Assembly: GCA_031835245.2 (NCBI GenBank)
Contig: JAVKOQ020000108.1
Coordinates: 62,001 to 126,000, forward strand
Direction of reading: 5' to 3'
DNA length: 64,000 nucleotides
Source of the DNA: Balamuthia mandrillaris
Lineage: Eukaryota
Part shown: positions 1-64,000 of the stretch, one piece after another
Numbering within the stretch: position 1 is the first letter of the stretch
How the letters are laid out: each line of letters begins with the position of its first letter
The notes under the pieces: generated by a model
Database searches by the model: none
The model's input: only the letters and a program-made list of their open reading frames with translations
What the model was told of the DNA's origin: nothing
Program-made: the position numbers and the translations under genes

Positions 1-296
1 CTGTTTTTTCTTCTTCTCCTTCTCAGCTCCTGCAAACAGTTTTGGAAGCGAGAGTTGCCCTGGAGGTCCTCCTCCGCGCCGTTCAGCCACAGGCGGTCCC
101 TCTCCCATCGCTCGGAGACCATCACCGTGGTCGTCGTGCAGAGGTCCGCCATGGAGAGGGTGGTGGAGAGGGAGGAGTTGAGCGGGAGGATGAGCCGCTC
201 ATCGCGCTTGCCCCAGTACTTGATCACGGCGATGTTGACCGGCGCTTTGGCGGTGACGATCACGCGCGCTTCTTCTCGGTCACTTTTTTCTTCCAT
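1..296 (-). CDS. MVD: Diphosphomevalonate decarboxylase, N-terminal part (gene runs off the window start)
   Basis: Manual minus-strand translation from ATG at 296: [47 protein letters not shown]..., the conserved MVD N-terminal motif (APVNIAxIKYWGK). Not in the ORF track. Confidence 0.92.
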
Positions 297-561
297 TTTT
301 TATTTGTTCTTTGTCTGCAAATAAATTTTTGGAATTCCTGTCCACAAAAATATTTAAAAAGGTAAATTAATTAATCGTCTGCATAAACATTTTTAACATT
401 TTTGTCTACAAAATTACTCCGTAAAAGGAAAGAAATCGCAAATTCTTTAAATGCTTGGCATAACTCAGCCCACTGAAAAAGCAGAAGAAAGAGAGAAGGC
501 ATGGTAGAGTAGAATCGTCGTTGTGGAGGTCCCACACAGAAAGTTTGTCTCGTTTTGTTTT

Positions 562-884
562 TTATCCCACACGAGGCGTTTTAATGCATTTGCCTGCTTT
601 GTTCACATAGACACGCACACGGTCCTCGCGAAAGTCCGCGGTCACCATCGCTCCCTGCGGAATGGAGACGACTTTAAGGGAGCTGTCGTCCTTGAGAATG
701 GCGGCCTTGACCTCCTCGAATGGCTTTCCTACTAATTCGGGCCACTGCCTTTTACCTTTTGTTTGTTTGGTTGCGCCATACGAACATAAACATTCAAAGG
801 AACAAGAAGAAAAAAAAATAGATCTCGGTGAGCATGATTCTATGGAAGAGGAGGGAGCTGCTTGTAGCAACACCTACCGGACAT
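562..884 (-). CDS. Potato inhibitor I family (I13, CI-2-like) serine protease inhibitor, copy 1, with a micro first exon
   Basis: WPELVG...VTADFREDRVRVYVN...PRVG family signature. ATG TCC G|gtaggt donor at ~884-872. Confidence 0.9.
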
Positions 885-1291
885 GGTTGCTTTTGATAGA
901 GGAAAGCGTTGTTGTGTGGGTGTGTTGTTGTCTGCGTTACTCTCTGTTCAACAACAAACTTTAACCTAACGGTGCTATAAATATCCGTTATAGCACCGAA
1001 AAAAATTCCGAAATCACGAAAATATCGGAAATATTTTCCAAATTTTCAGAATTTCGCAAATTGTGGACTTAATTTCGACAATTGGACCGATCGAACTGCG
1101 CAATAGGGAAATAGCCGCGGGTTTGGCTCTCTCTGGCTGTGACGGATTTCGCCGGACACCAAGCCCGCTTTTTCTGCCTCTCCTTGTTTCCTCCTCTCGA
1201 TGTGCGAGCGATAAGATGAAAAAAAATTTCGTGACAAGAAGAAGAAAGTTTCTTTAGTTGTGTTGCGTTGGCTTACTCCCATGGGGTTGTT

Positions 1292-1566
1292 TTATCCGAT
1301 GCGAGGAGTCTCGGCGCAGTTGCCGGCGTTGTCCACAAAGACACGCACACGGTCCTCGCGCCAGTCCATGGTCACCATGCTCCCCTCGGGGACGGACTGG
1401 ACCTGCAGGGAGCCGTTGTCGTTGAGGATGGCGGCCTTGACCTCCTCAAAGGGCTTTCCAACCAATTCGGGCCACTCGGTTTTGCCTTTGGAGCAAGAGA
1501 GACGGAAGAAGAGGGAGAGAGGAAGAGGAGCCGACAGACGAGAACCAGGGGGTGAGATAAAAAGAG

Positions 1567-1606
<40 letters not shown>

Positions 1607-1676
1607 AACGTAGGTAAGACGTTTTAAAAAAATAAAAAGGGGAGCAAGTTGGGAGAAACGCACACGTACCAGACAT
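1292..1676 (-). CDS. Potato inhibitor I family serine protease inhibitor, copy 2
   Basis: WPELVGKPFEEVKAAIL...VTMDWREDRVRVFVD...PRIG. Same micro-exon ATG TCT G|gtacgt at 1676. Confidence 0.9.
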
Positions 1677-2533
1677 TGTAGTAGTAGAAGCTGTGTAGTT
1701 TGGTTCTGTAGAAGATAGAAAGATAAAAAGAGAGGAAGAATGGGAAAGCGCAGCGCTTGGAACTTTCTGGTGAATAATAATAATATGACCAACGCGCAAT
1801 GGTTGGGTTTGGCGGTGGTCCTTGTCGACACTATTTTTCCCCGCTAAAAGTAGCAGGGAAGCGCAAGGACTTTTTTTGCTGCCTTTTTTCCCTTGCCATT
1901 TCTTTTCAGTCATATATAAAAATATTTATCGGACTACCAATGCGTTTTCCACGAGAAGCCAATTATTTTCCGTAATAATCGACATTTTTCCCAAAACAAA
2001 GCAAAAAGCCGCTAATTATTTTCGCAGAATGAATTTTAACGGACGGTAATGGTCATATGTGGCTTGGGAGTGAGTGCCACTGGCTCTCTCATACCAGGAG
2101 CTGCCGCTACGTCCATTGCTCCTTCTTGTGGTGATTATCAGTCGATGAACAGATTGAGAGTACACTCTTCTTTTTTTCCTGTTCTTCAGCAAGCTCTCTG
2201 GTGCACCATGGCGTGGATCACTTTTTCTGTTGTTTTAGAAGCAACGACTCTTGTTCTGGAATGGTGTGGAGAGAAACCACCGGCGGCAGTAAGATGGTAC
2301 ATTTTTCATCCTCTCTTTCTTGTCAATGGGTAAGGGATCGCAGTGGTGTTTGCTCACCGAGTTCCTGGCTGTTAGTAGTCTCCTCAACTCCTCAATCATA
2401 AGCATAAAGACAACAAGATGTTGAAAGAAATACTTTAGTGATGAACGCCAGCTTTGAGTTTGGCCACCGCATGATGTTAACGAATACATAGAAACTCCTT
2501 CACAAAGCTAGCCCTTAAGTTAGAGTAGAAAGC

Positions 2534-4832
2534 TCAACCCAAGGCCGATGGCAAGACCCTCCGAGAGCGCCACGATGTTCCCACTGCTCTCTTCAGACTC
2601 TTGCTTGTCTCCACTTTGGTCGGAATTGGAGTGAGCGGTGAAACTGGAAGAAGGAGGCCAGTCCTCCACTTCATCCACTGTTGTTTTCGTTTAAAGTCAG
2701 AGAACGAAGCATGAAACATCTTAAACCAAAACTTTGTACCGTGAATAAACTGCAGAGTGTGTATGAAAACCGGGTTGGAGATACTGTTCAAGAAGTTGGT
2801 GCTGCAATCCACACGCACGGCCACTTCTCTCAACCTCTCATCCACTTTTGCCAACATTTCTCTCCTCCGCGGTGCTTCGTTTTGCAAGTCCTCGAAATGG
2901 CACTCCAACAATCGAGTCTCCGAAGCAGGGAAGTAGCCCAGGTCTTTGCAAGAGGAAGCAGGGGAAGCAGCGGGCAAAAGTCCAATCAGCACAGCATCTC
3001 TTCCCGAGAGTTCAAGGCTGCATGAGACGTTTCGGGCGTAATGAGCTCCCATGCTACGAAAGTCGAACTGGATGAAGATGGCTTCATCGAAAATGAACTG
3101 ACCCTTTGGTGTCATCCCCAGATCGTCTTCCACATAGTCCTTGGGGTGGTCAGCAACGGAAAAAACGAAGGGAGGAAAGAGCAAACAAACGTACTTCGGC
3201 TTGTCTTTCGTCGCTGGGGTTGACCGCCCTGGCGTTCAAAGCTGACACCTCGACTTCCACGCTCTCCAACTCTTCCACGACCGTAAAACTCTTTTGGATT
3301 GTCGGTAGCTTTTCTCCGTCTTCGTCTGCGCAACTCAGCGCTGCATCGAAGGACGGAGTGCCTCTCAAGCTCTCTTTGGCTGAGATGGAGAGGATGGGAT
3401 GCAGCACTGTCTCCCCTCCTTCCACGTCTCTCACACAATGAACCTCGAAGGTATTGCCCGACGTGGAGGTAGCCGCCTCGCAATCACCGGCATCGGCGTT
3501 GCTAGACTCCAAGCGAAGAGAAGGAGTGGAGAAAGTCCAGGTGCAGATAGTGGAGAGAGACGTGGAGTATCCGCTGTTGGAGAGAACTGAGGCCAGCGTG
3601 AGAGTGTCTGTCAACGTCATGACTTGGTCTTCATCATCTGGAGAGTTAAACGGAATGGAGTTAACCAGACCGCACAAAGGAAGTAACCAACAAACGACAA
3701 GGAAGAAAGAAGCACAAACCAGTCCATGAAGAAGACAAAGCCCAAGAAGGCGCCGCGGGAAAGGTCTTCGAAGCTGTGGGCGGATTCCATTGATCACCAA
3801 TAGCTGAACATTGGTCCACGGAGACGGTGATGGAACCGCGAAAGTCTCTCGGTGGTGTGAACTTCCATTTCTTTATTCCTTTTCAACAGGAAAGAGGTTA
3901 GAACGGTACGACTCGAACGACAAAGATAAACACGAGGATTAACTTGAAGAATAGCGGATACATACCCGGAGCAGAGGTAAAGATATCCGAGTCAAAGCCA
4001 CAAGTCCATACCCCAGTTCCTTCCGCTGCACATCCTGCTGGCGTTACTTCGTAAGCCCACACTCCGTCATCTCCTTCCACTGTCATTCGGACTCGACACT
4101 GAGCATCCCTGGCCGCAGAGGGTCCCGCATTGTTCAACCGAAACTCAAACCAGAACTCCTCTCCGGGAGTCAACTTCTCTTCCGCGCTACTGCTGACAAT
4201 GGCCGGGGCGACTGAAGTGACGGCGGGTCCAGTTTTGAAGGTTCCGGTGACGCTCACGTCCTGCTGTGGGGTGTCATAGAAGTTGGTGTGCAAGTAGAGG
4301 CCTCCCGTGACCAAGACGGTCTGTTGGAAACGGTCTTCCGGCACTTTGAACTCCGAACGAATGGTTTTGTCGGCAATGGAGGTGGTCGTCCCCGAGGACC
4401 TGAAATAGCAAAGCTCCCCTGTTTGTGAGATCATGCACGGCCAGTCCGGCCATTGGGCGCCATAGTCCAGGCAAGGGCAGTACCATCCATTACCCCATGC
4501 TTTCGTTTTAACTTTGAGAGAATAAAAGAGAATAATATAGCAGTTAAACCACTATGGCAACAAAAACAAAAAACAATTGGAGTGGAGCACTCACTGTCCA
4601 AAAAACTGGTGGTTACGTTGGTTTGAACGTTGAAATAGATGCCGCTGCTGCTGGTCAGCTGGAGGGGAGACTTCAAGGTGTGGTCCTCCACCTGCCAAAC
4701 CGTGGTGGCAATAACTCCGGGAGTGGGCGTGGCCGGTTCACACCTAACATAGGTCAACTTTCCTTGGGTTACAGACAGGCCAAGGAACAGCAGAACCAAA
4801 AGAAACAAACTCTTCTTTTGCAAAATGCACAT
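2534..4832 (-). CDS. Multi-exon secreted or surface protein with Ig-like/DUF11-like beta-rich domains; 3' end uncertain
   Basis: Signal peptide (LFLLVLLFLGLSVTQG), DUF11-like LNNAGPSAARD and LSNSGYSTS motifs. ORF pieces 4431-4832, 3898-4434, 3150-3800 and 2534-3184 join at GT-AG introns. Confidence 0.55.
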
Positions 4833-5131
4833 TCTGCCTAATGATGTCAGAGAGAATAGTATAATAGGAGTGGAGTCAAAGGTGTTGTCTATTGTGCCCG
4901 TTGTTTTTTTTTAAAAAAAAGAAGACTTATCCAGAGTTTTTTCTATTTATTTGCCACGTGAAGTTTAAAAAAGTTCTGTTCGTTGGTTCTACGTGGAGAA
5001 AAAGATTCCACCTGTAGGGATGGGCAATCTCGCCGGTCGTTCGCTCATTGGTTGGTAAAATGGAATTTTAATACTTTAAGGACGAAAAAACACAGGGAAT
5101 GTTTCGGGCGTTAACCACAAAAAGGAAGGAC

Positions 5132-5336
5132 AGGCCAAGCTCTCCCCCTCCCCCTTCTTCTAGGGCCCCCTTCTCTATAGGCCTCTAAGCTCTCAGCACC
5201 CCAGGGGACCCTAGAAGGGACTACTCGTATATGGCTCTATCTAGCAGAGATCTGCTTATTAGCAGGCCCTCCCTGGGAACCAGGGCTTTGAGGACTTTAG
5301 GGGCCTGCTAATAATAGGGGGGTGAGGGCTTGGCCT
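5132..5336. other. Nested inverted repeats forming a multibranch fold (candidate structured ncRNA or MITE-like element)
   Basis: Outer stem aggccaagctctc / gagggcttggcct. Inner stems cttctagggccccc / ggggaccctagaag and a perfect 14-bp ttattagcaggccc (5256-5269) / gggcctgctaataa (5301-5314). Confidence 0.45.
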
Positions 5337-6044
5337 CCACGATTTGTAGTTAAACTCCGCATTAATATAAACTATATTAATATGCCCTACCCGATACCAT
5401 CGCTCACCCTTTTCGTTCTCTCTCCCTCTTTCGTTCTCTCCCGCCATCTGGTTCTCGGAAGTTCAGCAATGGAAAATAATCCCTACAACAACGCAGCGAA
5501 ACCAGGCCATGAGAGGGAAGGGGTGGTCGGTAAAGCTGTCACTTAACAGGAAACAAGCGTATCCCACATGTGGGCCAATCCAAACTCGCAGGTTAACGAG
5601 GTACACATCATTCTTCTCCTCTCCCCACTCACCTCTCTCATCCTTCTCTTCATTCCTCTTCTTTCTCTTTCCTCTGTCTGCTCTCCTCACCATCTGCATT
5701 CCTGGACCTCCCCGTTATTTCTGATGGAGTTTCGTCCTCCAAGTCATTCAAAGCGCTCCATTCTCCTAACGCCTTTCCCCTCACCATTTTAAAATTAAGC
5801 TCTTGCAGCCAGTGAGAGGCCGCGTGCTGTTTCGCTGGAAGAACGAAAAACGAATGAGAGCTCCCTCATATTCGCACATTCCTGTACATGCCTCACGGAT
5901 TTCGATGAAGACCAAAGCTTTCTCCATGCCAGCCAAGCCCAGAAGCTTCCAACTATAAAAATGCTGCCACTTCAACGACTCGAGTTAACATAACAACAAA
6001 TAACAGCAAAAACACATACACAAAGCACACAGTTGAACACGAAG

Positions 6045-7292
6045 ATGACGGACTCCACCATCAAGCTCACATTCGTTGTCTTGTTGGTGGCTGCGCTCGT
6101 TGGCGGAGCCTTAGGCGGGGCTAAAAACGGTGGCAACATCGGTTACGATGGCGGCAACGTGATGTATGACGGCGGAGACGTCTACGATGGAGGTGATGTT
6201 TACGGTGGAGGTGATGTCTACGACGGCGGCAACATCATGTATGATGGTGGAGATGTCTACGATGGAGGTGATGTCTATGATGGCGGCAACATCATGTACG
6301 ATGGAGGAGACGTTTACGATGGAGGTGATGTCTACGATGGCGGAAACGTCTACAATGGTGGAGACATTCAGGATGGCTATGATGGCGGCAACATCATGTA
6401 CGATGGTGGCAACATTCAAGATGGCTATGATGGAGGTGATGTCTACGATGGTGGTGATGTCTACGGCGGCGGCAACATCGGTTATGACGGCGGTGATATC
6501 TACGATGGTGGAGACATCCAAGACGGCTATGATGGCGGTAACGTCTACAATGGTGGAGACATTCAAGATGGCTATGATGGTGGTGATGTCTACGATGGTG
6601 GTGACATCCAAGATGGCTACGATGGCTGCAACGCCATGTACGATGGTGGAGACGTCTATGACGGAGGTGATGTCTATGATGGAGGAGACGTCTACAATGG
6701 CGGCAACATCATGTATGATGGTGGTGATGTATACGATGGCGGGAACATCTACAACGGTGGAGACATCCAGGACGGGTACGACGGTGGTAACATCATGTAT
6801 GATGGTGGAGATGGCTATGATGGCGGCAACATCATGTATGATGGAGGTGATGTCTATGATGGCGGAAACGTCTACAATGGTGGAGACATTCAAGATGGCT
6901 ATGATGGCGGCAACATCATGTACGATGGAGGAGACGTTTACGATGGAGGTGATGTCTACGATGGCTACGATGGTGGCAACATCGGCTATGACGGCGGTGA
7001 TGTCTACGATGGAGGCGACATCTACGACGGCGGAAATGTTGGCGATGGCAAAGGCAACGGCGGGAACGGCGGGAACGGCGGCAACGTGAGTGACGGCAAA
7101 GACGGAGGAGGAGACGTCGATGACGGCAAGCATCACGATGGAATGGATGGAGGGGGTGATGTCAATGATGGCATGCATCACGACGGCGAGACCGGTGACT
7201 CCAAGGACAACTCCAGTGATGAGGATGGCAGCCATGGAGAGCACCACGATGCCAGCGCTGCTCTCTCGTTGCGTCCTTTGCTTTTCTTCTGA
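6045..7292 (+). CDS. Secreted YDGG-repeat (Tyr/Asp/Gly-rich) low-complexity protein, intronless
   Basis: Signal peptide, then dozens of (V/I/M)YDGG(D/N) units, a His/Asp-rich HHDG region and a hydrophobic tail SAALSLRPLLFF. Confidence 0.85.
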   Translation: MTDSTIKLTFVVLLVAALVGGALGGAKNGGNIGYDGGNVMYDGGDVYDGGDVYGGGDVYDGGNIMYDGGDVYDGGDVYDGGNIMYDGGDVYDGGDVYDGGNVYNGGDIQDGYDGGNIMYDGGNIQDGYDGGDVYDGGDVYGGGNIGYDGGDIYDGGDIQDGYDGGNVYNGGDIQDGYDGGDVYDGGDIQDGYDGCNAMYDGGDVYDGGDVYDGGDVYNGGNIMYDGGDVYDGGNIYNGGDIQDGYDGGNIMYDGGDGYDGGNIMYDGGDVYDGGNVYNGGDIQDGYDGGNIMYDGGDVYDGGDVYDGYDGGNIGYDGGDVYDGGDIYDGGNVGDGKGNGGNGGNGGNVSDGKDGGGDVDDGKHHDGMDGGGDVNDGMHHDGETGDSKDNSSDEDGSHGEHHDASAALSLRPLLFF

Positions 7293-7633
7293 GGAAACCA
7301 AAAGGCTCCTCCCTCCGGCAAAAGAGATGGAACCATTCACATTATCATCATTTGTTTTCATTTTAGCTTGTAAATAATATACTTTCTTGTTCTTCTGCGC
7401 TTCTTCCACTCTTTCTTCTTGTTATCGTTTCTTCCATTCTTTCTTCTTTCTTTCTTGTCGTTTCTTTCTCTCTTTTTCTTTCTTTCTTTCTTGTCGTTGC
7501 TTTCATTCTCTGGGGAAGAGAGAACAAATAAGAGATGAGAATGGGGAAGAAGTTTTTGTGAAGTGCCCAAATAAATAGAATAGAAAACTTGAGTGGATGA
7601 AAGAAAAGAAAAGAAAAAGACCTTCTCCTCCTC

Positions 7634-8249
7634 TTAATAAGCAGAGGAAGAGTAATCCACATCTCCGTAATCCAGCTTGACGTATCCGCTGCTCCTCACT
7701 CTCTGCCTGACGATCATGAAGACCACCCAAGCCACGCCCACCAGCAACAGCACCGCTCCAACGCTCAGCAACGTCCAGAAGAGGATGATCCTGCCCAGCA
7801 GCAGGTTCAACACGCTCTTCTGGTAGTCGTCCGCCAGCCCCTTCGTCAGCGTGCTCTCCTCCGCGCCCCAATAGATAGGGTACATCACGTCCTTGGGGAT
7901 GTTGGTGTTGAAGAGATCCAAAGCAGAGGAGGTGGAGTTCTGCAAAAAGATGTTTGCCTGCACTCTCTTGCGGGCTTGCATGGCCTTGCCGGTGATGCTC
8001 TCCACGTCGATGTAGGTGGAGTAGATGTCCTGGGGGTCGGTGGTGATGTTGGACATGCCGTGCACGCGCTGCTCGCGGTAGTAAGGATCGGCCTTGAACA
8101 TTTGAGGGCGGCTAAGGAAGAGAGGGAGGTTGGCGGGTAAAGCGGAGGACATGTTGGCGAAACCGACAATGTATTGGTTGTAGTCGGGATTGATGTCAAA
8201 GATCTTGTCTTCGGGGCGGTACCTTTGTTTTTTGTTATGTTTGAGTTGA

Positions 8250-8287
<38 letters not shown>

Positions 8288-9281
8288 AAAGAAACAGCAC
8301 TAAAGGAAAGAAAAGAAAAGAAGAAGGAAAGAAAAGAAACCTTCTAAGAGGAATGCCGTGAAGTTCGATAGACTCGGAGGGCAGAAGAGGGACAGCACGA
8401 AGAGCCTCATGCAGCCAAACCAAAAGAGAGCCGGAGCGAACGGGTTTGGCCTTTGTGAAGGACCAAACGCCGTCCAGTATGGGCTCAAATGCGTGACCGT
8501 CTGATCCTCTCACTTTTTCCTGTTGAAAAAGAAAAAGAAAGGTAAGAAAAGAAAGAAAGAAAGAAACAGGAAGAAAAAGAGAAAAAGACACGACAATAAA
8601 CGACAATAAATGACAAGAAAGAAAGAAGAAAGCAGAACAAAGAGAATAGATACCTCACGAGGCCAAGGGTGTCCCGCAGGAAGGACTGTCTTGCCATCCG
8701 ATTGCACAAAATTGTGCGTATCACGCAGTTTGCCGGCTCCGGTGTTGAGGGTGTCGTACAAACCGCTCTTCAGCACCTCCTCTTCGCTGGTTTGGTTGGT
8801 GCAGTAGGAGAAGGTAGTCTTTGTGCCGCCGGAGAGCATCGTGAGGAGAGGATCTTTGAAGCCCCAAAGCCATTCCTCTGCTGTTTTCGTGGAGAACAAG
8901 CCAGAGCCTTAAAGAGACCGAGAAAGAAAGAACATAAGCAAAAAACCAAACAATAAAAAGAAAACAAAATGTAAACTATGTTTACCTTGAGCAAAGGTTT
9001 GGGTGATGATCGTCTGACCAACATACTGCATGTACTGCAACACCACGGCCGCCTCCGGCAGAGTGATCTTCCAACGCTGAGTGAGGGTTTCCTGATCGCG
9101 GTTTATCACTGCAGCGGCAAAGGCAGCAAAGTGAGTGGTGTTGAAGATGCCAACGTCAGGGTCGCCAAGCAGGAACTTGGTGTAGGTGTGGTTGAAGCTG
9201 ATGTCTGTTTGAAGTTTGCTTTTCGCCCAAATGGGAAGTTCAAAGACAACTGTTGGTATTGAGTATGTAAGAAAGTGTGAA

Positions 9282-9315
<34 letters not shown>

Positions 9316-11191
9316 AGAGAAACAAGAAACACCAAGAAAGATAGAAGCAACAAGAAACAAAGAATAGTACCAGGCAACGGGAAGTACGCTTGAAGGAGGG
9401 CCTGAACGCCAGCAGGATAGAGGGCAACGCCACCCCATTGTGCGTAGATGATATCATCAGGCGAGCTAAAAGAGTATTTCTGTAGGAGAGTAGGGAGAGA
9501 AATGGAGAACATCATCGAGTTACGCCAATTGATGATCATGTCCAGTTGAGTAGGAGTCAGAGTGAAAGCGGCTTGCAGCAGCTGCTTGGCCATTCCGGCG
9601 TAAGGAGAGTCCATTCCTATTTTTGTTGTATTATTTGTAAAATTTTCGGTGAGTAAAAGAGAAACAAAAGCAAGAAAGAAAGAAACCACAAAGAAAAAAA
9701 CTAACCAGCAACACCCCAAAGCAAAGCGGCAGTGAGAGAAGAAGTATAGTTGGTCAAAGAAGGGACATTGACAGTGTCGTTTGCCCAAAGAGCAGCTGCC
9801 ACCGCCGCCGAGATGTTGGTGGGTCCGACATCAGCTGAGGGCACTCCTCCAAAGACTTTCACCCAAATGGAGTCATCGGGGACGGAAGTACTGTTGGCCC
9901 AAATAGTATAAAATTCCTATGAATAAAGAACGCTGTTAAAGAATAAAAAAGAAATGAAGAGGAGAAAACAAAAGAAAAAGAGAGAAAACAAAAGAAATGA
10001 AGAGGAGAAAACAAGAACAACGACAATAACGACAAGAACCTGTTTGGCTTCGTCTTTGGTGACGTTCTTCTCCTGCATGATGGAACTGAGGACTTGCTCA
10101 AAGCCAGCGCTAAGCTCCAGGGCCGCCTCTCCGCTCACCATCGCTCCCATGAAAGGAGTACTGATGGATTGGAACATCTTGTGCAGGGCAACGGTGGAAA
10201 CTCCTCCAGCGAGAGCGCTCTCGCTGCCGGCTTGCATGACTGCTCCCAAATAGAAGTAGTTCATAGCTAAAAAGGTGAAACAACGCGGTTTAGAACAAGA
10301 GAGAGAGAGAGAGAAACAAAGAAAGAGAAACAAAGAGAAAGGCAAGATAGTAATAAAGAAAGTTACCAGTGATGTTTTCTGTGAGAGGTGCCTTGGTATG
10401 CTCAGGATCATGGACATAATAGGTCCATTCGGCATAGCTGACGTTCTTGCCATGGTCCTGGAAAGTCACGTTCAGCTTTACCTTGTACTCTCGGTGACAA
10501 TACGGCCCTTTTTCCTTGTAACTGTTTATTTTTTAAGTGGTTAGAAGCAATAGAGAGACAGAGAGGGCGGAAGAACGAGCAGAAGAAGAAGAAGAAGAAG
10601 AAGAAGAAGAAGAAGAAGAAGAACAAGAAGAAGAAGAAGAAGAAGAAGAAGAGCAAGAAGAAGAAGAAGAAGAAGAAGAAGAAGAACAAGAACAAGAACA
10701 AGAACAAGAACAAGAACAAGAACAAGAAGAAGAAGAAGAACAAGAACAAGAAGAAGAACAAGAACAAGAACAAGAAGAACAAGAACAAGAACAAGAACAA
10801 GAACAACGAGAAGACAAGAACACGAACAAGAACACCAAGAAGAAACCTCAACACGGAGCATAGAGAAAATACAGAATACGAAAAAAGAAAAACTCCACAA
10901 GAACAAACAAGAGTACCTAGGCACAGCGTTGGGGTTCTGTTTGATCTCGTCCAAGTTTTGGAGGTCCCACAAATAGACGCAGTAGTAGAGGGGGACGTCG
11001 TCCTCGGCGGTGTTCTTGACAAAGCTGTCATAGCCGTCGGAGCCGGTGGAGTCCACCACCAGCTTTTCCTGCAGGCCTTTGTCCAGGGCGGAGGCCACCA
11101 GCAGGCTCACCAGCACGCCCGTCACGATCAGCACAAAGCCCAGGCAGAACGAGGCGGAGATCAGAATGGTCCTCCAGCTGGGTCTTCTCAT
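7634..11191 (-). CDS. CD36/LIMP-II (scavenger receptor class B, Lmp-like) membrane protein, multi-exon
   Basis: N-terminal TM; YYCVYLWDLQNLDEI, KTAEEWLWGFKDPLL, VRGSDGHAFEP, LFLSRPQMFKADP, TYIDVESITG motifs; C-terminal TM; tyrosine-motif tail GYVKL. Confidence 0.88.
10582..10805. repeat. Intronic (GAA)n/(GAACAA)n microsatellite
   Basis: Read directly; lies within a CD36 intron. Confidence 0.95.
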
Positions 11192-11803
11192 TTTTTTAAC
11201 TGCAAATGTTTATTTTATTTATATGTTACCTTTGCGGGTGCACAAACAGAGAGAGCTAAAAGAAAGAAAGAAAGAAAGAGAGAAAAAAATAGAAAGTGAG
11301 AAAGACAGAAAGAAAGAAAGAAAGAAAAGGAATGAGGAGGGAGAAAAAAATTCAAACCCTTTGACTGCGAGGAGGAGAGGGAAAAGGTTCCTTTCTCTCT
11401 TTCTTTCCTTTCCGTTCTAAATTACCCTTTTATTATTCCTTTTTAAGGCGAAATGAAGCGATATTACGCCGACATAATTCGTTTCTTTGATTTTCCATTG
11501 GGTGATAACATACGTCAGCACGATGAATTTGTCGACAAATTCAAAGGTTTGATTTTCCATTGGATGGGAACTGACGTCAGCAGTTCTGTTTTTGATTTCC
11601 AACTGGTTCATCTGTTCATTTCACCAAAATGAAAAAAAAGAAGAGAAGAAAAGAGAGAAGAGAAGAGAATGACGAAGAGAAGAGAAGAGAAGAAAACGAT
11701 GAAGAGAACTTTGGCTTTTGTGAAACAACAAACTTTTATTATCGTGGTGGTTGCTGGTATGTACGTAGGCAAGGGTGTTTGTTTTTTTTTTAAAAGGATT
11801 CTT

Positions 11804-12580
11804 TTAAGGGTAACGGTTCTTGAGGGCAAGGATGTTGTCGATCACGGGCACCATGTTCTTGGCCTCAAAGAGGTCGACCGTCATGAAGCAGTCCGACTTC
11901 CTCAGGCCCAATTGCTCGCAAGCGGTCAAGTAAGCGTTGATGTTTTCCTTTGGTGGGGTGGTGTGAAAACAAGAAAAGAAGAAGACAAAATAAAGGTGTG
12001 TTGGTTTGAGTTGAGTGGTGTTGAGAGAGAGAGAGAGAGAGAGAAGAGAAGAGAAGAGAAGAGAAGAGAAGAGAAGAGAAGAGAAGAGAAGAGAAGAGAA
12101 GAGAAGAGAAGAGAGAACAGAGAAAAGAAAGAGAGGAGAAGAGAACATAATGATGAAGCTGAAGAGAAAGAGAGAAGAGAGGAGAAGAGAGAGAAGAGAA
12201 GAGAACAATGGAAGAGGAAAGAGAAAGAGAGAGGAGAGAGAGAATGAAAATTTTACCATTTGCACAAAAGGCATCTTGCCGTTGTTAATCTTGGAGACAA
12301 TGCCTGGCCTAATCTTGTTGATCATGTTGCACAAAACAACACCTACCACCAAAAAAAAAGTCAAAAGATTAACCTTCATTCCCATCAAAGAAATATTTTT
12401 TAAAAAAATACCGCTTTTGAGAGGCTCAGCAAAGTCGTCCTTGCTGTTGTAGCCCACGCGGGTGCCGGTCTTGTCCTGGATGTACTCGGCGGCCTCGCGC
12501 ATCCTGGCGGGGTCCAGCTTGGAGGCCTGCTTGGCGGCCAGCTCGGCATCGAGTCCGTAGGAAGGTCCGTGGAAAGCCAT
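11804..12580 (-). CDS. Single calponin-homology domain protein (transgelin/MP20/SCP1-like), 3 exons
   Basis: MAFHGPSYGLDAEL...LKSGVVLCNMINKIRPG...MPFVQMENINAYLTACEQLG...FMTVDLFEAKNMVPV. Confidence 0.9.
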   Translation of the reverse strand: MAFHGPSYGLDAELAAKQASKLDPARMREAAEYIQDKTGTRVGYNSKDDFAEPLKSGIFLKNISLMGMKVNLLTFFLVVGVVLCNMINKIRPGIVSKINNGKMPFVQMVKFSFSLSSLFLFPLPLFSSLLSLLLSSLFLFSFIIMFSSPLFLFSVLSSLLFSSLLFSSLLFSSLLFSSLLSLSLSLNTTQLKPTHLYFVFFFSCFHTTPPKENINAYLTACEQLGLRKSDCFMTVDLFEAKNMVPVIDNILALKNRYP

Positions 12581-12960
12581 CTCTCTCTCTCTCTCTCTGT
12601 GATGTGATCTGCTACTTTTTTTTTTACAATCAAAAAAATGAAAATAAAATAAAATTGAAATTTTTTTGATTGTAATTTTGTGAAGAGAAAGCGGAGCGAG
12701 GATAAAGAATGTCCGCAGCGAAGGAAGGGTGCAAGGGGAGGGATGATCTGGGACAAATGGTTCAGGGAAGTGGGATGGCCCCGAAGAACGAATGAACAAG
12801 ATGGGGGCGAAACGAGGGTTCGGCTTCATTTTCAGTTAAATATTACCAACCAATTAGGATGTGCACTTAACTATTTTTATATAAAATAACGAAACAACAT
12901 ATTAGATTACGATGCATAATATGTAATGCAAGTAATTCAACATAAAAGAAGAACGACCAC

Positions 12961-14133
12961 ATGGCCACACCGACGACGTGTGGTTTGTTTTGTTTCTTCT
13001 TTCTTTCTTTCTTGTCGTTTCTTTCTTGCTTTCTTTCTTTCTTTCTAGACTTTCACTTGTATTTTATTTTCATCACAATCTGTTGGTATGACTATTCAAT
13101 ATAGATGGGCCTATAGTGCGAACCAAAGTGGCTGTTATAGGGGCTGGTATCGCCGGGCTTGGCTGTTGCCACCGTCTTCGTGTGGAGCATGGGCTCTCTC
13201 GGGAGGAGGTCCTTCTGTTGGAGGCACGCGACCGCATAGGAGGACGCGTTCACACGTGCTTCCTCCCCAAGACCGGCATTCCAGTTGACGCCGGTGCTAG
13301 GTACCTTGTTTCCTCCTCTTCCCTCTTCATATCCACCTGCTTCTCTCACTTGTTCTCTCTTTTATTCTCTCTTCTGTATTCTTTCTTCCCTCTTCTCTTC
13401 TATCGTTCTCTCTGCTATCTGCTCTCTTCTCTTCTTCTCTCTGCTCTCTTCTCTCTTCTCTTCTTTCTTCTCTCTTCCTGAAGAGTACGGCCTTTCTTCT
13501 CTCTCATCTCTCCTTTCTTGTCTTTTCTTGCTTCTCTCTTGTTGACCTCTCATATGCTTTTAAAACAAAGCTGGATTCACGGAGTTGAAGGAAGTCCTTT
13601 GATGCATTACTTGGAGCACGTCCCGTCTTCTGTTCATCCAACTTCAACAACGGAAGTACCACCTCGCCAAAGAACTCGCAAAACAAAGGAGACTTCAGAG
13701 GGTCTTCATCGTCCGAAGGATATCATCATTTTCGATGGGGCGACCAAGAGTTTTGTTGCTCCAAAGAAAACGAACGACATGCAACAACTTTTTCTCGACC
13801 TTTTTGAGAAAGTCGAAAACGAAGCACTGAAACGAAAAGAAGAAGCAGAAGAAGCACAACGACAACACAAAGAGAGAAGCAACGATTCGCTTGGAATCGC
13901 CTTGAGAGAGGCGTTTGAGGAGGAGAGAAAGAAGGATCTGGGGACGGAGGAACATGAACTGGAAACGAGACTCTACGACTTTTTCTTGCATATAGGTTTG
14001 TCTTTTTCAGTTTCTGGTGTTTTGTGTAAAAGTTTAATAGACTAAACCAACAACATATAGCTTCGGAGTATTGTGGAGGTCCGATGGACGATCATTCTTT
14101 ATCCGCTTGGATCGAAGATGAAGATGGTTAATT

Positions 14134-14173
<40 letters not shown>

Positions 14174-15337
14174 TCTTGTTCTTTGTCTCTTCCTGTGCTA
14201 TTATTACCGAGAAAGGAACAGAGCTCCTTTTTTTGTCTTGTTAACACCCTTTCTCGTGGAAAACAGCATTTCCAGGCACACATCTCTTTCTCAGCGAGTA
14301 CAGCGTCATAACGGATGAACTGTTTCATCAAGCGCAGCCAACACTTCAATTGAACCAACAAGTCATTCACATTGACTATCATCACAACTCCTGCTCTAAA
14401 ACTAAACCTTTGGGTATCCGTTCCTTCTTTTTATGTTGTTGTTCATGCTTATTCTTTTGAGTTGCTATAACACATTTATAGTTCGGGTGAAGACAAAGCA
14501 AGGGTTGGAAGTAGAATGCGAGAGAGCGGTGGTAACGTTGCCATTAGGCATTCTGCGCAACGGAAGCGTACGTTTTCAACCTGACTTGCCCGAGAGCAAG
14601 CGAGAGGCCATCCAAGGCATCGGATGGGGTTTGTGCAACAAGGTCTTTCTTTGCTTTGAACACCCGTTTTGGGGAGATCTTCCAGAAATCATTGGATACA
14701 TTCCTTACAACGGTTTGCATGTTTGGTTCTCTTTATAGTTGTCAACTCTTTCTCTGTGGTCGTTTCTCTCCATCGTTTCTCTTTCGTCGTTTCTTTTTTC
14801 GTTCGTCCTTTCGAGCTAACACCACCAACAATACACAACAAACAAACAGAAAGCCACTTCAAGAAAACAACCTTTCTGAACCTCCAAAAAATAATGGAGC
14901 AACCGATCCTCATGCTCTACCTCTTCGCCGAGGAGGCTCACGAAATGGAGGACCTCTCCGACCAACTCATTCTCGACCACGCGCTCTCTCTTCTCTCCGA
15001 AATGTTTCCTCATTCTTCAGCTTTGTTGAAGGAGCTCTTGAAGGACCATTTCATAACGAGATGGGGCCAAGACGAATATGCCACTGGCGCATATACTTGG
15101 TTGCCTTTGGGTGCCTCCGCAAAGCAATGCTCTGAGCTTGCTCGCTCTGTTCCTTTCTCCTTCTCTCCATCGCATGCAAAAGCAGAGGCGGAAGAAGACG
15201 AAGAAGCAAAAGAAGAGGCATTATTTTTTGCCGGAGAAGCAACCAGCGAGGAGTATTATTCGTATGCCCATGGAGCTCTACTTTCTGGCTATGATGCTGC
15301 GGATAGAGTTGTTGCCTCTCTAAAACAACAACAATAA
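12961..15337 (+). CDS. Flavin-containing amine oxidase (polyamine oxidase-like), multi-exon
   Basis: VAVIGAGIAGL (GxGxxG), LLEARDRIGGRVHT, WIHG, VVTLPLGIL, TRWGQDEYATGAY, LFFAGEATSEEYYSYAHGALLSG. First exon ATG at 12961. Confidence 0.9.
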
Positions 15338-15429
15338 CAACAACGAAAGCAAACTTTTTCTTGCCTGGTTTTACCGAGGCAGTTTATGTTTCTCACTTTT
15401 CTTTTGCTCATTGCTCCATCCTTTTGCAA

Positions 15430-16380
15430 TGAACAGCAAGACGTATACGTCTCACCCAACATCCCATTAAGGAAGTGGGGCTATCTTTACAACAAGTATT
15501 TAGAGGAAGCCCGGCCCGGGTGAGACTGCTGAAGAAGCAACAGCAACAAGGCCCCACAAAAGAGGAAGCCGAGGAGAACCTTCCAGAGGCTTCAATCGTG
15601 CAGGTGATGCTGGAAGGAAACTTGACGGAGCATTCTCTGCTTGATAACGTCAAAACGTTTTTGTAGGTTATGCCTTTCTCTCTCTCTCTCTCTCTCTCGT
15701 CTCTCTCCCTTCTATTATTTGGTTGTCTCTTCGCCTCTTTGCGTTCGTTGTCTAGCCTTTAAATTGTGTCTTTTTACCACAAAGTTTCGCTGGACATGAC
15801 ACGACGGCTTCACTGCTGACTGGTTCTATTGCAATGCTGGCTCAACATTCACATATCCAGGATAAACTTCAGCAAGAAGTTGGGTCGTGTTTCTAGTCCG
15901 CAGAGTTATCCTCTCCGCAAATCTCTCAACCGATCCTTACATTCTTTCTCCTGTCCTTTTGTTTCCTTGCTTCACTTTCGAAAAGAAAGGGTGCTGGGCG
16001 AACGAAACACATACCGACCAAGGACGACATTCCAGAGCTGAAGTACCTGAAAATGGTGCTCAAAGAAACGTTACGGGTGTTTCCGTCAGCAAGTACCAGC
16101 CATAAACTCCACCCCGGAGATAAGCTGGGACCTTACACGTTAACCAAGACCGCCGCCTTCGTTGCACCTCCGCTCTGGCTCTTCTTCTTTATCGCAACCT
16201 TTTCTGACCCTCTCGTTATGATGCAGCATTTGGCCATGTTGGAAGCAACAGCGTTGCTGTGCATGCTGATGAACGGATGGCCTACAACCAGGTCTACCAG
16301 TTGAAGTACAGGTCTCCAACATCCCTTCGGATGGCGTTTGGGTCTTTGCCCTGCCCAGAGAACTCCTCCAACAGGAGAGG
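15430..16380 (+). pseudogene. Cytochrome P450 fragment, probably a pseudogene
   Basis: Spliced I-helix DNVKTFFFAGHDTTA, K-helix LKMVLKETLRVFP and post-Cys QHLAMLEA are present. No FxxGxxxCxG heme motif or N-terminus is visible, and frames are broken. Confidence 0.65.
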
Positions 16381-16473
16381 GAGCAGATGGCAGACCTCCA
16401 AAATAACTTGCAGAAATCCATGTAAGGGAGTGCATGGAAGGGCGAGCAAATATATTGTCATTTTGCTTTTTGC

Positions 16474-17505
16474 TTAGGAGGCATGCTCGTTCAGCCACTG
16501 GACAACCTGATGGTGTCCTTTCAGCACAGCAGCTCTGTTGGCCTCCTGTACGTGCCAAGGACATCCATTCGCTATTGCCCACTTAAGCACCTCCAAGTGT
16601 CCTCCACTCGCTGCGCTGCTGCACGTCTTCTCGTCCCAAGGACAGCCTTGGCTTCTTAACCACTGTAATGTCTCCAGTTGGCCTTCGGAGGTCGCTACGG
16701 TGCAAACCGCTGGGATCCATGGAGGCGGGTCCTCTTGCTCTCTCAACCATTTCAGCAGGTGCAGATGTCCTTGTCGTGCAGCCACGAAGTAACAAGCCCA
16801 CTCATTCCAGGGTCTTATGTCCCTCATTGTTGCTGGTGTTGCATAAGCGCTTGTTGCAGCCACTTCAACACGTGCAGGTGGTGGCCGCCAAATGTGGCAC
16901 ATGTAAAGGGCCAGAGTGCAGAACCCTCCAATATATCTAGGGGATGGTCCTTTTGTGAGGTTGCCCACTGAAGAATGTGAAGATGTCCTTGAAGAGCCGC
17001 AGCAGCTACTATGGTCTTCTCATTCCAAGGGCAGCCATTCTCTCTCGCCCATTGAAGCACTTCCCAATGCCCCCTGAGCGGCCTGCTTGCACGTCTCTTC
17101 GTCCCAAGGACATTGCCCTGTCTTCTTTTTCTTTCTCTTCTTCCTCTTCTCCGTCTTCTTCTGCGTGTTGTTCTTCTTGTCCTTTGCTCTTAGCCATTGA
17201 AGTAATTCCAGGTTGCCCTGTTTGGCTGCATGCGCACAGAGCGCCTCGTCGAGGGCGCAACCGTTGTCCAAGGACCACACCAAGAGGGCCACACCGCCGC
17301 TGCAAGCCGTGGAGGCATGAAGGCGTTTCCGCTGCGCGGGTGCACAACAGGAGAACCATCGCTTGCAGGTGCGAGCAGCGACCGGCACCATCCCTTCTGG
17401 GAGAAAGGAGAACAGGTGGACCATCAATTCGTCCGGGAGCAACTCTTCCATCAAAGAGCAAGACGCTCGGAAGCTGTTCTCTTTCTTCGGTCGCATTCCT
17501 CGCAT
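16474..17505 (-). pseudogene. F-box plus GCPW-type ankyrin repeat protein, with two frameshifts
   Basis: F-box LLPDELMVHLFSFL...ARTCKRW. Repeats LQWARENGCPWNE, LQWLRSQGCPWDEKTC and LKWAIANGCPW are spread over three overlapping ORFs. Confidence 0.75.
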
Positions 17506-17718
17506 AACTGACCGGAATTTAAAAAATGATGAGTATTTAAGTTATTCTGGGAATGAATGGAATGTAATCAATTTTGTAACGCCTTAATTTTTGTCGACTT
17601 CAATATAACAAAAAAAAAAATAAAAAAACTTTATTACTTTCTTCAAAGCGTTAACCGAGCTACTCACAACAACCAACCGCACAGTAACACCGACACACAA
17701 ACAAAAAAAAAATACGCA

Positions 17719-18878
17719 ATGACCTCAGAGTTATCCGGAGCTACCGACGTGGAGAAGCTGGAGGAGCTGGCGAGCAGGACGTACAAGGAGCAGGTGGTGT
17801 GGTTCCTCAACGCCTTCTGGGAGGAGTTTGCCAAGGAGGAGGCGGAGCGGCTGTGGAAGTTCAAGCACCTCTGCGACGAGCTGGACCTGGCCAAGAAGGA
17901 GCAAGGCTGCGCGCTGGACGAGCTGCAGGCCCACCGCTTCCTGGAAAAGCTGCAAGAGACCATGACCGTCCAGCAGATGAGGGACAAGCTGCGCTCCACC
18001 GGAGCCATCGGGGCCAAGGTGCGCTTGGTTCCCCTCATCCACCTCCTCATCTTCCGCTTCGACGTGGACTGGCACTTCCTGGTCAACGCCCCTCAGGGCA
18101 GCAAGGAGGAGATCGAGAAGGCGCAGCGCATGTTCGACCAGGTGCAGGCCGCCTTCCGTGAGGCTGAGGCCCGTGCCGACGAGGCCGCTGCCGCCCTCAA
18201 GGAGGCCAAGGCCCGCGAGGCCGACGCCAAGGCTCGAAGCTGATGCCAAGGCCCGCGAAGCCGACGCCAAGGCCAGGGAAGCCGACGCCAAAGCCCGCGA
18301 GGCCGATGCCGTGGCCAGGGAAGAGGAGCTGCGGGTGGCCAAGGAGGAACTGGAAGCGGCGCTGAAGGAACTGCAAGCACAAGAGGAGGCGTACAACAAC
18401 AAGACAGCAGAGCTGAAGAGAGCGAGCGAGGAGGGAGGTCTGGTCTCTCGCAACAAGGCCAAGAACGAGCTGGCCCAACACCTGGGGGAGGACCCTTTGC
18501 CCTTGCGTCGCGCCAAGATCACCCAAGAGGCTGCCGTGAAGAAGGCCGACAGAGCCGCCCAGGTCGCCGCTGAGGCCAGAGCGGAGGCTGAGGCCGCGGC
18601 CAGCGCTGCCACTGCCGCCAGAGCAGAGGCCGAGCAGGCTCGTCGTCAGAGTGAAGCGGCCAGGGCGGAGGCTGAGAGGGCCGTCAACAGAGCGAGGAGG
18701 CCAAGGCGCGCGGAGGGCAGTGGAGGAGGCGAGGCGCAAGCTGGAGGAGGCGGAGGCGTACCTGGAGAAGGCCAAGAACAGCCTGCCCAAGGGAGCGGTG
18801 TGGTGGTTGGAGAGGGAGTTGCACGAGGCCAGGGCCTACTTGCCCGTCAGCAAGGGTGGCTACAAGAAGGATAAGTAA
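17719..18878 (+). CDS. ABP34 (calcium-regulated actin-bundling protein)/TolA-like coiled-coil protein, copy 1, frameshifted in the repeat region
   Basis: YKEQVVWFLNAFW and GAVWWLEREL resemble the ABP34 N- and C-terminal motifs; (AKAREAD)n repeats; intronless. Confidence 0.75.
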
Positions 18879-18925
18879 ACAACACGTAGTTTAGCTAGGA
18901 AAGATGTTTTATAGACTTGTTGGCT

Positions 18926-21900
18926 CTAAATAACGAAAAGCTCGTCATGTTTTTCTTGAATGAACTTGAGCAGATCTTTCTTGTTAACCTTGCCTGTTGG
19001 TGGGAAGAGAATGCAGTGGGTATAGCAAGAAAGAGAAACGAAGAAAAGAGACAACAGTATGCATTGTAAAAACGAAGGGTGTGCATACCCATGGCATTGC
19101 GAGGGATTGCGGAAGGAAGCACGAAATAACTTCGTGGCGACTTGTAGGTAGACAGCTTGTCCTTCAGCCACAATTTCAAATTTTCAACTGCATTCTTTGG
19201 GTCCTTCTATTTCAAATAAGGTGAGGGGAGGGAGGGAGGGAGGGAGAGGGAGGGAGAGAGAGAAAGAGAAGAGAGAGAGAGAAAGAGAAAGAGAAAGAGA
19301 AAGAGAAAGAGAAAGAGAAAGAGAAAGAGAAAGAGAAAGAGAAAGAGAAAGAGAAAGAGAAAGAGAAAGAAAGAGAAAAAGAAAAAGAAAAGAAAGAGAA
19401 GAAAGTTAAGAAAGTTGTCTACTTTAGAATCTAAAACAAGCACTGCTGCGACTCTTTGGCCTGATGAAAGATAGAAGACTAAGAGTCAGCAGAACAAAAA
19501 AAGACACAAAGATTAAATGCACAATATACCTAAAGCTGTATCTGGAAGGCCAATAACAGCACATTCAGCCACGGAAGAATGCTCCAACAAAACACGTTCA
19601 ACCTCCAAAGCACTATCCAAAAAGATAACATTTATGAAACTGTCCTCGAGAGAGGGAGGGAGAGGGACGGGAATTACCTTATCTTATACCCGCCTTTAGT
19701 CCAAGGAGGAGAAAGCCCATTAGAGATAACAAAAAGACAGCCAATACAAGAGGAAAGAAGAGAGAGATAGAGAGAGAGAGATGAAACGGAATTCAAAAAA
19801 AAAATAACAATACCACTCTTGAGAATGTCAACACTAGCTCTACCCAATATCCGAATGGTGCCTTCCTCATCTGCATATTCAGCAATGTCTCCAGTCTTAA
19901 ACCATCCGTCTGGTGTAAAACTTTCTGCTGTTGCCTCTTTCCTATTCCAATAGCACTTAAATACACCGGCTCCTTTTACTTGAAGCTCTCCTTCGTTGGA
20001 AGAAGTAGGTTTGTCTTTGTTGTTGCCTTCATGTTCTGTAGGGACGATTCGGACTTGATATCCAGGAAGCGGTTTGCCAACACAACCTGGTTTCCTAGTT
20101 CCATTTACTGGATTCGATATGGCCATCGCAAATTCAGACTGCAAATATAATATTTGTGTTTTGAAGAGATAAATACAGAGAGAGAGAGAGAGAGAGAGAT
20201 GAGTGAGAGTGAGAGAGGAACCAAAGAAGCAATGAGCATGGTGAATGAAACAGAGCGCTACAGATGAACAAAAAGATACTTACCATCCCGTAACGTTCTA
20301 GTAGTATGTGGCCGCTTACTTTTTCCCATTCCTTCATCACAACCTCTACTCAATGATAAACTCCAGGTTAGAAATAAAATATTCAGAAAACAAAGAATCT
20401 AGAAAGAGAAAACATGAGAAATAGGAAACATTACCAGGCAAAGCCATTGAGCCAGAAACCATCAATCGGAACTGTTTGCATGCCTCTGATGCTTTGCTTT
20501 GTTGTTCTGCATCCATATTTCTGTACTCGTCCAACAAATGTGCTACATACGAGTAACAAAACAATGGAAAGAGTTAGCACGAGAGAGGTACCGCTCTCAA
20601 TTGAGCTCCTTACAATAGATAGTAGGTACTGCCATAAATAGGCTGAGAGAAGGTGAGTTCTTGTAAGAATCCATGAACCGCTGCCAAACCGCTTTAGAAT
20701 CAAACGATGGCATCATCTCACAACGAGCTCCGGAATGTAACGCACTTGTAACCACCTTTTTGGTTTGGAAAATCATGTTAAAGTGGAAAAGAGAATGAGA
20801 ACGCGAGAAGAGAGAGATGAACGAGAGCAAGAGAGAGAGAGAGAGAGGGCGAGAGAGAGATAGAGAGAGAGAGAGAGGGAGAGGGAGGGAGAGGGAGAGG
20901 GAGAGGGAGGGAGAGGGAGGGAGAGGGAGAGGGAGAGGGAGAGGGAGAGGGAGAGGGAGAGGAGAGGGAGAGGGAGAGGGAGAGGGAGGGAGGGAGGGAG
21001 AGGGAGAGGGAGAGGGAGAGGGAGAGGGAGAGGAGAGGGAGAGGAGAGGGAGAGGGGAGAGGGAGAGGGAGAGGGGGAGAGGGAGGGAGGGAGAGGGAGA
21101 GGGAGAGGGGAGGAGAGGGAGAGGGAGAGGGGGAGAGAGGAGAGGGAGAGGGAGAGGGAGAGGGAGAGAAAGAAAGAAACGACAAGAAAGAAAGAAATCA
21201 TTAGTTACAGCGATGATTCCATGAACGTGGTGTAATGGCAAAACATTTAAAATAGAGTCATCCTTGCTCCACAGCCATGCTTTAGTAAGAGCTGCTACTT
21301 GTGCTTCAACAGTTGCATGCGTTGTTAATACTCCTTTGGGTTTACCTGTAGTCCCACTTAACATAAAGGTTGCTTTGTTAGCTTTGGTCAATGTCAAACA
21401 AATAAAAACAATAGAAAGAACAAACCTCGTGTAAATGATTGAGGCTCCATTTTCCATGTTTATATCAAAGACTTTTGTTGGATGTATACTCTGATAGGAA
21501 AGTTGAAAAATGGACATAAGAGCATGACAGAGAGCAAAACAATGAAGAGGAGAAGAGAGTAAGAGACATGAGAACATAGAAGTGAGAAGCAATGAAGTGT
21601 GGCGAGAGTAGAAGAGGGACAGGGAAGTAGAGAGATGGAGATGAGAGATGAGAGAAAGAGCACCAGATCGGAAGGGAGAGGTGTTGTGATAGGCAAGAAT
21701 CGTATATGAGCAAAACGAGTACGCAGGTTGTCAGCGACAGCGGCAAACTGAGGATGATAAACAAACACAGAAGCGTCACAATCTCTCAACACATGCTCTA
21801 TTTCGGGCAAAGGATGCTTCACTCCTTTTTTATAAACGAGAACAGAGAATGAACAAAGAGCGAAACAGAGAGGATAGCAGTGAGAAGTGAGCTGCGAGAA

Positions 21901-22859
21901 GAGAGTAAGAAGAGAGAGCGAGGGAACTAGAAACAGAAGAAAGCAAACAGAGGCCACAGAGAAGAGAGCAAACAGAGGACGGAGAAGCAGAGGAGCAGAA
22001 AAGTGGATTGAGAGAAGAGAAGAGAAGAGAAAGACGAAGAGAAGAGAAGAGAAGAAAGAGAAGAGAAGAGAAGAGAAGAGAAGAGAAGAGAAGAGAAGAG
22101 AAGAGAGAAAGAGAAGAGAAGAGAAGAGAAGAGAAGAGAAGAAGAGAAGAGAAGAGAAGAGAAGAGAAGAAGAGAAGAGAAGAGAAGAGAAGAGAAGAGA
22201 AGAGAACGATGAAGAAGAAGAAGAAGAACAAGAACAAGAAGAATAGGCGCGTTACCAACGGGCACAGCGATGGCAGCAGCGCTCCAAATGGCCCACTGCG
22301 TCATGACATAGGAATAGTCAGCGGGGCACAAGAAGGCCACTCTTTGGGGTGCACCTTCCCTGCTTCCGTTCTTCTTCTTCGTCCGCTCCTCCTCCTCGAC
22401 CTCCTCGCCGAACAGACGTAGCGAAAGGAAATAGGAGTCATGCAGCAGCTGAGCATACGAATAGGAAGAAGAAGAAGAAGAAGAAGCATGAGAAGAGCTG
22501 TGGTCATTGGATGATGATGCTGAGGAGGAGGAAGCAGAAGTTGGTTGTGTTGGGGGTTGGGAGATGGCAACTCGATGGGGATGCCGCAGAGCGTTTTGGA
22601 AGAGCGGCAAGGAAGGTACCCGAATGGGCACTGCTGCTGAAGAAGAATAGGAAGCAAAAGAGGAGGAAGAAGAAGGACAGCAGACGAGAGCGGCTGCTCC
22701 AGTTTGGCTGCTTCCCATCATCCCTCTATGATGACTCCGAAGAAGATGGATGCGCCCACCATGGGTATAGCGGTCGTTACAGCGCGGTCGCGGCAGCGTC
22801 CAGGGAGAGCCACCACCCCTGCAGCCTGCCATAGCATGGAACACGGCTTCTTTTCTCAT
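18926..22859 (-). CDS. ACSF3: Malonyl-CoA synthetase / acyl-CoA synthetase family member 3, multi-exon
   Basis: [62 protein letters not shown]. Confidence 0.88.
19278..19366. repeat. Intronic (GAGAAA)n microsatellite
   Basis: Read directly. Confidence 0.95.
20830..21168. repeat. Intronic (GA)n/(GAGAGG)n polypurine tract
   Basis: Read directly; lies within an ACSF3 intron. Confidence 0.95.
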
Positions 22860-23182
22860 CTCTTCCACTTCTCTCTTTGCATATATAAAATGTTTGATTC
22901 ACTATTGGATGGTTTTTTGATTTTCCGTTCGCTGAATCACTGAATTTCCATTGGTAGACCTATTTGGATCTACCTACTTTTTGATTTACCATTGGTTTAT
23001 ACGTAGCCAACCAAAAATCAGTAAATATTTGTAGACGACCTATATAAGGTATAATTAATTCGTCGCTTCATTCTGTCTTTTTTCTCAGAACCTTTATAAT
23101 GCACAAAAAAACAAAAGAAAGACAACATGTTCACCGCTTCTTCGTTGTTCTTCACTAGACCACAGGCTAGTACCATCGCAGG

Positions 23183-24151
23183 ATGACCGATGGCGACTCC
23201 GTAAACCGCCGCAACAACCCGCCTCCTCGAGAGCTCTCCATTTCGGAGCTGCCCAACGAACTTTTGCAGCACATCCTGCAAATGATCCCCCCGCGCTACA
23301 AGGCGCCAGTCTCTCGCGTTTGTCGGAGCTTTCGCTCCTGTTTCTCTCCCGCTGATAGACGCTGCCTCAGCCTTCGCTCCTCCGTTAAGAGCGTCGCCAT
23401 GATACGATGGTCGCTGGGTGTCTCTTCCTCCGCGCTGTCCTCCTCTCTCATCCAACACTTTTTCATCGCAGCTGCTGTTCGCAGCAAGTTTGATGTTTTT
23501 CTCTATTTGCAACATCGGCTTTACAACAGGCGAAAGACAGCAAGTAAGAAAACCGCACTTTGCTTCACCGCAAAAGTGTACGAAGCCGCGTTGCGTGCAA
23601 ATACCAAGAAACCCTCCACTTTTGAGCTGCTTCAGTACCTTCAGCTGAACCACTGCCCTCAACCCACTCCTCGGGCACAAATTGTTTTAGCCCTTCAAAA
23701 CGGGCTCGACATGGTTCGGTGGCTCTATCAACAGAGCAAAGCAAACGAGGAAGAAGGGGATGAATGGCACGAAAAGAATGGCGACCTGGTCCACATTCCA
23801 GCTGCCAAAGGAGACCTTGAAACGTTGCGATGGCTTTACAGACATCAACTTCTGTTTTGTTCTTCTTCTGCCCAGGAACAACAACCAGATGAAGACGCAG
23901 CAAAAGATGAAAGCAAAGAAGAGAAGAGGAGTTGCTGGGATGAAAGCCTTTGCGCAAAGGCTGCGTGGAATCACAGAGCGGAGGTGCTCAAGTGGCTGAG
24001 GAGGAAAGGCTGCCCTTGGAACGAGGAGAGGTGCAGGAGGGACCTGATGGATCGGCCGGTCTGGGCTTGGGCCGGCAAGCAGAGGCACGTCCCGGAGCTC
24101 TGCGGCTGCACCAAGCTCTTGGAAGAGGAAGAGTGGGGCAGGTTGAAATGA
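23183..24151 (+). CDS. F-box plus GCPW-type ankyrin repeat protein, intronless
   Basis: F-box ISELPNELLQHILQMI...VSRVCRSF; AAKGDLETLRWL; WDESLCAKAA...VLKWLRRKGCPWNE. Confidence 0.8.
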   Translation: MTDGDSVNRRNNPPPRELSISELPNELLQHILQMIPPRYKAPVSRVCRSFRSCFSPADRRCLSLRSSVKSVAMIRWSLGVSSSALSSSLIQHFFIAAAVRSKFDVFLYLQHRLYNRRKTASKKTALCFTAKVYEAALRANTKKPSTFELLQYLQLNHCPQPTPRAQIVLALQNGLDMVRWLYQQSKANEEEGDEWHEKNGDLVHIPAAKGDLETLRWLYRHQLLFCSSSAQEQQPDEDAAKDESKEEKRSCWDESLCAKAAWNHRAEVLKWLRRKGCPWNEERCRRDLMDRPVWAWAGKQRHVPELCGCTKLLEEEEWGRLK

Positions 24152-24504
24152 AAAAAATGTACTGTGTTATGCATTTTTCATCTACACGATTTGACATCCG
24201 ATTGGATGTTTGAATTCGAAGCTGATGTCATGAAAGTCGACAACAAAAGAAAAAAGTTCGAAGAAGAAAGCAAAGCGTTGGGCGAAGAAGATATGCGGAG
24301 AAGGCAGAGAGGAGGAAGAAGAAGGAGAAGGAATAGAATTTTTATATATAAAAAACTTTTTATTTTTGGGTATTTTCGTTTTTTTGTTAGTACTATACAT
24401 AAACACAAATAAATAGTATATAGGAATAGAAATAAAAATAAAAAATAACATTTAAAAAAAAAGAAGAGAAGAGAAGAGGTAAAAGTTGTTCCGTCGTCGA
24501 ATTC

Positions 24505-27500
24505 TTATCTACCACCGTTTGTGGACGCTAAAGCAGCCACCGCTGAGCTTGTCGCGGCCTTGACTCCTCTCACGCCATCCCTTCCGCGCTTCATCCGTTG
24601 CTCCACCTCCATCTCGGCCTCCACCTCGGCCTCCGCCTCCAGCTCCAGCTCTTGCTCCTCCATCACCCCGCTGAACCCACAGCAAGAGGGTCTTCTGTCT
24701 CTCGAGGTCATCATCGCTCTCCCTCCGAAGGTCGCGGTGGAGAAATCGTCCTCATCGACCTCGGTGGTGGTTCCGCCACCGCATGAAGATGCGATGTTTC
24801 TTCTCGCCGAAGAGGAAGAGCAAGAAGAGGAGGAAGTCTTGGAAGAAGAAGTCAAGGAAGGGGGTGAAGATGGGCTTGAGGAAAGCGAAGAAGCCGCAGC
24901 GGCAGAGGAAGATGGAGCCGCAGCGGCAGCAGCAGAGGCAAGGAACGATTGCTGTTGGCGCTTATGTTTGGCTTCCCTGGAATTCTCCATCGTCAAGACC
25001 CTCACCCTGCTCTTCTTCTTTGGCTTCACCGCTGCCGTTGTCGAGAGTGAAGAGGTGGACGCTGACAAAGAAGAAGTAAACAGCGAGTCGGAGGCGGAAG
25101 AACGTTCCGAATCGCTGCGGTCATCATCATTGGCTTCTTCCTCCTCTCTTTGTTGTCGTCGTCGTTGCTGAGCAGCAGAAGAATGGAAAGAAGCTGAATA
25201 TCCTCCTTCTCTCTCGACCTCAGTCTCCATGTCGTGCTTCATGTCCTCATTGCAGCACAACAGGTAAAAGTACTCCGCACCGCAGAGCTCAAACGCGCTC
25301 AATGCCTCCTTGAAATGTCCCCGCTTCCTCTTCATCGCAGCCTCGTTATAATGTTGCTGTTGTTGATTGTGATGATGGTTCGGTTGATTATGGCTGGGAT
25401 GGTTTGATCCAATCAAGGAAGCAGAGGCAGAAAAGGAAGAAGGGTGGTTCGAGGAAGAGGAAGAGGATGAAGAAGAGGATGAACCAGAACCAATATTGAT
25501 GTACATGCCCATGAAGAGATGCGTCGCTCCCCTCTCGTGCTCCATCGAGTGAATCTGCGCCTCCTCCAAGCTCTTGCTCCAAAGCTTCGTGGAGCTCTTA
25601 GGGTTACCCGACAGCCACTTCAACAGGCCCAAGAGGCGCAGATAGCGGCTCTGCCCGATGGGATAGGTCTTGACGAGCTTCTCTAGAATGCGGGAGAGTT
25701 TGAGGGCACGTTCCTCCCACTTGATCATCTTCTTGGAGAGCAAGAAGACGTTGGCGCTGCCGGCGAGGAGCAATTCGCGAGTGCCGGCTTTGGGGGCTGA
25801 GGCGGATGGAGAGGGCAGCGGCTGACGAGCAAAGTTGGCGGAATTAGAGGAAGAAGCAGAACTGGAAGAATTAGAGGAAGCGGAAGAGGAAGAAGCAACT
25901 AAGAGCGAAGAAGGAGAAAGGGTGGAAGCAGAAGGTGAGGGAGTAGGGGCAGGAGCGGGAGAAGGTGCAGTGGGGGAAGCATCAGCGGCTGCGGCCGCTG
26001 CCGCGGCAGCAGCTTTGTTGGCGGTCATTTGCTCACGATAGCGCTCATAGTCCCACAGAGAGAGGCAGAGCTCCAGCACAAAACAGGTTGTCTCAAAGTC
26101 AGACCACATGACAAAGTGATTGGCCTGCGCGGTAAGCTGCCTTAACTTCTCGATGAGATAAAAGAGCAGCCGCTTGGAAGCGCGGTACTCTTTGTTGCAC
26201 CAATGGATCAGCGCGGTGACGAAATGGCGGAGAACGTGCTCGCGGTCCTTCCACAGCTTGCTGCAGGAGCTAAGTAAGTCTTTCTCGCGGAGCACATCCA
26301 AGGCTTGGTTCAGCTCTCCCAGGTAGAGCAGAGAGACAGCCTTGACAATCTTGGTGGAGAAGGGACTGACGGAGTTATCCTCTCCGACGATGCCGCGAAT
26401 GCCGCCTTTCATCTCTTGACTAGAGGAGGGGACCATCTGTTTGTCGTTGCTGTGACGGTGACGGTGGTGGTGATGGCGATGGTTGCTTCTCTTCTTCTTT
26501 GTCTTCATAGAAGAAGAGGAAGAAGATAGAGTGTCGCTGGTACTGCTGTTGGTTGTTGTTGTTGTTGTGGTCGAGTCGAAAGCAGTGGTGGCAACGGTAG
26601 TAGGAACGGCGGAAGAGGAACCAGAGGAAGAAGAAACGTCAGAGGAAGCACGTTTGTTCTTCTTCTTGCATTTCTTACACTTTTTGTTATTATGGTGATG
26701 ATGGCCGCCATCGTTGTTGTTTGTGGTCGACACGGCTGCAGAGCTTTGAGCCAATCTAGCAGAAGTGTTGTGCTGTTGTTGCTCGTCTGCAAAGAAAGCT
26801 GTTTCTGCCGACGAAGAAGAAAGAGAGGACCCTCCTCCTTCCTTGAAGCAAGGGTGCTCTAACAACTTGAGGCTGCGTCTAAACTTGCCACGCATGTTCC
26901 AGTACATGGCGTAATAGGCGAGGATGTACTGCTTCATGGCGCGATCGCCATAGCGCTCGCTCACCTGAAGGGCCTTCAACAAACGAGCATTGACCACCTT
27001 CCAATTGCCGTTCGTGAAGTGGATGTGACTCGTATCCAAGAGAACCGTCATCACGCACTCTGCATTCTTTCTCGAGTTGCCGCCAAACTCTTGTTGAGAG
27101 CCATCCACAGAAGAGATAGAGGAAGCAGAGGAACCAGAAGAAGAGGAAGCAGTGGAAGAGTCTGTTGCAGGATTTTGTTGGAGAGTGGTGACGAGACTGT
27201 TGGTGATCTCAATGGAGGAGCGAGCAAACTGTCGTGAGATACCACGCATGGAGTACATCGAGGCCGAGAAGTAGCACATAGCGGCATAGGCCCTGGCCAG
27301 CTGCTTGGTGGGCCTGCCCACGCTCTCCGCTGCCTTCACGCTGCGCGAGATGCAGGCAAAGGCCGAGGTGAAGTCCTCCGCCAGGAACTTCAGCTTATAG
27401 CAGAGGTAGTAGCACTTAGAGAGCTCTAACTGGGTGGCGTTGGTCGGGTCCTCCTTCAAGAGCATACTAAGCATGCCGTGATCCCCACGATCCGAAGCTG

Positions 27501-30500
27501 CGTTGGCTCCTCCTCCGCTGCTTCCACCACCCCCGCTGAGAACAGCGGGTTTGAATGCTTTCAACGAGGGAGTGTCTTTGTTAGAGGAAGAAGAGGAGGA
27601 AGAGGAAGAAAAGGACATGAAGCCAAGCAACTTCCGTTTGGCGAACTGGCGAAAGACTTCCACTCCGGTGGAGCCGAACCAACCGTTTCCCTCGGAGAGA
27701 GGTTGACCCAAAAGATCTAGCGCCTTGCGGGCGTGTTGCTCCGCTTTGGTAAGCTTTTTCAGGGAGAGATAGGCCTTGGTAAGTTTTCTCTCCCATGAGG
27801 CCAAACGGAATGAGGAGATCTCCTGATGAGCGGCGTTCTTGTTGCTGTTGCATTGTTGTTGCTGGTTCTTGGACTTGGAAGATTTGGAAAAGAAGAGCGA
27901 TCGACGGGAAGAAGACGTGGATGAAGAGGTCGAAGACGGGGAAGAGTCAATTGTAGAGGCTGAGGAGGCAGAGGATAACGCATTGAGGCGATCAGCAAGA
28001 GCAATAGCTCGTTCATAAAACTCTACAGCCTCTTGGTAGGCAAAGATGGAGAGAGCCTGCTTGCCCGACTTTTGGAAGTAGAGTAGGGCTCTAAGGTCGT
28101 TGCCAGCACTGTTCCAGTGGTAGGCCAACATAGGATAGTAGCAGGAAGCAGCGTGACTGAGAGACTTGCTGATGATAGCGGCTGCAGTGGAGAAGGGAGA
28201 GGCGGTGTAAGGGGATGAACCGGCAGAAGATGGCACTGGCGAAGAAGAAGGAAGAGTTGAAGCAGTAGATGAAGAGTGTGATGAGCTGGTGGAAGCAGTT
28301 GGGTAATACGAACTACCGCTCTCAGCTCCGCTTTCCGTCTCGCTCATTTGCTGTTGCTGCAAAGCCATCGCTCTCTTGCTGGTCTGCAGCTCCAAGTCCA
28401 ACAACACGTTCTCGTAGTGCTCCGCTGCCTTCTTGTGCCATTGCCTTCGTTGGCTGGGAAGAAGAGTAGCGTAGACCGTTTCCCAAATGATGAGATGGTT
28501 AAAGTAATAGACTTCTTTGACCGTGCAGCCGTCTTCGGAGCCTCCGCTGCTGCCGCCGCCACTGCCATAGCCGGAGCAGGCGGCGCTGCTATAACCACTG
28601 CCGCTGCTATAGTGGTAGCCAATGGGAACGCTGCCACTGCCGCTGTCGTAATAGTCGCCATAAGGTTCTTGGGTCAAGCCGGCTGCTCCTTTTTCTATCT
28701 CAGAGTTAATGAGGGAGGAACGCTTATCAAAAGAAGTCTTGGAACGGCCCCGTTTGGTAGATGATTGTTTTTCAGACCCAGATGATGCCTCAAACTCATC
28801 AAAAGAGACGACGGAAGGAGCAGCACGTTCGCTGACTGCGGGGGCAGCGGTGGTAGACTTGTTGGAAGCAGTCCATTGTCCGGTTTCTTTGAGCGATGCG
28901 GAGAGGAAAGAGAAAGGCTTCTTCACCTCTTCGGTAGTTGCCTCATCCTCGCTTCCCGTCATCACCTCTTTGCCCTTGCCTTTGCTTTTGCTTTTGCCTG
29001 CTTTGCTGCTTTGTTTTGTTTCATTCTCCGATGACGTCGCGTTGCCACTAGAGTCGCGTTGTTTGTTGGCAGACTTGGCGATCTTTATCGTCTTTGACTT
29101 GCGCAAGTTGGAGGGAAGGGCCTTCTTGCTGCTTTGGGCAGGGGCCACATCCTCCTCTTCCTCCACCGCTGTTTCCACGATAAAGCTATCCGAGTCGCTG
29201 CTGTGTTTCTTACTCTTGCTCTTCTTCTTGTGCTTATGATGCTTCTTGTGATGTTTCCGTCGGTGATGACCGCTGCCAGTGCTGCTGTAGTTGTGGTGAC
29301 GGCGATTGCGACTGTAAGTGATAATTCTGGCACGGCCCGTTCTGTTCGAGGAGAAGCGCGTCCTCTTCTTCTCAGAGTGAACGAATTGCAGTTTGGTCAA
29401 AACGTTGAGGTCCTCTTTCAGCTGCTCTTTAGTGTAGTTTTTGGGGTAGATGCTGTGCAGGACGTTAAAGTCAAAGGAATCGCCGAGGATGCTGGCTACT
29501 TTCAGCGTGAGCTGTTGGCTGGGCTTCAGCTCATCGATGCGGCTGGAAATGACGCTGTGCAGCGCGCTGGAAAAGCTAAAGGTCTTGAGAATGTCCTCTA
29601 ACGCAGCATCGCTCATCAAAGAGTTGACAGGGTCCACAACGTTGTTGTTGGAAGAAGGTGAAGAGGCGTTGGTCAAGGTACCACCAAAAGTGGCCTCCAG
29701 GGAGTAGGCTGCAGGTAGCTTGGGTTGAAGCTGCTCCTGGTCTTGTAGGATCTGAAAAGCGCCAGAGTTCTTCAATGAGATGGCCATCTCCAACGAGAGG
29801 AGAGGGTGTCCCTTAGTCTTCTCGAACAAAGGAACGAGGCGTTTGGGCATTTCGGGGATGCCCAAGTACTTGCACACCAACTTGAGGACGTGTTCGGTGG
29901 GCAAAGGAGAGAGGGTGATAATGTGGATCTCCATCCCTTTCTTGTCCTGCCCATTGCTGTTGAGAATGGCCGAAGACGAGTGATGGCGCCCAGGGGAGCG
30001 TGGAGTATCCGAACAGGAGTCGGAGCAAGAGCTGGTGCTGGAGCATTGGCTGCAACAACTGTTGCCGCTGGTGCTAGAGCAACCAGTGCCACCGCAGGTG
30101 CAGCAAGATGAGCTGGTGCTGGTGCCACTGGAGCTGTCATCAGAGGAGAAGGAACGCAGGCAGCCTAACTGCTTGATCTTTTCCAGCTCCGCCTTTTGAG
30201 TGTTGTTGAAGAGCTGCCGGGTGGTAATTACAAAAAGGGTGGGGCAGATGTTCTTGATAACGCTGTGGATGAGAGACCAAGAAGTCTGATCGAAGCAGTG
30301 GGCGTTTTCCATGATGAAGAGGCGCGGCGTCTCCGTAGGGTCCTGCAAAAAGTAGAGTAACAGCTCTCTGGTCTTGTCGATGCGCGCTTGGTAGGACATC
30401 TGCGCGGTGAGATGATTTTCTGGGAAACGGAGGTCCAGAACGCCATTCAAGAGAGGTGCCAGATGAGCATTATTCTCTAGCTCTAGTTGGCTCAGCACAA

Positions 30501-33470
30501 ACTCCGCCACTCGTTCCTGTCGTTGCTGTTCCTGCTCCAACAGCTCCTGCTGCTGTCTCTCCTTCTCCAGCTCGGAGGAGGAAGAGGCTTGTTGCTTGCC
30601 GTCCTTGTCCTTGTTCTTCTTGCCCTTCTTCTTGGAGTCTCGCTTATCTTTCTTGGTGCTGTGATCAGGAGGCAACTGCTGGTGTTGCTGGTTATACTCA
30701 GGAGGGGCAATCACTTTGTCGATGACACAAACGCTCTCATCGCTTTCATCGTCCTCCGACCCAAAGCCCTCCTTGTCGTCCCAGCTGCCTCCCCCTCCTC
30801 CCATCATCTCGAGATCCTCTGCGCCCATATCCTCTCCCATGTCGCCTCCGCCACCAAACTCCATGGACCCTCCATCCTCATCCAGATCGCTGCCCCACAT
30901 CTCATCGGGGTCATGATGATAGTAGCTGCCGTCCACGCTGGTTGCCATTTGGTCGAACAGGGAACGAAACACTCCCTTCCAGCTGCCAAAGGGAATGGCG
31001 GCGTTGCGCCAGAAGAGAGGGTGATGGGCAGAGGTGCCACTCTCACAGAGCGTCACCACATTGAGCTCTCTGGCCTTGCGGATCAGGTCTTTGATGAGGT
31101 TACTCTTACCCATGCCGGCATCGCCTTGGATGATAATGACGGCACCGTCGCCCTCCTCTTTGAGGACGCGAAGTTTTTCCTCCAAGAATTTGCGCTCTTC
31201 CTTGCGGGCTACGATAATGTCCTCCGAGAAGGACTCCATGAAAGAGTTCTGTTGTTTGGTAGTAGATGTGGAGGCCGTTGCAGGAGTACAGCCGCTATTA
31301 ATGGTCGAGGTTTCTGTGGCAGTCGCCTTTGTTCTGTTGATTTTTAAAACCAAATAAGATTGAGATTTCATACTTGAGAAAGAAAACAGAGGAGGAGGAA
31401 AGAGAGGAAATACCTTGCTTCAGTCAAGCTGGCATTCTTATCGCTGACCAGTTTAAGGGAAGATGAGGGTTTTACGCTGGTGCCCGGCTGAAGCTGGTTG
31501 CGAACAACTGAAGACGGAGAGGCAAGCGAGGAGGGAGAAGGAGACAAAGAAGAAAAAGGCGAGGACGAAAGGAATGGCATGGGGTAGATGGGCAAGCTAA
31601 CGCAGGTGCTGTTCTTGTTGGTTGTGTCCCCACAGACTACCTGCTCAAAGGCCAGATGAAAGGCATCTTGTTGTACACTACCCGGTGTTCCTTTCTTGGC
31701 TCCTTTCTTCTTGCCATCATTAGCATTGGTAGTACCAATGTTGATGTTGTTCTGCAAGTCGTCTCCGCCGTAGCCGCCGATGCTGTGATCGCGGAAACGC
31801 ATAGAAATGTGGTAGGTCTCTTTATCGCAGAGAATGGCGGAGGAGTCGGCCGTTTGCATCAGAGAAAGGGCTCTGTCGACTACATCGCCCTTCACGATGA
31901 ATTCTCGCCTTGCTTTGGAACCCACAAAGGCGGTCAGGGCTCTTCCCGTTGAAATGCCGATCCTCGTTAGTTCGCTTATCTTCTTGATCTCCATTGCCGT
32001 CTATTTGTGGTTTTTTGGTTGGTAAGTGAAACACTCGAGGAGAAAGGATAAAAGTACAAACCATGACAGCACGCAAGGGATCATCCTCATGATGCCAAGG
32101 GTACAATCCAAAGGTCAAAATAATGACAGTGCCCTTGTCCTCCACCGACATGGACTGCAAGTTGCCTTCGTAGTGCTCCAAGACCGATTGCACAAAGCTG
32201 GCCACGCTGTGAGCCCTCTTGACAGCGTCCAGAGGGTCGACTTGGGAGCGATGTGTCCTGGAGGGCAACTGGCCCGACTCTTTCAGGTCCTGAAAGTACT
32301 TCCCGCTGAGGCAATAAGTGTAGGCCTCGTGGGCCAAGGTAGGCAGCTCGATGGCCACGATGGAGACGCGTCGCAGCTCGCCAGCGTTGTTGGGGATCTG
32401 CAAGCCAAGCCGAGAGCAGACCTTGTCTTGAAGGAATGAGTCTGTCTTGGCGATGGTGGACCAGGAGAGGAAGGAGCGCAGGGCGAACTCCATCTGCTTT
32501 GTGATCTGTTGGCTGAGCAAGGTATCGGTGGGTGAAAGGCCCTTTTGGGAATGAATGATTTGGCTACCACCGGTTACGGAACGGCAGATTACAGGTCGGG
32601 AGATCTCTCTTTTGATCTTCAGAACTCGCTGACAGCTGCCAGGGGCGGTGGCAGTTGTGTTGTTCGCACCTGCCTTGATCACAGGCTCCGCTTTGCAGAA
32701 CTTAGAGATCTGTTCCCAAGCCTCCTGGGAAACAAAGACCTGGTCAAGAGTGTCCGTCTGGGCAGTGGCCGCAGCAATCTTGGCGATCTGTTGAAAAGGT
32801 CGGCCGGAATACATGTACAAAAATCTGCTGCGACCAACCCAAAAAGTGTAGACGGTACCGCAGCCGATGCGCGCGGAAAGGGATAAAGAAGAGGAGGCAT
32901 CATTCATGCGGGTGACCACCATGGCACATTTGGTGGCCCGCCAGACCAGCGTTGATAGCTGCTCGTCGGCGGCAGCGCTGTTCCAAAACACCAGCATTGA
33001 TGTGCCCGAAAGGTTTACTATTTCTCCATTGTATAACTGAAAACAAGGAATTCAGCTGCCAAAGAAAGAATGCAGGAAGGAAGGAAACAGGAAGTAGGAA
33101 GCAAAGAACGTACCTGGATCTTTTCTATGACCTTCTCCAAGTAACTGTTGAAGGCCTCCACATCCAGGTCTAAGTCCGCCTCGAAGGCATTCACTCCGGA
33201 AGCGGGGTTTTGTTGGGGTTGTTGGCCAGGTTGTGTGGTGGCAGTGGCCTTTGCGAGAGGCGCTTTGGGGGGGCCTATCTGGAGCTCCAGAACGGCCCCG
33301 TCAAAGGTCTCCGCGGTGGTCACGCTGGCCGGGCGCTGTGGGTCATGCGGGTTGTTCTCTCCTTTGCCCTGCAACTCATAGCTGCAGGACTTGTAGAGCT
33401 TTTCTACCACCGAGTTGGGCACGAAGCTTGCCAAGACCTCGAAGTAGGTGCCCGATGGAGAGCCCGACAT
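24505..33470 (-). CDS. Soluble adenylyl/guanylyl cyclase-like (ADCY10/SgcA architecture): two class III cyclase domains, STAND P-loop ATPase and a helical/TPR region; ~4 exons
   Basis: DKGTVIILTFGL.PW.HEDDPLRAV, RIGISTGRA...VGSKARREF.V.GD; Walker A GDAGMGKS; LFIMENAHCFDQTSW; KTKGHPL; VISSRIDEL..SQQLTLKVASILG. Confidence 0.85.
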
Positions 33471-34968
33471 TGACGATGTTTGTGTGTGTTTGTATCTGGA
33501 TGTGTTTGTTCGTTCGTTGAATGGGTATTGTCTTTGTCAGTCGGTTATGCTTTTGCTGTATGTTCAGGGTTGTCGTTTGCTTGTATTCGTTATTCTCAGA
33601 AGCACATGTTGTCGGGGGGAAAAGTCGGGTGGATCTTCAGAAGTTCTGTTTTCAAATGGGGTTTTTGGTGACAAAACGGTGAGAGGGGGATTAGTAAGAA
33701 AAAAAAATCGCTCCCGCGATGGAAAGGGGAACAAAAAAAAAAAACAAACAAATGAGGGGAGAAGGAAAATTTACCTGTCTGGTCATGAGAGAACACAGAT
33801 TGAATTGGGGTGGGAAGCACCAGAGTAGCGGTTTGACAGGAAGAAGATGAGTTAATCAGTTGAAGAAAAAAAAATTGCCGCTTCTCTCTCTCCCCTTCTT
33901 TTTTTTTTGTTGTTGTTGTTGTTCCAATCAATTCTCGCCTTTCCCCTTTCTATCCACTCCCTTTCTCTCCTCCTTTCACAGACGAAACAGGCCTCTCTCT
34001 TCCTTCTTCACAACAACTGTCACAGGCAGAGGCTGATCCCCTTCCCCCTTCCCCCAAACCGTCTGTTCTACCAAGAAGAAGAGAGAGGGAAGGAGAGGGG
34101 GGAAAAAAAAAACAAACCTGTGGTCTGTGCGTTCTTTGCTTACCCCGTCCGTTCTAGAAGCTGCTAGCGAACGCGCCCGTGCTACTTTTTTTTTTTGCTG
34201 GTGCTTGCTCTCTCTTTTTCTTTTTCGTCTTTCGGCCCTACGCGAAAGCAAGTCGGCAAGCAAGCTTTGGGGAGAGAGAGGAGATACAACAAAACAAAAC
34301 AAAAAAATATATTTTTGATGGGCGGAGGGGGAAATAAAAAAAAACAGTCTTTTCGTCTCACAACAACCTGCGTTTGTTTCTCCTCCTTTTCCCTCCCGCC
34401 AACGTACCGCACACAGCGCTATGCTCTCTATTTTTTTTTTGTTTTGTCCTTTCCCCTGTCACCGCTACACCCTTTTTCTGTCGCCCGTAGCAGCGTGGTG
34501 CGGCGTGTGTGCGCTTTTAATTCCATCCATCACTTCACAAAGCACTACGCTGTTTGCGGTACGTTGATCCGGCGGGATCTCCTTTTATGGAAGCTGGCGC
34601 GGTGCAGTCTCGCATACAGCAGATCAGATTGTACCTTTTCGGGACAGAGCACGCGATTCGCATGTCAAAAAATGAAAAGTTGTTCAAAGAAAAAATTGAA
34701 AATGAAACAGAAAAACAGAAGAGATTTCAAATAAAATCGACTGGGCGCGTTGCTATGGCAGCTTCAGATCATCTTCCAGGACGACACGAAAAAAGCTAAC
34801 AAAAGACTGAAAGAAAAGAAAGAGACAAGAACGGAAGAAGAGAGAGAAAAGCCAAAAGAAAGGAAGTTGTCAGCATGTCTTTGCGCGTTTTGTTTTTCAA
34901 TTCTTAGAATGCGCGTTACGCTTCTTTCTTGCTTGTTTTTGTACACACCAAGACCTATTTCTCTTTTT

Positions 34969-35661
34969 TTACAAGCACAGAGTGTCCTGCAAGTAGGTCA
35001 ACGCCCCGTGACAGAGCGCCAACCAGGCGACCACGCCCACCACCCCCGCAGGCCAAGCGGGCACAGCCAACCAGGACAACAGCGGATGGAGGAGTGCGGG
35101 GGAGGGGGCCACGAAGAGCGCGTCCTCCCAGTAAAGGAAGAGAAGCAATGCCACGCTGCCCAGCTATGAATGTTGTTGTTCGCAAGCATGGTTGGTTGTT
35201 GTTCGTGAGAAAGCTGGCGTCACGAGCAAAGAAAGTTTGGAAGGAGGAAGGGCAAAGAGGAGACGAAGACGATTGTAGTGGCGTACCTTCACAATGTGAT
35301 GGATCAGGGTGGGAAGGACCGAGACGAGGGGATCTGCATGTCTAGCCGCTCGTAGCTGGTTCAGTTGCTCTGAGACCTTTTTGATCTGTCTCTGGAGCTT
35401 GGCGTACTTGGCAAAGGTCTTGGGTTGGTTGTACTTGTTGGATTCCGTGCGCAGAGAGCGCAGCTGCAGCGCCAGCTGTTTTTCTTTGGAGTGGTGGGCA
35501 CCCAACGTGGTAAACGCGCTGACGAACCAGTCGACTACCCGTACGCCAAGAGAGGAAGCCACCACAAAGAGGAACACCTCCAGTGGCAACAGACCTGGTG
35601 GAAGCAACATAGCGGTCATCTTCTCTTTTTTTCTTTCTTTGTTTTCTTTTTGTCCTCCCAT
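34969..35661 (-). CDS. GET1: GET1/WRB (CHD5-like) tail-anchored protein insertase subunit, 2 exons
   Basis: TM, then coiled coil NQPKTFAKYAKLQRQIKK, then TM segments and a W-containing C-terminus (LSWLAVP...VGVVAWLALC). Confidence 0.75.
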
Positions 35662-36125
35662 ATCCGTGTCGTCATGAAATACTTTGGTGGTGTCGACAAA
35701 TTAATCTTTGAATTTTGATTGGAAGATTATTACCGTAATTTGGCATGATAAGTACAACGGCAGGGACTGTCCATGGATGTACGGTGTCTTTCCAAGTTGT
35801 CAATCTGGACAACATTGCGAAAAGACACAGGCCCCACCGAAGCGCACGCGGCATATTGTCCGTCAAACCGGACACAAGTGGCCGCTCCCCGAGAATAGCG
35901 TACCCTTTTCTTTCCCCTTGAAAACTGCCCCAACCCAATAAACCGCGCAACGAACCGTCGCCTTTCTGCCGTTGCAAACGCTATATTGCATCGCAATTTT
36001 TTTTGGTTGTTGGGGAGAACAAACGCCATACTTCTTTGTGCGTGTTCTTCTTCTTCTCTGCGCAACACAGAGAGAGAGAGCAGCACACAAAGCACACAAA
36101 GCTTTAAACAAGAAATCAAAAAAAT

Positions 36126-37219
36126 ATGGCGGTACCGACGGCGCAGGTGTTGAACGGGGCGACGGACGTGGAGAAGCTGGAGGACTTGGCGAGCAGGACG
36201 TACAAGGAGCAGGTGGTGTGGTTCCTCAACGCCTTCTGGGAGGAGTTTGCCAAGGAGGAGGCGGAGCGGCTGTGGAAGTTCAAGCACCTCTGCGACGAGC
36301 TGGACCTGGCCAAGAAGGAGCAAGGCTGCGCGCTGGACGAGCTGCAGGCCCACCGCTTCCTGGAAAAGCTGCAAGAGACCATGACCGTCCAGCAGATGAG
36401 GGACAAGCTGCGCTCCACCGGAGCCATCGGGGCCAAGGTCCGCTTGGTCCCCCTCATCCACCTCCTCATCTTCCGCTTCGACGTGGACTGGCACTTCCTG
36501 GTCAACGCCCCTCAGGGCAGCAAGGAGGAGATCGAGAAGGCGCAGCGCATGTTCGACCAGGTGCAGGCCGCCTTCCGTGAGGCCGAGGCCCGTGCCGACG
36601 AGGCCGCTGCCGCCCTCAAGGAGGCCAAGGCCCGCGAGGCTGACGCCAAGGCCAGGGAAGCCGATGCAAAGGCCCGCGAGGCCGACGCCAAGGCTCGCGA
36701 GGAGGAGCTGCGGGTGGCCAAGGAGGAACTGGAAGCGGCGCTGAAGGAGCTGCAAGCACAAGAGGAGGCGTACAACAACAAGACAGCAGAGCTGAAGAGA
36801 GCGAGCGAGGAGGGAGGTCTGGTCTCTCGCAACAAGGCCAAGAACGAGTTGGCTCAACACCTGGGAGAGGACCCTTTGCCCTTGCGTCGCGCCAAGATCA
36901 CCCAAGAGGCTGCCGTGAAGAAGGCCGACAGAGCCGCCCAGGTCGCCGCTGAGGCCAGAGAGGAAGCCGCTGCTGCGCTCAGGCCGCCTCCCGTGCCAGG
37001 GCTGATGCCGAGACGGCCCGTCGTCAGAGCGAGGAGGCCAAGGCGGCAGCGGAGGAGGCAGTGGAGGAGGCGAGGCGCAAGCTGGAGGAGGCGGAGGCGT
37101 ACCTGGAGAAGGCCAAGAACAGCCTGCCCAAGGGAGCAGTGTGGTGGTTGGAGAGGGAGTTGCACGAGGCCAGGGCCTATTTGCCCGTCAGCAAGGGTGG
37201 CTACAAGAAGGATAAGTAA
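36126..37219 (+). CDS. ABP34/TolA-like coiled-coil protein, copy 2 (frameshift near 36980-37020)
   Basis: Nearly identical DNA to copy 1; ends ...SKGGYKKDK* at 37219. Confidence 0.78.
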
Positions 37220-37754
37220 ACGAATGATGTCTGTTGTTTGTAGTTTTAAACAGAAAAAAATTCAGAATTCTTGTTCGTTTGGTTCTTCTTGTTCTCGTTC
37301 TCCTTCCTCCATCATAACCGCATTGCGCCTAATTGGGGGTTGGGTCGAACGGTTCTTCGAATGATGGAAACATCTGTCCTCTTTTCTTCTTCGCTTCAAG
37401 ACGAACGGAAGAGGCGAGAGATGATGATGAAACAAGTGCCAGAGTTGGACTGGTTGCGAGGAAGAATGGGGAGTGGTACTTCTTTTTTTCTTCTTTTTTC
37501 TTCATCTTCATCTTCATCTTCTTGTTCTTGTTCTTCTTCCTTCTTCTTCTTCTTCTTCTTCTTCTTCTTCTTCTTCTTCTTCTTCTTCTTCTTCTTCTTC
37601 TTCTTCTTCTTCTTCCTCTTCCTCCTCCTCCTCCTCTGCTTTGGGGAACGCTATAGACACGAGCGAAGACATGAGATTTGTCGTCAATAAATTCTACCGT
37701 CGGCAAAAAATAAAGCAACATTTAGCATTTCTGTCGACAGAGCACAAACTAAAG

Positions 37755-38565
37755 ATGCAAGCCGAGAGATCGCCCGTGGCTACCTGGAACTTTGCTTTGG
37801 TGGTTGTTCGAAACTCGGTATGATGTTTTCTTTGCCATCCTCTCTCTCTCTCTCTGTTTTTTACTCTCGCCAAAGTTTGTGTTACAAGATTTCTTGATTT
37901 TCACATGTAACGAAATGCTTGCCCATTCTATTTTGGCCCTATAATAGGCAGGCAAGTTCTTGCTGGTAAAAGAGTCACGCAACAGAGGCTGGTGGGTTCC
38001 TGGTGGCAGAGTAGAGGTGGGCGAAAGGTATTTTGAAGAAGAGAACCCTCCTCCTTTCTTCTCACTTTCAAAAAAAAACATCTCTTATAGTCTCCATTTT
38101 TTTTCTAAAGCTTTGCAGCAGCGGCCATCCGAGAAACAAAGGAGGAAGGAGGCATTCCCGTCACCTTGAAGGGACTCCTTCGTGTAGAACATACGCCAAG
38201 CGGCCGCTCCAGCCGCATGAGGTTCGTTTTTTTCGTCCTTTTGTCCGCAACAAGACTCTAAGTAAAGGAATGCTAACCTTTGCTCGTGCGTGTGCGTGTG
38301 CGTGCGTGCGATGATAGAGTGATCTTTTATGCAGAACCAGCTGATGATACTCCCCCAAAATCTGTCCCAGATGAAGAGTCGCTTGAAGCCAGGTTTTGTT
38401 GTGATTCTCGTTGCTGTTTTTGCTGCTTGCTCTTGTTTTTTTTTTAGCTTAGTGTCGTTTCTTTTCTTATTCGATCTTTCTTTCTTGTTGTTTTTTCTTT
38501 CATTGTTTCTCTCTTCCTACCCTCATTTCCTCCACCTTTCCATCCATCCATAACCACCCAATCCC

Positions 38566-38596
<31 letters not shown>

Positions 38597-38798
38597 TAGA
38601 TGGGTCACTCTGGAGGAGCTCCAGCAGCTGAGCAAGCAACCGCCCTACCTGCGCGGCACCGAGCCCACCGAGTGGTTCGGCTACGTGGCCAACGGCGGCC
38701 CCATCTTCCCCATCTCTCTGCTCTGCCCCGAGACACAAGCCGCCCCTCCGCCCGAAGAGATCGAGCAACAATATGCCGACCTGAACCAGAGGAAGTGA
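37755..38798 (+). CDS. Nudix hydrolase, copy 1, 5 exons
   Basis: Spliced Nudix box PGGRVEVGE|SFAAAAIRETKEEGG (GX5EX7REUXEEXG). Confidence 0.88.
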
Positions 38799-39070
38799 AT
38801 TGCACAATTCTTTTGAAATGATGTAAATAATATTAACAAAAAAAAAAAATAAGAGAATAGGGTTTGCGTTACCAGAGGTATGCTCTGCAAGCTTGGAGGG
38901 CTTTTCTGAAAGCTCTCGCTCCGACCCTGTTTGAATCCACCACCAAGCTTGCCGGTCTGGTTGCTCCACAGCCTGCCCTCGCAACCTAGTAAGAAGGCAA
39001 TTAATTCACTTAAAGAGGAGAGAACAGCAGGCAAGGCAGACGAAATACAAAAACAAAAAAGAAGAACAAG

Positions 39071-39847
39071 ATGCAAACGGAACGATCGCCTATCACAACG
39101 TGGATTGTGTTGGTGGTGGTTCGAAACTCGGTACGCGTGACGGCTTTCTTCCAACTGTTGCAGCCTTCAAAGAGTTTCTTTTTTTTTTTTCGGTGCTCAC
39201 ATTATATGTGTGTGGCAAATATAGGCAGGCGAGTTCTTGCTGGTGAAAGAGCTGCGAAACAGAGGCTGGTGGGTTCCTGGTGGCAAAGTCGAGGTGGGCG
39301 AAAGGTACGGAGGAAAAAAAAAAAAGAAACACCTTCCTCCTTTCCTCCACACTTCCCACCACCAAACAAAAAAAAAAAGTAACTCCACGTTTGTCAAACC
39401 AAGTTTTACAGAAGCGGCCATCCGAGAAACCAAGGAGGAAGGAGGCATTCCCATCACCTTGAAGGGAGTCCTTCGGGTGGAGCATACTCCGTGCGGCGAC
39501 TCTTGTCGCATGAGGTTCGTTTTCTCTGCTCCTTCTTTTATCTTTGTGCAACTTGTAAACAACGCTGTCCAGTAATGTAAACCCTTTCCTCTTTATGTGT
39601 ATGACGAAAAGAATGATCTTTTATGCAGAACCAGCTGATGATACGCCCCCAAAATCTGTTCCAGACAAAGAGTCGCTTGAAGCCAGGTTTTTTTGCTTCT
39701 CCTACTTCCTTATTCTTCTTCTTGTTCTTCTTGTTGTTGTTCTTGTTCTTCTTGTTGTTCTTCCTCTTGTTGTTCTTCTTGTTGTTGTTGTTGTTCTTCT
39801 TCTTCTGTTCTTCTTCTTCTTGTTCTTCTTCTTGTTCTTCTTCTTGT

Positions 39848-39890
<43 letters not shown>

Positions 39891-40199
39891 TCTCTTCGCT
39901 CCTCCTCTTCATTCATTCGTTTCTTTCCAAGCCTCCTCCTTCCCCTAAATCCTTTCCTCCCCCCCTTTTTTTTTTGGGCTCTCTCTCCTTCTCTCAGATG
40001 GGTCACTCTGGAGGAGCTCCAGCAGCTGAGCAAGCAATCGCCCTACCTGCGCGGCACCGAGCCCACCGAGTGGTTCAGCTACGTGGCCAACGGCGGCCCC
40101 ATCTTCCCCATCTCCCTCTTCTGCCCTTTCCGGCAGGAGGCCGCCCCTTCCCCCGAAGAGATCAAGCGACAATTTTTCGACCTCAATCGAAATATTTGA
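39071..40199 (+). CDS. Nudix hydrolase, copy 2 (tandem duplicate)
   Basis: PGGKVEVGE|SFTEAAIRETKEEGG; same intron positions as copy 1. Confidence 0.88.
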
Positions 40200-40781
40200 C
40201 AGGGGTGCATTCAAATTAAAATCAAATTTAAACTATTTAAAAGATTGGCCATAATATCGAGAATTGTTGCTAAAAATGGAGAATAATTTAGAAAACTGTG
40301 GCAGCGGAAGAGGAGAGAAGAGAAGAGAAGAGAAGAGAAGAGAAGAGGAGGGAAGGAAGAGAAGGAGAGAAGAGGAGAGGAGAGGAAGGAGAGAAGAGAA
40401 CGATGAAGACGATGAAAGAGAGAAGAGAAGAAGAAGAAGAAAGAAGAAGAGAAGAGAAGAGAACGATGAAGAGAAGAGAAGAGAAGAGAGAATGAGAGAA
40501 TGAGAGAAAGAGAGTGTGAAAAAAAAGTAAAATTTATTTGTGTTAAGACAACAAAAAAAAAAGCACACACAAAAAAGTAACTCTCTCCTTTACTCTTTTT
40601 TTCTCTTTTTTTTTTTTGTCTTTCAACAAAACCCATTCCATAAAAATAATTTAAAAAAATCAACAAAGAAACAAAAAAAATAAAACAAAAGAATAAGAAG
40701 CAATAAAGAAAAGAAAAAATAAAGAAAAATAAAAAAATAAGATATCTACGCTCCTCCAAAAGTGGTCTTCTTCTTCTTTTG

Positions 40782-41670
40782 TCACATCATTATACAGTTC
40801 TTCTTGCCTTTGGGGTCTTGTGTCTCCTTTTGCCGCATTATGATGCGGACCAGCTCTGTGAACGCCTCTTGTACGTTCGTGTTGGTCTTTGCTGAGGTCT
40901 GCATGGATTGAAGAACAGGATTTTAGGAAGAGAGAGAGAGAGAGAGAGAGAACGAGAGGAGAGGAGAGATAGGGAGAAACAAGAAAAAAAAAAGGAGAGA
41001 ATGAGACCTCCATAAAGGGAGCTTTGAGAAGATCGGCCAATTCTTTGCCCTTTTCCTTGCTGACCTGTCGTTTGTCCTCAAGGTCGCATTTGTTGCCCAA
41101 CACCAAGAATGGGATCTGGAGGCAGTTGATAGTGGGAATGGGCGATTCATTAGTTAGGCAGTGATTTAAAAAATGAGAATGAGACGCAGAGGAGAAAAGA
41201 GAGAAAGTGAAGCGAGAATGAGAGAAGAAAGACGAGAATGAAGAGAGGAGACAAGCAAAAATACAGAGGAAAAAACGGGAGAAGAGAGAGGAGAACAAGA
41301 GGGAAGAGAAGCAGAGGATAGAAGAGAGACGAGAGAAAAGTTGCGACGGCGAAGAGAGAGGGGGGAACCGGGAGGGGAGGCGGGAGAGGCAAGAAGCAGG
41401 GTAGGAAAATAAGAAATAAAGCAAGGAGAGGAGTACGTTGGGATTCTCAGTGACTCGGAGGATTTGCTCATGAAAGCTCTTGAGGGCATTGTAGGAGTCC
41501 TCCATCGTGATCGAGTACACGCACATGAAGCCCTCCCCCGTCCTGTAATAGTTATCCCGCATGGCGGCATAATCTTCCTGTCCAGCTGTTGTTGTGTGGT
41601 GTTGTGTTTTATTTGAGGTTTTTCCCCCATTTCGTAACATCAACGAAAGAAACAGAACCAAGACAAGGAA

Positions 41671-41738
<68 letters not shown>

Positions 41739-42051
41739 TCACCAGATCAAAATCAAAAAAAAAAAAAGAACAAGTCAGAGAACAAAGGTACAAACCAAAG
41801 AGAGGTTGAAAGAAATAAAAGCAAGAAAAAAATACAAAGAGAGGAGAGAGGGACGAACCGGTGTCCAAAATGTCGAGCTGGAGGTTCTCTCCGTCGACGC
41901 AGAGCTTCTTCCGGTAGGAGTCGGCAGAGGTGGGGTCGTACTCCTCCACAAAGTCGCCGTACATGAACTGCAAGGTCAGGGCGCTTTTGCCAACTCCGCC
42001 CGCGCCGACCACGATGATCTTGTGCAAAGGAAGCTCCTTCTTCTTTCCCAT
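40782..42051 (-). CDS. Ras-family small GTPase, Ral-like, 4 exons
   Basis: GAGGVGKS, LTLQFMY.DFVEEYDPTSADSYRKK, DT|AGQEDY, NKCD, E|TSAK; CaaX box CIMM*. Confidence 0.9.
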
Positions 42052-42611
42052 TGCGGTTTTTTTGTTTCAAAAACTACAATCGAATTATTTTTTTTCTCTC
42101 TCCTTTCTTGATGATCCGATTTATTTATTTTTTTCGTTTGGTTAAAACAACGAGGCGTCCTTTTTTTTTTTTGGTTCCTCCTTATTCTTTACGCCCTTCT
42201 CCCTTATTATTATTTTTTTTGCCCCTTATCTCTCTCTTGATCGAAAGAAGCTTCCCTTCTGCTACTTTCTTTCTTTCGTTTTTTTCTCTCAAAGTTTTTT
42301 TTTGTTTGGCTCTTCATTTGTGGAAGTAGGAGATTATTGTCGATATTTGTCCGCAAAATTAACTATATATGGATAAAATATCGATACACGATGGAAAATC
42401 GTATTGGCTGGCTGGATGGGACACGGGGCTTTCGAAAGCAGACCCAGACTTGTCTAGTTTGTACCTCGTATGAACAGCATTTACCCACAGGACAAAACCA
42501 AAACTGCTGACATGTCAATAAGGTTCAAATATTTATGGGAAATAATTGTTGCTTTGGCATTCAAACAATGCGAGAAATATTTGTGTCGACATAAGAAGAA
42601 AAGAGAGAGAG

Positions 42612-43055
42612 ATGCGTCCAAGCGGCAACGCCACTGCACGTCGATTGGTCTTGACCACTGCCTCCCCTCGGCCATGCCTTTTTACCCTTGCCGCAGGACG
42701 ACGTAACTCGAGCACCTCCAGCTGCCACAACCACCACTGCAGTGGTGGGCAGCAACGGCTGAGATCAAAAGCTTTCTTGCCATCGACAACTTTCTCTTCG
42801 CCGTTTGCCTTGCTGGGCGGAACGAAGCGCCGTCGTGGTGGCCTCTGCGTCGCTGCCTTTGAGATTGACCTGCACAGGGGGCTGAGGCGTGCCTTTGGTT
42901 CTTCATCTGCTGCGTCTGCCTCTTCGGTGAGCTACGTCAGCCACTTTAGCTGCCACCTCCAGCCCGACCGCATCGCACAGCTGGCGGAGCACATTGTGGA
43001 GCACTCCAACGAGGTCTCTTCTTCTCTATGCTTCACTGCCGCGCTGCCCCTCTGT

Positions 43056-43096
<41 letters not shown>

Positions 43097-43749
43097 CTTT
43101 TCTCTTCGCTTGCTTCTCATTCTTCTCCTCCTTCTCCTCCTCCTCCTCCTTCTCCTTTCTCTCTCTCTCTCTCTCCTCATTCTCTTCTCTTTTATTGCTC
43201 CTCTCTTTCTTTCTTTCTCCTTGCCATTCTTTCGTTCCGTGCTTCTTCTTCTCTTCGCTTAACCTCTCTCCTCCACATGGACACAAAAACAGATCTACCA
43301 GCAAGTCATCCGAGTGAGAGCAGAGGAGCGGACCTTTGCCAACACGATTCAACCGCTAGCGGACCTGGAAGCCCACACTGCGGCCCTCTATTCCAGCTGC
43401 ACCTTTCCTGCCTACGTCTCCTTGCAACGAGAGGCCAGAGAGCAGTCCTCCAAAGCGGATCAACAACTTCAGTCCTTCTTCATCGAGTCGGGCATGAGAG
43501 AAGATCTCTACCGCGCTGTGAAGGAATATGCTGACGGTAACAAACAACGAGAGGATGAGAAGCTTTCCTCTGAACAGAAACGAGGTGCGAATGTTCTTCT
43601 TGTGGTTTGTTTTCTCGTGTTTCTTTATAACAGGTAAATTTTTGGACTTAAATAGTTGTGGATAAACTCATTTTGGAGTTTGAACAAAACGGGTTGGCGT
43701 TACCTGCCGCTCAACGCGAACGCCTCAAGGCCATTCGTAAAGGTTTTTT

Positions 43750-43797
<48 letters not shown>

Positions 43798-45960
43798 CTC
43801 CCTCCCCCCTCCCTCCTCCCTCCTCCTCCCTCTCCCTCCCTCCCTCCCTCCCTCCCTCCCCTCCTCCCCCCCTCCCTCCCTCCCTGTCCCTTGTCTTGCC
43901 CCTCGTCTAGGTCTCTCTTCTGTATTATGGCCTAACTTTGTTTTTAACTGTTTATATTACAGAGATAGCAGATTATTGCATCCAGTTCCAACGAAACCTA
44001 AACGAGGACAACACCTTTCTAGAATTCACCAAAGAAGAACTTTCCGGCGTGCCCGAAGACGTCCTCCAGGGTCTGGAACAAATGCAAGCTGATGATAAAA
44101 CCACAAAGTACAAAGTGACTTTGAGATATCCGGATTTAGTGCCTGTTTTGCAACATGCGGACAATCCTGAAACAAGACGCAAGTTGGACTTTGTCAATGG
44201 CCGAAAGTGTATCGATGTAAACGAAGAGCTTTTACGCAAAGTGTTGTTACTTCGTCAAGGTTTGTTTTCTTTTGTGTTTTTTCTGTATTTTTCTTAGCCA
44301 TGATTGTTTGTTTACATCACGTTAATGCTTGCTTGTTTGCTTGTTTTTTTTTTCAAACACTTATAGAAGCAGCAGAAATGTTGGGTTATAAGGATCATGC
44401 CTCGTTCGTGTTGAAAACCCGGATGGCTAAAACTCCGCAAACCGTGTTCCAGTTTGTCAACGAATTGTCTGGTACGTTGTCTTCATCGTTCTCTTCTTCT
44501 TGCTTCTTTTTTTTTTCTTTTTTCTATCTTCTTCTATTATCTTCTGTGTCTGGGTGACGTCCTGCACTTGTTCTGTTGTCTTTCACTAACAAAAAACCAA
44601 ACAAAAGATCGTTTGACCGAAAAAGCACATGAAGAGTACAATCAACTTCTACAGCTAAAGAAAAAGGACAATAACGCAAGTCATGAGATGCATAATGACA
44701 AGATTCATTCCTACGACTTTAGCTATTATCACAACAAACTTTTGAACGAAAAGTACCAACTGGACGAGAACGAAGTGAAACGGTACTTTCCTGTTGATTC
44801 TGTAATTAAAGGTTTGTTCTTGTTCTCTTTGCCATTTCGTTTGAACGCTGGTTTATTTCTTTTCGTTTTTATGACGTTTGATCATTTAGGAACGTTGGAA
44901 GTGTTTCAAGAAGTGTTCTCGCTTCGCTTCACGCAAGTGGAAGATGACAAGGCGCCATCAGAGTTGAAGCCATGGCATTCTGACATTCGCCTCTTTTCCG
45001 TTCATGACGCGGTATGTAAACCATTAAATTGGGTGAAGAAGAGAATGAAAGCGCAAAGTTAGAAGAAAAGTATATTAGCAGAAACGAAGGAAACAAAGAA
45101 AGAAGAGAGCCAAGCACAGATTTCTTATTTCTTGAAACACAAACAAACAAAAGGACACAAACGAGTTCATGGGACATTTCTATTTGGACCTTTGGCCTAG
45201 AGAAGGAAAGTATTCTCACGCCGCTGTCTTCCCTCTTCAACCCTCGCACCGGTACTCCACTGCTGAGACTTCAACGACAACGACACGGCGTCAATATCCT
45301 ATCGCTGCCATGGTCACTAACTTTACGAAACCACAACAAAACAAACCTTCGTTGTTGACGCACCAGGAAGTGGTCACCTTCTTCCACGAATTTGGCCGTA
45401 TGCTTCTTCTTTGTTAATCTTTACCTTTTCTCCTGTCTTCTCTTCTTTCTCTTTCTCTGCTTCTCTCTTTCTCAGCTTCTTTTTTTTTTATGTCTCCTCA
45501 GTCTCATGTTTTTTCCCAACTTTCTTTTTTGTATTCGTACAAAATAGACTTGTTACATAATCTTTGCACAAAAGTGGACTACGCCAAGTTCAGCGGCACG
45601 GACGTCGAAAGGGACTTTGTGGAGGCGCCCAGTCAAATCATGGAGTACTGGGCCTACGAACCTGACGTCCTTCGACGCCTCTCACAACGACAAGAAGAAG
45701 GAACCATTCCTAACTCGCTTATCGAAAAGATTGTTGCAGCGAAGAACGTCAACACTGCCCTTCTCAACAAAAGACAGATCTTCTTCAGTTTGTTCGATAT
45801 GACGGTACATACATTAGCTGAAGAAGAGCAGAAGAAGAACCAAAAGGAGTTAGTGGAAGGGACGGCAGATCTGTGGAGAGACTTGAGAAAGAGCATAACG
45901 CTCATCGAGCAACAACCAGATACCAATCCTGCTGCTAGGTTCTCTCTCTGCCTCTCTCCT

Positions 45961-45992
<32 letters not shown>

Positions 45993-46373
45993 TGCTGTAT
46001 GCTTTTCTTCTCATCTATTTCTCCCCCCTTACTCCCTCACAACAGCTTCGGACATATCGTTGGCGGTTATGACGCACAATACTACGGCTACAAATACAGC
46101 CAAGTCTTTGCTGCCGACATGTACTCCCTCTTCCAAGAAGCAGCACAGAAAAACTCTTCTTCTGCCTCCTCGCTTCCTTTCGCCCACCGAAAAGTTGGAA
46201 AGCGTTTCCGAGACATCATCCTGGCAAGAGGAGGCACCAAAGACAGCATCGACAACCTGAAAGAGTTTCTCGGCCGAGGGCCCAACCAAGACGCCTTCCT
46301 GCGCCACATCGATGCTCTCCCTACTTCTGCCGCTGCCTCCACTTCTTCTGCAGCCGATCCTACTCTCCACTAA
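42612..46373 (+). CDS. Thimet oligopeptidase/neurolysin-like M3A metallopeptidase, multi-exon, with an N-terminal extension
   Basis: FYLDLWPREGKYSHAA, EVVTFFHEFG|HLLH (HExxH across an intron), DFVEAPSQIME, FGHIVGGYDAQYYGY. Confidence 0.92.
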
Positions 46374-46479
46374 CAAAAACGGAGACTTCTTGCTTCTTCT
46401 CTTCTCTTCTTGCAAGAATGACTTTATGTGTTTAAACTACAAACAACCCTTTCATCAATGAACATACCGTTGGTGTTGT

Positions 46480-47490
46480 TTACTTTTCCTTCTTGTAGCC
46501 ACCCTTGCTGACGGGCAAGTAGGCCCTGGCCTCGTGCAACTCCCTTTCCAACCACCATACTGCTCCCTTGGGCAGGCTGTTCTTGGCCTTCTCCAGGTAT
46601 GCCTCCGCCTCCTCCAGCTTGCGCCTCGCCTCCTCCACTGCCTCCTCCGCTGCCGCCTTGGCCTTCTCGCTCTGACGAGTGGCCTCCTCGGCCTGAGCTC
46701 TGGCCTCAGCGGCGACCTGAGCGGCTCTGTCAGCCTTCTTCACGGCAGCCTCTTGGGTGATCTTGGCGCGACGCAAGGGCAAAGGGTCCTCTCCCAGGTG
46801 TTGGGCCAGCTCGTTCTTGGCCTTGTTGCGAGAGACCAGACCTCCCTCCTCGCTCGCTCTCTTCAGCTCTGCTGTCTTGTTGTTGTACGCCTCCTCTTGC
46901 GCTTGCAGCTCCTTCAGCGCCGCTTCCAGCTCGGCCTTGGCCACCCGCAGCTCCTCTTCGCGAGCCTTGGCGTCGGCCTCGCGGGCCTTGGCCTCCTTGA
47001 GGGCGGCAGCAGCCTCGTCGGCACGGGCCTCGGCCTCACGGAAGGCGGCCTGCACCTGGTCGAACATGCGCTGCGCCTTCTCGATCTCCTCCTTGCTGCC
47101 CTGAGGGGCGTTGACCAGGAAATGCCAGTCCACGTCGAAGCGGAAGATGAGGAGGTGGATGAGGGGGACCAAGCGGACCTTGGCCCCGATGGCCCCGGTG
47201 GAGCGCAGCTTGTCCCTCATCTGCTGGACGGTCATGGTCTCTTGCAGCTTTTCCAGGAAGCGGTGGGCCTGCAGCTCGTCCAGCGCGCAGCCTTGCTCCT
47301 TCTTGGCCAGGTCCAGCTCGTCGCAGAGGTGCTTGAACTTCCACAGCCGCTCCGCCTCCTCCTTGGCAAACTCCTCCCAGAAGGCGTTGAGGAACCACAC
47401 CACCTGCTCCTTGTACGTCCTGCTCGCCAAGTCCTCCAGCTTCTCCACGTCCGTCCTCCCGTTCAACACCTGCGCCGTCGGTACCGCCAT
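46480..47490 (-). CDS. ABP34/TolA-like coiled-coil protein, copy 3 (intact, shortest repeat tract)
   Basis: Uninterrupted ORF MAVPTAQV...SKGGYKKEK. Confidence 0.85.
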   Translation of the reverse strand: MAVPTAQVLNGRTDVEKLEDLASRTYKEQVVWFLNAFWEEFAKEEAERLWKFKHLCDELDLAKKEQGCALDELQAHRFLEKLQETMTVQQMRDKLRSTGAIGAKVRLVPLIHLLIFRFDVDWHFLVNAPQGSKEEIEKAQRMFDQVQAAFREAEARADEAAAALKEAKAREADAKAREEELRVAKAELEAALKELQAQEEAYNNKTAELKRASEEGGLVSRNKAKNELAQHLGEDPLPLRRAKITQEAAVKKADRAAQVAAEARAQAEEATRQSEKAKAAAEEAVEEARRKLEEAEAYLEKAKNSLPKGAVWWLERELHEARAYLPVSKGGYKKEK

Positions 47491-47692
47491 TGTGTGTGCT
47501 TTCTGTGCTTTGTTGTCTTCTTCGTCTTTAAAATTATGAAAATAAATAAAAATAAAAAAAAATATTAAAATTCGAAAAAAATGGTGTGTCGACAATAATA
47601 CATATATTACAGGAACCTACGGATCGAATCCTGATGGCTGCACTTTTGTTTTGTTTTTTTTGTGTGTGGCGTGAGTTTTACTTTACGGGTTT

Positions 47693-47764
47693 GGTGTGGT
47701 AGCTCAGGGGGAGAGCGCTTGCCCGCAACGCAAGAGGTCGATGGATCGATACCGTCCCACGCCA
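47693..47764 (+). tRNA. tRNA-like gene, 72 nt: anticodon GCA (Cys) on an Ala-like body; possibly a pseudo-tRNA
   Basis: Cloverleaf GGTGTGG TA GCTC AGGGGGA GAGC G CTTGC CCGCAAC GCAAG AGGTC GATGG ATCGATA CCGTC CCACGCC A, followed by a TTTTT Pol III terminator at ~47771. Confidence 0.8.
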
Positions 47765-47920
47765 TGTCCATTTTTATTAGATTGGAGAATTCGCTGGATA
47801 GGAGAGAGGACGGAGAGTTTCTGCAGCTTTTGGTGTTGCCAGACATGAGAGAGTGAGGAGCAGCAAAGAAAGAAAACAAGAGGAGGCGAAACGTCGACGC
47901 GTTTACTTACATGTTGTTTT

Positions 47921-49333
47921 TTATTTTGATTCTTCATTATGGCTCACTTCCTTCGTTTCTTCTTCTTCCTCTGATTCCTCCTTCTCTTCTTCTTTCTTCC
48001 CTTCTACTCTCTGAGCGGATTGTTGTTGTGGCTTGTTGGTCTGCTTTTTCCGCCCAGGAAAGCCAAAGGAGGAGGAAGCGCGAGGGAAAGGCCTGCTGCG
48101 GATGATGTCGCTGTGTTCATGCTGGAAGCCAGCCAAGCTGCTGTGAGGAAAGACCTTGCCAAGCACCACATTCTCGTAGGCTCTCAGCATTTGCAAGGCG
48201 CAGGTCTCGGCTGGCATTCTGCCGATAGCCGTGCCGAGGCCGCAGCAAAGGATGCTGCCGATGGGAGTGCCTTCCTTTTGGCCAGATGATACTTGCTTGT
48301 TGTGTTCTCTCACTTGAAAATAGTGTAAGTCGGGTTTTTTTTTAAAAAAAAGGTGTTTGAAATGCAAGAGAGAAGAAGAAGAACGAAGAAGAAGAAGAAG
48401 AAGAAGGAGAAGAAGAAGAAGAAGAAGGAGAAGAAGAAGAAGAACGAAGAACGAAGAACGAAGAAGAAGAACAAGAAGAAGAAGAAGAACGAAGAAGAAG
48501 AAGAAGAACAAGGCAACAAATAAAGAGTGCAGATGAAGCGGTGGAGGGGAGATGATGAAGAAGAAGAGATGAGAAGCAAGACGAGAACGAGAATGATAGA
48601 AGAAAGAACAGAAGAGAATGAGAGGAGAAAATAAGGTCAAAGGGAAAGAAGAGAATGAGCGCAAGAGAGACGCAATGAGGACAGAGGAGCAAAGGAGGGA
48701 GAACATGGAAAAGATGAGAGTAACAATACCAGCAAGTAAAGTGGCACGAAAGGCCAGGTAGGCATTGGGTGTTTCTCTGACGTCGTCAGGTACACGCATG
48801 GTCGGCGCCGACACGAGGTACTTTATGGCCTGTCTCTTGTCTCCTGTCTCCACGATGGTGGCCTGGCCCACCAAAAGCTCTCCATCAAACTCGTGTTTGA
48901 TGACCTGTTGCAGCCGTTCCACCATGTCCCATCCAAAGTGTTTGCTTTGTTGTTCCAGTAAGCGGAAGAGACGAGAAGCGGAGAAGCAGAAGAAGTGGGC
49001 AGAAGGAGAGCAAGAGAATAAAGAAGAGAAAGAAAGAGAGGAAAGAAAGGAGGAAAGGAATACCTGTAAACCATGTCGATGCCGCCGTCCATGAAGCCGA
49101 ATGAGTTGGCGGGGCTGACGATGGCATCAGCGTGGATCAACCCATCGCCGTGCTCGTCTTTGTCTCCCTTGGATGTGTTGAGGTTGAAAATGTCTCCTGT
49201 AGTTGTTGTTGTTGGAGTTTTAGTGAGAAGACGAGAAGGAAGGATGAGAAGGAAAGAGAAGGACAGAGAAGGAAAGCAGAAAGAGACGGAAAGAAAGCAA
49301 GAGAGAGAAAGAGACGAGAAAGAAAGAAAGGAA

Positions 49334-49381
<48 letters not shown>

Positions 49382-49966
49382 AGAAGAGAAAGAAAGAAAG
49401 AAAGAAAGAAAGAAAAGAAGAAAGAAAGAAACGACAAGAAAGAAAAGAAACGACAAGAAAGAAAGAAACAGAGCGAGAGAAAGAAACGACAAGAAAGAAG
49501 AACGACAAGAAAGAAAGAAAGAAAGAAACGACAAGAAAGAAACGACAAGAAGAAAGAAAAAGAAAGAAACGACAAGAAAAAAGAAAGAAACGACAAGAAA
49601 GAAAGAAACGACGAGAAAGAAAGAAAAACCATACCAACGGGCATCACTTGAACATTTTGCAGCACGACGTTTTGTTCCTCCTCCTTCAAGCTGCCTAGGC
49701 CTGCTTCATTGCTCTTATCCGTCCAATAGCTCAACCATGCTGTTCTCAAATCTACCAAAAAAAAAAAAATAAATAAATACAGCGAGCCGTTTGGTTAAGC
49801 TTTTTTTTTTCATCAGCATGGAAAGAAGGAGAGAGAGAGAGAGAGAGAGAGAAAAAAAAAGGCAACGAAACGAACTGGGATCAATGTCTCGGAATAACAG
49901 CTTCACTTGGGCGAGATCTTGGTCCACGTCCTTCACGTGCGGTTCGCAAGTCCATGCCTGACCCAT
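47921..49966 (-). CDS. Macrodomain (ADP-ribose/Appr-1-p processing) protein, multi-exon
   Basis: GDIF...DAIVSPANSFGFMDGGID, LLVGQA, YLVSAPTMRVP, ILCCGLGTAIG. Confidence 0.88.
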
Positions 49967-51037
49967 TGTTTATATTTTAAAGTCGTTGTCTTTTATGGTT
50001 GTGTGTGAAAAAACAACAACGACAAAAAAAAAACCACTCTCTCTCAAACCAAACAAGCAAGATTTCGAGTTCAGTGAACACTTTCTTTTTTGCTCAGCGC
50101 ACACACGTATTTTTTTTAATGTTATTTTTTCTTTTTGGTTATGCAAAAAAACAAAAAGGGTTTCTGTTAACTTGGAGTTCCAGCATAGGTCAAAAAACAA
50201 AAAAACCATCTGGAGAGAAACATCAGAGCGGCTTTCGAACAAGGAACGGACGAGTCGGAGAGGACTTCCCCTTTTCTTTCTTTGGTGAAACTTTTTTCTT
50301 CTTTTCGCGGACTAGCCTTCATCATGACGTCATGGAAGAACGAACCCAGATTGTCGACAATCTCTGTTTTTTTTGGACGGTCGAATGATTAAAGTGGAGC
50401 AATGAATTTTTGTCGACGTGAAAGATCTCTGCCAGAGATGAGACAAAAAAATACACCGGAAAAGGCCTTTTTATGGTAAGTTTAAGCCTCTGTTTTGATT
50501 TTTGATTGGTGGTTTGAAACTTTTGGTAACAGATCAAAGAATTGAGCCGCTATAGATGAACCTATCAAAAATCAAAAAAGAATGATGTGTCGACATGAAC
50601 CAACCAACATCGATGGAAGAAGAAAAAAATGGCAACAAAAAAAAAAAGCTCCACCAAGATGAAACGACAAGGAAGAAACCTAAAGGGCATTCAATGATGT
50701 GCTGTTTTGTTTTTTTAAATGGGTACTTTGGTTCTATTCTGGTATTCGCAGCATAGTCAATATGTGTGTTTATGCAAAGCATTACAGCCTCGAGGCACGT
50801 AGAACATCGGCAAATAATTCGGTGCTATATTAACTAATATGCCGTTACCGCCGCCAATAATAAAAAGATTTGCTTGGAAACTCCAAAGAGAGAAATGAGC
50901 CCGACGGTTGACCCTCCGCCATCCTTTTCCTCGTGGCTCAACAACTATCGCCTATTTTCTCCCTTGCTTCATCTCCTTTTCTTCTTTTATTTTCCAAGTT
51001 CACCAACGAAACACATAAAACACGCAAGCCCTCCAAT

Positions 51038-52146
51038 ATGCGTCCATCCACAGCTCGGTTCTCCTTCCTCTCCTTCTTCGTTTTCCTGCTTTGCTGCTTG
51101 GCCTCTCGGACGCTGGCCCAACTGCCAGGCGAGGAATGCCCTTGCCACTGGCAGAACGCCGTCTCCCTTTCCGCCCTGGCCAACTCGGACGTCCAGGCCA
51201 TTGCGGCCTACGACTTCAACGGCGACTCCCACGCCGACCTCTTGGCGGGGGGCTACGACTACGGGCAGGTCGACCCGGCCTTCTACCACGGCGACGGCAC
51301 CGGGTCCTTCACCAAGCGAACCGACTTTGAGTTTGATAACCCGGGCACCACCACGGTGGACATCGAGTTGGTGTTCATCGACGACAATGACGCCGTGGAC
51401 ATTCTCTTGGCCAGCTCGGATCGAATGTTGGTTCGTGGCTCTCCCTTCCCTCTTTTTTTCTTTCTCCTTCTCAACAAAGAACCACAACAAAAAAGACCTT
51501 TGTCAGTTCCAACAAAGTCTACTGGGAGCCCGTCCAACTCATCGAGGACACCGGTTTCCCCCGAAGCGAGTACACGAAGGGCATGGCCGCCGGCCGTCTC
51601 AGCAACGACGCCTACGTGGACGTGGTGGAGGCCAACACACAGAACAGCGGCAATTTCATCCATTGGGGCATGCAGTACACCCCGCAGCAGGAGTACTGCT
51701 GGGAGGCTCAGGGCGGCAGTTGGGATAGCGTTGGCTCCAACGGCGTTGATGTCCAATTGGTAAGCATTTGTGCAAATTCTTGCTTTTGTTTTGTTTTGTT
51801 TTGTTTTGTTTTGTTTTGTTTTGTTTTGTTTTGTTTTGTTTTGTTTTGTTTTGTTTTGTTTGTTCTTGTTCTTTTCTTTTTCTTCTTCTTCCCCACCCTT
51901 TGTTTTGTTGGCTTCTTTCTTACCGCGATCATTCTTTCCAACTGATAGCATGACATAAACAACGACGGTTATGACGATGTCTTCTTTTTGGCGTATAACT
52001 TTGAGATATCCTCCCATTACGGCCAAAACTGGGAGGTGGTGGTGGCCCTCAACAATGGCTTCAGCAACTTGGGCAACTACTTCTTCACATCATTGCCTGC
52101 AGGTTCCTACAACCACCTCTATCTGGTACTTTCTCCTTTCCCATCT

Positions 52147-52214
<68 letters not shown>

Positions 52215-52984
52215 CCCTCTAATCCTTTGTAACAGGGAGACTTCAACGAAGATGGCATGCAAGACCTGTATATCACATGCATGGGCTGCAGGGATCTGGT
52301 ATGAAATGTTCCTTCTCTTTCTGAATCTCACATGTTTCTTCTCTTTCTGAGATTCACGTACCCTCTAACCAACTTTGTAAACCAACACAACGAAACGAAC
52401 TACAGGTACTTACAGGTAGGAATGGAGGCAAGCACTTTGATCTCGAATTTGTGAATGATGGCTCGGATGACTCGCGAGGCGCCATCATCTTGGACGTCAA
52501 CAACGACCAACACCTGGACATCTTTGTTATCAAGCACAACAAGGCCAACGTTTTGTTGCTCGGAGATGGGGAGGGAAACTTTATCGCCTCCACGTTGGTG
52601 AACTCGACCAAGTATTTTGGAGGGCTTGCAGGTGCCTCTGCGGACTTCAACGAGGATGGAGCTCCTGACTTTGTGGTGACAAACGCGTCTCCTAATCCAG
52701 CTCTGTTGTTCTTGTCTACCTGTGAATGTCCTCCTTCCTCTTCATCGTCGTCTGAAGAAGAACCTGCTTCTTCTTCATCCTCTGAGTCTTTGCCAGAAGA
52801 AGCTTCCTCTTCTTCAGGAAGTGAGGTTGTGGCGGATGGAGTTATAGATGACAGCGAAGAAGAAAGCAGCAATGGTGATGATAGTTCTTTGGATATAGAC
52901 GATGGCGTCATCCCTACGGATGGATCCTCCGATTCTTCTTCGTCTTCGTCTTCTTCTTCGAATGGTTAGTTATCTACCCGTTTG

Positions 52985-53020
<36 letters not shown>

Positions 53021-54635
53021 TTTCGTTTGCTAAGCATAGAGGTCCTAATGCAAAAGTTGCTGGAAGAAACGGAGAGGATGATGGAGACGATGGTAACAGC
53101 TCCATGACCATCGGCCTTGGCGTTGGTCTCCCCATATTGCTCCTTCTCTTGTTGGGCGCCATCATCGTCGTTGCTTTCTTCGTGCTGCGAGCCAGAAAAA
53201 TTGCGATGACCAGAGCGTCTGTGATAGGCGCCAGCGATGAAGAGATAGAAGAAGGAAGGTCTATCTATGCTTCCACTGATTCCCTGATCTCCACTTCGGG
53301 CGCCAAAGAGAAAGGCAGCAGCAGCTACAGCTATTCTTGCTGCTGGTGCTGTAGCCCCGCAGATCAAACACCTACCAGCTGGAGGACTTTCCTGGGCCAT
53401 TCAGTATGCAGACTTGGAGTTTCTCGAAGAGGTTGGCAAAGGGTTAGTCTTTCTTGAAGCTCTTTTTTTCATGGTCTTGTGTTCATTTGTTCTTACACAT
53501 GTGTACTGCTTCGCTGTGATATAGTGCATTTGGAGTTGTGTGGAAAGGCAAATGGAGAGGATCCACTGTGGCCATCAAAAAGGTTTCTCCCTCTCTCTCT
53601 CATCCCATATTCTTTGCAATGATGTTAACGCCTTTACTGTTCTAGTTGGGATTGGCCCAAGAAGACCTGAAGGCACTTCAAGGCGAAATCGAAATCATGC
53701 AGTTCGTATTCCCTTTCTTTACTCATCTTGCGCTTGTGTTGTTCTTCTTGCTTTTGTTCTTCTTCTTCCTCTTCCTCTTCTTCTTGTGGTTGTTTCTCTA
53801 CTAACAAACAAAAAACTAACTCAATAACAGAACTTTACGGCCACATGCCAACGTCGTTCAACTCATGGGCGTTTGTGTCGATAGCTCCAGCCCCTACCTC
53901 GTCACCGAGTACATGCCCAAAGGTGACCTCCGCCACTTCCTCCATTCTGCAGAGGGCAAGTCCAAGGTGGATGAAGCCATGATGATCCGCATGGCCAGGG
54001 AGATCGCCGCCGGCATGTGCCATTTGCACTCGGAAGGAATCACTCACAGAGACTTGGCTGCTCGCAACTTGTTGCTCACGAACGAGTGTGCTATCAAGGT
54101 GTCGGACTTTGGGTTGAGCCGCAGACGAAGTGAGGAGAGCGCAGAGATGGAGGAACAAACCACCATGTCCACTGTTGGTCCTCTGAAATGGTACCCGCTT
54201 TCGTGTTCTTTCGCGGTTTCTTTTGCTTCTTTCTTCCTCATCATTCTGTTTGTTTGCTTTGTTTGTAGGATGGCACCGGAGAGCATTCTTAATCATACGT
54301 ACTCGCCAAAGTCAGATGTGTGGAGCTATGGCATTGTCTTGTGGGAGATTGTGACCCATGGCAAGGAACCTTACAAGGGCTTAAGCCCCGTTCAAACCGC
54401 TATCACAGTTGCTGAAAGAAGTTTGTTTCTCTCTTTCTCTTTGGTGCTTCTGATCGCATTCATTCTTATACTTGTGCTTCTTTCTCATGCGACGATGACA
54501 GGAGAGACCTTAGAGATTCCAAATGACGCTCCAGAGGTATTGCAACAGATCATGCAGGATTGTTGGCAGTTTGAAGCTAAAGACAGACCCACCTTTCAAG
54601 AGCTGTTGGACATGCTCCCTGAACAGGATAGCTAA
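51038..54635 (+). CDS. Receptor kinase: signal peptide, FG-GAP/VCBS repeats, Ser/Asp/Glu linker, TM, tyrosine kinase(-like) domain
   Basis: DFNGDSHADL, DVNNDQHLDI, DFNEDGAPDF; TM IGLGVGLPILLLLLLGAIIVVAFFVL; HRDLAARN, DFG, GPLKW|MAPE, SDVWSYG. Confidence 0.9.
51785..51858. repeat. Intronic (TTTTG)n microsatellite
   Basis: Read directly. Confidence 0.95.
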
Positions 54636-54686
54636 ATGGTCTTTGTTGTTTCTAATAATAATAACGTGTGCTTATTTCTTGGTTGT

Positions 54687-54728
<42 letters not shown>

Positions 54729-54836
54729 CTGAGAGTCAAAGTTTTCAGAAAACGATAATATTGTCAAGTTTAAAACAGGCTGTAAACAAAGGGAGCAGGA
54801 AGGAGAGAAAGGCACAGAAGCGGTGTGTGCCTTTGC

Positions 54837-56065
54837 TTAGAAGAAGAACGGGCGCAAACTATGTGCGGAGCTGCCGTCATGTCCTCCTTGGTGGTCATCA
54901 GAACTCTCTTTGGAGTCTTCTTTATCCCCATCGTGATGCTTGCCATCGTCCACATCTCCGCCATCATCCCCATCATGATGCTTGCCGTCGTCCACGTCTC
55001 CTCCGTCATTCCCATCATGATGCTTGCCGTCGTCAACGTCACCTCCGTCCTTGCCATCACCGACGTTTCCTCCGTCGTGGTGCTTGCCATCAATGTCTCC
55101 TCCATCCTTTCCATCTCCGATATTACCGCCGTCATACACATCTCCACCATCATAGACGTTTCCACCATCGTGGATGTTACCTCCATCATAATCATCATAG
55201 ATGTTTCCACCATCGTAGCCAACGTTGCCGCCATCGTAACCATCGTAAACGTTGCCTCCGTTGTAGACATTGCCGCCATCATACCCGTCGTAGACGTTTC
55301 CACCATCATAGACGTTGCCTCCGTTGTAGACGTTTCCTCCATCGTAGTCGATGTTGCCTCCGTCGTAGACGTTGCCTCCATCATATATGTTTCCGCCATC
55401 GTAACCGATGTTGCCGCCGTCATACCCGTTGTAACCGATGTTTCCGCCATCGTATGTTACGTTTCCTCCGTTGTTACCGTCATAGATGTTTCCTCCGTCA
55501 TATGTGTTGTGTGTGTGTTTTTACCGTCGTATACGTTTCCTCCATCATAGACGTTCCCTCCGTTGTAGCCGATATTGCCACCATCGTAGACGATGCCACC
55601 ATCATAGACGTTTCCTCCATTATAGACGTTCCCTCCGTTGTAACCGATGTTGCCACCATCGTCTCCGCCATCAATGACGTTTCCTCCATCGTAGCCAATG
55701 TTGCCGCCATCGTAACTGTCATAGATGTTTCTACCATCATAGACGTTTCCTCCGTTATAGCCCACGTTGCCGCCGTCGTAACCGTCATAGATATTACCTC
55801 CGTCATAGGTAACGTCCCCTCCGTCGTATCGAATGTCTCCTCCGTCGTAGACGTTCCCTCCGTTGTATCCAACATTGCCGCCGTCATACCCGTCGTAACG
55901 GATGTTGCCACCGTCGTAGACGTTTCCTCCATTGTAGCCGATGTTGCCGCCATTGTAGTTGCCCCTCTTCGCGGGGGGGTTCGCTGCAAGTGCGGCAGTC
56001 GCGAAAACTGCAACCATCATTACCACCATCGCGAGCGTCAGTCGGTTGCCTCTCATCTTCACCAT
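54837..56065 (-). CDS. Secreted YDGG/YNGG-repeat protein, paralogue of 6045-7292; frame change at ~55490-55525
   Basis: Signal peptide, (N/D)(V/I)YDGG units, GGDVDDGKHHDG repeats, tail SSAHSLRPFFF. Confidence 0.78.
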
Positions 56066-56533
56066 GTGTCACCTTAAAGTTGTTTCTTGTGTGTTTTTGT
56101 TAAGTTTGTGTTGTGTTGTTTTGTTTTGCTTGTTGTGTTTGTTGAATGAAGCTCGTGATGATAATATAGCATTTTATAGTAGTAATGGTACCTTGAAGTT
56201 GCTTCCAAAGTAGGAAACAGGATGGTTTTAGAACCATGGTTGTCATTCCTGGAAAAATTGCCCACTTTCCTGCACTAAAGTGGGTTCCATTCCCCTCATT
56301 CATGTGTTTTCGATGGAAGCTCATGCAGGTAACGCTTTTCATTGGTGTGCCCATGTAATTTTGAAAACGAGCCACTTCTACGGGAGAAAAAAGAAGAAGG
56401 AAGGATGAAGAGAAAGAACAAGAAGAAGAAGAACAACAAGAAGAATAAAGAAAGAAGGGTGTAACTATTGGCAAGGAGATAAAAGAGTTTATGACTTTGA
56501 AGAAAGATACTTGCAAATAACACGGTTGTGTTT

Positions 56534-58374
56534 TCAATTCAGCAGAGAAAGGAAGGGCAGGAGGGTGGCAGCGCTTCCACCATCACCGTCTTCCCCGTCA
56601 GAAGGGGTACCATCTTCTTCCAGACCGTCATCAAGTTCGCTGGCATCCGAGAAGCTGTCGGAGTACTCGGGTTGCTCTCCGTCTGCCCTCCCGTCCTCCA
56701 AGCCATCCTCAATGCCATCTTCAACGCCGTCTTCAGCTCCATCAGCAACTCCGTCTTCAACGCCATCCTCAACTCCGTCTTCAGCTCCGTCTTCAACACC
56801 ATCCTCAACTCCGTCTTCAGCGCCATCCGTTCCATCGGCAATGCACTCGCAAGAAGACAAGAACAGCAAGTTGGCAGCCGGAGAACGAGTCGTGGATACA
56901 AAGTCAGGGTATCCATCCTCGTTGAAGTCGCCAAACACTCCATTCAAGTTGCCAGCACTCACAGAGTTAACTACGCCAGGTGCCAAAGTGAAGGCACCCG
57001 TGCCGTCGTTCAACAACAGCTTGCATGCGTCCAGGTCATTGAAAATGAAGGCGTCCAGGTCGGAGTCGCCATCAACGTCCACCAACGCAAGGGCCTGAGA
57101 GTCGTCGGTTTGGGTGGCAGTCAGGTAGACAATATCAAAGTCTGTGGGGGTGGAGGTTCCAAAGAGGATCTTTTGGTTGTGTTGTGGTTAGCTTGAGAAG
57201 AAACAAAAACGAGAAGAACAGAAGAGACAGAGAAGGAGGCATTACCACATCAGAACACAAAGCGCATGTGGCATAGAAGTCGATGTACTCGTCGTCATTA
57301 ATATAGCCCTGTTAGACGACAAAGGAGAGGCAAAATGTTAGCTTTCGATATAGAGATATAAACGACAACATGCCCTCGAAGAAACGAACCTTCTCGAGAC
57401 GAGTGTACTCTCCAGCTGCCAGGTTAATAAAAACCCATGATGCTCCTAGAATGCCGGTTGGTGCGTTGAGAACAACTGCCACCGTGGGAGTGTCCATGTG
57501 GTTAAAGTCATTCCTGCTGTACTGACCATTACCAAGAATAACCAAGTCCAGCCTAGCATCATCATTCAAGTCGTGCTGTTTGGTATCAAAGAGCAGATGT
57601 TTTTGTTAACATCCCCAAACGTTGAAGAAAGAAGGAAAGAAAGAGAGAGAGAGAGAGAAAGAGAAGTACCGTTTGTCCATCTACCGAGGAGCCTCCAAAC
57701 CATTCAGACTCGCCCTGAAAAGCTCCCTTCAGCTCATAGTCCCTGTAGACGATCTGGTCCCCCCAGCTCAGGAAGTTGTCCATTTCGGTTTGCAAGTCCA
57801 GGACGTCGGGGTAGTCATCTCCGTTGAAGTCACCCATTACAAGGGCGTTGGTGTACTCGGTCGACTGGGGGGAGGAGTCGTCCCAAGGCCACACGTGCAC
57901 GAAAATATCATCGGGGTCCGAAACGAAAGTCTTTTAAAAAAAATTACAAAATGGTTAATTGTTATTGTTGAAAGCAACCCAAGTTTAAAGTGCGTACGGT
58001 GATGCGTGTGCCGCCGCCAACACGATGTCGACGTCCTGGTCGGGGGAGGGATGGTCCAAAAGGCCCAACGCAAAGTCCTTTGTGAGACCCGAGCCTGGGT
58101 TGTTGAATTCAAAGTCCAACTTGGTAAAATTGCCGGCGCCGTCTCCGTACCAGATGAATGGACCCAGTAAGCCTGAGGACTTGCCCGTGAGGAGGTCAAG
58201 GTGTCCGTCCTTGTTAAAGTCATGGACTGCCGCTGCGTTCATGGTCTGGGTCATGTCGGAAAGCTCCTCTACCGTCTGCCAGTTGAGGCAGGGGCATGCC
58301 TCTCCCAACGCAAGCTCCGCAGAGCAGAAGAGAGAGAGCAGCAGAAAGGAGGCAACGGCCAAGTATCTCTGCAT
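56534..58374 (-). CDS. Secreted or GPI-type FG-GAP/VCBS repeat protein without a kinase; paralogue of the neighbouring kinase ectodomain
   Basis: Signal peptide; GEACPCLNWQ vs GEECPCHWQ; DFEFNNPG vs DFEFDNPG; LLFLSSCEC vs LLFLSTCEC; (EDGV/A)n stalk; hydrophobic tail SAATLLPFLSLLN. Confidence 0.85.
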
Positions 58375-58877
58375 TGTTTGTTGTGTATGGTGTGATGTGT
58401 ATTGGTCCGAAAAAATAACGACAACGTAGGATGCTTGAGTTTCAGTTTGCGTGGATGTGGGGCTCGAGGAAAACGGAAAGAAGGAGGAAGACGATTGGAC
58501 GTGTTAACTCAACTAGCCTTATAAAGGGAATTGGCTCTCCCACGTGAATCATCGTTTTGCTGATTTCAAACCTACGGGACCTTTTTTAACTCTCAGAAGC
58601 TCATTGCTTTTGGTGGTCAAACAAACGAGCAGAAATAAAACGCTTTACTGTTATTCGGGGAATTTATCATTGCTGCTAGCGTGTTTTCTTTTCCAAATGG
58701 CGCCCTTCCAGGAACAAGAGTCTTCGACCGTTTTTGTTCGGCAGAAAAACTGTGTTTCGTTGCATAAATCCGGTTCAAAGTTTGAACTTCAAACCCGCAA
58801 AACAGTCCACACACCACAGCCATGGTTCCGCTCATTGACCCTCTCTCTCTCTATCTCTCTCTGTCTCTCTCTGTCTC

Positions 58878-58918
<41 letters not shown>

Positions 58919-59119
58919 ATCTCTCTTGCTCCCAGCTTGTGTGTCCCTCTCTCCTCGTAATGTTACTTTTTTTCCTGACTACAATTCACCCCAATCAGAA
59001 ACATATGATAAGTCTACAGGAGTAGAGAGAACTGCGCCATCGGAGTCAATTAGGTTGCCAGACTATGACGGCATAGGGCAAGAAAACAGATAATCCCTTG
59101 GCGTCCCCGGTAATAACGG

Positions 59120-59320
59120 TACACCAGTCCTACACTAAGGCGGCGCCAAGATCAAGCCGATCCATGGGACAACGAAAATAAAGCAAAATTAGTAAAAGGA
59201 AAACAAAAAACAGAGAAACAAAAAATAACCCACCTCCGGCGTGCCTAATCACGGCTTGTCTTACGACTCGCTATAAGCAACGGTGCCGGCACCAAAGCAA
59301 CCTTACCGCCTACCGCCCCC
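59120..59320 (-). ncRNA. Predicted Fanzor omegaRNA (scaffold plus a guide from flanking DNA)
   Basis: Lies between the Fanzor stop codon and the element end. Stems AGGCGGU/GCCGCCU and CAAGCCG/CGGCUUG, plus a GUC-GUAA-GAC GNRA hairpin. Boundaries inferred. Confidence 0.6.
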
Positions 59321-61656
59321 TCACAGAGGAGGAGGAGGAGGTGGTAAGTGCTTGCAACGTAAAAAAGCGGATCAAGATGTTTCGGGCGGCGTTGGCATCT
59401 CGATCCGCCTGGTAGCCACACTCGGGTTGGGGGCACCGAAAGGTCTTGTTTCCCCCCAACTGGTGGTGGACTTGGCCGCACTTGCCGCAGGTCTTGGAGG
59501 TGTATTCCTCATCGCAGAGGCAGACCGTACAGGACGGAAATTGCTGGGCCTTGTTGAGGAGCCTCTGCCTGAAGCGATAGTGGGACCAGGTGAGCATGGC
59601 TCTGGCCGTTCGCGAGCCAATGCGGCGGTGGCCTCGCCGCACCATCTGCTGGCTCCTGAACTCTGGCAGAAGGATGAGGGAGAAGTTCCTGACCAACCAA
59701 GACACGAGCTTCTTGTGGAGGTCATCCACCAGGTTGCGGATCCTCTGGCGAAGCCGAGCAGCGGCCCTTCGGAGACGGCGCCGTTGTCTGTGGTTGACCT
59801 TGGTGCCCTTACTCTGCATGCGATCCAGGCGGTGGCACAGCTTGCCTATCTCGTTGATGTCCGCTTTGCCCCACTCGGTGACCTCCCCGCAGCCGTTGTA
59901 GGTGGTCATGAATGTGCGCACTCCTGGATCCAAGGCGATGATGCCTGCCTCTCTCCTTCGGTGCTCACGGGCTTGGCTCTCGCCCATGAGCTTCAAAGGC
60001 TGAGGCACGCAGAGGTAGTAATGGCCCAGTCGAGTGTCCTTCACCAGACGAACGGCATAGAGCACCTCTGACGGAACTTTGTAGTTCTTGTCCCTCGCTT
60101 TGATTCGCGCCTCCCCGAAGAAGAGTTGGCGGATAGAGCTGTTGTGGTTCCACTCCCTGGCTTGGATGCTGAGAGACTGGCTCTTGTCCTTCCTACCACG
60201 GAACTTCATCTGGAATCCAGTCGTGCCTCTGCCCGCCGCCAAGCTGCTTTTCACGCCGTTGAAGAAATCATCGACAGCGTCACTCCGAATGAATCGAGGA
60301 GTTTCCAACACCCACGCAAGGCTCTTGTTCTCTCCCTTGAAATTGCTGTTATTTAGGAATTTCTTCCTGACTTGTTCCTTCATCTCATCACGAGGCATTC
60401 CTTGATGTTCACGATGGAACTCCACGGCCTTGTTGTAGGTCCATCGTACTGTGCCGAACCACTTGGCCAGCGTCTTCTTTTGTTCTGAGCGCGGATAAAG
60501 GCGGATCTTCTCCACTCGCCCCACTACCGGTTTCTCCTCTCCGTTCTTGCCTTTTTTGGTGAGCTGTACGGCTGGGCGAGACGGAACGAGTCCCTCGATG
60601 AGGCCTAACAAGCCTTTCTGGTTTTTCTCCTCTTCTTCCTTCTCCTTCTCCTCTTCCTCTTCCTCCTTCTTCTCCTTCTCCTTCTTCTTCTCCTCCTCCT
60701 CCTCCAACACCTTTTCTCCGTTAGGAATGTGCTTGCAGGCGGTGAACCATCCTGAACCACAGGCAAAGGGTTCTTCCAAGCACAAGGCTTCCGGGCGTAT
60801 TAATCTTCTCCCGATTAAGCTGGAAAACTGGTTCCAAAAGGGCTGGGCGGGTGCAGCCTGCGGCCTTCCACGCTTCTGTGCCCTTGCCTGAGGTGCCGCT
60901 GGGGCGTTTTCCGCTCTTCTTTTCCGAGTAGCAGTGGAAGTAGCAGAAGTAGTGGCGCGACCCCCTTCCTTGTGGACCCGACCGAAGTGGATGGCCAACC
61001 CGTGAGAGGTAGCAAACTTTTTTCCGCACTGTGGGCAACTTGCCATTCAGGCCAGCTTCCAGCAGCGTTGTGGAAGAGGCGCACAGAGGTTCGTGATGCT
61101 GTTCTTTTTTAAACAAAAGAAATCATTAGTGAGTGGTTGGTAACAAATTTTTTTTCCATCATCAAAAAATGTAGTGAGCGAGCAGAGAAAAAAGAACGCT
61201 ACCTTTTCAATCGGAGCAGTGCCCCTGCCTGCGGCTGAACCGCTTCGGTTTCCACCTCTGCCTCCTTCCGCTGGTTTCCTCCTTGTGTAGTAGAAGCGTA
61301 GCAATGAGAAATACGGTGGTGCGTGGAGCTTCGTGGATGTGTGTGTCTGTGTGTTTACTTTTGAAAAGAAAGAAAAGAAGAGAAGAAAAGAAAACGAGTA
61401 GCAGAAAAGTGTCAAGGCGAATGACGAGTACCAAAAGTTTATTGGCGGCAGCAGCAGCATGAGCATCCATTCCGTACACCCCCCACCCCACACCCCAACC
61501 CACCACTTTGCCTTCAAAGACGTGGGAGAAGGAAGGGTTGTTTTGGCGGGAAACATGCTCATTGGCCCAAAAGACTAATGGCGTGATTTCTTTTTTCGTT
61601 GTCCTTAGATCTTATGATCTTTGCGCCGCCTTATTCTCTCACTGTCACCGGTCTTA
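59136..61656 (-). mobile_element. Non-autonomous Fanzor-carrying DNA transposon with imperfect inverted repeats and a 9-10-bp flanking direct repeat
   Basis: taaggcggcgccaagatc at 59136 vs gatctttgcgccgcctta ending at 61633 (17/18 match, extending to ggacaacgaaaa). agtcctacac occurs at 59126-59135 and 61656-61665. No transposase ORF is visible inside. Confidence 0.8.
59310..61046 (-). CDS. Fanzor (Fanzor2-like, TnpB/IS607-related) RNA-guided RuvC nuclease with an N-terminal C2H2 zinc finger
   Basis: KIRLYP...KWFGTVRWTYNKAV (OrfB HTH); RuvC-I IIALDPGVRTF; RuvC-II LLPEF; EEYTSKTCGKCG...FRCPQPECG zinc ribbon; RuvC-III DRDANAARNI; intronless, 578 aa. Confidence 0.93.
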   Translation of the reverse strand: MASCPQCGKKFATSHGLAIHFGRVHKEGGRATTSATSTATRKRRAENAPAAPQARAQKRGRPQAAPAQPFWNQFSSLIGRRLIRPEALCLEEPFACGSGWFTACKHIPNGEKVLEEEEEKKKEKEKKEEEEEEKEKEEEEKNQKGLLGLIEGLVPSRPAVQLTKKGKNGEEKPVVGRVEKIRLYPRSEQKKTLAKWFGTVRWTYNKAVEFHREHQGMPRDEMKEQVRKKFLNNSNFKGENKSLAWVLETPRFIRSDAVDDFFNGVKSSLAAGRGTTGFQMKFRGRKDKSQSLSIQAREWNHNSSIRQLFFGEARIKARDKNYKVPSEVLYAVRLVKDTRLGHYYLCVPQPLKLMGESQAREHRRREAGIIALDPGVRTFMTTYNGCGEVTEWGKADINEIGKLCHRLDRMQSKGTKVNHRQRRRLRRAAARLRQRIRNLVDDLHKKLVSWLVRNFSLILLPEFRSQQMVRRGHRRIGSRTARAMLTWSHYRFRQRLLNKAQQFPSCTVCLCDEEYTSKTCGKCGQVHHQLGGNKTFRCPQPECGYQADRDANAARNILIRFFTLQALTTSSSSSVRGR

Positions 61657-61983
61657 GTCCTACACCGCGAGTCGATTACCGTTGCAGATGTCGTCGTGTC
61701 GTCGTGTGTTCCCCCTTTCACTTGGATACGGAATTTTTGCCTTTTTGAGATATGTATGATGTCATCCAGCCATGTGTCGACAACTATTTGATTTATGATT
61801 GGCTCTTATTTCAACAGAGATCTGCTGCAATCTTTCACTGTTGCTGCTTAAGAAAGCAAAAGTCAACTTTCCTCTTCGGATCTGTACAATAGATCATCTG
61901 GAAGCATGGCAACGAACACACCCCGGAACGCCATCTCTCTCGGGAGAACCCTTTCCGCTTTTTGCCCAAAAGCTGGTTGGCTC

Positions 61984-63186
61984 CTACGTCCGCCAGTGCG
62001 GCTGACGAGTTGCTGCTGCTGTCGTGGCTGCTCCAGACACACATGAGCTCAAGAGGGAGGGGGTGGGGCCACGGGCAAACGACGGAGTAGAGAAGGCCGT
62101 GGTTGTGGCGGCGCTTCTTTGCCATTCGCCTGGCGGTTGCGGTTGTAGGAGTTGCGGCGAAGAAGAGCCGTTGGGCCAGAAAGAAGGCACATGCTTCCCC
62201 CCTTCCTCCTCTCCCGCTTGCGTCCTCGTCTTTGAGCTCTTCTTTGGAGCTTTTTTGGGGCGGTCCAGATAAAAGTCGAGTTCGTTGGGACCCTGGCGGA
62301 GGAAGCTTTTCTTCACTCTCATGCCTTTCTTCCTGCGGAGCTCCGTCAGCCGCTGTCGTTCGATGTCGAAGCTTGTTCGTTCCCTATTTTCATCTTCCTT
62401 GGGTTGACCTTTCTTTGGTCGTTTCGAAACTCTAGTCTTGCTGTCGGAGGTTTGTGACGAATCCGTTTCGACACTTCGCCTCGGCTTTTTGGAAGGAGGT
62501 GAGCCACTGGTTGAGCGTGCGTTCTGAAGGTCATCATCTTCATCTTTTTCGCTCCGCTCTTGGCGATCTTCTATTTTGAAATGTTGATGAAGATGATGTT
62601 CTTCTGCTGAGTGCTGTGCTTGTTCACTCGTTCTTCTTGCGTGAAGCTCGGGCCTGTTTGTAGGAGGCCCGTTTGTGAAGGAGGAGTGAGAATAGCAGGC
62701 CGTCACTTGGTTGGAGTAGAGGGTATGGGTCGCTGGTGAAAAAGATGAGCCCCGGTTCCATCTGATCTCTTGTGGAGGTTCTTCAGGCCAACTTGAGGGA
62801 AGGGATTGCAACCAGGGTGCCGGGGTGACGCAGGGAGCAGCAGGGTGTGCAAGAGGCGGTGTCGCGTAGGACGAGTAAGCCGAGGACAACAGAGGAGGTG
62901 GAGAAGGCTCGTTGAAGGGGGCTCCCAGCGACATCTTTCCTCGGTTGTCCCTGTAAGTGAACAAACAACAACCGCAGGGGGGCTGTTCCAGGAGGGGGGC
63001 AGATGGCTGATAGGGATAGCTGGGCGGAGGGTAAGCCCGTGGGTCAGGGTAGTAGTTGTGGAAGGCTGTAGGATCTGGAGAAGATGAGGATGAGCCAGGA
63101 ACAGGAATAGGGATAGCTGGGCGAAGGTTGTGGGAAAAACGAAGAGTGCATGGGCGGCTTTCCGATGGTGTCCTCCAGTCTGTCAT
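61984..63186 (-). CDS. Hypothetical Pro/Ser-rich protein with basic NLS-like clusters, intronless
   Basis: 400-aa ATG-initiated ORF not caused by simple repeats; PPSKKPRR, KRPKK, RRKK; no domain recognised. Confidence 0.55.
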   Translation of the reverse strand: MTDWRTPSESRPCTLRFSHNLRPAIPIPVPGSSSSSPDPTAFHNYYPDPRAYPPPSYPYQPSAPLLEQPPCGCCLFTYRDNRGKMSLGAPFNEPSPPPLLSSAYSSYATPPLAHPAAPCVTPAPWLQSLPSSWPEEPPQEIRWNRGSSFSPATHTLYSNQVTACYSHSSFTNGPPTNRPELHARRTSEQAQHSAEEHHLHQHFKIEDRQERSEKDEDDDLQNARSTSGSPPSKKPRRSVETDSSQTSDSKTRVSKRPKKGQPKEDENRERTSFDIERQRLTELRRKKGMRVKKSFLRQGPNELDFYLDRPKKAPKKSSKTRTQAGEEEGGKHVPSFWPNGSSSPQLLQPQPPGEWQRSAATTTAFSTPSFARGPTPSLLSSCVSGAATTAAATRQPHWRT

Positions 63187-64000
63187 TCAGCAATCGAGCA
63201 ATCGACGGTCAGGTTGTTAACGGAGATCGACAGAAAAAAAAATATGTATAGATGAGAAGGGAACCTACGTTCGTTGTAGGGGAGTGTGCTTCGTGCTTTG
63301 TTTGTTGTTGTTGCGATGGTTCAAGAAACCAAAAGAAGAGAGAAAATAAAAAAAGAACACACACAAATACAACAACAACAAAAAAGATAAAAGAAAGCGA
63401 AGACTTGTATGGACTTTCTAAACCTGAAAAAAAAAACCTTTTCAAAACAGACTCTCAAAAAAAAAAAAAAAGCAAAACTTGCTTGTTTATCGCACATGCA
63501 CTCTCGCATTTTCCGCTCACTTTCTCCTGCCTCCTGCCAGAGGCAATCCATGTCATTTGCCCCAAAACGGCCGCACCCCTCGTCCTGCCCCCCATTGGGA
63601 CTGACCAGGGCGCACCGGCAAACGACCCCTTTTTGGATCTGTCACGGGATGATGGTCGGAGAGATGGCCATCTGTCGGTTTATCTGTATTCCCATTGTAG
63701 ATGATCTGCTGGGTAGATCCGACTGATATTCTGGTTGTTTATGGGCCTCATGGGCAGATTTGTTGTAGCCAAAAGGAATAAACTGCAGCTCCAACACACG
63801 GTGGAGAGACAACGGAAGATGCCACGAGAAGCTGTGCGTAACGCCACCGGCCGCACGCACACCCTCTGAATAAAGAAAAAAAGGGCATAGGAGTGCTTCT
63901 TGAGTAAGTTGGTTTTAAAAACTTTGAGGAAATGCTTCTCTTTTTTCCACTAAGCATCTTTCTATTGCGTTACACTTTCGGAATACAGGGGAAGAGGCAA

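Follow-up and report, generated by a model that had tools for sequence, protein, structure and literature searches.

Where does a mobile element end if its inverted repeat and its apparent target site duplication do not adjoin on one side? This question is raised by a locus in a 64,000-nt stretch of DNA (the window). The decamer AGTCCTACAC occurs exactly twice in the window, at 59126-59135 and 61656-61665 (both on the plus strand), and between these copies lies an imperfect inverted repeat of 43 aligned columns with 81% identity. The element is read on the minus strand; its 3' (right) end is the repeat at 59136-59178, directly beside the left decamer copy, and its 5' (left) end is the repeat at 61593-61633, which is separated from the right decamer copy by 22 bases. 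The ~45-bp imperfect inverted repeat and the direct repeat proposed for this locus in the original prediction are both real. Based on resampling of the window, a 10-mer adjoining one point would recur at most 42 nt from a second random point in ~1.1 of 10,000 cases, and the score of the inverted repeat, taken by itself, was equalled or exceeded by 42 of 5,000 random pairs. However, the ends are set independently by the read data described below. Duplications of 7, 8, 9, and 10 bp all lead to an identical empty site, and a register with only TA (59138-61631) is also available. Because several registers are equivalent, the length of the duplication cannot be fixed from sequence alone; the 9-bp duplication originally proposed is thus one of several that fit, and a duplication of 7-10 bp leaves a remainder of the right decamer copy that is possibly microhomology. 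No second copy or small derivative of the element was found in the 64-kb window.

The element is 2.5 kb long, multi-copy, and carries an intact gene for Fanzor2, the eukaryotic TnpB. The single ORF between the repeats (59310-61046, minus strand) encodes 578 amino acids with the domains PF12323, PF01385, and PF07282. It contains a DPG motif at 373 (D373), a shifted RuvC-II E513 before the zinc finger, and an RDANAA motif at 549 (D550); accordingly, the RuvC triad is intact, and the Fanzor1 TDG motif is absent from the 578-residue ORF. Among 16 solved structures listed, the best match was 9b0l (E 1.7e-27), which we take to be the mimivirus Fanzor2. Proteins with 85-96% identity carry the name Balamuthia mandrillaris and comprise 12 models that form three clusters; the neighboring genes in the window are eukaryotic. 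Judged by its domains and motifs, its eukaryotic genome, and a protein that is nearer to IS607 TnpB/Fanzor2 than to Fanzor1, the ORF is a Fanzor2. In a quick tree of 93 rows with weak support, the protein is on a long branch nested among the Fanzor2s of TnpA-linked IS607 elements.

We tested 76 of 156 related loci (124 of 235 candidate ORFs) for their neighbors. A serine recombinase is encoded just upstream at 54 of these 76 loci, one of which also has a Tc1-like ORF further away, and none of the 76 has a MULE domain beside it. A six-frame search of both the element and the window with a profile of 34 related TnpAs revealed no TnpA remnant, and no transposase domain was found among 132 other window ORFs (of 139 selected). 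We conclude that this is a non-autonomous Fanzor2 element with no transposase of its own. Most of the 156 related loci are plain IS607, and none of their end sequences is in common with the element; its exact end patterns had 0 matches in viral contigs and 0 in prokaryote genomes. A search for longer fused forms gave three matches, none named Balamuthia, and none named Balamuthia was among the best 120 of 4,812 matches in a TnpA profile search, which is a weak negative.

In run X5, a joint with a depth of 102 and its splice ends make it likely that the sense transcript has a GT-AG intron of 104 nt in its 5' leader (61099-61202, minus strand), and the NCBI model P0002 crosses the same joint. 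Two further joints in this run, together with their splice ends, indicate likely GT-AG introns in an antisense transcript, one of 86 nt (61089-61174, plus strand; depth 1062) and one of 135 nt (61474-61608, plus strand; depth 70). Across the joints of the spliced antisense RNA, no ORF is longer than 7 codons. The raw RNA run X22 contributed 0 reads over the right flank and is uninformative. We also considered retrotransposition but rejected it, as the leader intron is still present in the genomic copy and the ends are inverted. Based on distance, the scaffold of the omega RNA is expected in the 174 nt from the stop codon to the right end (59136-59309, minus strand). This region folds no better than its shuffles (z -0.72 to 0.85), and Rfam gave no family for it and one chance match.

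The ends of the family were read from other copies. Contigs of four public runs were compared with 58300-62500, and a second comparison covered 61618-62050. The inside of the element is much deeper than its flanks in both X11 (~70-560 versus 2-19) and X14 (~35-400 versus 0-13.5), with these values being summed depth and not copy number. Among the 24 loose-end rows listed (there are 467 more), three rows with 11 contigs break at 59134-59135, seven rows with 27 contigs break at 61630-61637, and none breaks at 59126 or 61655-61665. Two head-to-tail joints end at 59135; in one head-to-tail joint, a copy is located ~19 nt beyond the right end of another copy. Of the 26 contigs in the multi-contig rows listed at 61630-61637, 15 contain the whole terminal TA and 11 stop before completing it. 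We conclude that the family is bounded by the inverted repeats (59136-61633), with a sharp 3' end and a ragged 5' end. The element end had been placed 22 nt outside the inverted repeat; instead, other copies lose homology at the inverted repeats themselves, and none listed has the extension; for the family end, this is the outcome by which the original prediction was to be rejected. The other listed copies have in common the base at 59135, which is C, or G when read on the element strand. The flank consensus rows pool 3-7 contigs with an agreement of 0.45-0.6, and flank motifs from them are weak; a C that opens three flank lines after 61633 is, in such mixed rows, a weak hint.

The 22 extra bases (61634-61655, plus strand) were seen only at this locus and are private to it in the runs seen. 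Depth over 61633-61662 is 11 in X2, where it derives from one contig representing the filled allele, and zero in X11 and X14, even though the latter two runs hold many element ends. The X2 contig matches the right junction (61618-61909) with 0 differences; no listed contig shows the left junction. Within 58901-61900, no exact match of at least 8 nt that could have served as a local template exists for the 22 nt, and elsewhere in the window they have low-complexity look-alikes only. They form no hairpin (0 kcal/mol), and X2, X11, and X14 yielded no donor copy in which these 22 nt recur. Their first 4 nt are shared with one X5 contig.

Two contigs represent element-free alleles, i.e., record 5 of X2 (1164 nt, of which 768 nt are past the site), which shares its run with the filled allele, and record 1 of X11 (580 nt). 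Over the 30 nt read, both contain a single AGTCCTACA; the bases before it are CACC, which is the left-flank context, and not TCTT, which precedes the right decamer copy. Neither has the extension or a junction TA. In X11, the match to the left flank is 14/14. These observations support the predicted empty site with a single decamer. The X2 allele, which coexists with the filled one, has lost the GG or the guide seed. An X11 contig of 1193 nt appears to touch both flanks, as suggested by its matching depths (18.4 = 6.3 + 12.1 at 61747). The element-free alleles are diverged haplotypes and do not represent the direct pre-insertion state (within 159 nt, X11 differs by 14 substitutions in addition to 15 gap letters), and a third allele, found in X2 and X14, diverges at 61857 and is uninformative on the empty site. 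Alternatively, TA, the 22 nt, and the decamer can be matched to the X11 end if three gaps are introduced; a second decamer upstream in the X11 allele, outside the 30 nt read, is possible but the less probable state.

We suggest, with a probability of roughly 55%, that the 22 nt and the 7-10-bp duplication were made in one imprecise insertion of a transposase-less Fanzor2 element, likely by a transposase acting in trans. Here, we infer the single event, the source of the 22 nt, the mobilizer, the TAM, and the guide. The right end would have been joined precisely beside a target G (GG on the element strand here), and the left end would have been resolved imprecisely, carrying along 22 nt of donor flank or filler; filling in of the staggered target break would then have duplicated the first 7-10 bases beyond the junction. 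Such an insertion would be one-ended, as in Chlamydomonas CRe-1/2/3 and Replitron-1, and the flank would serve as the predicted guide of the nuclease, which would thus cut the empty allele. As described in PMC3627910, those CRe-1 copies whose 5' end departs from the consensus end are accompanied by duplications of 7-19 bp and sometimes by extra bases, and the target motif is just upstream of the 5' duplicate. For Replitron-1, PMC10288648 describes fuzzy ends that derive from the parental flank, together with duplications that vary, calls their cause unknown, and floats a role for Fanzor.

The sharp breaks at 59134-59135 compared with the ragged ones at 61630-61637 support a single insertion, as do the single-allele depth of the extension in X2, the single decamer of the element-free alleles, and the low chance (~1e-4) of the direct repeat. 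Counting against it are the terminal inverted repeats and the lack of a 3' hairpin, unlike in Helitron2 and the Replitrons, and the lack of a donor for the 22 nt in the three runs. Because both junctions are seen at one locus only, a duplication that varies across the family would be an extrapolation. As for the mobilizer, the original prediction of a Mutator-like activity acting in trans holds in part: an element with neither TnpA nor a transposase in the window is non-autonomous and would be mobilized in trans; however, the fixed base 59135, the ragged end, and the absence of MULE domains at the 76 loci argue against Mutator. In a more far-reaching scenario, which we consider improbable, the Fanzor2 family left IS607, gained inverted ends, and spreads in a one-ended manner, with the Fanzor cut setting the duplication and placing copies beside older ones. 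If true, such a Fanzor-cut, one-ended route would also explain the duplications of the Chlamydomonas Fanzor-Helitrons.

Among the alternatives, the best supported, although in our view unlikely, is that a TA-duplicating (Tc1/mariner/IS630-like) transposase inserted the element (59138-61631) into a haplotype with a pre-existing double decamer, which would give a TAM of ~(R)TAG. The TA register has the neatest symmetry and, with 9 bp plus TA, the longest perfect terminal repeat among the registers listed. Moreover, the 15 listed contigs with a complete TA run through it, the haplotype of the window carries other private indels, and the X11 end fits the empty site of this scenario if three gaps are allowed. 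TA-flanked inverted-repeat Fanzor elements, SPu-1 and others, are also common (PMC3627910). However, such an insertion requires an earlier 32-bp insertion and an element that landed exactly on its edge. In addition, both element-free alleles have CACC and not the extension beside the decamer and lack the junction TA, and the remaining 11 of the 26 listed contigs end before the TA is complete. The alternative offered by the original prediction, a TA duplication with GAATA as TAM, can still be entertained and would likewise need an older 32-bp local insertion.

It is considerably less probable that, as in the original prediction but confined to one copy, a DDE cut-and-paste transposase of a Mutator- or hAT-like type acted on a cryptic end located 22-24 nt beyond the normal one and left the 7-9-bp duplication that is usual for it. 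In this case, the recurrence of CTTA at 61653-61656, where the mirror of the other end extends for 5-6 bp, would mark the cryptic end (in 3.5% of trials, a random point had CTTA at a distance of 30 nt or less), and the removal of the donor flank by cut-and-paste would account for the donor not being seen. In PMC3627910, the Fanzor1 elements ROr-4, PBl-3, as well as MCi-4 are reported to have 31-42-bp repeats and 9-bp duplications; however, the three Mutator-type Fanzor elements described there begin with GGATA, CGATA, and GAATA and not with TAAG. A random 9-bp duplication would also not fix base 59135, and a symmetric target preference predicts G after 61633, where C or T is observed. Finally, the left end is ragged, and a MULE domain adjoins none of the 76 related loci.

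Least probable of all is that the Fanzor cut the empty allele ~10 nt past the TAM and that one-sided repair copied the element from its right end and switched to, or ended in, the flank of another copy. In its favor, the seed of the predicted guide coincides exactly with the duplicated bases, cleavage of the target strand by MmeFz2 takes place after bases 9-14 (PMC10432273), the protein has an intact RuvC triad, one head-to-tail joint places a copy ~19 nt past another's right end, and a Fanzor role in the Chlamydomonas duplications has been floated (PMC10288648). However, same-locus repair would copy the local upstream flank, from which the 22 nt differ, no donor with this flank was seen in X2, X11, or X14, and the guide equals the flank in any insertion, so that the seed match is not special.

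If the locus arose by one imprecise, one-ended insertion, as we favor, the junction also allows predictions for the nuclease. The TAM is predicted to be G-rich and to end in GG; its predicted position in the empty site is 61665-61668 (minus strand), which reads GCGG on the element strand. This reading is plausible and in line with the GC/G-rich motif that had been noticed upstream of the empty-site decamer, for which the role of TAM is likewise predicted. GG across the junction agrees with the common base at 59135 and, weakly, with the C after 61633. A review (PMC13565253) describes Fanzor2 TAMs as G-rich; however, the TAMs of mollusc Fanzor2s given in PMC10530073 and PMC10432273 are AT-rich (TA, TTA, TTTA, and TAG), which counts against a G-rich TAM. 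The guide of the omega RNA would correspond to the first ~15 nt of flank after the common G (59120-59134, minus strand), based on a comparison with PMC10711439. It probably starts at 59134 (U) and not, as first proposed, at 59135, because the latter base is common to the listed copies and fixed flanking bases are part of the scaffold in the published systems (PMC10711439); for IS607 TnpB, the same source describes that fixed flanking bases join the scaffold.

No literature on Balamuthia together with Fanzor or Helitron was found in a search that had most subscription papers and Repbase outside its scope, and Balamuthia is absent from the supplement of PMC10711439. According to the Balamuthia genome preprint (10.1101/2025.02.25.640156), transposons still await annotation, and PMC10432273 refers to the natural role of Fanzors as open. 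Against this background, a signature similar to that of the Chlamydomonas Fanzor elements is seen in an unrelated lineage, in a Fanzor2 family that is young, intact, and apparently transcribed. The family would also add another independent case in which a non-IS607 element has captured a Fanzor2. Should the insertion instead have duplicated TA, the family would simply be another member of a known element type. Because filled and element-free alleles are present in one run, junction rules, TAM, and homing are accessible in genome data that are already available.

The element combines traits of several known systems. Mutator (MULE) elements have a fixed 9-11-bp duplication directly adjoining both terminal repeats. 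Here, by contrast, the duplicate is 22 nt from the family-end repeat, and its length is ambiguous between 7 and 10 bp; for Mutator-type Fanzor elements, PMC3627910 gives a 9-bp duplication. For the invariant TA duplication of Tc1/mariner-IS630 elements, the picture is mixed: TA is found at both ends here and is complete in 15 of 26 listed contigs, but it is incomplete in the other 11 and absent at the element-free junctions seen. SPu-1 (SpuFz1) is similar in size (~2.1-2.5 kb), in its single Fanzor ORF, in its 30-45-bp inverted repeats with TA outermost, and in that no transposase was found; however, it is a Fanzor1 with precise TA ends and a CATA TAM (PMC10432273).

With the Fanzor2s of IS607/IS607EU (relatives of ACa-1, ISvMimi_1, and ISXfa1), the element shares the protein lineage. 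The right-flanking G common to the listed copies and the GG at this target may be a further similarity; for the left-flanking base, the other copies give a weak consensus only. Unlike these elements, it has no TnpA, possesses terminal inverted repeats, and ends in TAAGG/CCTTA and not in G. Because IS607 is described as making no duplication (PMC3627910), the duplication, like the inverted repeats, sets it apart from canonical IS607/IS607EU.

In its insertion signature, the element resembles the Fanzor1-Helitron2 elements CRe-1/2/3, which have an intact 3' end, an imprecise 5' end, extra bases, a duplication, and an upstream target motif and are non-autonomous (PMC3627910). It differs from them in encoding Fanzor2 and not Fanzor1, in having true terminal repeats, and in that the majority of the listed copies are not truncated but terminate a few bases at most from the 5' repeat. 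It also lacks the conserved 20-30 nt and hairpin beyond the repeat that characterize CRe-type Helitron2, with the 22 nt being unshared and at 0 kcal/mol. Similarly, Replitron-1 has one end fixed beside a target dinucleotide, a fuzzy other end, and a variable duplication that includes the target (PMC10288648). However, its fuzzy end is parental flank, whereas no copy with the 22 nt was seen here, and Replitrons have short direct terminal repeats and Rep (PMC10288648), whereas the repeats of the present element are inverted and no Rep is known for it.

Finally, PMC10711439 describes as Fanzor2* the Fanzor2s in non-IS607, inverted-repeat transposons of the alga Chloropicon and of molluscs. The Balamuthia element shares with them the Fanzor2 protein, the lack of TnpA, the degenerate terminal inverted repeats, and a duplication at the site (PMC10711439). 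It differs from them in its amoebozoan host, in one ragged end with copy-specific extra bases, and in a duplication length that, as far as seen, is not fixed.

The element-free allele in the public sequencing run X2 (record 5), a run that also contains a filled allele, departs from the latter precisely at the junction bases, i.e., at the predicted TAM (about 61665-61672). This junction change is what a cut-resistant allele would be expected to show. Unlike X2 record 5, the element-free allele in run X11 (record 1) retains the junction bases at the predicted TAM. Even inside one run, the haplotypes covering the flanks (58300-58830 and 61680-62500) diverge from one another by about 10% or more and carry numerous indels; near 61857-61907, three alleles are seen in X2.

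Comparison of run contigs with the window also identified internal joints, including 59192->61527, 59440->61567, and 59990->61542, which may represent internal-deletion derivatives of the Fanzor2 element, i.e., ghost-like copies; such derivatives would retain both element ends and, in part, the omega RNA region. In run X1, the joints 61633->59135 and 61613->59135 (depth 25-32), one of which has 18 letters in between, are candidates for head-to-tail element copies or circle junctions. The spacing is near a Fanzor cut distance.

Run X5 contains two GT-AG joints (61089-61174 and 61474-61608, plus strand) on the strand opposite to the Fanzor gene, and the depth of one of them is ten times that of the sense intron joint (61099-61202, minus strand). 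These joints argue that a spliced antisense RNA runs through the 5' end of the element; no ORF longer than 7 codons spans them. Because flank coverage is absent, X5 is probably RNA, although its label reads "DNA?".

Elsewhere in the window, an open frame of 2304 codons (24508-31419, minus strand) has only a weak match, to AAA_16.

Each inverted repeat contains a small GATC-loop-GATC hairpin (59151-59163 and 61608-61620); the two loops differ from each other, and the hairpins are no more stable than shuffles. In some viral relatives (L111, L118, L132, L135, and L153), the inverted repeats look subterminal and unevenly positioned.
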